NCBI GenBank assembly: GCA_937888805.1
Contig: CALBEY010000109.1
Location: 8,749-72,748, forward strand
Reading direction: 5' to 3'
DNA from: an uncultured Burkholderiaceae bacterium
GTDB lineage: Bacteria > Pseudomonadota > Gammaproteobacteria > Burkholderiales > Burkholderiaceae_B
Length of the DNA: 64,000 nucleotides
Part shown: in pieces, positions 1 to 64,000 of the stretch
How the letters are laid out: each line of letters opens with the position of its first letter
Position numbering within the stretch: position 1 is the first letter of the stretch
Notes under the pieces: generated by a model
Database searches by the model: none
What the model saw: only the letters and a program-made list of their open reading frames with translations
What the model was told of the DNA's origin: nothing
Made by a program: the position numbers and the translations under genes

Positions 1-266
1 CCACGTGATCCATGAGCCAGCTGCCGGGGTTGTCGTTTATCAAAAAACAAATGATCATTAGTGTCTTTACGGCAAGAAATGCATTTTGTTGAACAACGTT
101 GTGACGTTATTTTTGTTTGTTACGCTGTTTTGACAGTTAACAGCTGTCAGTCTACTTAAACAAAAGTGGGTTAACCCTTAATATCAAATGAAAAAAAACC
201 TTTTCGCCTCTTTCGGTGATGGTTTTAGTCCCCAGGCGTTAGGATTTTTCTATCGACTTCGTAGTT

Positions 267-285
267 AAAAATGATTTTTATAATT
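267..285 (+). promoter_or_regulatory. Putative sigma70 -10 element (TATAAT, 279-284) overlapped by a Fur-family-like box upstream of rubrerythrin
   Basis: Perfect TATAAT at 279-284. AAAAATGATTTTTATAATT (267-285) matches the 19-bp E. coli Fur consensus at 12/19 positions. No good -35. Confidence 0.35.
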
Positions 286-380
286 CGCACGACTCCCCTA
301 AACTGCAATCAGAGCATCATTGATCAACACATTTTTGGTCGATTGATCGTTCGTTTTCTTCTAACTGCTAGGAGGTTTTT

Positions 381-800
381 ATGCATCTCAAAGGTTCCAA
401 GACTGAAGCCTGTCTGAAAGAGGCTTTCGCCGGTGAGTCACAAGCTAACCGTCGCTATCTTTACTTCGCGAACAAAGCTGACATTGAAGGTCAGAATGAT
501 GTCGCATCACTGTTTCGTTCGACTGCTGAAGGCGAAACAGGCCACGCACACGGCCACCTCGAATTCCTCGAGGCAGCAGGTGATCCAGCGACTGGCATGC
601 CTTTTGGTTCGACAACGGACAACTTGAAGACCGCAGTGGCTGGCGAAACGCACGAGTACACCGATATGTACCCTGGCATGGCCAAGACCGCTCGTGAAGA
701 AGGTTTTGATGAGATCGCTGATTGGTTTGAGACATTGGCAAAAGCCGAGCGCTCACACGCCAACCGTTTTCAGAAGGCCCTCGACACAGTCGTCGAATAA
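381..800 (+). CDS. Rubrerythrin (short, ferritin-like domain only)
   Basis: [62 protein letters not shown] di-iron motifs; GGAGG RBS at 370-374; no C-terminal rubredoxin domain. Confidence 0.95.
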
Positions 801-833
801 GTACACCGTCATAACCGACTGAAACAGTCGGAT

Positions 834-865
834 GCGTGCCCCGCGCTCGTTGGTTCGGGGCACGC
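834..865 (+). other. Intercistronic stem-loop (10-bp perfect stem)
   Basis: GCGTGCCCCG (834-843) / CGGGGCACGC (856-865); preceded by a second hairpin CCGACTG-AAA-CAGTCGG (815-831). Confidence 0.7.
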
Positions 866-925
866 TACGCTTTAAACGCGTTTGTTTCACCCCCCGACTG
901 AAGAACATCATCAAGGAAGCGGCAC

Positions 926-2263
926 ATGTCCACACGCGAAGGCAATTTAGAAGCCCCGACACGACACCCATTGGATTGGAACAATCCAGACTTTTATGAC
1001 GAAACGAAGCTGAACGCGGAACTCGAGCGCGCATTCGATATCTGTCATGGCTGCCGTCGCTGTGTTTCACTGTGTGGTTCGTTTCCAGCCCTTTTTGATC
1101 TTCTCGATGAGACCGAAGACGGCGAAGTTCACGGCATCGACAAGGCCGATTACGTTAAGGTCGTCGATCAGTGCTTTTTGTGTGACGTCTGTTACATGAC
1201 AAAGTGCCCTTACGTGCCACCACACCCCTTTGACTTGGACTTTCCACACTTGATGTTGCGTGCCAAAGCCGTCAAGTTCAAGAAAGGTGAGACCACGATG
1301 CGCGACAAGTTGTTGTCGTCGACCGATACCATGGGTAAGTTTGCAGGTATCCCAATCGTGACTGAGTCTGTCAACGCTTTGAATAAAACCAAAGCCATGC
1401 GTTCGGTCATGGAATCCACGTTGGGCGTTGATAAAAACGCTTGGATTCCAGAGTACGCTAAAAAGACATTCCCCCAAATTGCTGAAAAGTCGGCTGCTTG
1501 GCCTGTTCGCAACGGTGATCGCACCCAAGGCAAAGTCGCCATCTTTTCAACCTGTTACATCAATTACAACGAGCCTGGCATTGGTCAGGACTTGTTGGCG
1601 ATTCTCAATCACAACGAGATTCCCTATGTGTTGGTTGAGAAAGAAGCTTGTTGTGGCATGCCTAAGTTGGAACTCGGCGATTTAGACGCCGTGGCGGCCA
1701 ACAAAGAAAAGAACATGCCTAAGTTGGCTAAGTTAGCTCGAGAAGGCTATGCCATCGTGACGCCAATTCCGTCTTGCACGCTGATGTTTAAGCAAGAACT
1801 GCCATTGATGTTCCCGGATTGTGAAGACTCTCAACTCGTTAAAGCGGCCATGTGGGATCCGTTTGAGTACTTCATTGCTCGCAATAAAGAAGGCTTGCTC
1901 AAGACCGACTTTAAACATGAGTTGGGTCATGTGAGCTATCACGTGCCTTGCCACTCAAGGGTACAAAACGTTGGTAAGAAAACTGCTGAGATCTTGAACT
2001 TGGTGCCAGGCACTGAGGTCAATGTGGTCGAGCGGTGTTCGGGCCATTCGGGCACTTGGGGTGTGAAAAAGGAGTATCACAACATGGCCATGAAGATCGG
2101 TAAGCCAGTTTTCAAAGCAATGGCCAACAAAGAGCCCAATTACATCAGCTCAGACTGTCAACTGGCGGGTCACCACATTGCTCAGGGTATGCGTGAGAAC
2201 GGCTTGAAAGAAGCCGAAATGGCCCACCCACTGACATTGATTGTCAAAGCCTATGGTTTGTAA
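926..2263 (+). CDS. Fe-S oxidoreductase (GlpC/heterodisulfide-reductase-like, two CCG domains)
   Basis: CHGCRRCVSLC and CFLCDVCYMTKCP 4Fe-4S motifs; CCGMP and CSGHSG CCG-domain motifs. Confidence 0.9.
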   Translation: MSTREGNLEAPTRHPLDWNNPDFYDETKLNAELERAFDICHGCRRCVSLCGSFPALFDLLDETEDGEVHGIDKADYVKVVDQCFLCDVCYMTKCPYVPPHPFDLDFPHLMLRAKAVKFKKGETTMRDKLLSSTDTMGKFAGIPIVTESVNALNKTKAMRSVMESTLGVDKNAWIPEYAKKTFPQIAEKSAAWPVRNGDRTQGKVAIFSTCYINYNEPGIGQDLLAILNHNEIPYVLVEKEACCGMPKLELGDLDAVAANKEKNMPKLAKLAREGYAIVTPIPSCTLMFKQELPLMFPDCEDSQLVKAAMWDPFEYFIARNKEGLLKTDFKHELGHVSYHVPCHSRVQNVGKKTAEILNLVPGTEVNVVERCSGHSGTWGVKKEYHNMAMKIGKPVFKAMANKEPNYISSDCQLAGHHIAQGMRENGLKEAEMAHPLTLIVKAYGL

Positions 2264-2307
2264 AAAGATGTTGACTGACTGAAACGATTAACGAGACACA
2301 AGGAGGT

Positions 2308-2898
2308 ATGTTTATGGGCAAGATCACGCGCGAAAGCCTCATGTCGTTAGAGGCTTACCACAAGGCCCGCCCAGAAATGCGTCAGAAAGCAATGGCCGAG
2401 CGTCGTTTGCGTTCGGTTCACTTGGGTGAGCACATCGTGCTCATTTTTGAGAACGAATTACTGATGCGCTATCAGATTCAAGAAATGTTGCGTGTTGAGA
2501 AGGTGTTTGAAGAAGAAGGCATCATGGAAGAGATCGAAGCCTACGATCCCTTGGTTCCTGACGGTTCGAATTTCAAAGCCACCATGCAAATTGAATACAT
2601 CAACGAAGCCGATCGCAAAATTGCGTTAGGCAAGTTGGTGGGTGTCGAGCACCGGATCTTTGTGCAAGTGGAGGGTCAGGCTCGCGTTTACGCCATCGCT
2701 GATGAAGATTTGGAGCGCTCAACCGATGTTAAAACCGCTGCGGTGCATTTTTTGCGGTTTGAGTTGAACGACGAAATGAAGAAGTCGCTGAAGAGCGGTG
2801 CGCAACTGATGGTTGGCTGTGACCACAAAGAGTACCCCATGCATGTTGATGCCTTGCCTGACGCTACGTTGGCCTCACTGGTCAGTGATCTCAGCTAA
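2308..2898 (+). CDS. DUF3501 family protein
   Basis: YQIQEMLRVE...YDPLVP...FKATMQIEY and AAVHFLRFEL; third gene of the rubrerythrin operon; AGGAGG RBS. Confidence 0.85.
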   Translation: MFMGKITRESLMSLEAYHKARPEMRQKAMAERRLRSVHLGEHIVLIFENELLMRYQIQEMLRVEKVFEEEGIMEEIEAYDPLVPDGSNFKATMQIEYINEADRKIALGKLVGVEHRIFVQVEGQARVYAIADEDLERSTDVKTAAVHFLRFELNDEMKKSLKSGAQLMVGCDHKEYPMHVDALPDATLASLVSDLS

Positions 2899-3847
2899 AT
2901 GCTTTCTGTGACAACCAAGCGGCGCCTCGAACGCCGCTTGAGTCACCGTGTTTGGCTCTCACAATCTTGGTTTGAACCGACGCACTGAACACAAATCGCT
3001 CGAGTTCTCGCGGCAGTTTTTCGTAAAGCCAAGGCATCTGACTTAACCCCCCACCCAACACAATACAGTCTGGATCCATCACGTTGATGACGGTGGCAAG
3101 CGCCGCGCCCAACTGCATCACGTAGATGGTCATGGCTTGCTGCGCTTGGGGTTCACCGCGCATGTACCGATTGGCAATGGTGTCAGCACTGGCTTGCTTG
3201 GGGCCGATATCGGTGTAGGTCTGACTCAAACCGGGGCCTGAAAGGTAGGTTTCTATGCAGTCGCGTTGACCACAATAACAGGCCCGACTTGGTAGCTGGA
3301 TTGTTCTCGCCATACTCGCGAAAGTGGGTAACGGATTGTGTCCCCATTCGCCGGCAATGTGTTGGCGACCCGTGTGCAAGTGCCAATTGATAAACCAACC
3401 GCCGCCGACCCCCGTGCCCAAAATCACACCAAATACGGTTCTGTCTTGGCTTGCCGCGCCATCGGTGGCTTCAGACAAGGTGAAACAGTTGGCGTCATTT
3501 TCTAAAAAAACAGGGATTTCAAGCAAGCGTTGTAAATCGATGGCCAGCGGTTGCCCAATCAGGCAGGTGGTATTGGCGTTTTTGAGCTGACCCGTTTCAG
3601 GTATTGGCGCGCCGGGTGCACCGATTCCAAGCGCCTGAGCGCGGATGCGTGTTTCGCCCTGAGCATGGCTGAGTAATTGGGCAATGTTGTGCAGGATTGC
3701 AAGGTAGTCGCTCGCTGGCGTCGGTAAGCGAGCGCGATGCAGAAACTGACCCTGAGGGTCAAGCACCGCGATTTCGGTTTTGGTGCCACCGAGATCAACC
3801 CCAAAAAGGCATTCTGAGGCATCCCCCCCCGTTTTATTAGGGCTCAT
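2891..3847 (-). CDS. ROK-family sugar kinase (fructokinase/Mak-like)
   Basis: GVDLGGTK, ENDANCF, GTGVGGG, AGEWGHNP, CYCGQRDCIE zinc motif, GDSSGVRGAAWL; start uncertain. Confidence 0.9.
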   Translation of the reverse strand: MSPNKTGGDASECLFGVDLGGTKTEIAVLDPQGQFLHRARLPTPASDYLAILHNIAQLLSHAQGETRIRAQALGIGAPGAPIPETGQLKNANTTCLIGQPLAIDLQRLLEIPVFLENDANCFTLSEATDGAASQDRTVFGVILGTGVGGGWFINWHLHTGRQHIAGEWGHNPLPTFASMARTIQLPSRACYCGQRDCIETYLSGPGLSQTYTDIGPKQASADTIANRYMRGEPQAQQAMTIYVMQLGAALATVINVMDPDCIVLGGGLSQMPWLYEKLPRELERFVFSASVQTKIVRAKHGDSSGVRGAAWLSQKAFS

Positions 3848-4604
3848 CGGGATGGGTCCGATGCCAGCGTGTTTCTAGCTCAAAACGGTCAGGACTATAA
3901 AAATTGTGTGATGCGCTCATGACGTTTTTTGCCTCGTCAAGGTAGATACGCGTCATTTTAAGGGTGGGTGCTTTGGCCGATACACCGAGTTCAAGGGCGG
4001 CCGCCGCGGGGATCGTGGCTGCCTCAATGCGTTGAATAACAGTATCAACAGGGATACCGAACAAATCAGCATGGAGGTTAAAAATGCTGACGTGATTGCC
4101 CTTTAATTTTTTCGCAATGTCAGCATAGGCGGGGCGCAGATAGACCTGGCTGTATGAGATGGGTTCCTTGCGCTGTAACTGGTGCCGATAGGCATGCAGC
4201 ATAAGCCAGCTTGACTGAGGTTCAACGCCTAGCGATTCGGCTTGAGCCTTTTTGAGGGTAATGTTTTCTGTATCGAACACGACCAAGCGGGTGTTGTGGG
4301 TGTAATCCATCAATTCTTTCATCGAGCCTAGGGCGGCAACGTAAGGCTTTTCGACGCTAGGCTCTTTGGCAGTGACGACTGTGCCGGAGCTGCGACGACG
4401 ACGAATGAGTCCATTCTCAACGAGCAGACGAGTCGCCTCCCTGACGGTGTGTCGGCTGACTTGATATTTGATGGCAATTTTCTCTTCCGTGGGGAAATGA
4501 CTGCCGACGGGGTACTTACCCTCGCGTATATCGGTGAGTAGGCAGTCATGTAGCCAAAGGTATCGTGGCCCCAGTGACTCATTTTGGTATTTTGCTAATG
4601 TCAT
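3837..4604 (-). CDS. GntR-family regulator, HutC/UTRA subfamily
   Basis: wHTH YPVGSHFPTEEKIAIKYQVSRHTVREA...RRSSGTVV followed by a UTRA-like domain; divergent from the catabolic operon. Confidence 0.9.
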   Translation of the reverse strand: MTLAKYQNESLGPRYLWLHDCLLTDIREGKYPVGSHFPTEEKIAIKYQVSRHTVREATRLLVENGLIRRRRSSGTVVTAKEPSVEKPYVAALGSMKELMDYTHNTRLVVFDTENITLKKAQAESLGVEPQSSWLMLHAYRHQLQRKEPISYSQVYLRPAYADIAKKLKGNHVSIFNLHADLFGIPVDTVIQRIEAATIPAAAALELGVSAKAPTLKMTRIYLDEAKNVMSASHNFYSPDRFELETRWHRTHPDEP

Positions 4605-4681
4605 TGCCTGAGTTTTAACGTGATGGGTTGTCTAAAGTTAATAATGGTTAGTACGGATAACAGTGAACTTGATGAAGTTAT

Positions 4682-4697
4682 CATTGTCCGTACAATG
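4682..4697. promoter_or_regulatory. Candidate GntR operator palindrome CATTGT-CCGT-ACAATG
   Basis: 6-bp perfect arms; related copies at 4647-4661 (opposite strand, TTATCCGTACTAA) and 4714-4725 (TTGTCCGCAAAT). Confidence 0.6.
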
Positions 4698-4762
4698 CGT
4701 TGCTGTCTCGCTTTTGTCCGCAAATTAATATCGCACCCCACTTTTAGGAAAATGAGCTGTTT

Positions 4763-5938
4763 ATGGATAATGCCAAAAGTCAGCAACCTGATCATACGTT
4801 AAGCGCGAGTCCGTTCGCAGGTCTAACGGTGATCGAGATCAGTAACAGTGTGGCAGCCCCGTTTGCTGGACAAATTTTCAGCGAGCTTGGCGCTCGTCTC
4901 ATCAAAGTAGAAAAGCCTGAAGGTGATGACGCGCGGGGGTGGGGGCCACCGTTCTGGGAAGGGGCATCAGCATATTTTCAAGCCCTAAACCGAAACAAAC
5001 TGTCGATCGTTTGCGACTTAAGGGATGCCGAGCAGATCGAGCGCCTTAAAGCATTGATTCTGTCAGAGGCCGATATCGTCATTCAGAATTTAAGACCAGG
5101 CCAAGTTGAAAAGCTTGGCATTGATGCCGACACGCTGTTGGCACTGAAACCCTCACTGATCTATTGCAACTTGGGTGCTTTTGGTCGGCAAGGGCCATTA
5201 AAAGACAAGCCAGGATACGATCCCTTGATGCAAGCCTTCAGTGGCATTATGAGTACGACAGGTGAGCCTGGTCGTCCCTCGGTGCGTGTTGGCGCCTCTC
5301 TTGTTGATATGGGTACAGGCATGTGGGCTGTGATTGGTAGCCTTGGTGCATTATTAGAACGTCAACACACTGGCAAGGGTCGAGTGGTCGATGTTTCATT
5401 ATTTGAAACGGCTTCTTGTTGGGTGTCCTTGATGGCATCGCAGTACTTGGCCAGCGGCGAATTGGCCTCACGTCAGGGCTCTGGTGCATCAGGTATCGTG
5501 CCGTATAAGGGCTATGTCACGAGCGATGGCGAAGTTGTTATCGCAGCCGGTAGTGACAAACTTTTTCGCAAATTGACAGTGGTTCTAAATCGCCCTGAAT
5601 GGGCAACAGACCCCAGGTTTGTTGATAACCCCAACCGTGTCAAACACCAAACCATTCTCTATGGTCTCATTGAGCCGCTGATCGCTCAGCAAAGCACCGA
5701 CTATTGGGTTGATGTTCTTGAAACACATGGAATTCCGTGCTCACCGGTCAACAATTTGGCGCAGATGCTAGCGCATCCCCAGACGGCGGCCATGGGTCTG
5801 GTGCAAGATGTGCCTGGCACAGCCATGAGATTTCTTGGATTACCGTTAAGTTTTGATGGGCAACGCCCCTCGCCTAGAAGCGCACCGCCCAAACTCGGCG
5901 AGCACAACAGTCTTTTAAAAGGAGTAATCAGTAAATGA
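4763..5938 (+). CDS. Family III (CaiB/BaiF) CoA-transferase
   Basis: FAGLTVIEI...AAPFAGQIFSELGARLIKVE, NRNKLSI, IQNLRPG, catalytic Asp in ASLVDMGTG, APPKLGEHN. Confidence 0.93.
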   Translation: MDNAKSQQPDHTLSASPFAGLTVIEISNSVAAPFAGQIFSELGARLIKVEKPEGDDARGWGPPFWEGASAYFQALNRNKLSIVCDLRDAEQIERLKALILSEADIVIQNLRPGQVEKLGIDADTLLALKPSLIYCNLGAFGRQGPLKDKPGYDPLMQAFSGIMSTTGEPGRPSVRVGASLVDMGTGMWAVIGSLGALLERQHTGKGRVVDVSLFETASCWVSLMASQYLASGELASRQGSGASGIVPYKGYVTSDGEVVIAAGSDKLFRKLTVVLNRPEWATDPRFVDNPNRVKHQTILYGLIEPLIAQQSTDYWVDVLETHGIPCSPVNNLAQMLAHPQTAAMGLVQDVPGTAMRFLGLPLSFDGQRPSPRSAPPKLGEHNSLLKGVISK

Positions 5939-6735
5939 ACGCCTTTCCCACCTACGAAACCGTGACCCTCAATCGGGTCGGTAACCATGTCTTGCAGGTG
6001 ACATTAAATCGTCCCCATGTCGGAAATGCGATCAACACACAAGTCGGTCATGATTTGTTGGATTTGTGGAACCGACTCACTGAGGACGCTGGCGACATTC
6101 GTTGCGTCGTATTAACGGGCGCTGGTGAGAAGATTTTTTGCGCGGGCGGTGACTTAAAAGAGCGCAATGGCATGACCAAGCGACAGTGGACCTTGCAACA
6201 CGAACTCTTTGAGCGGATGTTTTGGACACTGGTTGACCTACCGGTTCCCATTATTGCCGCTGTGAACGGTCATGCCTATGCGGGTGGCTTGGAGCTTGCT
6301 TTGTCGTGTGACTTTATATACGCCAGCCAGTCCGCCCGATTCGCTTTGACTGAAGCGACCTTGGGTATCATGCCCGGTGCTGGCGGCACACAAAACTTGC
6401 CGCGTGCCATTGGTGAGCGTCGTGCCAAAGAAATCATCATGACGGGTCGCCCTTTCGATGCAGAAAAAGCGTTGGGTTGGGGGCTGGTCAATGAAGTTTG
6501 CGAACCGTCCAATGTTTTGGTTCGAGCACTAGAGACAGCCGAAATCATTGCCGGCAATGCACCCTTGTCGGTGCGTCAAGTCAAAAAGTCCATTCGATAT
6601 GGTGGTCAGATGGAGCTACGCACGGCTTTGCGATTTGAAGTTGAGGCATATAACCATTTGATCGATACCGAAGATCGGATGGAGGGTGTGCTGGCCTTTA
6701 ACGAAAAGCGTAAGCCCAGCTTCAAGGGCAAATAG
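5935..6735 (+). CDS. Enoyl-CoA hydratase (crotonase family)
   Basis: FCAGGDLKE oxyanion motif; both catalytic Glu present (GGLEL and FALTEATLG). Confidence 0.92.
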   Translation: MNAFPTYETVTLNRVGNHVLQVTLNRPHVGNAINTQVGHDLLDLWNRLTEDAGDIRCVVLTGAGEKIFCAGGDLKERNGMTKRQWTLQHELFERMFWTLVDLPVPIIAAVNGHAYAGGLELALSCDFIYASQSARFALTEATLGIMPGAGGTQNLPRAIGERRAKEIIMTGRPFDAEKALGWGLVNEVCEPSNVLVRALETAEIIAGNAPLSVRQVKKSIRYGGQMELRTALRFEVEAYNHLIDTEDRMEGVLAFNEKRKPSFKGK

Positions 6736-6791
6736 AGCGGATTTTTCATAGAGAAAATCGGTATCGAACCATGTTAAGCAAGGAGTTTGCG

Positions 6792-7733
6792 GTGAAACAG
6801 AAAATTATTTTGCGCGAAGTGGGCCTACGAGACGGTTTGCAAATTCATCCCACCTTTATGCCGACTGACAGAAAGCTTGCTTGGATTGCTGCCGAAGCGG
6901 CTGCTGGCATCGGTGAAATTGAGGTGACTTCATATGTCCCTCCCAAGCTCATCCCACAGTTTGCCGACGCGGCTGAAGTGACCACCGAGTCGCTGCGCAT
7001 TCCCAATCTAATGGTGGCCGCGCTCATTCCCAATTTAAGGGGGGCACAGCGTGGCATTGAGTTGGGCGTGCAAAAGCTCAACTTTGTGATGTCAGTGAGC
7101 CACACGCACAATCTAAAAAACGTACGTCGCGAACCCGATGAGTCGGTGGCTGACTTCAAAAGCATCGTGGCACTAATTAAGGCGCAGCCTGAAGGCAAAC
7201 GACCCATCATCACGGGCGGTTTGTCCACAGCTTTGGGGTGCTCCTATGAGGGTCGTGTTGCGGTTTCAGCGGTGGTTAAGCGAGCTGTTCAGTTGGTTCA
7301 GGCCGGTGCAGATGAATTGGTGGTGGCAGATACCGTTGGCTATGCCGATCCTATCCAAGTTCGAGAGGTCTTCCAAGCGGTACTTAAAGAAGTTGGCGAC
7401 ACGCCCGTAGCGGCTCATTTCCACGACACTCGCGGCACCGGTTTGGCAAACGTCAGTGCGGCTTTGGATTGTGGCATCACACGCTTTGATGCGTCCTTGG
7501 CAGGCCTCGGTGGTTGTCCCTTTGCACCTGGCGCGAGTGGCAACATTGTGATGGAGGACCTTTGCTTTATGCTCGATTCAATGGGTTACAACACGGGCGT
7601 GGACCTCGGGCAGTTGGTGCAAGTGCGCGAGATCATCTCGCAAGCCCTACCAGATGTCAGCTTGCAAGGTGCGATTGCGCGTGCGGGATTGCCGCACAAC
7701 TATCAGACGGCAGCCCAACGGCGTGCCGCCTAG
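6792..7733 (+). CDS. HMG-CoA-lyase-family (HMGL-like) acyl-CoA lyase
   Basis: REVGLRDGLQ, HFHDTRG metal site, GLGGCPFAPGASGN; GTG start at 6792 after AGGAG (the ORF track starts at 6771). Confidence 0.9.
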   Translation: MKQKIILREVGLRDGLQIHPTFMPTDRKLAWIAAEAAAGIGEIEVTSYVPPKLIPQFADAAEVTTESLRIPNLMVAALIPNLRGAQRGIELGVQKLNFVMSVSHTHNLKNVRREPDESVADFKSIVALIKAQPEGKRPIITGGLSTALGCSYEGRVAVSAVVKRAVQLVQAGADELVVADTVGYADPIQVREVFQAVLKEVGDTPVAAHFHDTRGTGLANVSAALDCGITRFDASLAGLGGCPFAPGASGNIVMEDLCFMLDSMGYNTGVDLGQLVQVREIISQALPDVSLQGAIARAGLPHNYQTAAQRRAA

Positions 7734-7760
7734 GGCAGCGTTGAGTTAATTAAAGAGACA

Positions 7761-8945
7761 ATGATGACCACTATCAATCATTTGAGTATCGCCTGCGGTG
7801 AGGACTTTGCTGACATTCGGGAGAGCGTGCGCCGAGTTTGTGCTGACTTTCCCGGCCGCTATTGGCGCGACCTTGAAGAAACAGAGGCGTACCCCACCGA
7901 GTTCGTCAAAGCGCTCACGGATGCTGGCTTCTTGGGTGCCTTGATTCCCGAGGCCTATGGCGGCAGTGGGATGCCTTTGCGGGCAGCGATGGTGATATTG
8001 GAAGAGATTCACGCTTCAGGCTGTAACGCGGGTGCATGCCATGCTCAGATGTACACCATGGGCACGGTGCTGCGCCACGGCAGTGACGCCCAAAAAGAAA
8101 AGTACCTGCCTGAGATTGCCGCTGGTCGTTTGCGGCTCCAGGCGTTTGGTGTGACTGAGCCCACTTCAGGGACTGACACCACCAAACTCAAAACACGAGC
8201 GGTGCGCGATGGTGATGAGTATGTGATCAATGGTCAGAAAGTGTGGACCTCGCGTGCGCTGCATTCTGATTTGATGCTGCTCTTGGCTCGCACCACGCCA
8301 CTAGACGAGGTCAAGAAAAAAAGTGAGGGATTGTCGGTTTTTTTGATCGATATTCGCCAAGCGCGCAACAAAGGGCTTGAGATTAAGCCCATCAAGGCGA
8401 TGGTCAATCACAACACGACAGAGGTGTTTTTTGACAATTTGCGCATTCCGGCTGACAGTTTGATCGGTGAAGAGGGTAAGGGATTTCGTTACATCCTCGA
8501 TGGCATGAACGCCGAACGTATTTTGGTGTCAGCAGAGGCCATTGGAGATGCCCGATGGTTTACACAAAAGTCAGTCGCGTATGTGTCTGAGCGACGTGTT
8601 TTTGACCGGCCGATTGGACAAAACCAAGCCGTACAATTTCCAGTGGCACGGGCTTATGCCGAAGCGCAGGCGGCAGACCTCGTCTTGAGACGGGCAGCGG
8701 CACTGTTTGACCAGGGGCTACCGTGCGGTGATGACGCCAACATGGGTAAGTTGTTGGCCTCTGATGCGGCCTGGCATGCGGCTGAGGCGTGCTTGCAAAA
8801 TCACGGTGGCTTTGGCTATGCGCGTGAGTACGATGTCGAACGCAAATGGCGCGAGACCCGTCTGTTTCAAATTGCACCCATTTCCACCAATCTTGTGTTG
8901 TCTTACATCGGTGAGCACATATTGGGTATGCCACGCTCGTTTTGA
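7761..8945 (+). CDS. Acyl-CoA dehydrogenase
   Basis: GVTEPTSGTD, INGQKVWTS, NAERIL, HGGFGYAREYDVERKWRETRLFQIAPISTNL, C-terminal MPRSF. Confidence 0.93.
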   Translation: MMTTINHLSIACGEDFADIRESVRRVCADFPGRYWRDLEETEAYPTEFVKALTDAGFLGALIPEAYGGSGMPLRAAMVILEEIHASGCNAGACHAQMYTMGTVLRHGSDAQKEKYLPEIAAGRLRLQAFGVTEPTSGTDTTKLKTRAVRDGDEYVINGQKVWTSRALHSDLMLLLARTTPLDEVKKKSEGLSVFLIDIRQARNKGLEIKPIKAMVNHNTTEVFFDNLRIPADSLIGEEGKGFRYILDGMNAERILVSAEAIGDARWFTQKSVAYVSERRVFDRPIGQNQAVQFPVARAYAEAQAADLVLRRAAALFDQGLPCGDDANMGKLLASDAAWHAAEACLQNHGGFGYAREYDVERKWRETRLFQIAPISTNLVLSYIGEHILGMPRSF

Positions 8946-8964
8946 GCCAATAACGGAAAAGATT

Positions 8965-10344
8965 ATGACCACGACGAATCACTTAACAAAATCGCTGGCC
9001 CAATACGTTGCCAAGCCGACTTTTGGTTCAGCGCAAGCGCAAGCAATGGCTATTGCTAATCTTGGATTTATCGACACGATTGGCACCATGATGGCGGGTT
9101 CAAAGGAGCCTGTTGTTCAGTTGCTGATGGCGCATTATGAGCAATATCAAACGCCGCAAGAGGCACCCTTGGGCTTTGCCAATGTGTTCAAGCCGGCACC
9201 GATTGCTGCGTGCATTAACGCCACGGCTGGGCATGCCTTGGACTACGATGACGTCGCCATGTCAGGACACCCAAGCACCGTTTTGGTACCGGCGATTTTG
9301 GCAGAAGGGCATTACTTGAATGCGAGCGGTGAGCAGGCGCTGCAAGCCTACGTGGTGGGTTACGAGGTCTGGTCTGAGTTGGTTTATCGTGAGCCTGGTA
9401 AATACCACCTGAAAGGTTGGCACCCCACAGGTGTGTTGGGTACGGTCGCCGTCGCCGCGGCCGTGTCGGTTTTGCATCAGCTCAATGAAGAGCAGGCGTC
9501 CAATGCCTTGGCAATCGCCGCGAGCATGGCGAGCGGGCTGGTTGCCAATTTTGGCAGTATGACCAAACCCTTGCATGCGGGTCGAGCGGCCGCAAACGGG
9601 ATTGAAGCGGTCCGATTGGCCAAGATCGGTATTACCGCATCACCGGACGCCTTTGAACACCCGGCTGGCTATTTGAACGCGTTATCAGTCAAACAAGATG
9701 CCGATCGCCTATCAGCTGCTGACCGATTGGGTCAACAACCCCGTATTTTAGAAACAGGCCTGTCGATCAAACGTTACCCCATCTGTTATTCATGTCATCG
9801 CGCCGTTGACGGCATGCTTGACTTGGTCGCCGCACACAATCTCACACCATCGGATATTGATCACATTACGTGCACGATAGGCCCAGCGCAGGCCTCGATG
9901 TTGCGTAACCACCGACCGCAGACCGGACTAGAAGCGAAGTTTAGTATCGAGTTTGCCATGGCCAGTGCGGTGCTTAAGCGTGATGTTGGCTTGCGGCAGC
10001 TGACCGATGAGTTTGTGCTTCAGCCAGATGTTCAAGCGTTGTTTGAAAAGGTTAGCGTGCAAATCAATGAAGAACCTTGCCCGCTTGAGCCGTCCTCAGC
10101 TTTGACAGACCGTGTGGTGGTGACCTTAATGGATGGCCGCTCTTTGGATTCTGGTCCGATTCGATTCCCACTCGGTAACGCCGGTAAACCGTTAGACGAA
10201 GCCGGCATGCGCGCTAAGTTCATCGACTGTCTCGAATCTGCAAAAGCCCTGGGTGTCGACATGCCGTTTACGGCACAAACGTTATACAGCCGAGTGTCGC
10301 GATTGGAATCCATTCGTAGTCTGAAATCGATTTTTGAGCGTTAA
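8965..10344 (+). CDS. MmgE/PrpD family protein
   Basis: NATAGHALDYDD, GHPS, GWHPT, TKPLHAG, KRYPIC; ATG at 8965 is the likely start (the ORF-track extension to 8707 overlaps the ACAD gene). Confidence 0.9.
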   Translation: MTTTNHLTKSLAQYVAKPTFGSAQAQAMAIANLGFIDTIGTMMAGSKEPVVQLLMAHYEQYQTPQEAPLGFANVFKPAPIAACINATAGHALDYDDVAMSGHPSTVLVPAILAEGHYLNASGEQALQAYVVGYEVWSELVYREPGKYHLKGWHPTGVLGTVAVAAAVSVLHQLNEEQASNALAIAASMASGLVANFGSMTKPLHAGRAAANGIEAVRLAKIGITASPDAFEHPAGYLNALSVKQDADRLSAADRLGQQPRILETGLSIKRYPICYSCHRAVDGMLDLVAAHNLTPSDIDHITCTIGPAQASMLRNHRPQTGLEAKFSIEFAMASAVLKRDVGLRQLTDEFVLQPDVQALFEKVSVQINEEPCPLEPSSALTDRVVVTLMDGRSLDSGPIRFPLGNAGKPLDEAGMRAKFIDCLESAKALGVDMPFTAQTLYSRVSRLESIRSLKSIFER

Positions 10345-10394
10345 ACACGTGGCGACTTAATTGCAACGCTATTTTTTAATCAAAGAGGCCTATC

Positions 10395-11954
10395 ATCGAT
10401 AAGCCAGTCACTATTGATTGGTCTGCTGGCTTACACACGCTGGCAGACCGTTTTGAGAGCGCCATCGCGGTATCCGATGGTGATGGGTGTTACCTGACTT
10501 ACCGCGAATTGTGTGATCGAGCGCACCAATTGGCGATGATGTTGTCTACCCAAGTTGATGCGCAAGCCGGCTTGCCCATTGCCACGCTTTTGCCCAACAG
10601 TGTGGGCGCTGTGGTCGCCTCCTATGCGGTTCGCATAACAGGTGCTGGTGAAGTGCCGATCAGTTGGTACAGCACTGAAGAAGAAATTGATTGGTGCGCC
10701 AAATTGGCAAAGGTCTCGCATGTGTTGACGCTAAAGGCGCGTCAGGCAGTACTCGGTGGGTTGGGTCTTAATACCGTCTGTCTGGATGCCATCGCCACGA
10801 CCGCAGCGGTTCCCCCAATAAAAAAAGGGGTGTTTGCAGGGGTTCAGGCAACGCTGGTTGGCCGAATTCTCTTTACCTCTGGTACGACGGGCAAGCCCAA
10901 GGGCGTCTTATATCGGCACATGGATCGGTGGTTAGGAGAGCAGATGCTCAAGGCATCTTTGCCCTTTGTTCCAAGGGTTGGTGACAAAATCCTTTTAATG
11001 ACCCCTTTTGTGCACGGCTCTTCGTTGTTGGCATACGCTTGGTGTGATCTTGGCGGACATGCTGTTTTGCTCGATGGGGTCGTCATTGAAAAAATCCGCG
11101 AGCAGCTACAAGATCCTCGGTTGAGAGCCATCTTTGCACCACCGACTGTTTTAGCCAAAATCACAAGTGCTTTTGAAGGGCAGTCTTTTAAGCAGGTGGA
11201 ATGTATCTTTACAGGCACGCAACCATTGACAGCGCTGCTATACGCACGGGCTTGTGCGATGTTTGGTCCGGTCGTCCGAGTCACTTATGGTAAGTCAGAG
11301 TGTGTCAATCCCATCACGGTATTGTCAATGGCAGATACACATGACTATTTTTCGGCGCCGAACATACCCGCAGGTGCTTGCGTGGGTCACCCGGCCCCGG
11401 GCGTTGAGCTGCGGATTGAAGTGGGTCTTCAAGATAATAGCGACGAGAGTGACGGCAGTGATGGCGAGGTTTGGCTCAGGGCGCCACACATGTCCTGCGG
11501 CATGATCACGCCCGATGGCTTTGCTAGCCATGAACCTGATGGCTGGCATCAAACAGGTGACTTGGGCCATATCGATGCGGCGGGCCGCTTGGTGTTAACC
11601 GGACGAATGGCCGATGTCATCAAAACAGGTGGTTTTAAGGTCAACCCAGACGAAATTGAGGCATTGCTGTCAACACTCGGTGCTTCAACGCAGGTGTGCG
11701 TGACTGCTGTGCCGTCAGACTATTGGGGTGAAATCATTGTGGCAGTGGCTGAGTTGGCCTTTGAAGGCTGGGAGTCGGTGGCTCAAGAACGGGTGAAACC
11801 ACTGTCTCGTCACAAACACCCAAGACTCTTTCTAGCTGTTGAGGCATTGCCTAGAAATCCTCAGGGTAAAGTCAGTCGTCGTGCGGTCAGAGAGCTGATT
11901 TTGAGAGCGTATGAATTGATTGATGGCCCCTACCCCAAAATGATACGACGCTAA
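10395..11954 (+). CDS. Class I adenylate-forming enzyme (acyl-CoA ligase); start codon anomalous
   Basis: FTSGTTGKPKG, YGKSE, TGDLG, GRMADVIKTGG, LPRNPQGK. The frame is open from 10380 and encodes LTYREL upstream of the first canonical start (TTG 10509). The 10395 start (ATC) is inferred. Confidence 0.8.
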   Translation: MDKPVTIDWSAGLHTLADRFESAIAVSDGDGCYLTYRELCDRAHQLAMMLSTQVDAQAGLPIATLLPNSVGAVVASYAVRITGAGEVPISWYSTEEEIDWCAKLAKVSHVLTLKARQAVLGGLGLNTVCLDAIATTAAVPPIKKGVFAGVQATLVGRILFTSGTTGKPKGVLYRHMDRWLGEQMLKASLPFVPRVGDKILLMTPFVHGSSLLAYAWCDLGGHAVLLDGVVIEKIREQLQDPRLRAIFAPPTVLAKITSAFEGQSFKQVECIFTGTQPLTALLYARACAMFGPVVRVTYGKSECVNPITVLSMADTHDYFSAPNIPAGACVGHPAPGVELRIEVGLQDNSDESDGSDGEVWLRAPHMSCGMITPDGFASHEPDGWHQTGDLGHIDAAGRLVLTGRMADVIKTGGFKVNPDEIEALLSTLGASTQVCVTAVPSDYWGEIIVAVAELAFEGWESVAQERVKPLSRHKHPRLFLAVEALPRNPQGKVSRRAVRELILRAYELIDGPYPKMIRR

Positions 11955-13105
11955 TACGCCGCTTCAAACAGAGCCACGAAAGCGGCATGATCTGTTGGCC
12001 TTGGATTCCATGGGGTGTAGTTCGCTGTGACGCAATCAGCGGCCATGGCCTCGAAGTCCTGTGGTTTGGCGCCGACGTGGTGCAGCCCACTAGGGATACC
12101 AACGTCCCGACACAAGGCCGCAATGGCTTGGACGGCCCGTTGCGCCATGGTTTGCTCGTCTTCTTGCTGACTTAAAACACCCATCGCTTGAGCGATTTGA
12201 GCGTATTTCGAGGGTTCAGCGACACGGTTGAAGTCTGCGACTGCTGTCAAACACAATGCATTTGAGAGGCCATGTGAAACATGATACTTGGCGCCGACAA
12301 AGCGAGCCATACAGTGCACATTGCCCAGGCCGGTTTGACCAAATGACATCCCTGCCATGGCCGAACCTAGCAACATGTTCAGTGCAGCTTGTTGGTTACT
12401 TCGGTCTTTGACAAAGGCTCGTAAATCATGACTGATGAGGGCGATAGCCTTTAGGTTTAAAGCGTCGGTGATGGGGGTGGCTTTCAAAGAAGTGAATGAT
12501 TCGAGCGCGTGTACAAAAGCGTCTAGCCCAGCGTGCGCTGCTACCGAGGCGGGCAAAGTGACCAGTGCATCGGGGTCTAGCAGTGCGAAGCGCGCCGGAT
12601 TGAGCTGGGCATGTCGAATCGACATCTTGCGATTGGTGTCGCTATCCGTGATGACGCAAGATCCTGAAACCTCAGAACCGGTGCCCGCCGTTGTTGGGAT
12701 GGCAATAAGTGGTAATCCAGGTTGGTTGAATTTCTCGGAACCCTCGAAATCGTGAATTTTTCCGCCGTGCACCATTAGGATGGCCACGGCTTTGGCGACG
12801 TCCATGGCGCTGCCGCCACCGATTGCAAGCACACTATCTGCTTGATGTTGTTGTGCTTGTTCAAAGGCTTTTTGAACGGTGTTCGAACTTGGGTCTGATT
12901 CGATTTCACTAAATAAGACGGTATTGGTGGGGCTGTTATCAAGGCTCGCTTTGACAGATTGATAAAACGGGGTGCTCAATAGCGCTGAATCAACCACCAG
13001 AAAAAGCTTCTTGGTGTCAAGCGTGCTTAGAAGGGCTGGCAGTTGTTGACTGACACCCGATCCGAAATGGATGGTTGTTGGGCATAAAAATTTGGATGTG
13101 AGCAT
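11951..13105 (-). CDS. Iron-containing (type III) alcohol dehydrogenase
   Basis: GGGSAMDVAK, PTTAGTGSE, DAFVHALES, GNVHCMA, HGLSN metal ligands. Confidence 0.93.
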   Translation of the reverse strand: MLTSKFLCPTTIHFGSGVSQQLPALLSTLDTKKLFLVVDSALLSTPFYQSVKASLDNSPTNTVLFSEIESDPSSNTVQKAFEQAQQHQADSVLAIGGGSAMDVAKAVAILMVHGGKIHDFEGSEKFNQPGLPLIAIPTTAGTGSEVSGSCVITDSDTNRKMSIRHAQLNPARFALLDPDALVTLPASVAAHAGLDAFVHALESFTSLKATPITDALNLKAIALISHDLRAFVKDRSNQQAALNMLLGSAMAGMSFGQTGLGNVHCMARFVGAKYHVSHGLSNALCLTAVADFNRVAEPSKYAQIAQAMGVLSQQEDEQTMAQRAVQAIAALCRDVGIPSGLHHVGAKPQDFEAMAADCVTANYTPWNPRPTDHAAFVALFEAAY

Positions 13106-13107
13106 GG

Positions 13108-13147
13108 TTTCTGTTCGGTGTTTTCTGTTCGGTGTTTTCTGTTCGGT
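13108..13147. repeat. 14-bp tandem repeat (TTTCTGTTCGGTGT x2 plus a 12-bp partial copy)
   Basis: Copies at 13108-13121, 13122-13135 and 13136-13147; begins 2 nt upstream of the ADH ATG. Confidence 0.95.
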
Positions 13148-13312
13148 TGTGGTTGCGCGTGATTGTGGGGTATCGTCAATTTGCGTTTGATCTTCCTTGA
13201 CGGCGGCTTCATTGTCAAAGCCAGTGGATCGGTTCAGGGGGCATCGTCATCATCAAGAAAGAGCGAAGTTGTGTCAACTCTTTGACACCGGTCAAAAAGG
13301 AGGTTCTCTGTA

Positions 13313-14434
13313 ATGAAAACGCTGCGATGGCTAAATGGCTTGGCTTGTCTAGGGCTTTCGCTAACGGCGTCTGCCACCTCAATAACGCCTGAAGTGGTTG
13401 CCAGTGGCTTGCAAAATCCTTGGGCTTTGTCCTTTATCGACCAAAACCAAATGCTTGTCACCGAGCGCGCGGGCCGCCTGCGGGTGGTCTCCGCCGATGG
13501 GCAAGTGGGGGAGCCGATTAAAGGCTTGCCACCTATTCAAGCCGGGCGCCAAGGGGGTTTGCTTGACATCATCACTGATCAGGATTTCAAAAACAATCGA
13601 CGCTTGTACTTTTGCTATACGGCGCCAGAGGGCGATGACAATAATCAAGCGAATAACTCAACAGCCCTGGCCAGTGCGGTATTGTCAGCTGACAATCGCC
13701 AGTTAGATGACGTACGGGTGATCTTTAGGCAAAAGCCCACTTATGCCGGTGGTTTCCATTTTGGTTGTCGGTTGGTGCAACAAACCGATGGTACGTTGTT
13801 GTTGGGTCTTGGCGACCGTTTCCATTTGATGCAACAAGCGCAAGGGCTCGACCAGCACATTGGTAAGGTGGTTCGCTTAAATCCAGATGGGAGTGTGCCA
13901 GCGGATAACCCTTTTGTCAGCCAAGCGGGAGTCGCCCCAGAGATCTGGAGTTATGGTCATCGCAACATTCAAGGCGCGGTGATTGCCGCCGATGGTGCGC
14001 TGTGGATGCACGAGCATGGTCCGCAAGGTGGCGATGAATTGAACTTGATTAAACCGGGCGTCAATTACGGCTGGCCGGTGATCACGTACGGGGTTAATTA
14101 TGGTGGCAGCACGATCGGTGCCGGCCTCACAGCAGCGCCCGGCATGGCCCAGCCGGTGACCCAATGGACCCCATCGATTGCGCCTTCTGGCATGGCTCAA
14201 GTCACCAGTGATCGGTATGGTCCCGAATGGCGGGGTAATTTTCTGGTGGGTTCGTTGAAGTTTCAACACTTGGTGCGACTTGTGCTCGATGGCAATCAAG
14301 TTATCAGTCAATCTGTCGAGTTACCCAAGCTCGGTCAGCGCGTCAGGGATGTGCGCCAAGGACCTGATGGTTTAATTTATATCCTGACCGACCGTACCGA
14401 TGGACAATTGATTCGGTTGCAGCCCAGCCGGTAG
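13313..14434 (+). CDS. PQQ-dependent soluble aldose sugar dehydrogenase (GSDH/YliI family), secreted
   Basis: Signal peptide; PWALSF, QGGLLD, HFGCRL, WSYGHRNIQG, EHGPQGGDELN, NYGWP, SIAPSG, RVRDV; AGGAGG RBS. Confidence 0.9.
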   Translation: MKTLRWLNGLACLGLSLTASATSITPEVVASGLQNPWALSFIDQNQMLVTERAGRLRVVSADGQVGEPIKGLPPIQAGRQGGLLDIITDQDFKNNRRLYFCYTAPEGDDNNQANNSTALASAVLSADNRQLDDVRVIFRQKPTYAGGFHFGCRLVQQTDGTLLLGLGDRFHLMQQAQGLDQHIGKVVRLNPDGSVPADNPFVSQAGVAPEIWSYGHRNIQGAVIAADGALWMHEHGPQGGDELNLIKPGVNYGWPVITYGVNYGGSTIGAGLTAAPGMAQPVTQWTPSIAPSGMAQVTSDRYGPEWRGNFLVGSLKFQHLVRLVLDGNQVISQSVELPKLGQRVRDVRQGPDGLIYILTDRTDGQLIRLQPSR

Positions 14435-14622
14435 CGTTGTACTCGGTGTCGTCATCAGTTGAAGGCCCACTTGCCCCAAACAAATAGGACATTGCCGTCG
14501 TTGTATTTTTGACTCGGGATATAGGCCGCTAAAATTTAGGTTAAAACAGCACCTCATCTGGGCTGACAAGACCCTGCCATTGTGGCTAAATATGATTTTA
14601 TTTCCAATGTCCATTGCTTCTC

Positions 14623-15228
14623 ATGAATCCACCACAGGATCGCGTTAAGTCAAACGCCGATCGCGCCAAGCCCGAATCGTTACGAGAGTTATTTGTTTTT
14701 TTTAGTTTGTTGGCGCTGCAAGGCTTCGGTGGCATTGTGGCGTTCATTGAACGGGGGTTGGTCGTTCAAAAAAAATGGATGACCCGCGAAGAGTTTCTTG
14801 AAGACTGGGCGGTGGCTCGAACCATGCCTGGCCCCCCCGCCATCAACATGAGTATCGTGATTGGTGCCCGGCATTTTGGGGTGATTGGTTCGATTGTCTC
14901 TGTGGCTGGTATGTTTTTGGTGCCAACGGGCGTGGTGTTGATACTGGCGGTGCTCTACGCCCAGTTTAATGACCAACCGCAGGTGGTCGATGCACTGAGA
15001 GGCATGGGATCGGTGGCCGCCGGTCTCATTATTGCCACCGGTCTGCGTCTGTTAACGGCACTGCGATCCAATGTGATGGGTGTCACCGTCTGCGCGATAT
15101 TGGCGCTGGCCAGTTTTGTGCTGGTCGCGCTCTTGGAGTGGCGCGTGATGTACGTGCTGTTACTGCTCGGGATCACGGCTTGTGGTTATGCCTATTGGTG
15201 CATTCAAACCCGAGAGCGGAGCGCTTGA
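14623..15228 (+). CDS. Short-chain chromate transporter (CHR family), subunit 1
   Basis: QGFGG...KKWMTREEF...MPGP motif; hydrophobic; ATG 14623 (TTG 14614 alternative). Confidence 0.85.
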   Translation: MNPPQDRVKSNADRAKPESLRELFVFFSLLALQGFGGIVAFIERGLVVQKKWMTREEFLEDWAVARTMPGPPAINMSIVIGARHFGVIGSIVSVAGMFLVPTGVVLILAVLYAQFNDQPQVVDALRGMGSVAAGLIIATGLRLLTALRSNVMGVTVCAILALASFVLVALLEWRVMYVLLLLGITACGYAYWCIQTRERSA

Positions 15229-15818
15229 TGGGGACACTTTCGATTGCCATGTCGTGGGACGATTGGCTCACCCTGATTCAAAACTTTCTTTTGCTTTCTG
15301 CTGTTGCCATGGGTGGGCCCTTGGTCTTGTTACCTGAAATGCGCCACCTGTTGGTTGATACGCATGGTTGGCTGACTGACGATCAAATGAGTGCCTCAGT
15401 GGTGATTGCCCAAGCCGCACCAGGGCCCAATGTTTTGTTTGTGGCGCTTTTGGGTTGGAATGTGGGTTTGAACAACGGCAGCTATGGTTGGGCTTTTTTT
15501 GGGGCGGCCGCTCTCATGATTGCGATGTTGTTGCCCTCATCACTGATGGTATTTTCTACTGCGCGTTGGATTCATAAAAACGGCCACAAACCAGGCGTGC
15601 GCGCCTTCAAGCAAGGTATGAGCCCAATCGTGGTGGCTTTGCTGATTGCCTCAGGTTGGACGCTTGCCAACACGGGAACCTCGTCGCTTGGCGATTGGCC
15701 CTTTTGGTTAGTGACAGCAGTAACCGTTGGCTTGGTGCTTTGGGGCAAGATCCATATGTTTTGGTTGTTGGCCATTGGCGCATTCTTGGGGGCCACAGGG
15801 CTGTTATCGGTGGCGTAA
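15228..15818 (+). CDS. Short-chain chromate transporter (CHR family), subunit 2
   Basis: AMGGP...WLTDDQM...IAQAAPGPN motif; TGATG coupling with subunit 1. Confidence 0.85.
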   Translation: MGTLSIAMSWDDWLTLIQNFLLLSAVAMGGPLVLLPEMRHLLVDTHGWLTDDQMSASVVIAQAAPGPNVLFVALLGWNVGLNNGSYGWAFFGAAALMIAMLLPSSLMVFSTARWIHKNGHKPGVRAFKQGMSPIVVALLIASGWTLANTGTSSLGDWPFWLVTAVTVGLVLWGKIHMFWLLAIGAFLGATGLLSVA

Positions 15819-15871
15819 GCGCAAATGGCCCCTAAAGTGGCTACTCTAGCGCGGTCACGATCCCCCACAAC

Positions 15872-15901
15872 TCAAAAACAGCGTGTTCATCATCACACGC
15901 T
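15872..15901 (-). terminator. Rho-independent terminator of gatCAB
   Basis: AGCGTGT-N8-ACACGCT hairpin (15880-15901) followed on the minus strand by GTTTTT, just downstream of the gatB stop. Confidence 0.6.
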
Positions 15902-15911
15902 TGATTCGAGA

Positions 15912-17366
15912 CTAGCCGTCTAAGCGCTGCTTTAAAAGATCGTTGACTTGGGCGGGATTGGCTTTGCCTTTGGCCAATTTCATCACCTGGCCAACCAAGG
16001 AATTAAAAGCCTTTTGTTTGCCCGCACGATACTCTTGGACAATGGCGGGTTGGCTGGCGATGACCTCGTCAACCATGGCACCGATAGCGCTACTGTCGCT
16101 GATTTGCTTTAGGCCCTTAGCCTCAATGATGGCATCAGCGTCTAACGTGCTGTTGGCCCACATGTCAGTAAAGATTTCGCGCGCGATTTTGTTAGAAATC
16201 GTACCGTCCGAGATTCTGGCCAAAAGTTTGGCCAAAGCGCCCGCGGATAGGGGGCAGGCATCGATGTCTTTTTCTTCGCGGTTCAGTGCCGCGGCCACCT
16301 CGCCCATCACCCAGTTGGCCGCTAGCTTGGCCTGCCCACTGGGCAGGGCGTTCGCAACTGCCTCGAAATACTGGGCAATTTGACGATCTTGACACAGCTG
16401 AGCCGCGTCTTCGCTAGATAAACCCAAGTCCTCCACAAAACGGTGACGCCTCTCTTTGGGCAACTCAGGCATGCTGTCTTTGACTTGTGCTATCCACGCA
16501 GGCGTGATGATCAGTGGTGGCAGATCTGGATCGGGAAAATAACGATAGTCATGCGCATCTTCTTTGCTGCGCATGCTGCGGGTTTCGTCACGGTCAGCAT
16601 CGTAGAGTCTGGTCTCTTGTACCACTTTACCACCGTCTTCGATCAGCTCGATTTGCCGGCGGATTTCATACGAGATGGCACGTTCTAAGAAGCGAAATGA
16701 GTTGACGTTCTTGGTTTCTGTCCGGGTGCCAAAGGCCGCTTGGCCCTTCGGGCGCACTGACACGTTGGCATCAATGCGAAACGAGCCTTCCTGCATGTTG
16801 CCGTCGCAAATGCCGAGCCACACCACCAAGGCGTGCAGTGCGCGAGCGTAAGCCACAGCTTGCGCGGCAGAGCGCATTTCAGGCTCGGAGACGATTTCAA
16901 GCAAAGGCGTGCCTGAGCGGTTCAGGTCGATGCCTGAGCAGGGGCGACCGTCAGGCGTTGCAAAGTTTTCATGGATGGATTTGCCAGCATCTTCTTCGAG
17001 GTGCGCGCGGGTTAAGTTAAAGGTGAGTGCTTTACCATCCACAAAACATGGCAATGTGCCGCCAAGTACCACGGGTATTTCGTATTGGCTGATTTGGTAG
17101 TTCTTGGGAAGATCGGGATAGAAATAATTCTTACGTGCAAAAATAGACCGAGGTGAGACGGTGGCGCCGATGGCCAAGCCAAAGCGAATCGCATGCTCGA
17201 CGGCTTGGCGGTTTAATACCGGCAAGCTGCCGGGCAAAGCCATGTCGACTTCATTGGCCTGCGTGTTTGGGGTGGCACCGTATTGGGTTGAACTGCTCGA
17301 AAAAATTTTGCTCTGTGTGGCCAGTTGAACGTGGGCCTCTAGGCCGATTACGACTTCCCAGTTCAT
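15912..17366 (-). CDS. gatB: Asp-tRNA(Asn)/Glu-tRNA(Gln) amidotransferase subunit B
   Basis: [49 protein letters not shown]; ATG 17366 overlaps the gatA stop. Confidence 0.97.
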
Positions 17367-18889
17367 GTTGGTGCTCCTGGACGCCTTTGATGCCAATCAG
17401 TCACCAATTGGAACTGATGCGCCACAGCCAGCAAGCGCCCTTCGTCGAAATAGTTGCCGATCATCTGTAAACCAACCGGTAAGGGTTGCGAACGATGACC
17501 CGGTGCGAAACCGCAGGGAACCGACAAACCAGGCAGTCCTGCCAAGTTCACGCTTAGGGTGTAGATATCACCCAGCCATTCTGCGGTTGGATCGGTGCTC
17601 AGGCTACCAATGGCCGGTGCCACTGTGGGCGTCACAGGGCCCATGATCACATCACATTGGTCGGCAAACGCCCGCTGAAAGTCTTGGGCAATCAGGCGTC
17701 GAACCCGTTGCGCCTGAAGGTAATAGGCATCGTAATAGCCGTGTGATAGAACATAGGTCCCGATCATGATGCGCTTGCGCACTTCTTCGCCAAACCCCTC
17801 AGTGCGTGAGCGCGCACTCATGTCGGCCAGATCGGTGTAGGTTTCGGTGCGGTGGCCATAGCGAACAGCATCATAGCGCGCCAAATTACTTGAGGCTTCG
17901 GCCGGCGCAATCACGTAGTAGGCAGGAATTGATAGGGCTGTGTTGGGTAACGAGATCGACACCCGCTTGGCGCCAAGTGACTCTAAGACGACCAGTGCTT
18001 GATCAATGGCTTGCGCCACGTCGTTGTTTAAGCCATCGCCAAAATACTCATTGGGCACACCAATGCGCAAACCCGCGAGTGGTTGGGTGTTGTTTCTGTT
18101 GTTAAAGCGGGTGTAATCGGACAAGATGCGTCCGGGAGCATTGGCCACTGCTCGGCACGTCTCGATGCTGGTGGCGTCTCTGGGATCAAAGCCGCTGATG
18201 GCATCTAGTAAAAGCGCCAAATCGGCGGCGCTTCTGGCCATCACGCCTGCTTGATCCAAACTTGAGGCGTAGGCAATCATGCCAAAGCGAGACGCCACGC
18301 CATAGGTTGGTTTGATGCCGCAGATACCAGATAGTGCGGCCGGTTGGCGAACTGAGCCGCCCGTGTCAGTGCCCGTGGCACCCAAGACCAAACCGGCGGC
18401 AACCGCTGCAGCCGAACCCCCCGAGGAGCCACCCGGGACCACATCCAGATCCCAAGGATTGCGCACAGGACCCGTTGCTGCGTGTTCGTTACCCGATCCC
18501 ATGGCAAATTCATCACAACTGAGTTTGCCCAAGCTGACGGTTTGAGCCTTTAAAAGCGCCTGAACCACCGTGGCATCGAACGGGCTGCGGTAATCTGCCA
18601 ACATGCGGCTGCCTGCGGTGGTACGCCAACCCTCGGTTACAAAAATGTCTTTGTGGGCCAAGGGAATGCCGGTCAAAGCCCCAGCCTGACCGCAAGCGAT
18701 GGATTGCTCAGCGATTTCGGCTTGCGCCAAAGAGAGATCAGCTTGCACGTCAACGAAGGCGTTTAAGTTCGCGTGATGTTTGATCTCACCAAGCAATGTT
18801 TGGGTCAGCTCTTTGACACTGATTTGCTTGTTGTCTAGGGCTTGCCGTAAGGCGATGATGTCAGCGTATTGGTCGAGGAAGAGGGCCAT
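17363..18889 (-). CDS. gatA: Amidotransferase subunit A
   Basis: [11 protein letters not shown] amidase signature, [20 protein letters not shown]; ATG 18889 (TTG 18901 alternative). Confidence 0.97.
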
Positions 18890-18893
18890 GGCT

Positions 18894-19202
18894 TTACTCA
18901 ATCACACGGGGCACGAGAAACAACCCATCGGCGGTGGCCGGCGCGTTTTGCATCAAATGGTCACGTTGTGCAATCGTGTTGGTCGCCAAACGCTCGTCTT
19001 CGCGTAACCGCAGTTCGATGTCGTGTAGTACCGAAAGCGGATGGGCCAGCGGCTCAATGCCCTTGGTGTCAATCGATTGGAGTTGCTCAATCAGACCCAT
19101 GACCAGATTGAGCTCATGTTTAAGCGCCGGTTGTTGATCGGGCGTGACGTGCAGTCGAGCCAGCTTGGCGACAAACGCGATGTCGGTCTCAGTCAATGCC
19201 AT
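18894..19202 (-). CDS. gatC: Amidotransferase subunit C
   Basis: VAKLARL...LREDE...[17 protein letters not shown]. Confidence 0.95.
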
Positions 19203-19396
19203 AAGTCAGGGTAATCCCATGGTTCGCTTTGTGAGTAAAGACGAACGTTTGATACGTAGAAGCCGTGATTATAAGTTATCATTTCAGGCTAGGCTTAAAG
19301 TGAGATAACCATAACGTTTACGGGTTTTCTCTCAGCAATTGTGTTTGTGCTGGCCGCGCATCATTTGTCCACGGGTTTGCAGACGATTTTTTGTGA

Positions 19397-20482
<1,086 letters not shown>

Positions 20483-20524
20483 GCGCGCTGTTTTTTGACC
20501 AACGCATGGGATTAGCGCAGCCTT

Positions 20525-21442
20525 ATGGCGACAAAGGTCGACTTAGAACTCTTTAGACGCAGTGTGCCAGCGCAGGTTAAGCTGGTGCTGTTGGCTTTAC
20601 TGGCCTGCCTGCTGCTCGTTGTTGATGCCCATACCCGCTACCTTGAGCCCCTGAGACAGGGCTTAAGTGTGATTCTTTATCCCTTTCAACGGGTGGTGAT
20701 GCTCCCCCGTGACGCGGTGGTGGTGGTGCAAGATTACTCAAACTCGGCCCAATTACTAAAGCAAGAGAGCGAAGCGCTGCAGCAGCAGCGCATCGAGTTA
20801 TCGCAAGTGATCGGTAACGCTGCCCAACTGCTCACAGAAAACAGACAATTGCGGCGCCTTTTGGGTGTGATTGAAGACAAACCCATACACCCAGCGGTGG
20901 TGGTCGAAGTGCTTTATGAGCCGGCGACCGACTACCGTCGTCGTTTGGTGTTTAACAAGGGGTCCCGGCAAGGTATTGAGCCCGGAATGCCTGTGATCGA
21001 TGAAGGTGGGATTGTCGGTCAAGTGATCCGCGTGACACCGTTTTCTGCTGAGGCAGCCATGTTGACAGACGAGCAATTGGCCGTGCCGGTTCAATTGCTT
21101 CGCAATGGCTTGCGATTAATCGCTTTCGGTTCAGCCATTCCAGGCAAGGTCGAGGTGCGCTACTTCTCTTCTGACACTGACATCCAGGAAGGTGATGTGT
21201 TGGTCACCAGTGGTGTGGGTGGGGGCTTTCCAGCGGGGATATCGGTCGGCACCGTTGAGTCGGTCGAGCGCGATGCCGCGTCGGGATTTGCGCGAGCGCT
21301 GGCTCAACCGACCTCGCACCCAGAGCGTTACCGACATTTTTTGATCTTGAAGGTGCCTGTTGACGCCATTGGAACCAATGAGGCACCAAACCCCTCAAAC
21401 CCTATAGCTGGAGAGATAATTGCGCCAGTCACGACGAATTGA
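20525..21442 (+). CDS. mreC: Rod shape-determining protein MreC
   Basis: N-terminal TM plus coiled coil, ENRQLRRLLG, GLVGQV-like GIVGQV, LVTSGVGGGFPAG; follows mreB. Confidence 0.93.
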   Translation: MATKVDLELFRRSVPAQVKLVLLALLACLLLVVDAHTRYLEPLRQGLSVILYPFQRVVMLPRDAVVVVQDYSNSAQLLKQESEALQQQRIELSQVIGNAAQLLTENRQLRRLLGVIEDKPIHPAVVVEVLYEPATDYRRRLVFNKGSRQGIEPGMPVIDEGGIVGQVIRVTPFSAEAAMLTDEQLAVPVQLLRNGLRLIAFGSAIPGKVEVRYFSSDTDIQEGDVLVTSGVGGGFPAGISVGTVESVERDAASGFARALAQPTSHPERYRHFLILKVPVDAIGTNEAPNPSNPIAGEIIAPVTTN

Positions 21443-21986
21443 GTCTTTGGGTAGCGCGGGGCTTGTGCGCACCCAAGGCATAGGAGCCGATGAAATCGAC
21501 CTGCGCTCGGACAGCTGGGTGGTTTGGGGTTCAATCACGGCGTTTTTTTTATTGTCTCTGTTGCCCTGGCGCTTAATGCCTGTAGCGCCCGATCTATTGA
21601 TGCTGGTGGTGGTCTTTTGGGCGGTTCATGAGCCTCGCCGCGTGGGCATGTTTACCGCCTTTGTGTTGGGTTTGTTGATTGATGTGCACGACGCTGGACC
21701 ACTGGGTCAGTATGCATTGACATACGTATTGGCGTGCTATGGTGCAGTGGTTTTACAGCGGCGTTTGTTGCGCTTTAATCTGTGGCGTCAGGCGCTGCAT
21801 ATGGTGCCCGTTTTTGTGTTGGCCAAGGTCGTTTCGGTGGTTCTTTCAGCGTTGGTCAGCGGCACATGGCCAGGCCAGGCGTGGCTGATTGGTTTGGCTC
21901 TGGTTTGTGTGCTGTGGGTGCCCATCGGGTGGTTGTTGTTATTGCCGGGTAATCGCTTGGCTAGCATGAGCGCTTCAACCGAGTAA
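21420..21986 (+). CDS. mreD: Rod shape-determining protein MreD
   Basis: PDLLMLVVVFW, GLLIDV...LGQYAL; between mreC and mrdA; start uncertain. Confidence 0.88.
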   Translation: MRQSRRIESLGSAGLVRTQGIGADEIDLRSDSWVVWGSITAFFLLSLLPWRLMPVAPDLLMLVVVFWAVHEPRRVGMFTAFVLGLLIDVHDAGPLGQYALTYVLACYGAVVLQRRLLRFNLWRQALHMVPVFVLAKVVSVVLSALVSGTWPGQAWLIGLALVCVLWVPIGWLLLLPGNRLASMSASTE

Positions 21987-22031
21987 TTTTTGCGACCAAG
22001 CACCTTGGCACTTTTGATTGGTCTTTGATTC

Positions 22032-23906
22032 ATGTTTGATTTTAAATCCGCAACGCAACGGCAACGCAGCCTGTTTGGTTTAAGGGTGTGGATAGCTGCG
22101 CTTGTGGTGTTGCTCGCTTTCGGTTTACTGGGTGCTAGGCTCTGGGTGCTGCAAGTTCAAAAACATGAGGGTTTACTTAAGCGAGCCGACAGCAACCGAA
22201 CGGCGGTCTTGCCTTTGCCGCCACGGCGTGGCGACATTTTGGATCGAAATGGTGTCGTTCTCGCTCGCAATTATTTGAGTTACACCCTCGATGTGGTGCC
22301 TGCAGAGGCAGGCAAGATTGACCCTTTATTAAAAAACCTGAACCAAGTGGTACCACTAAGCGAGTATCAGGTTAAGCGTTTTAAACGCCGCTTGGCTGAT
22401 GCCGGTCGATTTTCATTGGTGCCACTGCGTCGTGACCTCTCTGACACCGAGGCAGCCTTTTTCGCCGCGCAAGCATTCCGATTCCCCGGCGTGCAACTCA
22501 AAGCGAGATGGGTCAGGCAATATCCTCAGGGCCTGTCGGCCGCGCACGTGGTGGGTTACGTGGGACGCATCTCGGAGGCCGATGTTCAAGCGCTCGATGC
22601 CAATCACGAGTTGGGTAACTACCGCGGCACCGACATCATCGGTAAGAAAGGTGTGGAAAAGTCTTGGGAACAGGTGTTGCATGGCGTCACGGGCATCGAA
22701 TCGGTTGAAGTGACAGCACGCGGCAAACCCATGCGAACATTACACCGTATCGATCCTGCACCTGGCGAAGACTTGGTTTTATCGATTGACATGCGCTTGC
22801 AGCGGATCGCTGAGCAAGCTTTCAAGGGGCAGCGCGGCGCGCTCGTGGCGCTCGACCCTCAAACGGGTGAGGTCTTGGCATTCGTGTCAGCACCATCCTT
22901 TGACCCGAATTTGTTTGTCGATGGCATCGATCACGACAGTTGGCGCGAGCTAAACGAGTCGGAAAATTTTCCACTGATCAATCGACCCGTTTATGGCACC
23001 TACCCCATTGGCTCAACGTTTAAGCCTTTTATCGCCCTAGCGGCCATGACCATGGGTAAGCGCGATGCCAAAACGCGAATCTATGATCCAGGCTATTTCG
23101 AGATGGGTAAAACGCGATTTCGCAATGCTGGCTCTGTGCCTTACGGTAACGTCGACATGCACAAGTCATTGGTGGTGTCGTCAGACACTTACTACTATTC
23201 TTTAGCCACTGACATCACAATTGATGCACTGCATGATTTTATGAAGCCATTTGGTTTTGGACAAAAGACAGGCATTGACTTAGACACTGAGCGCACGGGC
23301 GTGCTGCCGTCAACCGATTGGAAAAAAAAGGCCTTTAAAGAGCGAGTGCAACAGCGCTGGTTTCCCGGTGAGACTGTTTCGGTTTTAATTGGGCAGGGCT
23401 ACAGCGCCTTCACCATCATGCAATTGGCTCAGGCCACGGCGGTCTTGGCCAATGGGGGCGATTACCACACGCCGCATTTGGTTAAGGCCATACAAAACAC
23501 GGCTCTTAAAACTCAACGCCCCACGCGTCAAGAGCCGAGCCATCGCATTGCGTTAAAACGTGAGCATGTTCGAGAAGTGACCGAAGCGCTCGAGCAGGTC
23601 ACGCTCACTGGTACCGCACGTCGTGCCTTCAGCGGGGTGCAATACCCCGTGGCTGGTAAGACCGGCACCGCACAGCTCTTTAACTTAAAGGGCAGCAAAT
23701 ACAAAAAAGAAGACGTTGACGAGCGTCTTCGCGATCACTCGTTGTTCATGGGATTTGCACCATCACGGGCGCCAACCATTGCGCTGGCGATATTGGTTGA
23801 GAACGCGGGTTGGGGCAGTGAAGTTGCTGCTCCCATCGCGCGTGAGGTCTTTGATGCTTGGATTTTGCGTGATGACGGCGCGCTGGCGCAGTCAAGAACA
23901 CCATGA
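22032..23906 (+). CDS. mrdA: Penicillin-binding protein 2
   Basis: RRGDILDRNG; STFK, SSD and KTG catalytic motifs. Confidence 0.96.
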   Translation: MFDFKSATQRQRSLFGLRVWIAALVVLLAFGLLGARLWVLQVQKHEGLLKRADSNRTAVLPLPPRRGDILDRNGVVLARNYLSYTLDVVPAEAGKIDPLLKNLNQVVPLSEYQVKRFKRRLADAGRFSLVPLRRDLSDTEAAFFAAQAFRFPGVQLKARWVRQYPQGLSAAHVVGYVGRISEADVQALDANHELGNYRGTDIIGKKGVEKSWEQVLHGVTGIESVEVTARGKPMRTLHRIDPAPGEDLVLSIDMRLQRIAEQAFKGQRGALVALDPQTGEVLAFVSAPSFDPNLFVDGIDHDSWRELNESENFPLINRPVYGTYPIGSTFKPFIALAAMTMGKRDAKTRIYDPGYFEMGKTRFRNAGSVPYGNVDMHKSLVVSSDTYYYSLATDITIDALHDFMKPFGFGQKTGIDLDTERTGVLPSTDWKKKAFKERVQQRWFPGETVSVLIGQGYSAFTIMQLAQATAVLANGGDYHTPHLVKAIQNTALKTQRPTRQEPSHRIALKREHVREVTEALEQVTLTGTARRAFSGVQYPVAGKTGTAQLFNLKGSKYKKEDVDERLRDHSLFMGFAPSRAPTIALAILVENAGWGSEVAAPIAREVFDAWILRDDGALAQSRTP

Positions 23907-25048
23907 TTGGTCTTTTCAATCTTCTCATCAGAGGGATGAAGGCCATTGATTGGCCTTTGTTTTTGATTGCAGCTTTACTGTCTGGCGTGGGTTTATTGGT
24001 GATGCAGTCGGCCGTGGGTGGGACCGACTGGCGCTACGCGGTTCAGAGCCAATATTTAGTTATCGCCTTTTTCATCATGTGGGGTGTGGCCATTGTGCCA
24101 CCCCATTGGCTCGCAAAAATGGCACCACTGTTTTACGGCGTCTCATTGGTTTTGTTGGTTGGCGTGGTTTTCTTTGGGGAGACAAGCAAAGGTGCAACAC
24201 GCTGGTTGGATTTGGGGTTTGTTCGTATACAACCCTCAGAAATCATGAAAATTGCTTTGCCGCTTTTGTTGGCATGGTATTTTCAGCGTCGCGAACAACG
24301 CCTGATGGGATTGGACTTTGTGGTGGCGTTTGTCTTGGTGGTGATCCCTTTCCTGCTGATTGTGCGCCAACCCGACTTAGGCACAGCCTTGTTGGTTGGC
24401 ACGGCTGGTTTGTGCGCCATCTATTTTGCTGGCCTGTCTTTCAAGTTATTGGTGCCGCTGGCTGTGATTGCTGTGGTTGGTATCGGTTCGGTGCTGTTGT
24501 TCGAAGAGACGCTGTGCTTGCCAAATACCGATTGGGTGCTGTTGCACGAATACCAAAAGGGTCGGGTGTGTACGTTGCTCGATCCCACCCAGGATCCATT
24601 GGGCCGAGGGTTTCACACCATCCAATCGACCATTGCGGTGGGCTCTGGCGGTTTGTATGGACGTGGTTTTATGGCAGGCACCCAAGGCCAACTCGACTTC
24701 ATTCCCGAGCGCACCACCGACTTTATCTTTGCGGTTTTTGCCGAAGAGTTTGGGCTTTATGGTGCATTAACTCTGCTGTTTCTGTTCGCCCTGCTCATTA
24801 TTCGAGGGTTTGTTATCGCCATTCGCGCGACGGACACCTTTGGTCGGGTGTTGGCGTCGAGCCTGTCAATGGTTTTTTTCATCTATGTTTTCGTCAATAT
24901 TGGCATGGTGATTGGCATCTTGCCAGTGGTTGGCGTCCCATTGCCCTTTTTCAGTTACGGCGGGACGGCGCTCGTTACACTGGCTGTTGCTGTTGGTTTA
25001 CTGATGGGAATCAGTCGCCATAGTGTCAGGATTGCCGCCAACCAGTAA
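23903..25048 (+). CDS. rodA: Rod shape-determining protein RodA (SEDS)
   Basis: GATRWL, IQPSEIMK, QPDLGT, PERTTDFIFAV, GVPLPFFSYGG. Confidence 0.96.
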   Translation: MIGLFNLLIRGMKAIDWPLFLIAALLSGVGLLVMQSAVGGTDWRYAVQSQYLVIAFFIMWGVAIVPPHWLAKMAPLFYGVSLVLLVGVVFFGETSKGATRWLDLGFVRIQPSEIMKIALPLLLAWYFQRREQRLMGLDFVVAFVLVVIPFLLIVRQPDLGTALLVGTAGLCAIYFAGLSFKLLVPLAVIAVVGIGSVLLFEETLCLPNTDWVLLHEYQKGRVCTLLDPTQDPLGRGFHTIQSTIAVGSGGLYGRGFMAGTQGQLDFIPERTTDFIFAVFAEEFGLYGALTLLFLFALLIIRGFVIAIRATDTFGRVLASSLSMVFFIYVFVNIGMVIGILPVVGVPLPFFSYGGTALVTLAVAVGLLMGISRHSVRIAANQ

Positions 25049-26107
25049 TGTTTTGATGGGTTTGGGTAAGCCTAGGTTGGCAAGCGTTTGGTTGCAGATC
25101 CATTGCCCTGCGGCGTTAGCAATGACCGGTGGGATTGCGGTGTCTGGCAAAGCCAGTCGCCAAGGTGTCAAAGTCAACCGAAAATGCGTCAAATCATGAC
25201 CAATGCTAGCCATTCGTGTGCACGGCAGTGGCTCGGCCAACCAATCATCGACCGCATTCTGAGCGAGGCTCGCCGAATCAAACATCGGTAAACACCAGAG
25301 GCGTCCCCAGATACCCTTGTCAGGGCGTCTTTGCAAAAGCACCTGCGAGCCATGCGTTACCCACAGCAAATGCAGTTCACGGGTTGGTCGCTCAGCTGCT
25401 TTGCGCTTGAATGGGAGTTCTTGAGTACGTCCAGTGTGATGCGCCACGCAACGGTCTGCCAATGGGCAGCGCTCGCAAGCGGGTTCTCGACGCGTACAGA
25501 GTGTGGCCCCAAGATCCATCAGGCCTTGGGTATAGGAAGTCATTGCTTTTGGTTGTTGGCCAATCAAGCTAGGGCTTGGCAAGCAGCTGTTGGCCAGCGC
25601 CCATAGCTGCTTGATGGTGGTGCCGTGGCTGACATCGCCATCAATGCCAAAATACCGCGCCAGCACCCGTTTGACGTTGCCATCAAGAATGGCTGAGCGT
25701 TCGTCAGAGCAGAAAGCGGCAATGGCAGCGGCCGTTGACGGGCCAATACCAGGCAACGTTTGAAGCTCTTGGCTGGTACGAGGGAATTGACCTTGACATT
25801 GATTGACCACGGTTTTGGCGCAGGCGTGTAGGTGTCGGGCTCGAGCGTAATAACCCAGCCCCGCCCAAAGCGCCATGACTTCCTCCTCACTGGCTTGAGC
25901 CAAGTCGGTCACGGTGGGTAAGCGCGTCAAAAAGCGCTCGAAATAGCCGATCACAGTGCTGACTTGAGTCTGTTGCAGCATGATCTCTGATAACCAAACC
26001 CGGTAGGGATCACGGCTTTGTTGCCAAGGCAAATGATGGCGACCATGGGATGCCTGCCAGTCAATCACGCGTTGCGCAAAATCTTGAGAAGCGGGTTTGT
26101 TTGGCAT
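24998..26107 (-). CDS. mutY: A/G-specific adenine glycosylase
   Basis: VWLSEIMLQQTQV, WAGLGYYARARHL, LPGIG, DGNVKRV, CTRREPACERCP Fe-S motif; ATG 26107 coupled to the ftsX stop. Confidence 0.96.
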   Translation of the reverse strand: MPNKPASQDFAQRVIDWQASHGRHHLPWQQSRDPYRVWLSEIMLQQTQVSTVIGYFERFLTRLPTVTDLAQASEEEVMALWAGLGYYARARHLHACAKTVVNQCQGQFPRTSQELQTLPGIGPSTAAAIAAFCSDERSAILDGNVKRVLARYFGIDGDVSHGTTIKQLWALANSCLPSPSLIGQQPKAMTSYTQGLMDLGATLCTRREPACERCPLADRCVAHHTGRTQELPFKRKAAERPTRELHLLWVTHGSQVLLQRRPDKGIWGRLWCLPMFDSASLAQNAVDDWLAEPLPCTRMASIGHDLTHFRLTLTPWRLALPDTAIPPVIANAAGQWICNQTLANLGLPKPIKTLLVGGNPDTMATDSHQ

Positions 26108-27015
26108 CAAAACCGGGTGTGTCGGGTGACAGACCATCGCGCTGAAAAGCAGCCCAAGACAATCGCGGCAATCAAGTACACGAATAAAGCCAAGCCGCTT
26201 GGCAAGTGCAAGGCAAATAGTGTGTCGTAAGTTTTAGAGAGGTCACTGATAGCGGTATTCAAAGGGTTCAGCGCCAGCGCGGTCAGGCCAATTGCAATCG
26301 CAGCCCCAAGCCCACAGGTCAGGCCACCTTGGTATAAAAAAGGACGACGCACAAATGACTCTGTGGCGCCGACCAATCGCGCCACGGCGATCTCATCACG
26401 TTGGGAGAGGGCTTGCATGCGCACGGTGTTAAAGACAGCCGCTAACACCACCAGCGCAATAATCAAAGTGACCAGTGTGAGCCCAATACGCACCAACCGT
26501 AGCAATGCCTCAAGACGCTGCACCCAAAGGCTGTCGAGTTGCACGAACTGTACGCCTTCTTCTAGGCGCCATTCAGAGGCAAATAATTCAGCTGTCCGAG
26601 CCACGGCGTCATCAGCGGCGAGCGTGACCGTGATGGCATGTGGCAGTGGATTGTTTGGCAGGGCTTCTAAGGCCTGTCGCCAGGCTTCGTTGCTGCGGAG
26701 CGATTCGGCTGCTTGTGACTTATCCACTAAGCGAACATCTAAGATGAGTGGATCTTTGCTTTCTTGGATGCTTTTGGTGAGTGATTCACTGACTGCAAGC
26801 GAGGCGTCAGGCGTCATAAAGATGGTGATGGTGGGGTCAGCCGAGACATGCTGCGCGACGGGTTGCACTGAAATTAGGATGGATGCACCCATGAGGGGCA
26901 AAACCAGGGCCAAAGCAATCACCACGACGTTGGTTAAAAAAGAAGAGGGGGCCTGCAGCAAACGACGCAAGGTGACTTGCAGGGCGTAACGGTGAAGTTG
27001 CAGCCACTGTTTCAT
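26107..27015 (-). CDS. ftsX: Cell division permease FtsX
   Basis: NPLPHAITV, DSLWVQRL, NTVRMQ...EIAVARLVGATESFVRRPFLYQG. Confidence 0.92.
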   Translation of the reverse strand: MKQWLQLHRYALQVTLRRLLQAPSSFLTNVVVIALALVLPLMGASILISVQPVAQHVSADPTITIFMTPDASLAVSESLTKSIQESKDPLILDVRLVDKSQAAESLRSNEAWRQALEALPNNPLPHAITVTLAADDAVARTAELFASEWRLEEGVQFVQLDSLWVQRLEALLRLVRIGLTLVTLIIALVVLAAVFNTVRMQALSQRDEIAVARLVGATESFVRRPFLYQGGLTCGLGAAIAIGLTALALNPLNTAISDLSKTYDTLFALHLPSGLALFVYLIAAIVLGCFSARWSVTRHTRF

Positions 27016-27686
27016 GTTGTTTTGTTCACTGGAAAATCGCGAAACCGTCCTGGTTCGATCACAAACACACGATCGGCATATTGCGCCATCAAGTCCTCGT
27101 CGTGTGTAGCAACCAGCGTGGTGACCCCGACTTGGTTGAAGTCTTTGAACACATCCATGACCCGCTTAGCGGTGTCTTTGTCTAAGTTAGCGGTTGGTTC
27201 GTCAGCAATTAGTAGCGCCGGTCGGTTCACAATCGCACGCGCAATCGCCAAGCGTTGTTGCTCGCCACCCGAAAGCGTGACGGGCAGTGCTGTTTCTTTG
27301 CCACCAAGCCCGACTTTTTGCAGCGCTGCGCGCGCTCTTGAACGTGCGACGTCATTGGGTTGGCCAGTAACGGCGAGTGGTAGCATCACGTTTTGAAGGG
27401 CGTTGCGGTCTTGGAGCAAGTGTGTGTCTTGCAAGATGACACCAACCGCGCGACGCAAGTAGGGACGAGCTCGCGCAGTCAAACGGTCAAGTCGTTGGCC
27501 GTTGACTTGAATAATGCCGCGGTTGGCGGGTTCGAGGCCGGCAATCAGTTTCAGCAATGTGGATTTACCGGCGCCAGAAGGTCCAGCAACAAATAGAAAC
27601 TCACCAGCGCCGACATGAAACGACACATCTTCAAGGATGGCCGTGCCGGAGGCGTAAGACTTAAAAACGTGTTGAAATTCAATCAT
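27012..27686 (-). CDS. ftsE: Cell division ATP-binding protein FtsE
   Basis: GPSGAGKST, LSGGEQQR, ADEPTANLD; upstream of ftsX. Confidence 0.92.
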   Translation of the reverse strand: MIEFQHVFKSYASGTAILEDVSFHVGAGEFLFVAGPSGAGKSTLLKLIAGLEPANRGIIQVNGQRLDRLTARARPYLRRAVGVILQDTHLLQDRNALQNVMLPLAVTGQPNDVARSRARAALQKVGLGGKETALPVTLSGGEQQRLAIARAIVNRPALLIADEPTANLDKDTAKRVMDVFKDFNQVGVTTLVATHDEDLMAQYADRVFVIEPGRFRDFPVNKTT

Positions 27687-27882
27687 CAGCCGGTACCAAG
27701 CAAGGTTATTGCATTGTAAACCGGCGAAGCAGCCGTGTTGACATGAAATTTACGCTTAGAAATCACCAAGGGATTTCCCGCTTTGGTTAAAACAATGCAG
27801 TGATTAGTATGGTTAAGTTAAGCGGTTAACGATGCGGGCCAGCCAAACGCTTGTTAAAGCTCAGGTCACAACGGAGATAAAA

Positions 27883-28899
27883 ATGAAAACCTTAAAACTG
27901 GCCGCGATTGCCGCGGCAATGCTTTTTAATGGTGCGGTGGTGCAGGCGGGGCCAACATTTGATGCGGTCAAACAGAAAGGTTTTGTTCAGTGTGGTGTGC
28001 ACACCGGCGTGGCTGGCTTCTCAAATCCAGACAGCAAAGGCGTTTGGACAGGGATCGACGTCGACATGTGCAAGGCCATCGCCGCGGCCATGTTCAACGA
28101 TGCCAATGCCTTTAAGGTCACGCCCCTTTCAGCCGTACAACGTTTCACCGCCCTGCAGTCCGGTGAAATTGATGTGTTGACACGCAACACCACGCAAACC
28201 TTGACCCGTGACACCACATTGGGATTGGTGGGTACCGGTATTAATTTTTACGACGGTCAAGGCGTAATGGTTAAAAAAGAGCTCGGTATCAAAGGAGCCA
28301 AAGCGCTAAATGGCGCCACGATTTGCGTGCAGCCTGGCACCACAACGGAGCTCAACCTTGCAGACTGGTTCCGTGCGAACAATATTTCGTTTAAGCCTGT
28401 GGTGATTGAAAAGTTAGACGAAATTGTGCGCGCTTTTGTGGCCGGTCGCTGCGATGCCTTCACGACCGATAAGTCACAATTGGCGGGGGTCAGAACCACC
28501 TTAGAAAAACCTGATGCCTACGAGATCTTGCCAGACACTTTCTCAAAAGAGCCCTTGGGGCCCATGGTTCGTCAAGGCGATGATGCTTGGTTTAACGTGG
28601 TTCGTTGGACCTTGTTTGCCATGATCGAGGCCGAGGAATATGGCATCACCTCTAAGAACGCTCAAGAAATGCTCAAGAGCTCAGACCCAAACGTGCAGCG
28701 CATCTTGGGCGTAACACCGGGCATGGGTAAGAACTTGGGCCTCAGTAACGAATGGGCCTTCAGTGTGGTGTCGCAAGTGGGTAACTACGGCGAAACGTTT
28801 GAGCGTAATGTTGGTGCTGAAAGCCCGCTGAAACTTGAGCGTGGCTTAAATGCCACGTGGCGCAATGGTGGCTTGATGTACGGCTGGCCAATCCGCTAA
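27883..28899 (+). CDS. aapJ: Amino-acid ABC transporter substrate-binding protein (AapJ/BztA-like)
   Basis: Signal peptide; GIDVDMCKAIAAA, RFTALQSGEIDVL, SKEPLGP, VGNYGETF, GGLMY; GGAG RBS before ATG 27883. Confidence 0.88.
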   Translation: MKTLKLAAIAAAMLFNGAVVQAGPTFDAVKQKGFVQCGVHTGVAGFSNPDSKGVWTGIDVDMCKAIAAAMFNDANAFKVTPLSAVQRFTALQSGEIDVLTRNTTQTLTRDTTLGLVGTGINFYDGQGVMVKKELGIKGAKALNGATICVQPGTTTELNLADWFRANNISFKPVVIEKLDEIVRAFVAGRCDAFTTDKSQLAGVRTTLEKPDAYEILPDTFSKEPLGPMVRQGDDAWFNVVRWTLFAMIEAEEYGITSKNAQEMLKSSDPNVQRILGVTPGMGKNLGLSNEWAFSVVSQVGNYGETFERNVGAESPLKLERGLNATWRNGGLMYGWPIR

Positions 28900-28930
28900 A
28901 CCACATGACCACTTAAGCACAGCAATCAAA

Positions 28931-28969
28931 ACCACTCGACACGCCAGTACCGCTAGCGTTTCGAGTGGT
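28931..28969 (+). other. Intercistronic stem-loop between the substrate-binding and permease genes
   Basis: ACCACTCGA-C-ACGC...GCGT-T-TCGAGTGGT. Confidence 0.65.
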
Positions 28970-29015
28970 CTAAATACTGCTACCTTCTAGAAACACAAAA
29001 CCCCGCCATGCATTT

Positions 29016-30218
29016 TTGTGGCCCAAGCGGTTGTTGGAGAGCCCTTTGTCGAGTAGACCGGTTCCCCTCGTACTAAAAGTTTGGAACGACCCCAAGTTTC
29101 GGGCCATCTTCTACCAGGTCGTGGCCGTGACGTTGGTGGGCGTTGGCCTTTGGTATTTGATATCAAACACATTACACAATTTGTCAGCGCGAAACATTGC
29201 CACGGGATTCGATTTTTTAGGACGTGAGGCAGGGTTTGCGATTGGCGAGTCGAGTCTTGCATACACGCCAGCTGACACCTATGCACGAGCCTTATCGGTT
29301 GGCCTATTGAACACGTTGCGCGTGGCTGTGATCGGCATCGTTTTCGCCACACTGCTGGGCACTCTAATCGGTATCGCCAGACTCTCAGGCAATTGGTTGA
29401 TTGCCAAGTTGGCTAGTATTTATGTCGAAGTGATGCGCAACATACCGTTGTTGTTGCAACTCTTTTTTTGGTATGCGTTGATCGCTGAGACGTTGCCAGG
29501 TCCCCGTCAAGCCTTGAGTCCGATAGCCGGTGTCTTTCTTTCAAACCGAGGTTTTAAAATCCCAACCGTTGAAGGTGATGGATTGACTTGGTTGGCGGCT
29601 GGATTCTTTATTTCGGTGGTGATTGTTTTGGTGCTGGCCAATTGGTCTCGGCGCCGCCAAGCGCAAACTGGCCAAATCTTTCCAGTTTTTAAGACAGCGG
29701 CGTTACTACTGATAGCCTGCCCGCTCGTGGCTTGGTGGCTATCCGGTTCGGCACTGGCGCTCGAGATACCAGCGCTCAAAGGCTTTAATTTTCAGGGGGG
29801 CTTGACTTTAAGTCCTGAATTCGCGGCTTTGTTGATCGGGCTTGTGATCTACACCGCGGCTTTTGTGGCTGAAGTCGTGCGCTCGGGCATCGAGTCAGTC
29901 GGCAAGGGCCAATGGGAAGCCGCGGGGGCGATCGGTTTGCGCCGAGGTTTGATCTTGCGTTTAATCGTATTGCCTCAGGCCCTGCGCGTCATTATTCCAC
30001 CCATGACCAGTCAGTATCTCAATATCACCAAGAACAGTTCGTTGGCTGTGGCTATCGGCTACCCCGATCTGGTCTCAGTGGTAAACACCACGCTCAATCA
30101 AACAGGCCAAGCCATTGAGGGCATTATGATCATTATGGGGGCTTATTTGACCGTTAGTCTAGCCATCTCGGTGATCATGAATTGGTACAACGCGCGCATG
30201 GCACTGGTGGAGCGTTGA
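29016..30218 (+). CDS. aapQ: Amino-acid ABC transporter permease (AapQ-like)
   Basis: GLLNTLRVA, RNIPLLLQL, AEVVRSGI, YLNITKNSSLAVAIGYPD. Confidence 0.88.
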   Translation: MWPKRLLESPLSSRPVPLVLKVWNDPKFRAIFYQVVAVTLVGVGLWYLISNTLHNLSARNIATGFDFLGREAGFAIGESSLAYTPADTYARALSVGLLNTLRVAVIGIVFATLLGTLIGIARLSGNWLIAKLASIYVEVMRNIPLLLQLFFWYALIAETLPGPRQALSPIAGVFLSNRGFKIPTVEGDGLTWLAAGFFISVVIVLVLANWSRRRQAQTGQIFPVFKTAALLLIACPLVAWWLSGSALALEIPALKGFNFQGGLTLSPEFAALLIGLVIYTAAFVAEVVRSGIESVGKGQWEAAGAIGLRRGLILRLIVLPQALRVIIPPMTSQYLNITKNSSLAVAIGYPDLVSVVNTTLNQTGQAIEGIMIIMGAYLTVSLAISVIMNWYNARMALVER

Positions 30219-30220
30219 GC

Positions 30221-31318
30221 ATGTCAGAGCCAACACCTGCACCAACAATTCATGCACCAGCCACTTCTAACCCCACGCCTTTGGTTTGGGTTAAAACGCA
30301 GCTGTTTTCCACGCCTGCGAATGCGTTACTGACGATTTTGTCAGTCTGGCTTTTGATCATGGCTGTGCCAGCTTTGTTGGACTGGGTGTTTTTGCAGGCT
30401 AAGTACAGTGCCCAATCGGGTCAAGAGTGTCGCGAAGTTGAGGGTGCCTGTTGGGCTTTCATCGCTGAAAAACATCGACTGATACTTTTTGGCACCTATC
30501 CCTATGAGCAGCAGTGGCGACCGCTGGTGTCGATTTTTCTGCTGGTCGCATTGGTGTTGCTAAGCGCTTGGCGCAAGCTTTGGAACATTTGGCTGTTTCC
30601 CATTTGGATCGTTGGCCTGAGCGTTGTGGCCCTCTTGATGTGGGGGGGCGTGTTGGGGCTGACTTATGTGGAAAACACGCTGTGGGGTGGTTTGCCGCTG
30701 ACGCTTATTTTGGCAACCTTTGGTGTGGCTTTGGCCTTTCCGCTCGGGGTGGTGTTGGCCTTGGGCCGACGCTCTGAGTTGCCCGCCATCAAAATAATCT
30801 GTGTGGTCTACATTGAATTAATCCGTGGCGTCCCCTTGATTAGTCTGCTCTTTATGTCTTCGGTCATGTTGCCGTTGTTTTTGCCTGAGGGCCTGACCAT
30901 CGACAAATTGTTGCGTGCGCTGATTGCGATTGTGTTGTTTGCCGCTGCCTACGTTGCTGAAACCGTCCGCGGTGGTTTACAAGCCATCTCAAAAGGACAG
31001 TACGAAGGCGCTGATTCTTTGGGCCTTTCTTATTGGCAGAAGACTCGCCTTATTATTTTGCCGCAAGCGTTAAAAATCGTGATTGCGCCCTTGGTCGGTA
31101 TTTTCATTTCGCTCTTCAAAGACACATCACTGGTCGTGATTATTGGTATTTTTGACTTGACGCTAGCGGCTAAGGCAGCACTCACAGACCCTGCGTGGCA
31201 AGGTTTCAGCATGGAAGTGTATGTTTTTATTGCCGCGATTTATTTCATCTTTTGTTACTCGATGTCCAAGTATAGTCAGGCGCTAGAAAAGCGTTTGGCA
31301 GTGGGTCAACAACACTAG
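30221..31318 (+). CDS. aapM: Amino-acid ABC transporter permease (AapM-like)
   Basis: [37 protein letters not shown]. Confidence 0.88.
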
Positions 31319-31352
31319 CCAAGAGCGGCGCAGTGTTTTTTGGAGAGTTGGC

Positions 31353-32093
31353 ATGGCAGACGCATTGATTCAAATGCATCACGTCAATAAGTGGTACGAC
31401 AAATTCCACGTGTTGCGCGACATCAATCTTGAAGTGGCCGCGGGTGAAAGGATCGTGATTTGTGGTCCGTCGGGTTCGGGCAAGTCCACTTTGATCCGCT
31501 GCTTGAATCGGCTCGAGGAGCACCAGCAAGGCGATATCATCATTGATGGCATGGCCTTAACGGGTGACATCAAAGGCGTTGAAGCCATACGGCGCGAAGT
31601 CGGCATGGTGTTTCAGCACTTTAATTTGTTTCCGCATTTGACGGTTCTGGAAAACCTCACATTGGGCCCCATCTGGGTGCTCAAAACACCTAAGGCACAG
31701 GCTGAACAAGAGGCGATGATTTACCTGGAGCGTGTGAAGATTCCTGAGCAGGCGAATAAATTTCCTGGCCAGCTTTCGGGTGGCCAACAGCAACGGGTAG
31801 CGATTGCGCGCTCCTTGTGTATGAACCCCAAAATCATGTTGTTTGATGAACCAACGTCTGCACTGGATCCCGAGATGGTCAAAGAAGTCCTTGACGTGAT
31901 GGTGGGGTTGGCTGAGCAAGGTGGTATGACCATGCTGGTTGTGACGCACGAAATGGGTTTTGCGCGCAAAGTCGCGAACCGGGTTATTTTTATGGATCAG
32001 GGCGAGATCATCGAAGAAAACGATCCCGGGTCTTTCTTTGATAATCCGCAGTCAGAGCGCACCAAGCTTTTTTTGAGTCAGATTTTGCACTGA
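31353..32093 (+). CDS. aapP: Amino-acid ABC transporter ATP-binding protein (AapP-like)
   Basis: [29 protein letters not shown]. Confidence 0.9.
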
Positions 32094-32136
32094 TTCGGGG
32101 TTTCGTTGACCCCCATAATCAGCCTGCGAATGGCAC

Positions 32137-33591
32137 CTATGGGGTTTGGTTTTGTAGGGATTCGCCAGCTGTTGGTGCCAAGCGCCGAAATGAGAGTGCT
32201 GACAAGGCGCAAAATAGACCGATCGTGACAAAACCGGCCATAAGGTCAACTGACGTCAGTGCGTTGGCCCCTCGAACTTTCATGCTGATGTTAATTGCAC
32301 TCGCCGCGATCCCTACGCCCAAACTAATGCTCAGCTGCTGAGCCATGGCACTAAAGCCACTGGCGCTGCTCATCCGGTCTGCGGGAATATCGGCAAAGCC
32401 AAGGGTGTTGACGGCAGTGAACTGTAAAGACCTAAAAAAGCCACCAATCAAAAGCACCCCGATCATGATAGCTACTGGGGTTTGCTCACTGAAAGTGGCG
32501 CATGCCGCCAGAGCCGCTCCGGTTAATACGGCATTACTCATGAGCACACGTCGGTAGCCCCAGCGTTGCAAGATGGGTCGGGCAGTGAATTTCATTAACA
32601 AAGCACCAGCTGCGCTCGCAAAGGTAATCAAGCCGGCCGATAGTGGCGTCATGCCAAAGCCGATTTGCAAAAGAATGGCCAGTAAAAAAGGCGTCGCGCC
32701 GATGGCAAAGCGGCACAAGTTACCGCCAATGACTGACTCCCGAAAAGATGAAATACGCAAAAGTTCAAGGTCGATGATGGGGTTGGCGCAACGTGCGCTA
32801 TGCCACTTGTAAAGCCAACCAGAGCCCAAACCGATCATCAAAAGGCCAGCCACCCAATCCAACCCCAAGCGGCCTTGGCCCAGCATCTCGAATGTTGCTA
32901 CCAGCGTGGCCAAGCAAATGGCACTGAGAAAGAAGCCAATGGCGTCAAGTGGGCGTCGGGTGATTTGATTGCTGCTTGCTGGCACGTAACGCATGGTCAT
33001 GTAGATGCCGATTAACCCGATTGGCAGGTTCATTAAGAAGATCCAATGCCAAGAGGCAAAGGTCACTAAAAATCCACCCACCGGTGGGCCCAGCATCGGG
33101 CCAAGCAAGGCTGGCATGGATAAAAAAGCAACGGCGCGCAGCAACTCTTGCTTGGGTGTGGTTCTGAGCAAAATCAGACGCCCGACAGGCACCATCATGG
33201 CTCCACCGATGCCTTGCACCACCCGCCATGCCACCAAATCGTTCATTGAACTCGCTAGCGCACAACCGGCTGAGCTCGCAGTAAAGACAACGATGGCAGC
33301 CAAAAAAACACGCCTTGCGCCCCATCGGTCTGCGGCCCAACCGGAAATGGGCACAAAGACTGCCGCGGCCAAGAGGTACGCGGTAATGGCCAAATTAAGT
33401 TGAACCACGGGCACATCAAATGACAAGGCCATGGCTGGCAATGCGATAGCCAGAACGGTAGCATCTAGCATCTGCATGAAAAGCGCGCAGCCCAAAATGA
33501 AGGGCACCATCAGACCTTTAAAGCGTCGGCGAACGCGTTCTTTTGCGAGTAAAAAAGCGTTTAGGCGCTGCTGCCCCATGCAAATGGCCAC
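32137..33591 (-). CDS. MFS transporter, DHA2 (EmrB/QacA-like) family
   Basis: FMQMLDATV, GWAADRWGARRV motif A, LGPMLGPPVGG, WIFLMNLPIG; start uncertain (about 33510-33591). Confidence 0.9.
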   Translation of the reverse strand: MAICMGQQRLNAFLLAKERVRRRFKGLMVPFILGCALFMQMLDATVLAIALPAMALSFDVPVVQLNLAITAYLLAAAVFVPISGWAADRWGARRVFLAAIVVFTASSAGCALASSMNDLVAWRVVQGIGGAMMVPVGRLILLRTTPKQELLRAVAFLSMPALLGPMLGPPVGGFLVTFASWHWIFLMNLPIGLIGIYMTMRYVPASSNQITRRPLDAIGFFLSAICLATLVATFEMLGQGRLGLDWVAGLLMIGLGSGWLYKWHSARCANPIIDLELLRISSFRESVIGGNLCRFAIGATPFLLAILLQIGFGMTPLSAGLITFASAAGALLMKFTARPILQRWGYRRVLMSNAVLTGAALAACATFSEQTPVAIMIGVLLIGGFFRSLQFTAVNTLGFADIPADRMSSASGFSAMAQQLSISLGVGIAASAINISMKVRGANALTSVDLMAGFVTIGLFCALSALSFRRLAPTAGESLQNQTP

Positions 33592-33662
33592 CGCTACAGT
33601 AGAATTGAAGGCTTGAGTCTAATACTTTTACCGGCTTTATTGCCTTATCCATGGGTCTTGCC

Positions 33663-33851
33663 ATGTCCAAGAACTACGAATCTGAATTTACCCAGTTTTT
33701 AAAAAGTTACAAGAAAGCGCATCCTGACGTTGAAAAGCGCCAGAGAGAGGGGCGTGCTCGTTTGTGGGATAAAACCCAAGATCCCGAGTTAATTGACGGT
33801 TTCAAACAAGCACGAGTGGCTCAAAAGCCCTACGTCTATCAAAACGATTAG
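33663..33851 (+). CDS. DUF3460 family small protein
   Basis: YESEFTQFL...HPDVEKRQREGRARLWDK...QKPYVYQ; immediately upstream of scpA. Confidence 0.8.
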   Translation: MSKNYESEFTQFLKSYKKAHPDVEKRQREGRARLWDKTQDPELIDGFKQARVAQKPYVYQND

Positions 33852-34742
33852 GTGGCCGTGATCACTTCTAGCGGGTCGACTGACGATCCGAACGCTTCCT
33901 TGCAGGCTCTGGTGCAGCCTACAGTCGATTCCACGCCAAACGTGGTCGATGCGGTGGCGCTCGCGCGGCTTTACGGCGAACCTTTGTTCGCCATGCCGCA
34001 AGACCTCTACATCCCACCGGATGCACTCGAAGTTTTTCTTGAGACATTTGAGGGGCCACTAGACCTCTTGCTGTACCTCATTCGCAAACAAAACTTCAAT
34101 GTCCTCGATATCCCAATGGCTGAGGTAACCCGACAGTACCTGTCGTATGTCGAGCAGATTCGAGGTACCAATTTGGAGCTCGCAGCGGAGTATCTGCTGA
34201 TGGCCGCGATGCTCATTGAAATCAAAGCGCGCATGCTGTTACCCATCAAGCCACGTGGTGATGGTCAAGAGCCTGAAGATCCAAGGGCTGAGTTGGTGCG
34301 TCGCTTACTCGAATACGAGCAGATGAAGTTGGCTTCGCAAAAGCTTGATCAACTGCCCCGGCTAGGTCGCGATTTTTACAACGCGCAAGCCATCGCGGAC
34401 TTTGAAGTTGAGCAAGTGTTGCCGAGCGTACAGCTCGATGACTTGAAATCGGCTTGGGCTGATATCTTGCGCCGTGCCAATTTGAATGCGCATCATCACA
34501 TCACTCGTGAGCAGTTGTCGGTGCGCGAGCACATGACGCACATTCTGCGACAACTAAACAATGTCCGGTTCGTTGAGTTTGGTGAGTTGTTCATGGCGCG
34601 AATTAATGAAGGTGCGTCTGTTGCTGTGGTGGTGGTGTACTTTTTGGCGCTGCTGGAGTTGGCCCGTGAATCATTGCTCGATATCACCCAAGCCGAACCT
34701 TATGCGCCCATCTACGTGCGTTTGTCTTATGCCAGTGCCTAG
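33852..34742 (+). CDS. scpA: Segregation and condensation protein A
   Basis: LETFEGPLDLLLYLI, AAEYLLMAAMLIEIKARMLLP, FLALLEL. Confidence 0.93.
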   Translation: MAVITSSGSTDDPNASLQALVQPTVDSTPNVVDAVALARLYGEPLFAMPQDLYIPPDALEVFLETFEGPLDLLLYLIRKQNFNVLDIPMAEVTRQYLSYVEQIRGTNLELAAEYLLMAAMLIEIKARMLLPIKPRGDGQEPEDPRAELVRRLLEYEQMKLASQKLDQLPRLGRDFYNAQAIADFEVEQVLPSVQLDDLKSAWADILRRANLNAHHHITREQLSVREHMTHILRQLNNVRFVEFGELFMARINEGASVAVVVVYFLALLELARESLLDITQAEPYAPIYVRLSYASA

Positions 34743-34748
34743 GTCTAA

Positions 34749-35624
<876 letters not shown>

Positions 35625-35750
35625 ACCGTTTAAGGCGGGCCCCATTCGGCTTGTACGCAAGGGAAACCCCGCCCTATTAGATCTGTCAGCTTGGCGCATC
35701 AAATAAGCTCTGCCAGACTTTCGTTTCTGAAAGTTTGAGGCAGAAATTCA

Positions 35751-36056
35751 ATGGAAAGTGAGTCCTTAAAAGCCAGTAGTCCTGTCTGGCCAGATTTAAC
35801 GACGCGAGAGCGACAAATCCTTTATCCGGTTATTGAAGGCAAGCCAAATAAGGTCATTGCTTGCGAGCTGGGTATTTCGATGCGAACCGTCGAGTCGCAC
35901 CGCGCAAGCTTGTTTCAAAAGATGGGCGTGAAAAACGCCGTTCAACTGGCATTCACCCTTTTTTCTCAACATGGTCAAGCCGACCTTGACACCAATATCA
36001 GCACCCAAAGGCCCGGTCAGGCCGCGCACCTTACCGATGTCGATGGTAACGACTAG
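35751..36056 (+). CDS. Stand-alone LuxR/FixJ-type HTH protein (no receiver domain)
   Basis: LTTRERQIL...GKPNKVIACELGISMRTVESHRASLFQKMGVKN. Confidence 0.85.
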   Translation: MESESLKASSPVWPDLTTRERQILYPVIEGKPNKVIACELGISMRTVESHRASLFQKMGVKNAVQLAFTLFSQHGQADLDTNISTQRPGQAAHLTDVDGND

Positions 36057-36727
36057 CGGCAGACCGGTGCGCTGACGCTGTCTAGTTCTGAAATTGGATC
36101 AAGGTCAGGTTGACGATTTAGGGTGTAGGTCAGGTTTGGGCTATTGCCATCAATGGTGACAATCTGCAGCACATTGTTGGCTGTCATACGCAATTCGGTT
36201 CGCACGTTTTTTTGTGAGTCTAATAAAAGCAGGCTTGGTGGTTTGCTTAGAGTGCTGCGCCAGCAGCCCTGTGCCACGGATGGCTTACCGCTCAGTTGCT
36301 GCTGCTTGTCTAAATAGGTGAGTCGTGAGCGCCAACGGCCATTGGGCGCGAGCGTGACCACCACGCGCTGAGTCGCGCAATTCATCCCCGCCCCAAAACA
36401 AGGTAAGTGACCCAAGAAGGTTTCGGGTTTTGTGATGAGGCTAGGAGGTGCTTGGTCGGCGGCCACATCGCTTTCGATCGTAGCTTGGCCTGCTGGCGTT
36501 AATTGATCGCCGCCGGTTCGCCAACCCACTTGGACTTGCGATGGCGCCACCACAACCTGTCTCATACCGGCGCCTTCAGCATTCATGATGGCATCTTGCG
36601 TTGAGCTTGGTTTGGGTGGGTCGTAATAACCGGGCGCCATCGTATTGACGCAACCGGTTACTAAGGTGCTCACAAAAACAAGAGCAGTGATTCGGTGAGC
36701 GGCGTTGGAATCGGAAAACAGAAACAT
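36053..36727 (-). CDS. Lipoprotein with an NlpE N-terminal (copper resistance)-like domain
   Basis: Lipobox LVTGC; TFLGHLPC...C...VTLAPNGRW...TYL NlpE-like pattern. Confidence 0.7.
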   Translation of the reverse strand: MFLFSDSNAAHRITALVFVSTLVTGCVNTMAPGYYDPPKPSSTQDAIMNAEGAGMRQVVVAPSQVQVGWRTGGDQLTPAGQATIESDVAADQAPPSLITKPETFLGHLPCFGAGMNCATQRVVVTLAPNGRWRSRLTYLDKQQQLSGKPSVAQGCWRSTLSKPPSLLLLDSQKNVRTELRMTANNVLQIVTIDGNSPNLTYTLNRQPDLDPISELDSVSAPVCR

Positions 36728-36824
36728 GGGTATTTACCAAACGGTGAGAACGGTTTTAGATGATCCCATTCTACGCATTTTTAACGTTTTTGCCCTCACT
36801 GCAACATGAAAGCGGGCGTTTAAT

Positions 36825-37514
36825 TTGCGTGATTCAGGATCATTCGGTGTGATGCTAGCGGTCACTATTTCCCTCGCGTTTCTCGCTCAATGGGGTGCTC
36901 AGCGCCTGACTGTGCGAATTCGAGCAGAGCTCGCCGCTGAGCAATCGAGTGGTTATTTGATTGCACTGCCAGTGCTTTGGCTACAGCGCCTTTTTGTGCT
37001 TTGGTTGTTAATAAACGCCCTGTGGTTGGTCAAAGGCACCGCGTTTTCCCTATCGCAATGCCTAGCGACCGTGTTAATGCTGGCGGTGCTGGGCATGTTG
37101 GCGTTGGTTGATGCCGAGACGGGTATCTTGCCCAACGAACTGGTGTTGCTGTTGATGTTACTGGCTTGGGGCTATTCATGGTTCATAAAGGGTGACGATC
37201 TACCCGCGCTGGATCGCTTGTGGGGCATGTCTTTAGGCTATGCGTTGCCGATGCTTTTTAACGCAGCTTATCGATGGGCCAGGGCGCGAGAAGCGCTGGG
37301 CCAAGGCGATGCAAAGTTACTCGCGGCGATCGGCCTTTGGGTCGGTCTGACTGCTTTGGCCGATGTGTGGATCATCGCCAGTGCCTTATTGCTTGTCTAT
37401 ACTGTTGGTTTAACTTTTGCCAATCGGTCAACAATGCGTTTAAACAAGGGTATACCGTTTGGCCCGTTTCTGGTGTTGGCGACTAACGCCCTCGTCATTT
37501 GTGAGTCTTTTTAA
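36825..37514 (+). CDS. A24 family prepilin peptidase (short form)
   Basis: Catalytic ALVD and GQGDAKL, C-terminal IPFGPFL; no CxxC zinc motifs; sits upstream of coaE. Confidence 0.85.
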   Translation: MRDSGSFGVMLAVTISLAFLAQWGAQRLTVRIRAELAAEQSSGYLIALPVLWLQRLFVLWLLINALWLVKGTAFSLSQCLATVLMLAVLGMLALVDAETGILPNELVLLLMLLAWGYSWFIKGDDLPALDRLWGMSLGYALPMLFNAAYRWARAREALGQGDAKLLAAIGLWVGLTALADVWIIASALLLVYTVGLTFANRSTMRLNKGIPFGPFLVLATNALVICESF

Positions 37515-37516
37515 GC

Positions 37517-38119
37517 ATGCTGAAAATCGGACTGACTGGCGGTATTGGATCTGGAAAGAGTTACGTTGCCGACATATTGGGTCAGGCCGGTGCGGCCATT
37601 ATTGACACGGATGCGATCGCACACGCCCTAACGGCCCCAGGTGGGGCGGCGATTGCGGCTATTGAAGGGTCGTTCGGCGCTTCTTTTATTACCAATGAGG
37701 GCGCACTGGACCGAGCGCGTATGCGAACGCACGTTTTTGGTGATGAGGCCGCGCGTGAGCAACTGCAAGCGATTCTGCACCCCCTGATTGGCGATGAAAC
37801 AAGACGCCAAGCTGGCTTGGCGGTGGGCCACTACACCGTTTTTGTGGTGCCTTTATTGGTCGAATCAGGTCGCTGGTTAAATCAAGTCGATCGGATTTGT
37901 GTGGTCGATTGTGACCGAAACACGCAAATTTCTCGGGTGCAAGCACGCAATGGTCTGAGTCAGGCGCAAGTTCAACAAATCATAGATGCACAAGTCAGTC
38001 GGGAGAAACGGCTTGCGCAAGCCCACGATGTGATTCTGAATGACAGCTCGGTTTCCCACGAATATCTCAAGCAACAAGTATTGGGTTTGCATCAGCAGTG
38101 GTGTAATCTAGCATCATGA
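37517..38119 (+). CDS. coaE: Dephospho-CoA kinase
   Basis: IGLTGGIGSGKS, IIDTDAIAH, LDRARMR, VPLLVE. Confidence 0.96.
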   Translation: MLKIGLTGGIGSGKSYVADILGQAGAAIIDTDAIAHALTAPGGAAIAAIEGSFGASFITNEGALDRARMRTHVFGDEAAREQLQAILHPLIGDETRRQAGLAVGHYTVFVVPLLVESGRWLNQVDRICVVDCDRNTQISRVQARNGLSQAQVQQIIDAQVSREKRLAQAHDVILNDSSVSHEYLKQQVLGLHQQWCNLAS

Positions 38120-38147
38120 GAATGCGCCAGACCCACCGAGTGTCAAC

Positions 38148-38900
38148 ATGATGCGCTTTGAGTACCCCTTTAACGAGCGGGTCAGGGCTTGGATGCGTCT
38201 GGAATATCTCCTTGATCGTTTGTTATTTTTTTCCGCACCTGGTGATCCAAGGATGCACCAGGTAGCGGTCAGTACGCTCTTTGATGTGTTGGATGTCACT
38301 GAGCGCACCGATGTTAAGGGCGGTGTCCTGCTGGACTTAGACCGTCAGCGCGTGACTTTGTCAGCGTTACAAGATCACCCCGGTGTTGATGCAAAGGCCT
38401 TAAAAGTGGTGATTGACGAGATCGATCAAACCCAAGCCAGCATGTCTGGGCAAGGTAGAACGGGTCAGGCCTTGCGAGAAAACGACTGGTTGACCAGTTT
38501 GCGCGGTCGTTTGGCTGTACCAGGTGGTGGTACACAGGTGGACATGCCCTCGTTTCATGCTTGGCAGTGCCGTGATGAAGCGCGCCGGTGCCAGGATTTG
38601 CAGCAATGGATTGCGCCTTTGATGCCGCTACACCAAGGCATAGGCTTGGTCTTGCGGCTGCTACGCAGCGCAGGCGAAACTGAAGATGTGATGGCGGTCA
38701 ATGGTGCTTTTCAAAAAATGCTCGGTGGCAAGTCTTACCAGCTTTTGCGCGTGTGGTTGGATCCACAATGGGGTGTGTTTCCCGAGATGAGTGCCAACAA
38801 ATACATGGTTTGGGTTCGCTTCTCGGAACAAGATGGTGAAATCAAACCGCAACCAGCCAACAAAGACGTGCCGTTTCGCTACTCGCTCTGTTCTCTGTGA
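38148..38900 (+). CDS. zapD: Cell division protein ZapD
   Basis: FEYPFNERVRAWMRLEYL, PEMSANKYMVWVRF; follows coaE. Confidence 0.93.
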   Translation: MMRFEYPFNERVRAWMRLEYLLDRLLFFSAPGDPRMHQVAVSTLFDVLDVTERTDVKGGVLLDLDRQRVTLSALQDHPGVDAKALKVVIDEIDQTQASMSGQGRTGQALRENDWLTSLRGRLAVPGGGTQVDMPSFHAWQCRDEARRCQDLQQWIAPLMPLHQGIGLVLRLLRSAGETEDVMAVNGAFQKMLGGKSYQLLRVWLDPQWGVFPEMSANKYMVWVRFSEQDGEIKPQPANKDVPFRYSLCSL

Positions 38901-38930
38901 TGCCATGATCAAGCGCCTTTTGCGGCGATG

Positions 38931-39944
38931 TCATTGCCCCCAATCTAACAATCCACGAATGCCCGCCACGCCGTGGGCGCCATGCTTTTGCGCTATGTTG
39001 AGTGTGGTTGGCGTTTGCCCGCCAAGCGCATAAACGGGCAGGCCAGCGCGCTGGTTTAGTGATTCAAACTCAGCCCAACCCAGGGCTGGTTCGCCTGGGT
39101 GAGATTCGGTCGACAGCACGGGCCCTAGAACCGCAAAATCAGCTTGTAATGCCCTCGCCAGCTCGAGCTCGGCAGCATTGTGGGTGGATACTGCCAGTAG
39201 CTTGTCTTTTAGCGTCTCGGGACGCACGCCCAATGCGTGGGCGTCTTGAGTGCGCAAATGGACCCCGTCGGCCATCAACCACCAGTCTTGCGGATGGATG
39301 CTATTAACCAGTAGTTTGGCGCCGTGGGCGTGACAACGCTGCAAAACGGACTCAAAGGCGCTTTGTAGTGCCTGTTTGTCACCGCTGGCTTGCCAAGCCG
39401 GTTCGCGCCATTGCATCAGACGCAATCCACCATGCAGGGCTTTTTCAAGTCGCGTCAGAAAACTGGGCCATGTCTTAGCACTGTCAACCCCAGAAATTAA
39501 ATAACGGTCGGGTAGCTGCAACCAACGTAAGGGAGGATAGGTGGCTGGCAAGAGGTCGGGTAAAGCCAGCGCCTCAATGGGTGTCACCCATTTGAGCTGT
39601 TGAGACTCTAAAGACTTCGGATGGCCATCCCATCGGGTCACGCGACAAAAATGAAGCCGCACAGTAGAGCTTGGGTAGTGATGAACATAGGTCACCCAGG
39701 GCGTTGCTTCAGTGGGTATTAAACCCAGCTCTTCTTGCAATTCTCGCGAAAGGGCCTCAAGCACCGTTTCATCGGGCTCCAGTTTGCCCCCAGGCAGCTC
39801 CCACCACCCTGCCCAAGGCTTGCCTTCAGGTCGATCACCCAAAAGAACCGTGCCATCGGCGCGCAGGATGACGCCAACGGCGACATCAATGATGGGGCGA
39901 TCACTCGGTTCGTTTGAGACGCTAGCGAGGCTTTCAGTCGGCAT
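38931..39944 (-). CDS. Nudix hydrolase (MutT-like) fused to a thiamine-phosphate-synthase (TMP-TENI)-like domain
   Basis: Intact Nudix box GGKLEPDETVLEALSRELQEELGL; C-terminal DGVHL, STHNAAE, LGPV...SHP, VYALGG. Confidence 0.9.
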   Translation of the reverse strand: MPTESLASVSNEPSDRPIIDVAVGVILRADGTVLLGDRPEGKPWAGWWELPGGKLEPDETVLEALSRELQEELGLIPTEATPWVTYVHHYPSSTVRLHFCRVTRWDGHPKSLESQQLKWVTPIEALALPDLLPATYPPLRWLQLPDRYLISGVDSAKTWPSFLTRLEKALHGGLRLMQWREPAWQASGDKQALQSAFESVLQRCHAHGAKLLVNSIHPQDWWLMADGVHLRTQDAHALGVRPETLKDKLLAVSTHNAAELELARALQADFAVLGPVLSTESHPGEPALGWAEFESLNQRAGLPVYALGGQTPTTLNIAQKHGAHGVAGIRGLLDWGQ

Positions 39945-40818
39945 GGCGGGCGGCCCAGTCGCGCGCGAAGTGCCAGGCAATACGGCCAGATCGTGAGCCG
40001 CGTTCTAGGGTCCATTGCAGCGCCTCAGTTCGAGCCTGCGCAATCGATTCCTCACTGCACCCGAGTTCACGCAGCCAGTGCGCGACGATATCAAGGTAGT
40101 CGTCTTGACGGAAAGGGTAGAAGGACAACCAAAGACCAAAGCGCTCTGATAGCGATATTTTCTCTTCGACTGTTTCACCCGGATGGACTTCGCCATCCGA
40201 TTGGTGCTGTGCCGCTAGGTTTTCGCGCATGTACTCGGGCATCAAATGACGCCGGTTGGAGGTCGCATAAATCAGGACGTTCTCGCCCGTTGAAGCCGCC
40301 GATCCATCGAGCACCGATTTCAAGGCTTTGTAGCCTGACTCACCTTCTTCAAAGGACAGGTCATCACAAAACACGATGAATTTTTCTGGGCGGGCAGCGA
40401 CCACGTCAACGATGTCTGACAAGTCACTCAAATCACCCTTATCGACTTCAATTAAGCGCAAGCCTTGCGCTGCAAAACGAGCGAGCATGGCTTTGACCAA
40501 CGAGCTTTTACCGGTGCCGCGAGAGCCTGTCATCAACACATGATTGGCCGGCTTGCCTTGTACGAAGTGCAGGGTATTGCGTTCAATGACGGCCTTTTGT
40601 CGTTCGATGTGTTGCAGGTCTTCGGTGGTGATGCGATGGGGGTGTTGAATCGCATCGAGCCAGCCGTGAGCCGTGCCACGCTTGCGCCAGCGAAAGGCCA
40701 AAGCGTTCCAGTCAGTGGGCGGGGGCGCGGGTGGCAGCCAGGCTTGTAACTGCGCCAATACTTGGTCAGCGCGAGCAATCAGGCTGCTTAGGTCAGGGGT
40801 CGGTTTCATATCACTCAT
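39934..40818 (-). CDS. AAA+ ATP-binding protein (DUF815 family)
   Basis: GSRGTGKSSLVKA Walker A, FCDDLSF Walker B, YATSNRRHL, SLSERFGL, RSGRIA. Confidence 0.88.
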   Translation of the reverse strand: MSDMKPTPDLSSLIARADQVLAQLQAWLPPAPPPTDWNALAFRWRKRGTAHGWLDAIQHPHRITTEDLQHIERQKAVIERNTLHFVQGKPANHVLMTGSRGTGKSSLVKAMLARFAAQGLRLIEVDKGDLSDLSDIVDVVAARPEKFIVFCDDLSFEEGESGYKALKSVLDGSAASTGENVLIYATSNRRHLMPEYMRENLAAQHQSDGEVHPGETVEEKISLSERFGLWLSFYPFRQDDYLDIVAHWLRELGCSEESIAQARTEALQWTLERGSRSGRIAWHFARDWAARHAD

Positions 40819-40824
40819 TTGCTT

Positions 40825-42051
40825 TTAAGAACGGTAGTCGGCGTTGATGGTGACATACTCGTGAGAAAAGTCACAGGTGTAGACCGTTTCTGAAACTTCA
40901 CCGCGGCCCAGCGACACGCGCACCAGAATTTCAGCCTCGCTCATCACGGCTTGGCCTTGGGCCTCTTGGTAATCGGGATGGCGTCCGCCATCTTGAGCCA
41001 CCAGAACATCACCCAACCAGAGCTTGACTTGGTCAACATCAAGATCTTCAATGCCAGCGTAACCAATGGCTGCCAAAATCCGTCCTAGATTAGGGTCGCT
41101 GGCAAAAAAAGCGGTTTTAACCAAGGGCGAGTGTGCAATCGCATAGGCCACTTTTAAAGCCTCAGCTTGCGTGCTGGCGTTTTCCACGCGAATGGTTATG
41201 AACTTAGTTGCGCCTTCGGCATCGCGCACGATCTTGCAAGCCAAGTCGGTGGCCGCTGCCATTAAGGCGGTACGCAAGGGCATGAAGCGTCGATCGTTCT
41301 CAGACTCAATCACAGCACCGCTGCGACCGGTTGCCATGAGAATAAACGAGTCGTTGGTTGAGGTGTCACCGTCAACAGTAATGCGATTAAACGAGTGATC
41401 GGCTAAGTCGGTGACCAAGCGCTGCAGCAGTGGCTGGCTTAAGCCCGCGTCAGTGGCGAGGTAACCCAACATGGTCGCCATGTTGGGCCGGATCATGCCA
41501 GCGCCCTTGCTGATGCCGGTGATGGTTACCGTGTGACCTTCGAGGGCGATCTGGCTGGAGTGGATTTTGGGTTGCGTGTCCGTGGTCATGATGCTGTGTG
41601 CCGCCTCATACCAATGGCCGGCCGATAGATCAGCGACGGCCTCTGGCAATGCCTGTTCTATTTTTTCAACGGGTAGTGGCTCCAAAATCACACCAGTCGA
41701 AAAGGGCAGCACGGCTTGAGCGGCTAGCCCAAGTGCTTGCGCGGTGGCCTCGCACATGCGTTGAGCGGCGGCATCGCCGGGTTGGCCCGTGCCGGCATTG
41801 GCATTGCCCGTGTTGATCACCAGTGCTTGGATTGGCGTGTGACTGGCCAAATTGGTCTCGCAGCGCTTAACGGGTGCTGCTCTAAACCGGTTCTTGGTAA
41901 AAACCCCAGCCACCATTGTGCCTGGGGTCAGACGAAACACTGTGAGGTCCTTCTTACCGGGTTTTCGGATGCCAGCACTGGCAATCCCTATCTCAACACC
42001 ATCGACGGGGTGAATGGCTGAGCGATCTGGAATAACAAGGTTGACGGCCAT
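40825..42051 (-). CDS. argJ: Bifunctional ornithine acetyltransferase/N-acetylglutamate synthase
   Basis: [48 protein letters not shown]. Confidence 0.97.
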
Positions 42052-42067
42052 GGCGCTAGGCTCCGAA

Positions 42068-43348
42068 TCAGTTCAAGGTTTTAAAAACATGATCAGCGGC
42101 CGTGAGGGTCGCTTCAATAATCGCATCGTCGTGCATACAGGACACAAACCCTGCCTCGTAGGCTGAAGGTGCAAAGTACACCCCTTGATCAAGCATGCCG
42201 TGAAAAAAGGTTTTAAAGTGTTCGATGTTGCCCGCTGACACCTCGTCAAGGCCCTTGGGTATTTGCTCGCTAAAGTACATGCCGAACATGCCGCCCTCGC
42301 TGTCGGCGCTGAAAGACACGCCGTGGGCTCGAGCGCGTTGTACCAAGCCCTCAGTGAGTTTGCGTGTCTGGGCGCCCAAACGATCATAAAAACCAGGCTC
42401 GCCGAGCAAGCGAAGAGTGGTGATGCCAGCAGCCACGGCCACGGGGTTACCCGACAGCGTGCCAGCTTGGTAGACCGCACCCATCGGCGCGATGTTTTGC
42501 ATGATGTCGGTTCTGCCACCAAAGGCGCCTATTGGCATACCACCGCCGATGACTTTGGCAAGGGTGGTTAGGTCAGGTGTCACCCCGGTGATGCCTTGTA
42601 CACCTTGTGGTCCTACTCGAAAGCCTGTCATCACCTCGTCAAATATGAGCACAGCACCGTGGGCCGTGCACTCGCTGCGTAATGTTTCTAAAAATCCGGG
42701 CACGGGCTTAACCAGATTCATGTTGCCAGCCATGGGCTCGACTATCACACAGGCAATGTCTTTGCCGTGTGCGGCAAATGCTTCTTGCACGCCTTGGGCA
42801 TCATTGAAGTCAATCACAATGGTGTGGGCCACAAATTCAGGTGGCACACCGGCTGAGGTTGGATTACCAAATGTCAGCAACCCAGAACCGGCTTTGACCA
42901 ATAGGCTGTCGGCATGGCCGTGATAACAGCCTTCAAATTTGATGATTTTGTTGCGACCGGTGGCACCACGGGCCAAACGGATGGCGCTCATGGTGGCCTC
43001 TGTGCCAGAGCTGGTCAAGCGAACTTGCTCAATGCTGGGGACCCGCTCGATCAATAATTCGGCAATTTCAATTTCCGCTTCGGTCGGTGCGCCGTAAGAA
43101 AGGCCGTGGACGGCGGCTTCTTGCACCGCTTTAACCACCTCAGGATGGGCATGGCCCAAAATGGCTGGGCCCCAAGAACCGATGTAGTCGATATAACGTT
43201 TGTCTTCAGCATCCCAAAAGTGAGGACCTTTGGCGCGCGCCACAAATCGCGGCGTACCGCCCACTGAGCGAAAGGCCCGAACAGGCGAGTTAACGCCGCC
43301 TGGAATGCTGCGGCTGGCGCGTTCAAATAGTTCTGCGTTACGGGACAT
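42068..43348 (-). CDS. hemL: Glutamate-1-semialdehyde 2,1-aminomutase
   Basis: [44 protein letters not shown]. Confidence 0.97.
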
Positions 43349-43389
43349 ATTGCTGGGTCCTCCTGTGTCGAAAAGACTGATGAATGTTT

Positions 43390-44034
43390 TTAAGCAAAGG
43401 CATGCGTCAAAGCGCGGGCCGAGGCTTCAATATTGGGTGTCAAAAAGAGGCCACCAACCACGGCTAGGCTGTTTGCACCGGCGGCAACCAGTGGTGCGGC
43501 GTTCTCTGCTGTGATACCACCAATGGCCACCACTTTGGCGTTAGAACCGGCCTGGGCAACCAATGCTCGGGCTTGGGTCAGGATTTGGTGGTTAGCGGGC
43601 ATGGCGTGTGGCTTGGTTGCCGAGGGATACATGGTGCCAAAGGCAATGTAATCAACACCTTGCGCCAGCATTTCTTTGGCATGGTTCAGCTCGCCATAGC
43701 ATGACACACCGATCAAGGCGTCGGGTCCCAATGCCAAGCGAACCGCATTCGGGCTGTCGTCATCGCGCCCCACGTGCACGCCATCAGCGCCCACGGCTTC
43801 AGCCACGCGCCAATGGTCATTGATCATCAACAGAACGCCGTTGGCGTGACAAACACGTTTAACTTCGCGCGCCATGCCAATCATGCGCGGCGCGGGGCAA
43901 GTTTTATGTCGCCATTGAAGAACCGTCATGCCGCCACGGGCAGCAGCTTCGATGGCTTGTGTCAGTTGATCGAGGTCGTCCCAATCGGGGGTAACACCGT
44001 AAAGACCACTCGGAAACACGGGACGGGTTGTCAT
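43390..44034 (-). CDS. thiE: Thiamine-phosphate synthase
   Basis: LYGVT, LQWRHK, INDH...ADGVHVG, GVSCY, DYIAFG...SATK, AIGGIT. Confidence 0.88.
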
Positions 44035-44855
44035 GGGGTGGTTGGCGCCTTAGGGGGTAATCGTGAAACCAGTCGTTGACCCATACCCGCCTGGAAAGCA
44101 CAAGTGGCAGTTAGACTGGCGTAAGTGCAGGCTTGCTTGGCTGCCTCAGTAACCGAGAGGCCAGTGGCGAGGTGGTTGGCGATTGCCGTGGCAATCAGGC
44201 CGTTAAGGTCTTGTACGCGGGCACCGACGGGTTGCCACGGCCAAGCAACGGTTTCACCATCAGGACCGAGCAAAAGGTTAATGAGCTGGCCAGGACGCTG
44301 GGCAAAGGCAGTGACCAAGACCCAGTCGGCGCCAAGCGCCAAAATCGCTTGTGGGCCGCCGTTGCCTTCTAAATGCGCCAAAACCTCGTCATTGAGCCAG
44401 CGTTCAATTGCATTGGCACCCATCACCACCACCTTTGTTTGAGGTAGGATGAGCTCAAGCACCGCGCCAACACTTGGTTCAGTGTCCTGATCCTCGTCAT
44501 CACTGTCAGTCGGTGCTTGCGAGGCTGGCAAATGAAGGACGAGCGGTGCGTGGCTGTAGTCGGCGGCAATACCGGCAATCATGCTCGCGATCTCTGGGGT
44601 GGGTACCGTTCCGACTTTAATCGCATGGATGGGCATGTCTTCCAAAAGACCACGTGCTTGGTCATCGACTGACTCGGCCACTGCGGCGTCAACATTTAAC
44701 AGGCCTGTGGTGTCGGCAAGTGCCACGCCTGTCAATACACAGACCCCATGGCTGTCATGGGCCGCGCAAGTGATGGCGTCAGCGGGGAGATCTTGCTGAC
44801 CGGATGGGTCAAACAAGCCAAACAAAAGCGTTACGGAAGGGGTTGTCGAAGGCAC
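44031..44855 (-). CDS. ThiD-like HMP/HMP-P kinase-family protein with a degenerate catalytic motif
   Basis: DPSG...AD, EDMPIHAIKVG; C-terminal QDLNG where ThiD has HGTGC. Confidence 0.75.
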   Translation of the reverse strand: MPSTTPSVTLLFGLFDPSGQQDLPADAITCAAHDSHGVCVLTGVALADTTGLLNVDAAVAESVDDQARGLLEDMPIHAIKVGTVPTPEIASMIAGIAADYSHAPLVLHLPASQAPTDSDDEDQDTEPSVGAVLELILPQTKVVVMGANAIERWLNDEVLAHLEGNGGPQAILALGADWVLVTAFAQRPGQLINLLLGPDGETVAWPWQPVGARVQDLNGLIATAIANHLATGLSVTEAAKQACTYASLTATCAFQAGMGQRLVSRLPPKAPTTP

Positions 44856-44912
44856 TTGTCGATACTTTAGGTAAGATTGAGCCTACATTGTAAAAGAACC
44901 AACGGAATAACC

Positions 44913-45077
44913 ATGCAAACTTGGATGTGCTTAATTTGTGGCTGGATTTATGACGAGGCGCAAGGCTGCCCAGAAGAGGGTATCGCCCCGGGTACCAAAT
45001 GGGCGGATGTGCCCCCCAATTGGGTCTGTCCCGAGTGTGGCGCCCGAAAAGAGGACTTTGAGATGATGGCAGTCTGA
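44913..45077 (+). CDS. Rubredoxin
   Basis: CLICGWIYD...W.CPECGA.KEDF; 54 aa from ATG 44913. Confidence 0.95.
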   Translation: MQTWMCLICGWIYDEAQGCPEEGIAPGTKWADVPPNWVCPECGARKEDFEMMAV

Positions 45078-45081
45078 TCGC

Positions 45082-45663
45082 ATGAGCGCCTCAATGGATT
45101 TGTCGGGGCATTTTTTGATGGCCATGCCAGGCTCTGTTGACGGTGACTTGGCGGGCACGGTGATTTACGTCTGCGAGCACTCCGACCGAGGGGCTTTGGG
45201 ATTGGTCATTAACCGGCCAATGGACTTGACTGTTGCGCATTTGCTGCAAAAAGTTGATCTTCAAGGCGCTGATGTGGCTGATCCGCCATTTGAAGAGTCC
45301 TCCGAACAGCCCGTTTTTTACGGCGGTCCAGTTCAAACGGACCGTGGTTTTGTGTTGCACAAGCCCGCGGGCGAATACACCTCGAGTATTCATTTGGGTG
45401 AATCCATGGCACTCACCACATCGCGCGATGTGCTTCAGGCCGTGGCCAGCGGCCAAGGTCCGGCTCAAATTCTAGTGACTTTGGGGTATGCCGGATGGGG
45501 GGCAGGCCAACTCGAGCAAGAACTCGCCCAAAATGCTTGGTTAAGTGTGGCCGCTGAGTCATCGATTATTTTTGATGAGCCCCCGCAGTCCCGTTACCCT
45601 GCCGCCATGAAACTGTTGGGATTTGATCCTGCCATGCTGGCTGGATCGGCTGGGCATGCCTGA
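45082..45663 (+). CDS. yqgE: YqgE/AlgH family protein
   Basis: GALGLVINRP, GGPVQTDRGFVLH, LGYAGWGAGQLEQE. Confidence 0.92.
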   Translation: MSASMDLSGHFLMAMPGSVDGDLAGTVIYVCEHSDRGALGLVINRPMDLTVAHLLQKVDLQGADVADPPFEESSEQPVFYGGPVQTDRGFVLHKPAGEYTSSIHLGESMALTTSRDVLQAVASGQGPAQILVTLGYAGWGAGQLEQELAQNAWLSVAAESSIIFDEPPQSRYPAAMKLLGFDPAMLAGSAGHA

Positions 45664-46078
45664 GGAGCGCACCCTGCTTGCCTTTGACTACGGCGTGTCG
45701 CGTATTGGGGTGGCTTTGGGTAACACAATTTTGGGCCATGCCAGACCCTTAGAAATCATTAATTCACCCGAAAAAGCCAAGCGATTTGCGCGTATTGAGG
45801 AATTGGTGGTGCAGTGGCAACCGCAAGCGATTGTGGTGGGTTTGCCGTTGACGCCTGATGGTGGTGAACAGATCGCGAGTCGACAGGCGCGCCGCTTTGC
45901 GAATCAACTCGTTGGCCGTTTGGGTTTGCCCGTTTTTTTGGTTGATGAAAGAAATTCAAGCATAGAAGCGCAAGCCGTGGTTGGAAACGCCCCCGATGAT
46001 GCGGTCGCAGCGGCTATTATTCTGCAAAGGTACTTCGATGATTTGCCACCTGACAGGCAACCAGGAAACGCACCATGA
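45656..46078 (+). CDS. ruvX: Pre-16S rRNA nuclease/Holliday junction resolvase RuvX (YqgF)
   Basis: LAFDYG..RIGVA, VVGLPL, VDERNSS, DAVAAAIILQ. Confidence 0.93.
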   Translation: MPEERTLLAFDYGVSRIGVALGNTILGHARPLEIINSPEKAKRFARIEELVVQWQPQAIVVGLPLTPDGGEQIASRQARRFANQLVGRLGLPVFLVDERNSSIEAQAVVGNAPDDAVAAAIILQRYFDDLPPDRQPGNAP

Positions 46079-46617
46079 CCCAATCACTTGACCGACTGGT
46101 AGACATGCCAACTGCCGAGGCGCTTTATTTAAAGTTACTCGAAGGTGTTAGAACCCTAATTAAGGACTTGCCCCAAGAACAGGTGCATTTGGTTGGCATT
46201 TTGTCGGGCGGGGCATGGCTGGCAGAGCGCTTGCAACAAGATCTTAAATTGCCAGGTGCCATGGGGAGCTTGAACATCAGCTTTTACCGCGACGACTTTG
46301 ACCGGATTGGGTTGCACAACCAAGTCACCCCATCTGAAATTGCCTTTGACGTGGTTGATCGCCACTTAATTGTGGTTGATGACGTTTTGTATACCGGGCG
46401 AACCATTCGAGCAGCGATGAATGAATTGTTTGACTACGGACGCCCCGCCAGTGTCAAACTGGTGGTCTTGATTGACCGCCAAGAGCGTCAGCTGCCGATC
46501 TGTGCCGATTTTTCAGCGTGGCAGATTGCCGAGGCCTCGACAGGCAGTGTGGTGCTCGCCAAAACCGAACAAGGCACGTTTTCTTTACATATCGAACCAG
46601 AGACGCCAGATGCGTAA
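46075..46617 (+). CDS. pyrR: Pyrimidine regulatory protein/UPRTase PyrR
   Basis: [31 protein letters not shown]. Confidence 0.92.
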
Positions 46618-47563
46618 CCCTCAGTTAAACAAACATGGCGAGCTGACGCATTTAATTAGCACCGAAGGGCTGTCGCGTGACATCTTGCAGCACATCTTAG
46701 ACACGGCACAGACTTTTGTGCCATTGGCTGAGCGCGACGTGAAGAAAGTGCCGCTGTTGCGTGGCAAAAGTGTGTTCAACCTTTTCTTTGAAAACTCAAC
46801 CCGCACACGCACCACTTTTGAGATCGCGGCAACCCGTCTGTCAGCCGATGTATTTAATTTGAATATCAATGTGTCATCGGCGGCCAAAGGTGAAACCCTG
46901 TTGGATACGATTGCCAACTTATCGGCCATGCAAGCGGACATCTTCGTGGTGCGTCATGAGTCCAGTGGCGCGCCTTACCTGATTGCTCGCCACGTATCGC
47001 CTGATGTGCATGTGATCAATGCGGGTGACGGTCGTCATGCGCACCCCACGCAAGCGTTGTTAGACATGTACACGATCCGCCATTTTAAAAAGTCGTTTTC
47101 TAACCTGACGGTGGCGATCGTTGGCGATGTGTTGCACTCGCGAGTGGCGCGTTCGAATATTCATGCTTTAACCACGTTGGGTGTGGCTGAAGTTAGGGCC
47201 ATCGCCCCCCTGACTCTCTTGCCCAGCGGATTAGCCGAAATGGGTGTTAAGACTTACACCGACATGGCTCAGGGCTTAAAGGACGTGGATGTGATCATCA
47301 TGCTACGGCTACAAAACGAGCGAATGCGTGGCGCTTTGTTGCCGTCATCACACGAGTACTTTAAGCACTTCGGTTTAACCCAAGAAAAGTTGGCTTACGC
47401 CAAGCCCGATGCGCTGGTCATGCATCCAGGTCCAATGAATCGAGGCGTTGAAATTGAGTCTGCGGTGGCCGATGGCCCGCAGTCGGTGATTCTGAATCAA
47501 GTGACTTTTGGCATTGCGGTTCGCATGGCGGTTATGAGTATTGTTGCGGGGGCTTCATCGTGA
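46610..47563 (+). CDS. pyrB: Aspartate carbamoyltransferase catalytic subunit
   Basis: [32 protein letters not shown]; ATG 46610. Confidence 0.97.
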
Positions 47564-48858
47564 GATTGCATCTAAAGAATGCGCGTTTGATAGATCCAGC
47601 GGCCAGTGTTGATCGCGTGACTGATATCTGGATGGCAGGCGGTCGAGTCGCTTCGATTGATCATGCGCCTGACGCCTTCACTGCTGATCGTGTGTTGGAT
47701 GTGGCGGGCAAGGTCGTGATGCCCGGCTTGGTGGATTTGTCGGCGCAGTTGCGTGAACCTGGTTTTGAGTATCGCGCCACTTTGGAGTCTGAACTGCGCG
47801 CAGCCATGGCCGGCGGAATCACGAGTTTGGTTTTACCGCCTGACACGGATCCACCGCTTGATGAGCCTGGTTTGGTAGAAATGCTCAAGCATCGTGCGCG
47901 ACAGCTTGACCAAGTCAACATTTACCCGCTGGGTGCGATGACCGTGGGTTTAAAGGGTGAAACCATCACCGAAATGGCTGAGCTAACGGAAGCAGGGTGC
48001 GTTGGATTTGCACAGGCCGATCGGCCAGTCTCAGACACGCGGGTGTTATTGCGGGCCATGCAGTACGCCAAATCGTTTGGTTACACTTTGTGGCTAAGGC
48101 CACTAGACCCTTGGCTGGCACGTAGTGGCGTGGCCGCAAGTGGCGCCTACGCTTCTCGCTTGGGTCTGCCTGGTGTTCCGCAACAGTCCGAAACCATTGC
48201 GCTGCACACTTTGTTCGAATTGCAGCGTGCCGTGGGTGTGGGGCTGCACATTTGTCGTGTTTCTTCAGCCGGTGGTTTGGCCTTGATTCAGCAAGCCAAA
48301 GCAGAAGGGTTGCCGGTCACGTGCGATGTGTCGATCAACCATGCGCACTTAACGGACGTCGATATTGGTTACTACGACACGCACTACCGGCTCGATCCGC
48401 CTTTACGCGGCCAGCGAGACCGAGAGGCGTTACGTATGGGTCTTGCGCAAGGCACAATCGACGCCCTGTGCTCAGATCACACGCCCGTCGATGATGATGG
48501 CAAGCAACTGCCCTTCGCTGAGGCTGAGGCTGGGGCAACAGGCTTGGAGTTGCTGTTGTCTTTGGCCGTTAAATGGGCTTTGGAAGACAAGGTGCCGCTC
48601 TTAGATGCCTTGGCGCGTGTCACGCAAGGGCCTGCCAGAGTTTTGGCGCTATCGGCGCCCGCGATGCCACCGATTGGTGGCTTGTCGGTGGGATCGCCGG
48701 CTGACTTTTGTGTGGTTGATTTGGATGCTTATTGGACCGTTGATCGGCAGAGCTTGTTGAGCCAGAGTCAACACACCCCGTTTTTAGGGATGGAGCTACC
48801 CGCCAAAGTGCTAGCCACTGGGGTGCGTGGGCGCATCATCTGGGAGTCAGCGCGTTGA
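47560..48858 (+). CDS. pyrC': Dihydroorotase-like protein, probably the inactive PyrC' ATCase scaffold subunit
   Basis: Amidohydrolase fold adjacent to pyrB, but [10 protein letters not shown] replaces the metal-binding DxHxHxREPG motif. Confidence 0.85.
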
Positions 48859-49610
48859 GTTTGATTCGGTTTGTGCCACGTGCGATTGCGATCTCACTGT
48901 GGGTATTAGGGGGGCTTTTGACGATTGCGACTTGCTTCTGGTGGGTTGGATTGAATGCGCGGTTATGGCTCAAGCAGCAGTGGTCCAAAGGGCTTTTATG
49001 GCTCTGTGGGGTGGCAGTGCATTTGCATGGCGCACCCGTGCTGAAGGGGCCAGTACTTTGGGTGGTTAACCATGTTTCGTGGTTAGATATTTTTGTGCTC
49101 AACGTGGTCCGATCCACCACGTTTGTGGCCAAACAAGAAATCCGTCGATGGCCACTCTTGGGATGGTTGGCTGCAGGCGCTGACACCATTTTTATTGAGC
49201 GCGGGTTTCGCCATGCGGTTCAGCGCGTGGGGCAAGCCATGCAACAACGTTTTGCGCGGGATCAAGTGGTGGGTTTGTTTCCTGAGGGCACCACCTCTGA
49301 AGGGTTTGACGTGCTTTCTTTCTATGGCAATTTGTTTGAACCCGGCCGACGGATCGAAGTCACCATACAGCCTGTGGCGCTGACTTATTTTTATTTGGGC
49401 CAGCGTAGCGCCATGCCAGCCTTTGTTGGTGAAGAATCTTTGATCCGTAACCTCTGGCGCATCTTAGGGGCCCAAGGTGTGAGTGTGGGGCTGACTTTCT
49501 TGCCGGCAGTGGCTTTGGCTGGCGAAGAAAAGCCCCCTCGGTTGGCCTTGGCGACTCAAACCCGCGAGGCGATCCGTGCTGTGGTGACGCGCGGCTTGCT
49601 GACCGATTAA
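48855..49610 (+). CDS. Lysophospholipid acyltransferase (PlsC family)
   Basis: NHVSWLD, FIERG, FPEGTT. Confidence 0.92.
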
Positions 49611-50446
49611 TGCGTGTGCAGGGGGTCCATACTTTGATGGCAAGCGACCTGTACGATTTTCTTGTCATGCAATCGAACCGCGGTTAAATGACCACCCCAA
49701 ACACAACCCGTGTCCAAGCAAACCAAGTCTGGCCTGATCGTGAGCCCGAGCGTTGACCAGTGGCCAAACACCACGGTCGTATCGGCTGTGGCACGGCCGG
49801 GTACGTCGAACCACGGAACAAGGCCTTCGTGGCGCTGGGTAGGCGATGACTTGATGGACAAAGCCATGTGGCCTTTGTCGGTACACATCCTTAGTCGCGT
49901 TAAGGCGTTCACGATGACACGCAAACGCTTGCCGCCCTTGTGTTGTTCTTTCCACTGCACGGGCTCATTGCCGTACATTTTGTGGATTGCCTTTTGCCAT
50001 TGCTTGCCGCGCAACTGCTCTTGAACTTCGTGGGCCAGCGATAAGGTTTTTTTGACGGTCCACTTGGGTAAAACGCCAGCGTGAACCAACAGGTGATCAT
50101 GCTCGAAGTGAGCGAGTTTTCTGTGACGAACCCAATCGATGATGTCGCCCGCATCTGGAGCCGTCAGTATCTCGTGTAGGGTGTCGTGTTTATTGGGGGC
50201 ACGCACGCCCGCGGCCACGGCCAATAGATGCAAGTCATGGTTACCCAAGAGCACGACCGTTTTGTCATCCATGGTCATCAAGCGGCGCAAGGTGTGTAGT
50301 GATTGTGAGCCGCGGTTGACCAAATCACCGGCTAGCCAGAACTGAGCATTTGGATTCTCAACAATCTCGGGGTGGTTGATTAACGCGTCGAACGAATCGC
50401 AACAGCCCTGTATGTCGCCAATCATCCAGATGTCAGGATCTTTCAT
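49607..50446 (-). CDS. apaH: Symmetrical bis(5'-nucleosyl)-tetraphosphatase
   Basis: [35 protein letters not shown]. Confidence 0.95.
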
Positions 50447-51621
50447 GCGGTTGATTTCTCAGCTTGCAGTTCTGTAGGCCTTTGCTCTTTTGGGCCGCGC
50501 CGGCGCTCCATCAATAAAACGGTACCAAGCGCCAGTAAAAAGACGATGGTGCTCGGCAGTAGTGCGGTCACAACGGGAGGCCATCGGTAAAGCGTACCCA
50601 CGTTTAGCGTGAGTTGGCTGATCATAAAAAAGCTTGTGCCCACCAAGATGCCGATAAACATTTTGGCACCAACACCGCCCGCACGTGTTTGCATGTAGCT
50701 GATGGGCGCAGCGATGGTGAGCATCACAATCAAAGTAAAGGGATAAGCAAGTTTGCGCCAGACGGCGATGATTTGTCGATCGGCGTCGAGTTGATTGCTT
50801 CGTAAGTAACCGATGTAATCCCACAGGGCAACGAGCGACATGCGTTCGGGTGTGGCAATCTTGGCGGCAATACGCCCTGGGGTGAGCGAGGTTTGCATGC
50901 GTTTCTCAGGCTCTTCGCGCACGGTGATAAGCGCTTTTGAGGGCCGCTGTCCGTCTGCCAAAGCACCAACGGCACCCTCTGGCACGATCGTGTCGGTGAC
51001 CCCGGATAAAACCATTTGGCCGCCTTCAAACGTCCCAAGCTTGGCTTGCCTTAAAAAGGAAAGTGATTCATTGGTGTCTAGCTCGTAGATGTAGATATCA
51101 GCGACTTCACCGGAACTCAATAATTTGCCCACATTAATGACCCGTGATCCACCACTCTCGGACGGTTCTTTAAACCAGTAACCACTGACCAATCTTCCGC
51201 CCTGTACTTTCCCGCGCAAGACCATGTTGGCTTCGCTGTAACGAATTTCGGCCGCAGGGGTGACAAACTCAGATAAAACGACGGCTAAAACCATTACGGG
51301 TATTGCTAGCGCCCAGAGCATCCCAAGCAAGCGAATAGCGCCCACACCAGACACCCGCAAAATCACCAGCTCATTGCGTTGTGCAAGACCGGCTAGTGCC
51401 ACGATAGAGCCAATCAAAAGGCCAACGGGTAGCAGGTCGTAGAGTCGAGTCGGTAGCGCTAGCGCTTCAATGAAAAAAAGCGCACTCAGTGGGAACCGGT
51501 CATTGACCGTATCAAGTTGATCGACCAATGTAAAAAAAGAAAACAAACCCATCAAAGCTAACATCACGACCAAGGTCGAGCGATAAATTTCGCGGGCGAG
51601 GTAGTTGCGAGCAGTGGACAT
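50443..51621 (-). CDS. lptG: LPS export ABC transporter permease LptG
   Basis: [14 protein letters not shown], periplasmic jellyroll region, WRKLAYP; ATG 51621 (the ORF-track extension to 51816 overlaps aroE). Confidence 0.85.
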
Positions 51622-51631
51622 GAGAAACAGT

Positions 51632-52498
51632 TTACCGGACAGCCTCCTGCATCTGGCGACGTATTGCTTCAACCACTGGGGTTGTTGTTGGTAAAACGCC
51701 ATGCCAGATCCAAAAACTTTCTGCCGCCTGTTCAACGAGCATGCCCAGACCATCAGCCGATTGGGTGACCCCGTGCGCTTGCGCTTGTTGGAGAAAGGCG
51801 GTAGGGGTCGAGCCATACATCATGTCATAGGCTCGGGTGTGCTCGCGATACACGCCTTCAGGCAGCTCAGGTGCCTCACCCTGAAGGCTACTGGCCGTGG
51901 CGTTAATCACCAAATCCCAAGACATGTTGGGCAGGTCTGTGAAGCCGCTCGCTGATAGTCTTACTTGATCGTCTGGGCGTTGGGCGAGCCAGGCTTGGCG
52001 GAGATCTTGGGCGCGTGCCGCGGTGCGATTGGCGACGTGCAAATGTTCACATGCGGCATCAAGCAGGGGACCAATAACGCCTTTGGCGGCACCCCCGGCG
52101 CCTAGTAACAAGACGCATGGTGCCGTGCCAAGCAACGCTAGCCGTTGCAGGTCCCTCACCAAGCCCACACCATCAGTGTTGCAACCATGCAATTCGCTCG
52201 CTGAAGACCAAAGTGTGTTGACCGCGCCTGCGAGTAGCGCCCGTGTGCTTAAGTTGGCTTGGGCGAGCTGCCAAGCGCGCTCTTTGAATGGGACTGTCAC
52301 GTTAAGGCCCTGACCGCCGTTTGCAAAGAAATCGGCGACAGTCGTCTCAAATGATGCTGGTGCTGCATCCAGACGATCGTATTGCAAGGTGATGCCCGTT
52401 TGTTGGGCAAAAGCACTGTGAATGGCTGGTGACCGGCTGTGGTCAACAGGATGGCCAATCACAGCGAAAGAGGCCTTAATCGTGTTTGTATTGCTCAT
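51632..52498 (-). CDS. aroE: Shikimate dehydrogenase
   Basis: HSRSPAIH, NVTVPFK, NTDGVG, LGAGGAA, INATASS, DGLGMLVEQAAESF. Confidence 0.96.
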   Translation of the reverse strand: MSNTNTIKASFAVIGHPVDHSRSPAIHSAFAQQTGITLQYDRLDAAPASFETTVADFFANGGQGLNVTVPFKERAWQLAQANLSTRALLAGAVNTLWSSASELHGCNTDGVGLVRDLQRLALLGTAPCVLLLGAGGAAKGVIGPLLDAACEHLHVANRTAARAQDLRQAWLAQRPDDQVRLSASGFTDLPNMSWDLVINATASSLQGEAPELPEGVYREHTRAYDMMYGSTPTAFLQQAQAHGVTQSADGLGMLVEQAAESFWIWHGVLPTTTPVVEAIRRQMQEAVR

Positions 52499-53382
52499 GG
52501 CAACCCAGTGGTGATTGAGCCTGGGGTAAAGACCCAGGTTCGCGTGATGACCAACTGATCGGCTTTTTTCGCCAGCGCTGTTGGAAAAGGCGCAAAGGGT
52601 TTGGCCAGCTCGATGATTCGTCTGACCGCTTGGTTTAGGCGTGGGTCAGCAGCCGGCCGATCAATTTCGACGGCAATGACTTGGCCTTTGGCGTTAATGA
52701 TGACGGTGGCTTGCAGTTTGCCGACCGGGCGTTGACCGCCAGCGCTCGGGTAGTGCTGGCTACCGGTCTGCTCAACGCGGGTACGCCAGGCATCCACATA
52801 AGCGGCAAAGGGGTTGGCGATAGCCGATGGCGCATCAAAATATTTGCGCGGGCGACTGTTGAGTTGCTCGACTTGGTCTCGAATGGCAGCCAGACGAGCA
52901 TTGCGCTCGAGAGCTCTTTGATCAACTTGATCTGGGCCAATCGTGGGCTCTTGGTCATTGATTTCTGATGCAAGTTGATCGGGTAGGACAGCCCAAGCGC
53001 TTTCGAGCTGTTTAAGAAGCTGCGCTTGCTGAGCTTCGCGCTGTTGACGTTGTTGACTGAGTTCAACCAAGGATAGGTCTTCGGCAGCTTCACCCACACG
53101 CGGGCTTGGGTTACTGGCCATGCGTTGTGATTGATCACCACCGCCTTCGAGGTTTTCTTGGGCAATCAGTTGTGGGGCCAGTGGTGCTTGCTCAGAAAAT
53201 GCATTGACCAATACCACCTCAAGGTTGGGTAGGCTTGGCTTGGGCTGGACCTCTACGCTTGGGCGCCAGATCATAAAAGCGGCATGCACGCAAAGCGACA
53301 ACGCAATGCCCCAGCGCAAATAGTGTTGCCGAGGGGCGGCAAACCATTGCAAGCAGGCGATCGCTGGGAAGGTGTGTGTCAT
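52495..53382 (-). CDS. TonB-family protein (TonB C-terminal domain)
   Basis: N-terminal TM with SLCVH; LEVVLVN; C-terminal YVDAWR.RVE..G...YP, LNQAVRRII...PFAPFP; start 53382 or 53406. Confidence 0.8.
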   Translation of the reverse strand: MTHTFPAIACLQWFAAPRQHYLRWGIALSLCVHAAFMIWRPSVEVQPKPSLPNLEVVLVNAFSEQAPLAPQLIAQENLEGGGDQSQRMASNPSPRVGEAAEDLSLVELSQQRQQREAQQAQLLKQLESAWAVLPDQLASEINDQEPTIGPDQVDQRALERNARLAAIRDQVEQLNSRPRKYFDAPSAIANPFAAYVDAWRTRVEQTGSQHYPSAGGQRPVGKLQATVIINAKGQVIAVEIDRPAADPRLNQAVRRIIELAKPFAPFPTALAKKADQLVITRTWVFTPGSITTGLP

Positions 53383-53438
53383 GGCACCGGTAAGGGGGTG
53401 AAGCAAAAGGCTACATTAACTGGATATGCCGTCAAATT

Positions 53439-55322
53439 CTAGTCGCTTGCGCTCTCAAAATGCGCCACAACCGTTAGCCCCAGTTCATCAAAGTCACTAA
53501 GCGTTAGTGTGACTGTGGCGCCTCTTTGCAGCTCTGGCAGCCCCGCCACATTGAGAACCAAGGGAATATCGGTCAATCGTATGAGATCGTCCCGAATGAG
53601 CGTGCCTTGGCACTGGGTGATTTGGTTTTGTTGCAGCCAACGCAAACACCAGAAGCGCTCCATTTGTCGCTGAAAATCAGACCAAATGGCGTATTGCCCT
53701 TCAAAGGCGGAAACCACAGCAAACAAATCATCGTCTTTGGGTTGATACGGGGCGACCAATGCCGCCGATACCCCATGTTGGGCAATAGCGATCAGCTGGC
53801 GTTGATTGACCAAATCAACGTAACGGCGCAATGGCGAGGTGCACCACGCGTAGTAATCCACACCGATGGCTTCGTGTGGTCCAGGGTAGGTGCTCATACG
53901 CACGCGACCGGCTTGCTGTGACCTAAAAATACCGGTTATTTGGTGACTGGCCAATTGTTCGGCCCACAGCCGATTGGCCAAAATCATGTATTCGGCCACA
54001 ATGCGGTCCAAAGGTGCGTCGCGCATTCGAGGTTCAATGCGAATCGGGGTAAGCGGGTCGTCGGCTGGGCCATCAAGATAAAAGTTGTAATCCACCCGCT
54101 GGTTGAATTCCGGTTTGCCGCGGCGTTCATCGCGTTTGGCTGACAGGGCTTTGGATAAGCGCCACAGCGGACGAACCCAGGTGTCATACGGCAGCTCTTG
54201 GGTGGGATCGTCAAGTGCCTCAATGGACATGTGCGCGTCGAGTTCGTTGTGGCGTAGGTTATTTGTGACCGACAGGCGTTCGATGCGGGTTTCAAAATGT
54301 CGGATTTCACCGGTGTCGGGATGGGCTTGAACGTAAAGTGACAGAGCAGGCACGGCATTGCCGGCTGTTAGCGAGTAGTGATCAATCACCGCATCAGGTT
54401 GCATGGGGATTTTCTCGCCAGGCATGTAAACCGTTGATAGGCGTGCCCGCGCCCATTGATCAAGCGTACTGTCGCGGGTCACGCCCAGAGCGGGTGCGGC
54501 CACATGAATACCAACACAAAGCCAGCCGTCTTCCAATGTTGTCACCGATAGGGCGTCGTCGATTTCCGTGGTGCTGATGTCATCAACGGAATAGGCTGTG
54601 ACGTCTGCCAAGGGCAAGTCGTCATGCGCGACCAAAGGGTCAATGTCATTAAAACCGGTGCCTTTTGGAAAGTGAGACCCAAGGAACCTGGCCCTATGCA
54701 GCGCCAGCTCATGGGGCCAGGCACCACAGCGAAGCAGCAACTGCTCAGGTGTTTCTCGCGACTGCTCACAGGCTAGGGTGAGGGCTTTGAAGGCGGCGCT
54801 ATTTTTATCAGGTCGGGTGATGAGGGCAGTGGCGAGCGCCACAATCTCTTCAGGCAGTTGTCCGTCGACCATGGTTTGTGCCCAACCGGCCTGAAGATCG
54901 AGCGCTTTTTGTTTTTTCGCTTGAGCAGCGAGGGCGGCCTCTAAGATCTCTGGTGGCGCGGGCCGGTACTTGCCTTTGCCACGACGATGAAAGTAAATCG
55001 GCGACTCGTGTAAGCGCCAAAGTAGTGTGGCTTTTTCCAAAGCACTGGGTTCATGGCCAAAGTACTCGCAGGCCAGCGTTTGAACGTCAAACTCTTCTTG
55101 TGGGGCAACCTCCCACAAAAACGCCGGTTCGATGTCCTGTGCCAAGGCTGGGGCTTGCGTAAGGAGTGTCTCGGGATCAGGGCTGCTAAAGGTAAAGACG
55201 CAGTCGCTGCGTTTTATTTTGCTGCGTTTGCCAGAGCTTGACTCAATTTGTAAGCTGGTGTCGCTTTCGGTTTTTATGAGGGCTGCTTTAAAGCTGCCGC
55301 TTTCTTCAAACAAAACAAACAT
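53439..55322 (-). CDS. RNB-domain exoribonuclease (RNase II family)
   Basis: SVDDISTTEIDDALS, STVYMPG, VAEYMILAN, TSPLRRYVDL. Confidence 0.93.
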   Translation of the reverse strand: MFVLFEESGSFKAALIKTESDTSLQIESSSGKRSKIKRSDCVFTFSSPDPETLLTQAPALAQDIEPAFLWEVAPQEEFDVQTLACEYFGHEPSALEKATLLWRLHESPIYFHRRGKGKYRPAPPEILEAALAAQAKKQKALDLQAGWAQTMVDGQLPEEIVALATALITRPDKNSAAFKALTLACEQSRETPEQLLLRCGAWPHELALHRARFLGSHFPKGTGFNDIDPLVAHDDLPLADVTAYSVDDISTTEIDDALSVTTLEDGWLCVGIHVAAPALGVTRDSTLDQWARARLSTVYMPGEKIPMQPDAVIDHYSLTAGNAVPALSLYVQAHPDTGEIRHFETRIERLSVTNNLRHNELDAHMSIEALDDPTQELPYDTWVRPLWRLSKALSAKRDERRGKPEFNQRVDYNFYLDGPADDPLTPIRIEPRMRDAPLDRIVAEYMILANRLWAEQLASHQITGIFRSQQAGRVRMSTYPGPHEAIGVDYYAWCTSPLRRYVDLVNQRQLIAIAQHGVSAALVAPYQPKDDDLFAVVSAFEGQYAIWSDFQRQMERFWCLRWLQQNQITQCQGTLIRDDLIRLTDIPLVLNVAGLPELQRGATVTLTLSDFDELGLTVVAHFESASD

Positions 55323-55946
55323 TCATTTAACCTGTGGTGTTGAAAGCTCAGCGGTTGCAAACGACAAGACCGCTGGGATGTGAGTCGCAAAGTCTGACAG
55401 CCCGTGGTCGCTGCCTTGAACAATGATTTGAGCACTGCCCGCAAAGAAATCGCGCATTTCCCGCCAATCAAGGATTTCGTCCCCAGTTGCCGCAATCAGA
55501 AGGTAACGATGGGGCATGGTAATTTGACTTGGGGCCATGCGTTGTAATTCATCGACGTAGGTTGGTAAAAAATCAAATGGCTCGTTACTGTGGTATTGCT
55601 GGTGAGTGCCGACTTGGGTGGCCAAATCTCGCGGCGCATGAACCGCCGGGTTTAGCAACACGGCTTTGCAGCCCAAGCGTTCGGCCAACGCCGTCGCGTA
55701 AAAGCCGCCTAGCGAAGAGCCGATGATGGTGAGCGCCGCAATGGGGCGTTGCGCTTTTGCGGCCAGTTGTTGCGCTTGTTTAAGCGCCAATTCAAGCGCC
55801 AGTGCGGGGCTAGCCGGCAATGCTGGGCAGGCCCAATGCTGGCTTAGGTCTGGGTTTGAGGCCGCATTTGAAACCGCTTGCGCCATCAATTGCGCTTTAA
55901 ACGACGTGGGAGCTGATCGAAAGCCATGCAAATAAAGAATCATCAC
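55323..55946 (-). CDS. YqiA/YcfP family alpha/beta hydrolase (esterase)
   Basis: YLHGF.S, GSSLGG, LLNPAV, GDEILD, GSDHG. Confidence 0.9.
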   Translation of the reverse strand: MMILYLHGFRSAPTSFKAQLMAQAVSNAASNPDLSQHWACPALPASPALALELALKQAQQLAAKAQRPIAALTIIGSSLGGFYATALAERLGCKAVLLNPAVHAPRDLATQVGTHQQYHSNEPFDFLPTYVDELQRMAPSQITMPHRYLLIAATGDEILDWREMRDFFAGSAQIIVQGSDHGLSDFATHIPAVLSFATAELSTPQVK

Positions 55947-57322
55947 GGGCCTAGCCTAATTGCGGCCAAAAGCTTGTCGTGGACACCACCAAAACCCCCG
56001 TTACTCATGATGACGATTTGGTCGCCTGATTTTGCGGCTTGTGCAATCGCCACGACCAAGGTGTCGATGGCATCAACGATTTGCACAGGTTTGCCGCTGT
56101 CGCTTAATGGGGCAAAAACGTCGCGGGCATTCCAACCGAGGGCGTGTTTGCCTTGGTCGGGCGCATAACAAAACACCAGATCTGCGCAGTCTAGTGAGGC
56201 CGGTAGTCGTGAGGCCATGGCGCCAAGTTTCATGGTGTTTGAGCGGGGTTCAAGCACGGCGATGATGCGAGCGCTGGGGTTGCTGTTACGTAACCCTTGC
56301 AGCGTTGTTTCAATGGCTGTCGGGTGGTGGGCAAAGTCATCAAAAACGGTAATGTTGTTGACCGTGCCGCGCACTTCCATGCGTCGTTTAACACCTTCAA
56401 ATTGATTCAAAGCGTCTAGCGCGTCGCTCGGCGCGACGCCCACATGATGCGCGGCAGCTAATGCAGCCAGTGCGTTTTGGGTGTTGTGAGCGCCAGTGAG
56501 CGACCATTGCAGGGCGCCCACGGCTTGTGTCCCGCGGAAGATCATGGGTTTTTGAGTGCTGTCGGTTTCTTGTTGATGCCAGCCGTCGGCATGACCTGTG
56601 CGCTCCACTGGGGTCCAACACCCACGTTCGATGACTCGTTCAAGCGCGGGTTCACCGACTGGCATGACAATTTGACCGAGCGCGGGCACAGTTCGAACCA
56701 GATGGTGGAATTGTGTTTCGATGGCGCCAAGGTCAGGGAAGATGTCGGCGTGGTCGTACTCTAAGTTATTAAGGATGGCCGTTCGTGCGCGGTAATGCAC
56801 AAATTTGGATCGCTTATCAAAAAAAGCGGTGTCGTACTCGTCGGCTTCGATCACAAAAAGTTTGTTGTTTGGCTCATATCGAGCGGACACACCAAGCCCG
56901 GGGGCAATCCCACCAATCAAAAAATTGGGCTGTTGGTCTGTTTGTTGCAGAATCCAAGCCAGCATGGCGCTCGTGGTGGTTTTGCCGTGGGTGCCGGCCA
57001 CGGCCAGGACGTGTTGGTCTTTAAGGATTGTTTGACCCAGCCACTGAGGCCCTGAAATGAACGCAGCGTTTTGATTGAGGATGGCTTCCATCAAGGGGTT
57101 GCCGCGACTCACGACGTTGCCGATCACATACAAATCGGGTTTGAGCGCCAGTTGTTCAGCGCCAAACCCTTCGATGAGGTCAATGCCCTGTTCTTCAAGC
57201 TGCGTGCTCATGGGCGGATACACGCCTTGGTCGCAACCCGTCACTCGGTGACCCGCCGCTCTCGCAATCAGGGCGAGGCCGCCCATAAAGGTGCCGCAGA
57301 TGCCAAGGATGTGCAGGTGCAT
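55943..57322 (-). CDS. mpl: Murein peptide ligase
   Basis: HILGICGTFMGGLA, GTHGKTTT, EADEYD, DDFAHHPTAI, MSNGGFGG; ATG 57322. Confidence 0.96.
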   Translation of the reverse strand: MHLHILGICGTFMGGLALIARAAGHRVTGCDQGVYPPMSTQLEEQGIDLIEGFGAEQLALKPDLYVIGNVVSRGNPLMEAILNQNAAFISGPQWLGQTILKDQHVLAVAGTHGKTTTSAMLAWILQQTDQQPNFLIGGIAPGLGVSARYEPNNKLFVIEADEYDTAFFDKRSKFVHYRARTAILNNLEYDHADIFPDLGAIETQFHHLVRTVPALGQIVMPVGEPALERVIERGCWTPVERTGHADGWHQQETDSTQKPMIFRGTQAVGALQWSLTGAHNTQNALAALAAAHHVGVAPSDALDALNQFEGVKRRMEVRGTVNNITVFDDFAHHPTAIETTLQGLRNSNPSARIIAVLEPRSNTMKLGAMASRLPASLDCADLVFCYAPDQGKHALGWNARDVFAPLSDSGKPVQIVDAIDTLVVAIAQAAKSGDQIVIMSNGGFGGVHDKLLAAIRLGP

Positions 57323-57441
57323 AAAATTCAATTCCTTTTTGCGCAAAATGGGCGCATTTAAACAATCAATGACCAACCGCTTGGTCAACATTGTAGATGG
57401 TTAGTTCGTCATATTTGGCTTTGCGGCGCTATGATTAGGTC

Positions 57442-58008
57442 ATGAAGAGAAGAACCGCAATTATTGGTGCCTTGGGCTTAGCGGCCATGGGTAGCGTTGG
57501 CTACTTTGGCTGGCAACAGAGCTCACGACGGGCGCCCCAAGCCAACCGGGCCATTCGCTCAGAGACTGCAACGACGCCAGGTATTGAGTCATTTTTTGCG
57601 ACTGCTTTACCAAATATGGCGGGTGAAGAACAGCGTATGGCGCAGTGGCGAGGGCGTGCGCTGGTGATTAATTTTTGGGCCACATGGTGCCCGCCTTGCG
57701 TCAAAGAAATGCCCGATTTGAATCGCTTGGCGCAGCAACACCCGGGCGCACAGTTTTTGGGGATTGCTATTGATACGGCCTCAAACGTGACCGAATTCGT
57801 CAAAAAAGTACCTGTGTCCTACCCGATTTTTGTGGCGGGGTATGGCGGGCTTGGTCTGGTCCGGGCATTGGGTAATGTGGCCGGTGGGTTGCCGTTCACG
57901 GTCTTGGTCCGTGCTCAGGGCGACCTAGGACCGGTGATTCTTGGACCCGTTGACCCTGACTCGCTAGGCGCACAAGTAGCGCAACTGGTAAGCGGTTCGA
58001 CTATTTAA
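57442..58008 (+). CDS. TlpA-family thiol-disulfide oxidoreductase
   Basis: N-terminal TM; NFWATWCPPCVKEMP; LPFT. Confidence 0.92.
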   Translation: MKRRTAIIGALGLAAMGSVGYFGWQQSSRRAPQANRAIRSETATTPGIESFFATALPNMAGEEQRMAQWRGRALVINFWATWCPPCVKEMPDLNRLAQQHPGAQFLGIAIDTASNVTEFVKKVPVSYPIFVAGYGGLGLVRALGNVAGGLPFTVLVRAQGDLGPVILGPVDPDSLGAQVAQLVSGSTI

Positions 58009-58115
58009 CTGCAAAAATAACAACAAATAGATGATAGATAGGCACATTAGGCGCTCTAGCAGGGGTTTCGATGCGCTATGATGAACCAAATCGTCTGGAC
58101 GAGTGAACGATCACC

Positions 58116-58568
58116 ATGGCACATCACATTTTGGTTTTACACGGCCCAAACCTCAACCTATTGGGGCGCAGAGAGCCAGCCATCTATGGCACACAGACGT
58201 TGGCACAGCTTGATGCCGAGTTGTCGGCGGCAGCGCAGTCACAGGGTGCCGAATTGTCGTCATTTCAAAGCAATTCGGAAGGCGCCTTGGTTGATCGAAT
58301 TCAGCAGGCGCTCAGTGATGGCACCACTTTCATTTTGATTAATGCTGGTGCTTATACCCATACCAGCGTTGCCATTCGGGATGCCTTGGCTGGTGTCGCT
58401 TTGCCGTTTGTGGAGGTCCATCTTTCAAATGTCTATCGCCGAGAAGCCTTTCGCCATCATTCGTATTTGTCGTCAGTCGCTGTGGGTGTGGTCGCTGGTT
58501 TGGGTGCTGAGGGTTATCATGCCGCCTTGCTGTTTGCGCTCAAGCAACCACTATTGCCAAAACTTTAA
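58116..58568 (+). CDS. aroQ: Type II 3-dehydroquinate dehydratase
   Basis: [38 protein letters not shown]. Confidence 0.97.
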
Positions 58569-58633
58569 ACGGCAACCATCAGCACAAATGATTTTATTTG
58601 CTCTAGTTAACTGACCCTCTGGGAAGATTCATC

Positions 58634-59092
58634 ATGGATTTACGTAAGCTCAAAACACTGATTGATTTGGTCGCAGAGTCTGACATCGCCGAACTCGAAA
58701 TTACCGAGGGCGAGGACAAAGTCAAAATCGTCAAATCAAGTGCACCCGTTGCCTACGCAGCGCCGCCTGCGCCTGTGTATGCCGCTCCCGCACCCGTCGC
58801 CACTGAGACAGCGGCCGCGTCAGCTTCGGCAGCGCCGGCAGCGCCAATTGCGCTAGAGGCCGATACGGTTAAATCGCCCATGGTTGGTACGTTTTACCGC
58901 TCGCCAAGTCCCGGTTCGGCGGTTTTTGTTGAAGTCGGTCAAACGGTGGAACAAGGCCAACCGCTCTGTATCATCGAGGCCATGAAGCTCTTAAACGAGA
59001 TTGAAGCCGATAAGGCTGGTGTCGTGAAAGAGATCCTAGTCAACAACGGCGAGCCGGTCGAGTACGGACAGCCCTTGTTTGTGATTGTGTAA
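58634..59092 (+). CDS. accB: Biotin carboxyl carrier protein
   Basis: [31 protein letters not shown]. Confidence 0.97.
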
Positions 59093-59094
59093 CC

Positions 59095-60441
59095 ATGTTT
59101 GAAAAAATTCTGATCGCCAATCGAGGCGAAATCGCGTTGCGCATCCAGCGCGCTTGCCGTGAGTTGGGCGTCAAAACGGTGGTGGTTCATTCCGAAGCCG
59201 ATCGTGATGCAAAATACGTTCGTCTGGCTGATGAATCGGTTTGTATTGGTCCAGCGCCTTCAAAAGACAGTTACTTGAACATGCCGGCGATTATTTCCGC
59301 TGCTGAAGTAACTGACGCTCAAGCCATTCATCCCGGTTACGGGTTTTTGTCTGAGAATGCCGATTTCGCTGAGCGGGTCGAAAAAAGTGGCTTTGTGTTT
59401 ATTGGGCCACGCTCGGAATCCATTCGTTTAATGGGTGACAAAGTCAGCGCCAAGCAAGCCATGATCGCCTCGGGTGTGCCGGTGGTGCCCGGTTCCGAGG
59501 GTGCGTTGCCTGATGATCCACAAGTGATCATTCAAACCGCGCGTGAGGTGGGTTACCCCGTCATCATTAAGGCCGCAGGCGGTGGCGGCGGACGCGGCAT
59601 GCGTGTGGTTCACACCGAGGCTGCGTTACTGAGCGCGGTCACCATGACCAAAACAGAAGCCGGTGCGGCATTTAACAACCCTGAAGTCTACATGGAGAAG
59701 TTTCTTGAAAACCCTCGCCATGTGGAGATTCAGGTTTTGGCTGACGGTGGCAAGCAAGCGGTTTGGCTCGGGGAGCGTGACTGCTCCATGCAACGTCGCC
59801 ATCAAAAGGTGATTGAAGAGGCTCCCGCGCCTGGTATACCCCGTAAGCTGATCGAGAAAATCGGTGAGCGATGCGCCGAGGCCTGCCGCAAAATTGGTTA
59901 TCGTGGTGCCGGCACGTTTGAGTTTCTTTTTGAAAACGGTGAGTTTTACTTCATCGAAATGAATACCCGCATTCAGGTTGAACACCCGGTTACTGAGTTG
60001 ATCACTGGTATTGATTTGGTACAGCAGCAGATTCGCATTGCCGCTGGTGAGGCCTTCACATTAAAGCAACGCGAGATCGAATTTCGTGGTCATGCGATTG
60101 AATGCCGGATCAATGCTGAAGATGCGTTTAAATTTGTGCCCAGCCCGGGTCGAATTACCAATTGGCATATGCCCGGTGGTCCCGGTGTGAGGATTGATTC
60201 GCACGCTTTTAACGGCTACTTTGTACCGCCTTATTACGACTCCATGATTGCCAAAGTCATTACCTATGGCGACACACGCGAGCAAGCCCTTGCCCGCATG
60301 AGAACCGCTTTATCAGAAATTGTCATTGAGGGCATCAGCACCAACGTTGCTTTGCATCGCGAGTTGATGGTTGATGCTCGATTCGTGGAAGGGGGTACCA
60401 GCATTCACTATCTTGAGCACAAATTGGCAGAGCGCGCCTGA
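59095..60441 (+). CDS. accC: Biotin carboxylase
   Basis: [46 protein letters not shown]. Confidence 0.97.
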
Positions 60442-60498
60442 TTGTGATTGATGGGGTTGTTCGGGTCATTGAGGCCCTCGGGGTTGGAGGCAAGCGTC

Positions 60499-61407
60499 AT
60501 GCGTGAACTGGTTCTGTATTGCCCTGGTGAACAGGCTGATTCGGTCACCGACGCCTTGCTTCAAGCCGGTGCGTTGTGCGCCTCGGTTGAGGATGCTGAC
60601 CTTGATACCCCTGGAGAGCAGCCGATATTTGGTGAGCCTGGTAGCGAGGCTTCGCCGCAAGGCTGGCAGACCAACCGCGTGTTGGCTTTGCTGGCTGAGG
60701 GTGTTGATCCCCAGCAGGTGATGCTTCAAGCACAGCAACAAGTGTCTTTTGATTTGGACACCACGTGGCAAGTTAGAGAAGTGCCCGACGAAGACTGGGT
60801 GCGTTTGACGCAATCGCAGTTCGGTCCCATACCCGTGGGTGATCGACTGCTCATTGTGCCAAGCTGGCATCAAGAAGATTTACCGGTCACTGACCGTATC
60901 ACCCTAGCACTGGATCCTGGCTTGGCGTTTGGCACGGGTAGTCATCCCACCACCCATGTTTGTTTGCGCTGGCTCTCCAGTGAGTTGCCGGTGAACGCGA
61001 CGGTGTTGGATTACGGCTGTGGTTCAGGTATCTTAGCGATCGCCGCTCGTCTTCTGGGCGCTGGTGAAACTTGGGCTATCGACATTGATGAACAGGCTGT
61101 TGAGTCCACCCAATACAATGCGACGGTCAACCAAGTGACATTGAATGCGGGCTTAACGCATGCATTGCCCGACGGGCAGTTTGACGTCGTGGTGGCTAAT
61201 ATTTTGTCGAATCCCTTGAAGGTGTTGGCGCCAATGCTCAGCCAGCGTGTCAAGCCAGGTGGTTTTTTGGTCATTTCTGGCGTCCTAGAGCGTCAAGCCG
61301 AAGAAGTCGCGGCTTTCTATCAACCATGGGTTGCACTTTGCATCTATCAGTCGCTTGACGGTTGGGTGTGTTTGGCAGGCCAACGGCCCAGCGAGCAATC
61401 ACGGTGA
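60499..61407 (+). CDS. prmA: Ribosomal protein L11 methyltransferase
   Basis: LDPGLAFGTGSHPTT, LDYGCGSGILAIAA, VVANIL; ATG 60499. Confidence 0.96.
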   Translation: MRELVLYCPGEQADSVTDALLQAGALCASVEDADLDTPGEQPIFGEPGSEASPQGWQTNRVLALLAEGVDPQQVMLQAQQQVSFDLDTTWQVREVPDEDWVRLTQSQFGPIPVGDRLLIVPSWHQEDLPVTDRITLALDPGLAFGTGSHPTTHVCLRWLSSELPVNATVLDYGCGSGILAIAARLLGAGETWAIDIDEQAVESTQYNATVNQVTLNAGLTHALPDGQFDVVVANILSNPLKVLAPMLSQRVKPGGFLVISGVLERQAEEVAAFYQPWVALCIYQSLDGWVCLAGQRPSEQSR

Positions 61408-62489
61408 GTTTGGTGACACGCTGCCCAAAGTGCGATAGCGGTTTTGCCGTGACCGCTGATCTGTTGCGACTGCACGATGGTTTGGTGCGGTGTGGGCAAT
61501 GCTCACATGTGTTTGATGGCTTTGAATGCTTGCAAGACAGTTTGCCGACGTTGACTCAAAAAGTTGGTGAGCAAGCAACGGTTACCGCAGAGCCTGAATC
61601 AAAATCCGAACCAGAGCCCACACGGGATACGGTACCGATCGCTGCCGCCGCCCCTGCAACACCGCAAGTTTTTCGAATGGTGGCGCAACGCCGTGCACCC
61701 ACCCTGCCAGACTGGGGATCTAAGTCAGCCCCCTCAGCGCAGTCCACAGCGCCCACTGAGTCCACAGAACCATCACTAGCGACTTACCCTTCAGCACCAG
61801 TGTCCGGTCGATCTGAACCTGTTTTTAAATCACTCACTGAAGCGTCAGTCATGTCGGGCACACCTGACTTACCGGCACCAAGTCAGGCCGAGCCTGCTGT
61901 CAAGATCGTGGGCGAGGCGCGCCTTCGTGGTGATGATCCGTCGGCATTTGGTCGATCGGTACCTGATTTCATGGAAGACGAGGAACCAGAGTCGCCCTCA
62001 AGGGCCCTGGTTTGGTTGTCGGGCGCAGTGGTGCTGTCCTTGGTTTTATTGGGGCAATTGCTATACGTTTACCGCGATGATGTTGCCAGTAGCGTACCGA
62101 CTTTGCGACCACTTCTTGAACGAGCCTGCCAACCGTTGGGTTGTGAGGTGGGTTACGTGCGTCGAATTGAACGGATTTTTGTGGTGGGATCTTCTTTGCA
62201 ATTGGCCACCAATCAATCTGTGGCCGAGGCGCGTGTGCATGATTACGTTTTGCGTCTGACCTTGCAAAATCGGTTTGACCGGGCGCAGCCTTGGCCGAGT
62301 TTGATGGTTGTGTTTTCAGACGCTTCGGGCACAGTGGTGATTCGACGCGCGCTTGCACCATCAGCGTATTTGCCGGCGGACTTGTTGGCGCGACCATTTG
62401 GCGCGCAGCAAGAAGCCAGTCTTGAAATACCAATGCAGGTCAAGGGTTCCCCCATTAGTGGTTTTGAAGTTGAAAAGTTTTTTCCATAG
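61404..62489 (+). CDS. Zinc-ribbon (MJ0042-type) plus DUF3426 domain protein
   Basis: TRCPKC...GLVRCGQC..VFD, Pro-rich linker, TM segment, CQPLGC, C-terminal FFP; GTG 61404. Confidence 0.85.
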   Translation: MSLVTRCPKCDSGFAVTADLLRLHDGLVRCGQCSHVFDGFECLQDSLPTLTQKVGEQATVTAEPESKSEPEPTRDTVPIAAAAPATPQVFRMVAQRRAPTLPDWGSKSAPSAQSTAPTESTEPSLATYPSAPVSGRSEPVFKSLTEASVMSGTPDLPAPSQAEPAVKIVGEARLRGDDPSAFGRSVPDFMEDEEPESPSRALVWLSGAVVLSLVLLGQLLYVYRDDVASSVPTLRPLLERACQPLGCEVGYVRRIERIFVVGSSLQLATNQSVAEARVHDYVLRLTLQNRFDRAQPWPSLMVVFSDASGTVVIRRALAPSAYLPADLLARPFGAQQEASLEIPMQVKGSPISGFEVEKFFP

Positions 62490-62513
62490 GAGCCCGTTTG
62501 CCGGGTAAAAAAT

Positions 62514-63449
62514 ATGTCTTCACAAGTTTTGATATGCGGCTCAGTGGCGTTTGACACAATTGCGGTCTTCGAAGGGCGATTTAAAGAGCACATCTTGCCA
62601 GATCGTATTCATGCGCTGAGCGTGTCTTTCTTGGTGCCGACTATGCGTAAAGAGTTTGGTGGCTGCGCAGGCAATATAGCTTACAACCTAAAGCTGTTGG
62701 GCGGCCAACCTGTGCCAGTTGCCACTGTTGGTCAAGATGCTGGTGATTATCTTGAGCGCTTCAAACGCCTTGGGATTCCTACTGAACACATCCGCCTGAT
62801 ACCCGATATGTTTACGGCGCAATGCTTTATCACAACGGACCTTGATGACAATCAGATCACGGCGTTTCATCCTGGTGCCATGGATCGGTCTGCCGATAAT
62901 GATGCCACATCACAAGGTGCTGCTTGGGCCATTGTCGCGCCCGATTCAAAGGCTGGCATGTTGGCACATGTTGACCGTTTGTCGAAGGCTGGCATTCCAT
63001 TTATCTTTGATTTGGGTCAGGCGATGCCATTGTTTGACGGCCCCGATTTATTGTCAGTCTTTGGTAAAGCGCGAGCATTGGCTTTTAATGACTACGAAGC
63101 CAGCGTGGTTGAAGAGCGCACGGGACGTACACCACAAAGTCTGGCCGAGGATCTCGATGCGGTGGTGGTGACCCGCGGTGCTGAAGGTGCCACCCTCTAC
63201 TTGGCTGGCCAAGCCATTGACATTGCGCCGATCAATCCCACCGCTGTGGTTGATCCGACAGGCTGTGGTGATGCCCATCGGGCTGGTCTTTTACATGGCT
63301 TGACCCAAGGCTGGTCATGGGAAAAGGCGTGCATGCTGGGCAATGTGATGGGTTCCCTAAAGATTGCTTCTCGTGGCCCACAGAATCACAACCCATCATT
63401 GGCTGAAATTGGCACACTCATGCGAAGCACTTACGGCGTCACGTTGTAA
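62514..63449 (+). CDS. PfkB-family carbohydrate/nucleoside kinase
   Basis: GGCAGNIAY, VDPTGCGDAHRAG anion-hole motif. Confidence 0.92.
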   Translation: MSSQVLICGSVAFDTIAVFEGRFKEHILPDRIHALSVSFLVPTMRKEFGGCAGNIAYNLKLLGGQPVPVATVGQDAGDYLERFKRLGIPTEHIRLIPDMFTAQCFITTDLDDNQITAFHPGAMDRSADNDATSQGAAWAIVAPDSKAGMLAHVDRLSKAGIPFIFDLGQAMPLFDGPDLLSVFGKARALAFNDYEASVVEERTGRTPQSLAEDLDAVVVTRGAEGATLYLAGQAIDIAPINPTAVVDPTGCGDAHRAGLLHGLTQGWSWEKACMLGNVMGSLKIASRGPQNHNPSLAEIGTLMRSTYGVTL

Positions 63450-63482
63450 GATAGATTAAAACCCTTTTCATTGATTGGACCA

Positions 63483-64000
63483 ATGACCATGAACAAATCT
63501 TCAACAGGCGTACTCAAGTTGGGTGCCCGTCAAAATGCGATTTCTGGTGTGTTGGTATTGTTAGCCATCGGCTTATCTGGATGCAGCACGCCAAGCGCGT
63601 CTTCCAAGGTCTATACCTACAGCCAAGCCCAGTCTGAACAGATTGTTCGCAACGGCACGGTCACCAATGTGCGTTCGATCGTGATTCAACAAGACAAGAC
63701 ATCGGGTGCTGGTATGGTCGCAGGTGGTGCCTTGGGCGGTGTGGCGGGCAGTGCTGTGGGTGGTGGCGTTGGACGAGATTTGGCCATTGTTGGCGGTGCC
63801 ATCTTAGGTGCACTCGTGGGTAATAAGGTCGAGGAAGGCGTGGGCAAAAGTGACGGACTAGAAATCACCGTCCGATTAGATAATGGTGAAACCCGCGTCA
63901 TTGCCCAAGAGGCGGATGAGCCAATAACAGTCGGTCAGCGTGTGCAATTGATTAGCGGGACCGGTGTGACGCGCGTCGCGCCTATGTCCGGGGCTCGTTA
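63483..64000 (+). CDS. Glycine-zipper 2TM outer-membrane lipoprotein (SlyB/Pcp-like); stop codon cut by the window edge
   Basis: Read by eye, absent from the ORF track: ATG 63483/63489, lipobox LSGC, GGALGGVAGSAVGGG, LEITVRLDNGE; frame ends ...CGT TA at 64000. Confidence 0.88.
   Translation, partial: MTMNKSSTGVLKLGARQNAISGVLVLLAIGLSGCSTPSASSKVYTYSQAQSEQIVRNGTVTNVRSIVIQQDKTSGAGMVAGGALGGVAGSAVGGGVGRDLAIVGGAILGALVGNKVEEGVGKSDGLEITVRLDNGETRVIAQEADEPITVGQRVQLISGTGVTRVAPMSGAR

Follow-up and report, generated by a model that had tools for sequence, protein, structure and literature searches.

The closest described relative of the locus analyzed here is the itaconate-methylsuccinate cluster of Pseudomonas aeruginosa (PA0878-PA0883) and Cupriavidus necator, which comprises Ich, Mcd, Msi, Ict and Ccl (Gonner et al. 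2025, PMC12290011). Only in 2025 was the bacterial route for methylsuccinate completed, with enzyme data for the methylsuccinyl-C4-CoA dehydrogenase Mcd and for Msi, an MmgE/PrpD-type (S)-(R)-methylsuccinate isomerase with a His102/Tyr148 two-base site (PMC12290011). Its hydratase is the MaoC-type itaconyl-CoA hydratase Ich and its lyase the CitE/HpcH-type (S)-citramalyl-CoA lyase Ccl. Two further systems share enzyme families with our locus. The lower leucine pathway runs through a crotonase (AUH/LiuC/YngF) and then an HMG-CoA lyase (HMGCL/LiuE/YngG). The E. coli cai operon combines a family III CoA-transferase, a crotonase, an acyl-CoA dehydrogenase (ACAD) and a ligase (CaiB, CaiD, CaiA and CaiC), and is the model for a ligase and a transferase working together, i.e., for priming and CoA cycling. 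In the literature searched, the exact gene combination described below was not found as a characterized pathway, as the initial annotation of this DNA had supposed.

The locus lies at positions 3837-13105 of the window, i.e., of the whole stretch of 64,000 nucleotides that was analyzed. It has the following features:

3837 to 4604, minus strand: HutC-type regulator with GntR and UTRA domains (Pfam GntR 4.9e-15, UTRA 1.6e-13)
4669 to 4696, plus strand: sigma-70-like promoter candidate TTGATG-16-TACAAT (consensus scan, a pattern match only)
4685 to 4694, no strand: operator-like perfect palindrome TGTCCGTACA (consensus TGTMCGKACA)
4763 to 5938, plus strand: family III (CaiB/BaiF) CoA-transferase, CoA_transf_3 (PF02515, 1e-114)
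5935 to 6735, plus strand: crotonase-type enoyl-CoA hydratase, ECH_1 (PF00378, 3.7e-70)
6771 to 7733, plus strand: HMG-CoA-lyase-family (DRE-TIM) acyl-CoA lyase, HMGL-like (PF00682, 2.5e-41)
7761 to 8945, plus strand: Mcd-family ACAD, methylsuccinyl-C4-CoA dehydrogenase-like (65% identity to PA0879)
8965 to 10344, plus strand: MmgE/PrpD-family enzyme, here called PrpD2 (PF03972, 2.3e-51; PF19305, 2.8e-29)
10380 to 11954, plus strand: acyl-CoA ligase of the ANL family, AMP-binding (PF00501, PF13193)
11951 to 13105, minus strand: Fe-dependent alcohol dehydrogenase (Fe-ADH), convergent (PF00465, PF25137)

All eight genes are intact open reading frames in the places where the initial annotation had put them, and Pfam and NCBIfam profiles agreed with every family assignment. 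The six co-oriented genes are tightly packed, with gaps of -4, 35, 27 and 19 nt from transferase to PrpD2. For PrpD2 we took ATG 8965 as start and rejected TTG 8707, where the mechanical ORF list lets it begin. The ligase frame is open from 10380 and conserved upstream of its mechanically listed start TTG 10509, with the conserved N-terminus beginning at or before 10419; the upstream region has an AAGAGG ribosome-binding site, and its possible starts are ATC, ATT or CTG only. Convergence of the Fe-ADH gene with the ligase gene was equally confirmed, their 3' ends sharing 4 nt. The Fe-ADH gene adjoins the cluster only in same-genus loci (L018-L020), however, and is absent from all other cluster versions. 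It is thus a neighbor outside the conserved module, and the earlier suggestion that the pathway is entered from an alcohol or lactone is unsupported, since the adjacency is limited to the genus.

The regulator has an N-terminal GntR winged helix-turn-helix (PF00392) and a C-terminal UTRA effector domain (PF07702), the domain pair of the HutC subfamily, and scored below cut-off against the NCBIfam equivalogs HutC, PhnF and all others. Orthologues (40-80% identity) have a like divergent position at clusters of this type in L018-L020, L071, L113, L117 and Advenella, in line with the divergent HutC-type regulator annotated initially. The palindrome TGTCCGTACA has its sole exact match within the 64-kb window here, where it overlaps the -10 element of the promoter-like site, and one or two copies of TGTMCGKACA lie between the GntR and CoA-transferase genes in 7/7 orthologous loci examined. 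We predict that the GntR protein is a repressor of the operon.

With PA0879, the characterized (RS)-methylsuccinyl-C4-CoA dehydrogenase Mcd, the ACAD shares 65% identity. In a phylogenetic tree its clade is sister to canonical Mcd, and only one clade-discriminating column separates ACADs of crotonase/HMGL contexts from those of MaoC/CitE contexts, with identities between the groups (0.65) about the same as within them (0.69/0.72). Judged by its sequence, the enzyme is a member of the Mcd family, not separable from it at conserved positions. Because of this membership, a methylsuccinate-like acid is the best-supported substrate class. That part of the earlier substrate proposal stood, whereas its lead example, 3-methylglutarate or HMG, is less favored than a C5 substituted succinate.

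Like the Pseudomonas/Cupriavidus cluster, our locus has a family III CoA-transferase and, directly beside the gene for the Mcd-family ACAD, an MmgE/PrpD gene; CoA-dependent oxidation of a branched dicarboxylate, followed by hydration and a retro-Claisen step that releases acetyl-CoA and a 2-oxoacid, is predicted here as it is described there. The initial annotation had recognized the sequence of ACAD, crotonase hydratase and HMGL cleavage in a GntR-linked, CoA-dependent catabolic operon, which our analysis supports, but it had left the core of ACAD, MmgE/PrpD and transferase unconnected to that cluster (PMC12290011). The differences lie in the parts. A crotonase takes the place of MaoC-type Ich and an HMGL/DRE-TIM protein that of CitE/HpcH-type Ccl, PrpD2 is from another subfamily than Msi, the transferase shares the family of Ict (PF02515) but only 34% identity with it, an acyl-CoA ligase is added, and the regulator is of the GntR and not the LysR type. 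The locus is best read as the crotonase/HMGL counterpart of the MaoC/CitE-based cluster. We put even chances on its being an operon for CoA-dependent breakdown of a small branched dicarboxylate, with a C5 acid (methylsuccinate, mesaconate or itaconate) as the likeliest substrate.

In such a pathway, the transferase is predicted to activate the free dicarboxylate by loading CoA onto its C4 carboxyl. Its translation has the GYD motif that marks family III, and it is 67-84% identical to the transferases of orthologous clusters; its best NCBIfam matches, to the succinate-glutarate, oxalate and mesaconate CoA-transferases, all stay under the cut-off. The ligase, which carries TSGTTGKPKG and a C-terminal GKV and has orthologues (53-94% identity) in the same position of related clusters, might prime the CoA pool or take an isomer that the transferase refuses. 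The ACAD would convert methylsuccinyl-C4-CoA into mesaconyl-C4-CoA, which the crotonase would hydrate to citramalyl-CoA, and the lyase would cleave this to acetyl-CoA and pyruvate. PrpD2 may act on the free acid via an enolate, isomerizing a stereocenter or double bond into an activatable form.

Both catalytic glutamates of the crotonase, noted initially, are readable in the translation, 20 residues apart (GGLE...LTE). Crotonases adjoining window-type PrpD genes across Proteobacteria share 52-91% identity with it. The lyase translation contains the motifs LRDGLQ (RDG), HFHDT, GLGGCPF and SGN (GN), and the catalytic R-D, H-x-H, C and N are all present, which we take to be R41/D42, H233/H235, C266 and N275 in human numbering. 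The (R)-citramalyl-CoA lyase of Chloroflexus is an HMGL-family enzyme as well. The CitE-type Rv2498c cleaves both (S)-citramalyl-CoA and (R)-HMG-CoA (PMC6689899), and from this pairing an HMGL-type (S)-HMG-CoA lyase should match (R)-citramalyl-CoA. The crotonase product is thus predicted to be the (R)-isomer, the spatial equivalent of (S)-HMG-CoA, and the route probably runs through the citramalyl-CoA stereoisomer opposite to that of the known pathway.

The same two enzymes also suggest a C6 substrate, which we consider unlikely. After activation of 3-methylglutarate, 3-methylglutaconate or HMG by the ligase or a SUGCT-like transferase, dehydrogenation would give 3-methylglutaconyl-CoA, from which an AUH/YngF-like crotonase would form (S)-HMG-CoA by hydration; a genuine HMG-CoA lyase would then release acetoacetate and acetyl-CoA. 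The lyase fits the HMG-CoA-lyase subfamily model with all catalytic residues and above its cut-off (NCBIfam NF004283, 289 vs 246 bits), and its best PDB matches are the HMG-CoA lyases 6nds, 1ydo and 2cw6 (1e-45 to 1e-68). The best PDB match of the crotonase is YngF-type 3kqf, with the AUH methylglutaconyl-CoA hydratase 1hzd at 1e-44. Moreover, succinate-glutarate CoA-transferase is the top family for the transferase, and there is no liu-type cluster around the other two HMGL paralogues of the genome. The ACAD argues against this route, being inside the methylsuccinyl-C4-CoA dehydrogenase family without clade-specific pocket changes. The cluster also has no methylcrotonyl-CoA carboxylase, isovaleryl-CoA dehydrogenase or acetoacetate-activating enzyme, i.e., it does not offer the leucine or ketogenesis setting of the lyase, and it has PrpD, transferase and ligase genes, all three of which the lower leucine pathway lacks. 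Furthermore, 3-methylglutarate is an achiral 1,5-diacid and characterized MmgE/PrpD enzymes use 1,4-dicarboxylates, so PrpD2 would have no role.

These two enzymes also weigh against the C5 reading: a lyase that passes the HMG-CoA-lyase threshold and a methylglutaconyl-CoA-hydratase-like hydratase fit a C6 substrate equally well.

By sequence comparison, PrpD2 falls into the branch of MmgE/PrpD that holds iminodisuccinate (IDS) epimerase and cis-aconitate decarboxylase (CAD)/IRG1. Its best PDB match is IDS epimerase 2hp0 (1e-60), followed at 1e-30 to 1e-48 by the CAD/IRG1 branch, and it shares their HALDxDD and GHPS motifs. All six residues of the family's dicarboxylate site, His/Asp(Glu)/His/His/Lys/Lys, are kept; they bind a 1,4-dicarboxylate, the substrate type on which the characterized MmgE/PrpD enzymes all act (PMC12290011). 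Identity as a PrpD-type dehydratase, which the initial annotation had considered alongside an isomerase, was not upheld: the 2-methylcitrate dehydratase models TIGR02330 (24.8 vs 458 bits) and NF006943 (40 vs 575 bits) were missed by far. We also rejected PrpD2 as an Msi, with 29% identity to PA0881 and a separate clade at 99% support; the position of the second base Tyr148 is Leu or variable, the Tyr being replaced via a one-residue deletion. Opposite the catalytic Tyr145 of IDS epimerase PrpD2 has a gap, with a conserved His at the neighboring position. Its context is likewise different, i.e., CoA-ester catabolism and not aminopolycarboxylate degradation or itaconate synthesis. About 4% of sampled Burkholderiales genomes contain a member of the subfamily, as do many Alphaproteobacteria and Gammaproteobacteria.

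The genes are co-conserved. Their order recurs in three related MAGs and in freshwater metagenome contigs (L113-L117), and plasmid pPT365 of Paraburkholderia terrae carries the same set in permuted order together with dedicated ETF and ETF-QO genes; the set is hence more than a chance assembly. In about 160 related loci, the PrpD2 subfamily accompanies crotonase, HMGL-type lyase, ligase or transferase, often with an Mcd-type ACAD, and almost never the MaoC/CitE pair. Among the 42 loci with full flanks, crotonase and HMGL genes each adjoin PrpD2 in 23; the corresponding counts are 22 for a CoA-transferase, 13 for a ligase and nine for an Mcd-like ACAD, in contrast to one for MaoC and none for CitE. 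PrpD2 occurs with crotonase or HMGL but without Mcd-like ACAD in 24/42, and its reaction is therefore not simply methylsuccinate epimerization. Relatives have a TRAP or Bug carboxylate-binding protein gene within the cluster; in that of the window there is no transporter gene.

The genome analyzed here contains true orthologues of the Pseudomonas/Cupriavidus cluster elsewhere. Contig C39 carries Mcd-Msi (60% identity for Msi) and contig C20 the only Ich orthologue (55%) and an Ict orthologue (70%). Its best CitE-like match, encoded by a gene of 297 aa on C17, shows about 39% identity in fragments. Within the genus, the cluster is an add-on in 9/18 genomes, all with Msi, and PrpD2 and HMGL genes are present in the same nine. 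That the genome already holds a complete canonical Mcd-Msi set and Ich-Ict, and that the cluster is an add-on in the genus, hints at a distinct substrate and not at a second methylsuccinate route. The same enzyme logic could then serve another 2-substituted succinate (ethyl- or isopropyl-succinate, giving a 2-oxoacid), or tricarballylate or aconitate via aconityl-CoA and citryl-CoA to oxaloacetate and acetyl-CoA, with PrpD2 isomerizing or decarboxylating the free polycarboxylate. IDS epimerase, the closest relative of PrpD2, has a substrate with a bulky C2 substituent, and an FAH-family gene (oxaloacetate decarboxylase/acylpyruvase family) stands first in many ligase-crotonase-HMGL-PrpD clusters. 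Claisen enzymes of the HMGL family accept many 2-oxoacids, e.g., as IPMS, homocitrate synthase and citramalate synthase. Nevertheless, we regard this alternative as quite improbable: nothing speaks positively for any particular one of these substrates, the ACAD has no conserved differences from Mcd, and the known tricarballylate and aconitate routes are, to our knowledge, CoA-independent.

Returning to the C5 dicarboxylate operon, we propose tentatively, and at odds clearly below even, that crotonase, HMGL-type lyase and PrpD2 form a third, convergent and hitherto unrecognized solution after the Yersinia and Pseudomonas types, which would run through (R)-citramalyl-CoA as mirror image of the known route and endow PrpD2 with a new MmgE/PrpD activity. 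A candidate activity is that of a one-base or His/His free-acid isomerase from itaconate (or citraconate) to mesaconate. Such an enzyme would replace the isomerase half-reaction that MaoC-type Ich performs on the CoA ester, and would explain why PrpD2 accompanies crotonase and lyase where the ACAD is absent.

A CoA shuttle like that of the cai operon is very improbable. Here the ligase would prime the pool and the transferase cycle CoA, and crotonase and ACAD would switch their substrates between hydroxy, enoyl and saturated forms to serve respiration or detoxification and not carbon catabolism, with the lyase incidental. The transferase, crotonase, ACAD and ligase do mirror CaiB, CaiD, CaiA and CaiC at the family level, but the Cai equivalog scores are far below cut-off (CaiB 75.5 vs 413, CaiD 180 vs 500, CaiA 139 vs 540 bits). 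Moreover, cai has neither lyase nor PrpD, the lyase is co-conserved with our cluster, which lacks a betaine transporter and CaiE, and coupling of the P. terrae cluster to ETF and ETF-QO indicates oxidation. Chance juxtaposition of unrelated paralogues without functional unit is scarcely credible: 24 family III transferases, 21 crotonases, 11 ACADs and seven MmgE/PrpD genes in 2.6 Mb make adjacency of such genes not rare, but conservation largely refutes it, as the same subfamilies recur jointly across Alpha-, Beta- and Gammaproteobacteria, ACAD and PrpD trees match in their association with cluster type, co-occurrence of PrpD with HMGL is perfect in the genus, and gene gaps are -4 to 35 nt.

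Besides serving as polymer building blocks, itaconate, mesaconate and methylsuccinate are metabolites with antimicrobial and immunomodulatory action. If our reading is true, the locus encodes a second route built from non-homologous parts, with a crotonase for MaoC, an HMG-CoA-lyase-type for a CitE-type enzyme and a different MmgE/PrpD subfamily, and pathway engineering would gain a stereo-complementary set of enzymes. The route would also correct the routine annotations 'HMG-CoA lyase' and 'enoyl-CoA hydratase' in such clusters and give a function to a large uncharacterized MmgE/PrpD subfamily. Should the enzymes act instead on another substituted succinate or on a tricarboxylate, the cluster would define a new catabolic substrate class.

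The region 3837-13105 holds the gene set described in the initial annotation, i.e., eight intact genes, six of which form a tightly spaced enzyme operon with intergenic distances of -4, 35, 27 and 19 nt:

Minus strand, divergent from the operon: GntR/UTRA (HutC-type) regulator
4763-5938, divergent from GntR: family III CoA-transferase
5935-6735: crotonase
6771-7733: HMGL-family lyase
7761-8945: acyl-CoA dehydrogenase (ACAD)
Start ATG 8965: MmgE/PrpD protein
Frame open from 10380: ANL-family acyl-CoA ligase
11951-13105, convergent, overlapping the ligase stop by 4 nt: Fe-ADH

Catalytic motifs were readable in the translations of all six enzymes. The PrpD start was corrected to ATG 8965 from TTG 8707 of the ORF list, because the latter would overlap the ACAD gene by 239 nt, whereas alignments to relatives begin at residue 1 of the protein starting at 8965. 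Conservation of the ligase frame extends far upstream of the listed TTG 10509, which is the first ATG, GTG or TTG and whose use would drop about 35 conserved residues. A strong RBS-like AAGAGG is found at 10383-10388, and the only candidate starts ahead of the conserved WSAGL motif are ATC (10392, 10395), ATT (10413) or CTG; in the related loci L019 and L020 the ligase has an upstream ATG start. The cluster flanks are ordinary chromosome, with genes for rubrerythrin, a CCG-domain protein, DUF3501 and a ROK kinase upstream and for a PQQ-type glucose/sorbosone dehydrogenase (GSDH family), split chromate transporters and gatB/gatA downstream. The region has a uniform GC content, and by megablast it matched no E. 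coli genome or plasmid. At 14614-15818, two overlapping half-size ChrA-family ORFs of 204 and 226 aa represent a two-gene short-ChrA arrangement, not one fused gene. The initial annotation had listed the Fe-ADH with the cluster and considered a possible entry from an alcohol or lactone. We do not count it as a member, since it adjoins the cluster only within the genus and scored below the cut-off of every NCBIfam equivalog model that it hits, the best being lactaldehyde reductase with 308 bits against a cut-off of 523.

In the itaconate cluster of Pseudomonas and Cupriavidus, the ACAD, Mcd, is a dehydrogenase for (RS)-methylsuccinyl-C4-CoA (Gonner et al. 2025, PMC12290011). Its MmgE/PrpD protein, always encoded next to Mcd, is the (S)-(R)-methylsuccinate isomerase Msi, which works on the free acid (PMC12290011). 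We took the P. aeruginosa (Pa) reference proteins from locus L105 (NZ_CP131792.1). This 847-kb record, labelled a P. aeruginosa plasmid, has the chromosomal PA0878-PA0886 itaconate cluster together with acs; it may represent part of the chromosome, or else a very large integrative element, that was submitted under a plasmid label. The window ACAD shares 65% sequence identity with PaMcd, whereas identity is just 29% between the PrpD protein and PaMsi and 34% between the transferase and PaIct, the transferase of the known cluster. In a maximum-likelihood tree, ACADs encoded beside window-type PrpD genes formed one clade (99% SH-aLRT), sister to the canonical Mcds. We compared 25 ACADs from contexts with crotonase, HMGL and the window-type PrpD subfamily, PrpD2, with 22 from MaoC/CitE/Msi contexts. 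Only a single alignment column separated the groups (W363 vs. F), and mean identity between them was 0.65, close to the 0.69 and 0.72 found within. We hence read the ACADs of both contexts as one family, by sequence essentially isofunctional, that was recruited into two cluster types. As the window ACAD belongs to the Mcd family, the acyl-CoA oxidized would be methylsuccinyl-C4-CoA or a close likeness of it, which is the strongest argument for the substrate class. When the PDB was searched with the ACAD, no characterized structure came close. C. necator 'Mcd2', tried as a window-type cluster, was dismissed as a canonical Mcd paralogue.

Contig C109, which holds the window, is part of a near-complete MAG (2.6 Mb, 141 contigs) whose nearest public relatives are labelled Burkholderiaceae/Orrella MAGs. 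Orthologues of PA0879 (Mcd, 79% identity) and PA0881 (Msi, 60%) are located elsewhere in this genome, on C39:1801-5899, in a stand-alone unit of a divergent LysR gene and Mcd-Msi-RidA-like, without Ict, the MaoC-type hydratase Ich or the CitE-type lyase Ccl. Ich (55%) and Ict (70%) orthologues were found on C20, behind two more ACAD genes. With true Mcd, Msi, Ich and Ict orthologues present elsewhere, the window cluster is therefore a paralogous system and not the known cluster. A third, distant ACAD-PrpD module on C13:3180-8321, in the order MaoC(185 aa)-PrpD-ACAD-family III transferase-GntR, encodes proteins that are each only about 30-36% identical to those of the window and of Pseudomonas. 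All three HMGL-family lyases of the genome (C109, C67, C70) adjoin a family III transferase, and no liu-type carboxylase was found near any of them. We dropped as a firm claim that the genome is without any Ccl and that the cluster hence supplies the lyase, because C17 has a CitE-like lyase with an adjacent transferase. Counting matches with >60% coverage, the MAG contains seven MmgE/PrpD proteins, 24 family III transferases, 21 crotonases and 11 ACADs, an unusual paralogue load.

For comparison, we collected 80 genome loci with window-type PrpD, 80 metagenome loci with Mcd-family ACAD and annotated plasmid examples. Neighbourhood statistics were obtained by tblastn with proteins from the window and from P. 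aeruginosa, because simple ORF calling yields spurious antisense ORFs in high-GC loci. The full window order, i.e., GntR, then transferase-crotonase-HMGL-ACAD-PrpD-(binding protein)-ligase, was found again in three MAGs of the genus and in the freshwater contigs L113-L117. Comamonas (L071) has a window-like order without the HMGL gene, which is likewise missing from the permuted clusters of marine Gammaproteobacteria (L069, L072); Acuticoccus has a window-type cluster in permuted order. On P. terrae pPT365, an IclR gene is followed by crotonase-transferase-ACAD-PrpD-ETFβ-ETFα-HMGL-MFS-ETF:QO. Neighbours of PrpD2 were counted in the 42 loci with at least 7 kb on each side. A crotonase (≥50% identity) was present in 23/42, an HMGL-family lyase in 23/42, a family III transferase in 22/42, a ligase in 13/42 and an Mcd-like ACAD in 9/42, whereas MaoC occurred once and CitE in 0/42. 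This is in contrast to Msi-clade genes, whose neighbours are MaoC, a CitE-like lyase, Ict and Mcd. At 24 of the 42 loci, PrpD2 stands beside a crotonase or HMGL but without an Mcd-like ACAD. The co-conservation on which the initial annotation had made its proposal depend is seen both at these full-flank loci and in the repeats of the gene order. Within the genus, an Msi orthologue occurs in 18/18 genomes and PrpD2 in 9/18, exactly the nine with window-type HMGL; in an even sample of the order, PrpD2 was detected in 12/301 genomes (E ≤ 1e-90).

Related clusters vary in their gene content. In L051, L056, L063, L065, L075 and L082 (Acetobacteraceae and soil MAGs), a FAH-family gene precedes ligase-crotonase-HMGL(34% identity)-PrpD2, with no ACAD; this resembles a sister module whose substrate would be an unsaturated or a hydroxy acid. 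Minimal Advenella loci (L023-L033) consist of Bug, GntR and crotonase-PrpD2-distant family III transferase and have neither ACAD nor HMGL in the vicinity; their crotonase is 78% identical to the window's, and the PrpD is far less conserved (~50%). In L069 and L072, a PrpD-transferase-crotonase-ACAD block has ORFs of ~276-279 aa at both sides, alpha/beta-hydrolase-like by eye. Behind the block, L072 has what looks like an SDR, together with ORFs of 699 and 109 aa whose N-termini by eye resemble hydantoinase/oxoprolinase A and B subunits. These flanking ORFs suggest lineage-specific feeder enzymes.

A TGTMCGKACA palindrome is present in one or two copies in the GntR/transferase intergenic region of 7/7 orthologous loci. 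The window has a single exact copy (4685-4694), overlapping the -10 of a promoter-like site that faces the operon. Allowing one mismatch, the palindrome is not enriched over the whole window; its support hence comes from position and cross-species conservation. The gene of a ROK-family sugar kinase (2891-3847), fructokinase/NagK-like at scores under the equivalog cut-offs, overlaps the GntR 3' end by 11 nt on the same strand and may be co-transcribed with it. This pairing is kept only within the genus, and GntR orthologues stay with the cluster in lineages without the kinase gene, so the regulator belongs to the cluster. GntR is expected to act as a repressor, with the substrate or the CoA ester made from it relieving repression. 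Between the PrpD and ligase genes, relatives encode TRAP DctPQM (L020/L021; L020 11534-14456) or a Bug/TctC-type binding protein (L117, 9177-10163), which indicates a carboxylate substrate. The window (10344-10420) and its two nearest relatives have a short spacer instead, and the cluster described here is without a dedicated uptake gene. The L020 TRAP binding protein is unrelated to the PA0884 TRAP protein, and we gave up naming its ligand because its PDB relatives are too distant (1e-20).

In a 104-sequence tree, the window-type subfamily (88 sequences, 99% support) was cleanly apart from the Msi clade (100%). The nearest solved relatives of PrpD2 are iminodisuccinate (IDS) epimerase (1e-60), the B. 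subtilis 'IRG1' homologue and cis-aconitate decarboxylases; PrpD dehydratases are not among the best. All six 1,4-dicarboxylate-binding residues, including the catalytic His, are conserved. In contrast, the residue serving as second catalytic base in Msi (Tyr148) and in IDS epimerase (Tyr145) has no PrpD2 equivalent: a one-residue deletion puts a subfamily-conserved His at the epimerase Tyr position, in the motif H-x-[KRH]-G-[WF]-H-P-T. Given this missing Tyr and the linkage to crotonase/HMGL without ACAD, PrpD2 probably does more than racemize methylsuccinate. An attractive candidate is a double-bond isomerization that would turn itaconate or citraconate into mesaconate.

The reading we favor, at about even confidence, is a crotonase/HMGL version of C5-dicarboxylate CoA catabolism of the methylsuccinate/mesaconate/itaconate type. 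The transferase would make the C4-CoA ester, while the ligase, by analogy with CaiC/CaiB, might prime the CoA pool or handle another isomer. The ACAD would then yield the 2-enoyl-CoA, mesaconyl-C4-CoA, to which the crotonase would add water, and the HMGL-type lyase would split the 3-hydroxy-3-substituted acyl-CoA into acetyl-CoA and a 2-oxoacid, pyruvate if the substituent is methyl. PrpD2 would work on the free 1,4-dicarboxylate via an enolate. The (R)-citramalyl-CoA lyase of Chloroflexus is an HMGL-family enzyme. CitE-type Rv2498c cleaves (S)-citramalyl-CoA and (R)-HMG-CoA (PMC6689899); as CIP priorities switch here in the same way, an enzyme made to accept (S)-HMG-CoA would fit (R)-citramalyl-CoA. 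In stereochemistry, crotonase/HMGL would mirror the MaoC/CitE pair.

Crotonase and lyase would perform textbook reactions, in line with their family scores, on a C6 route through HMG-CoA from 3-methylglutarate, 3-methylglutaconate or HMG; this route accounts poorly for an ACAD of the Mcd family and for the PrpD enzyme, and we consider it unlikely. Slightly more doubtful still is another 2-substituted succinate, or tricarballylate/aconitate via citryl-CoA. Such a substrate would fit a cluster that stands in one genome with a full canonical set, has a PrpD akin to IDS epimerase and has relatives with FAH-family genes, but no observation singles one out. A cai-like shuttle and chance adjacency of the genes are both unlikely.

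PGAP names for the cluster members are generic. Literature searches found no paper describing a crotonase/HMGL/PrpD cluster, in agreement with the initial annotation, which did not recognize the combination, and nothing usable on fitness data or HMG-CoA-lyase substrate-contact residues. The cluster is real and conserved. With roughly balanced confidence, we propose that it is a variant of the branched-C5-dicarboxylate CoA pathway, with substrate and PrpD2 reaction predicted from sequence.
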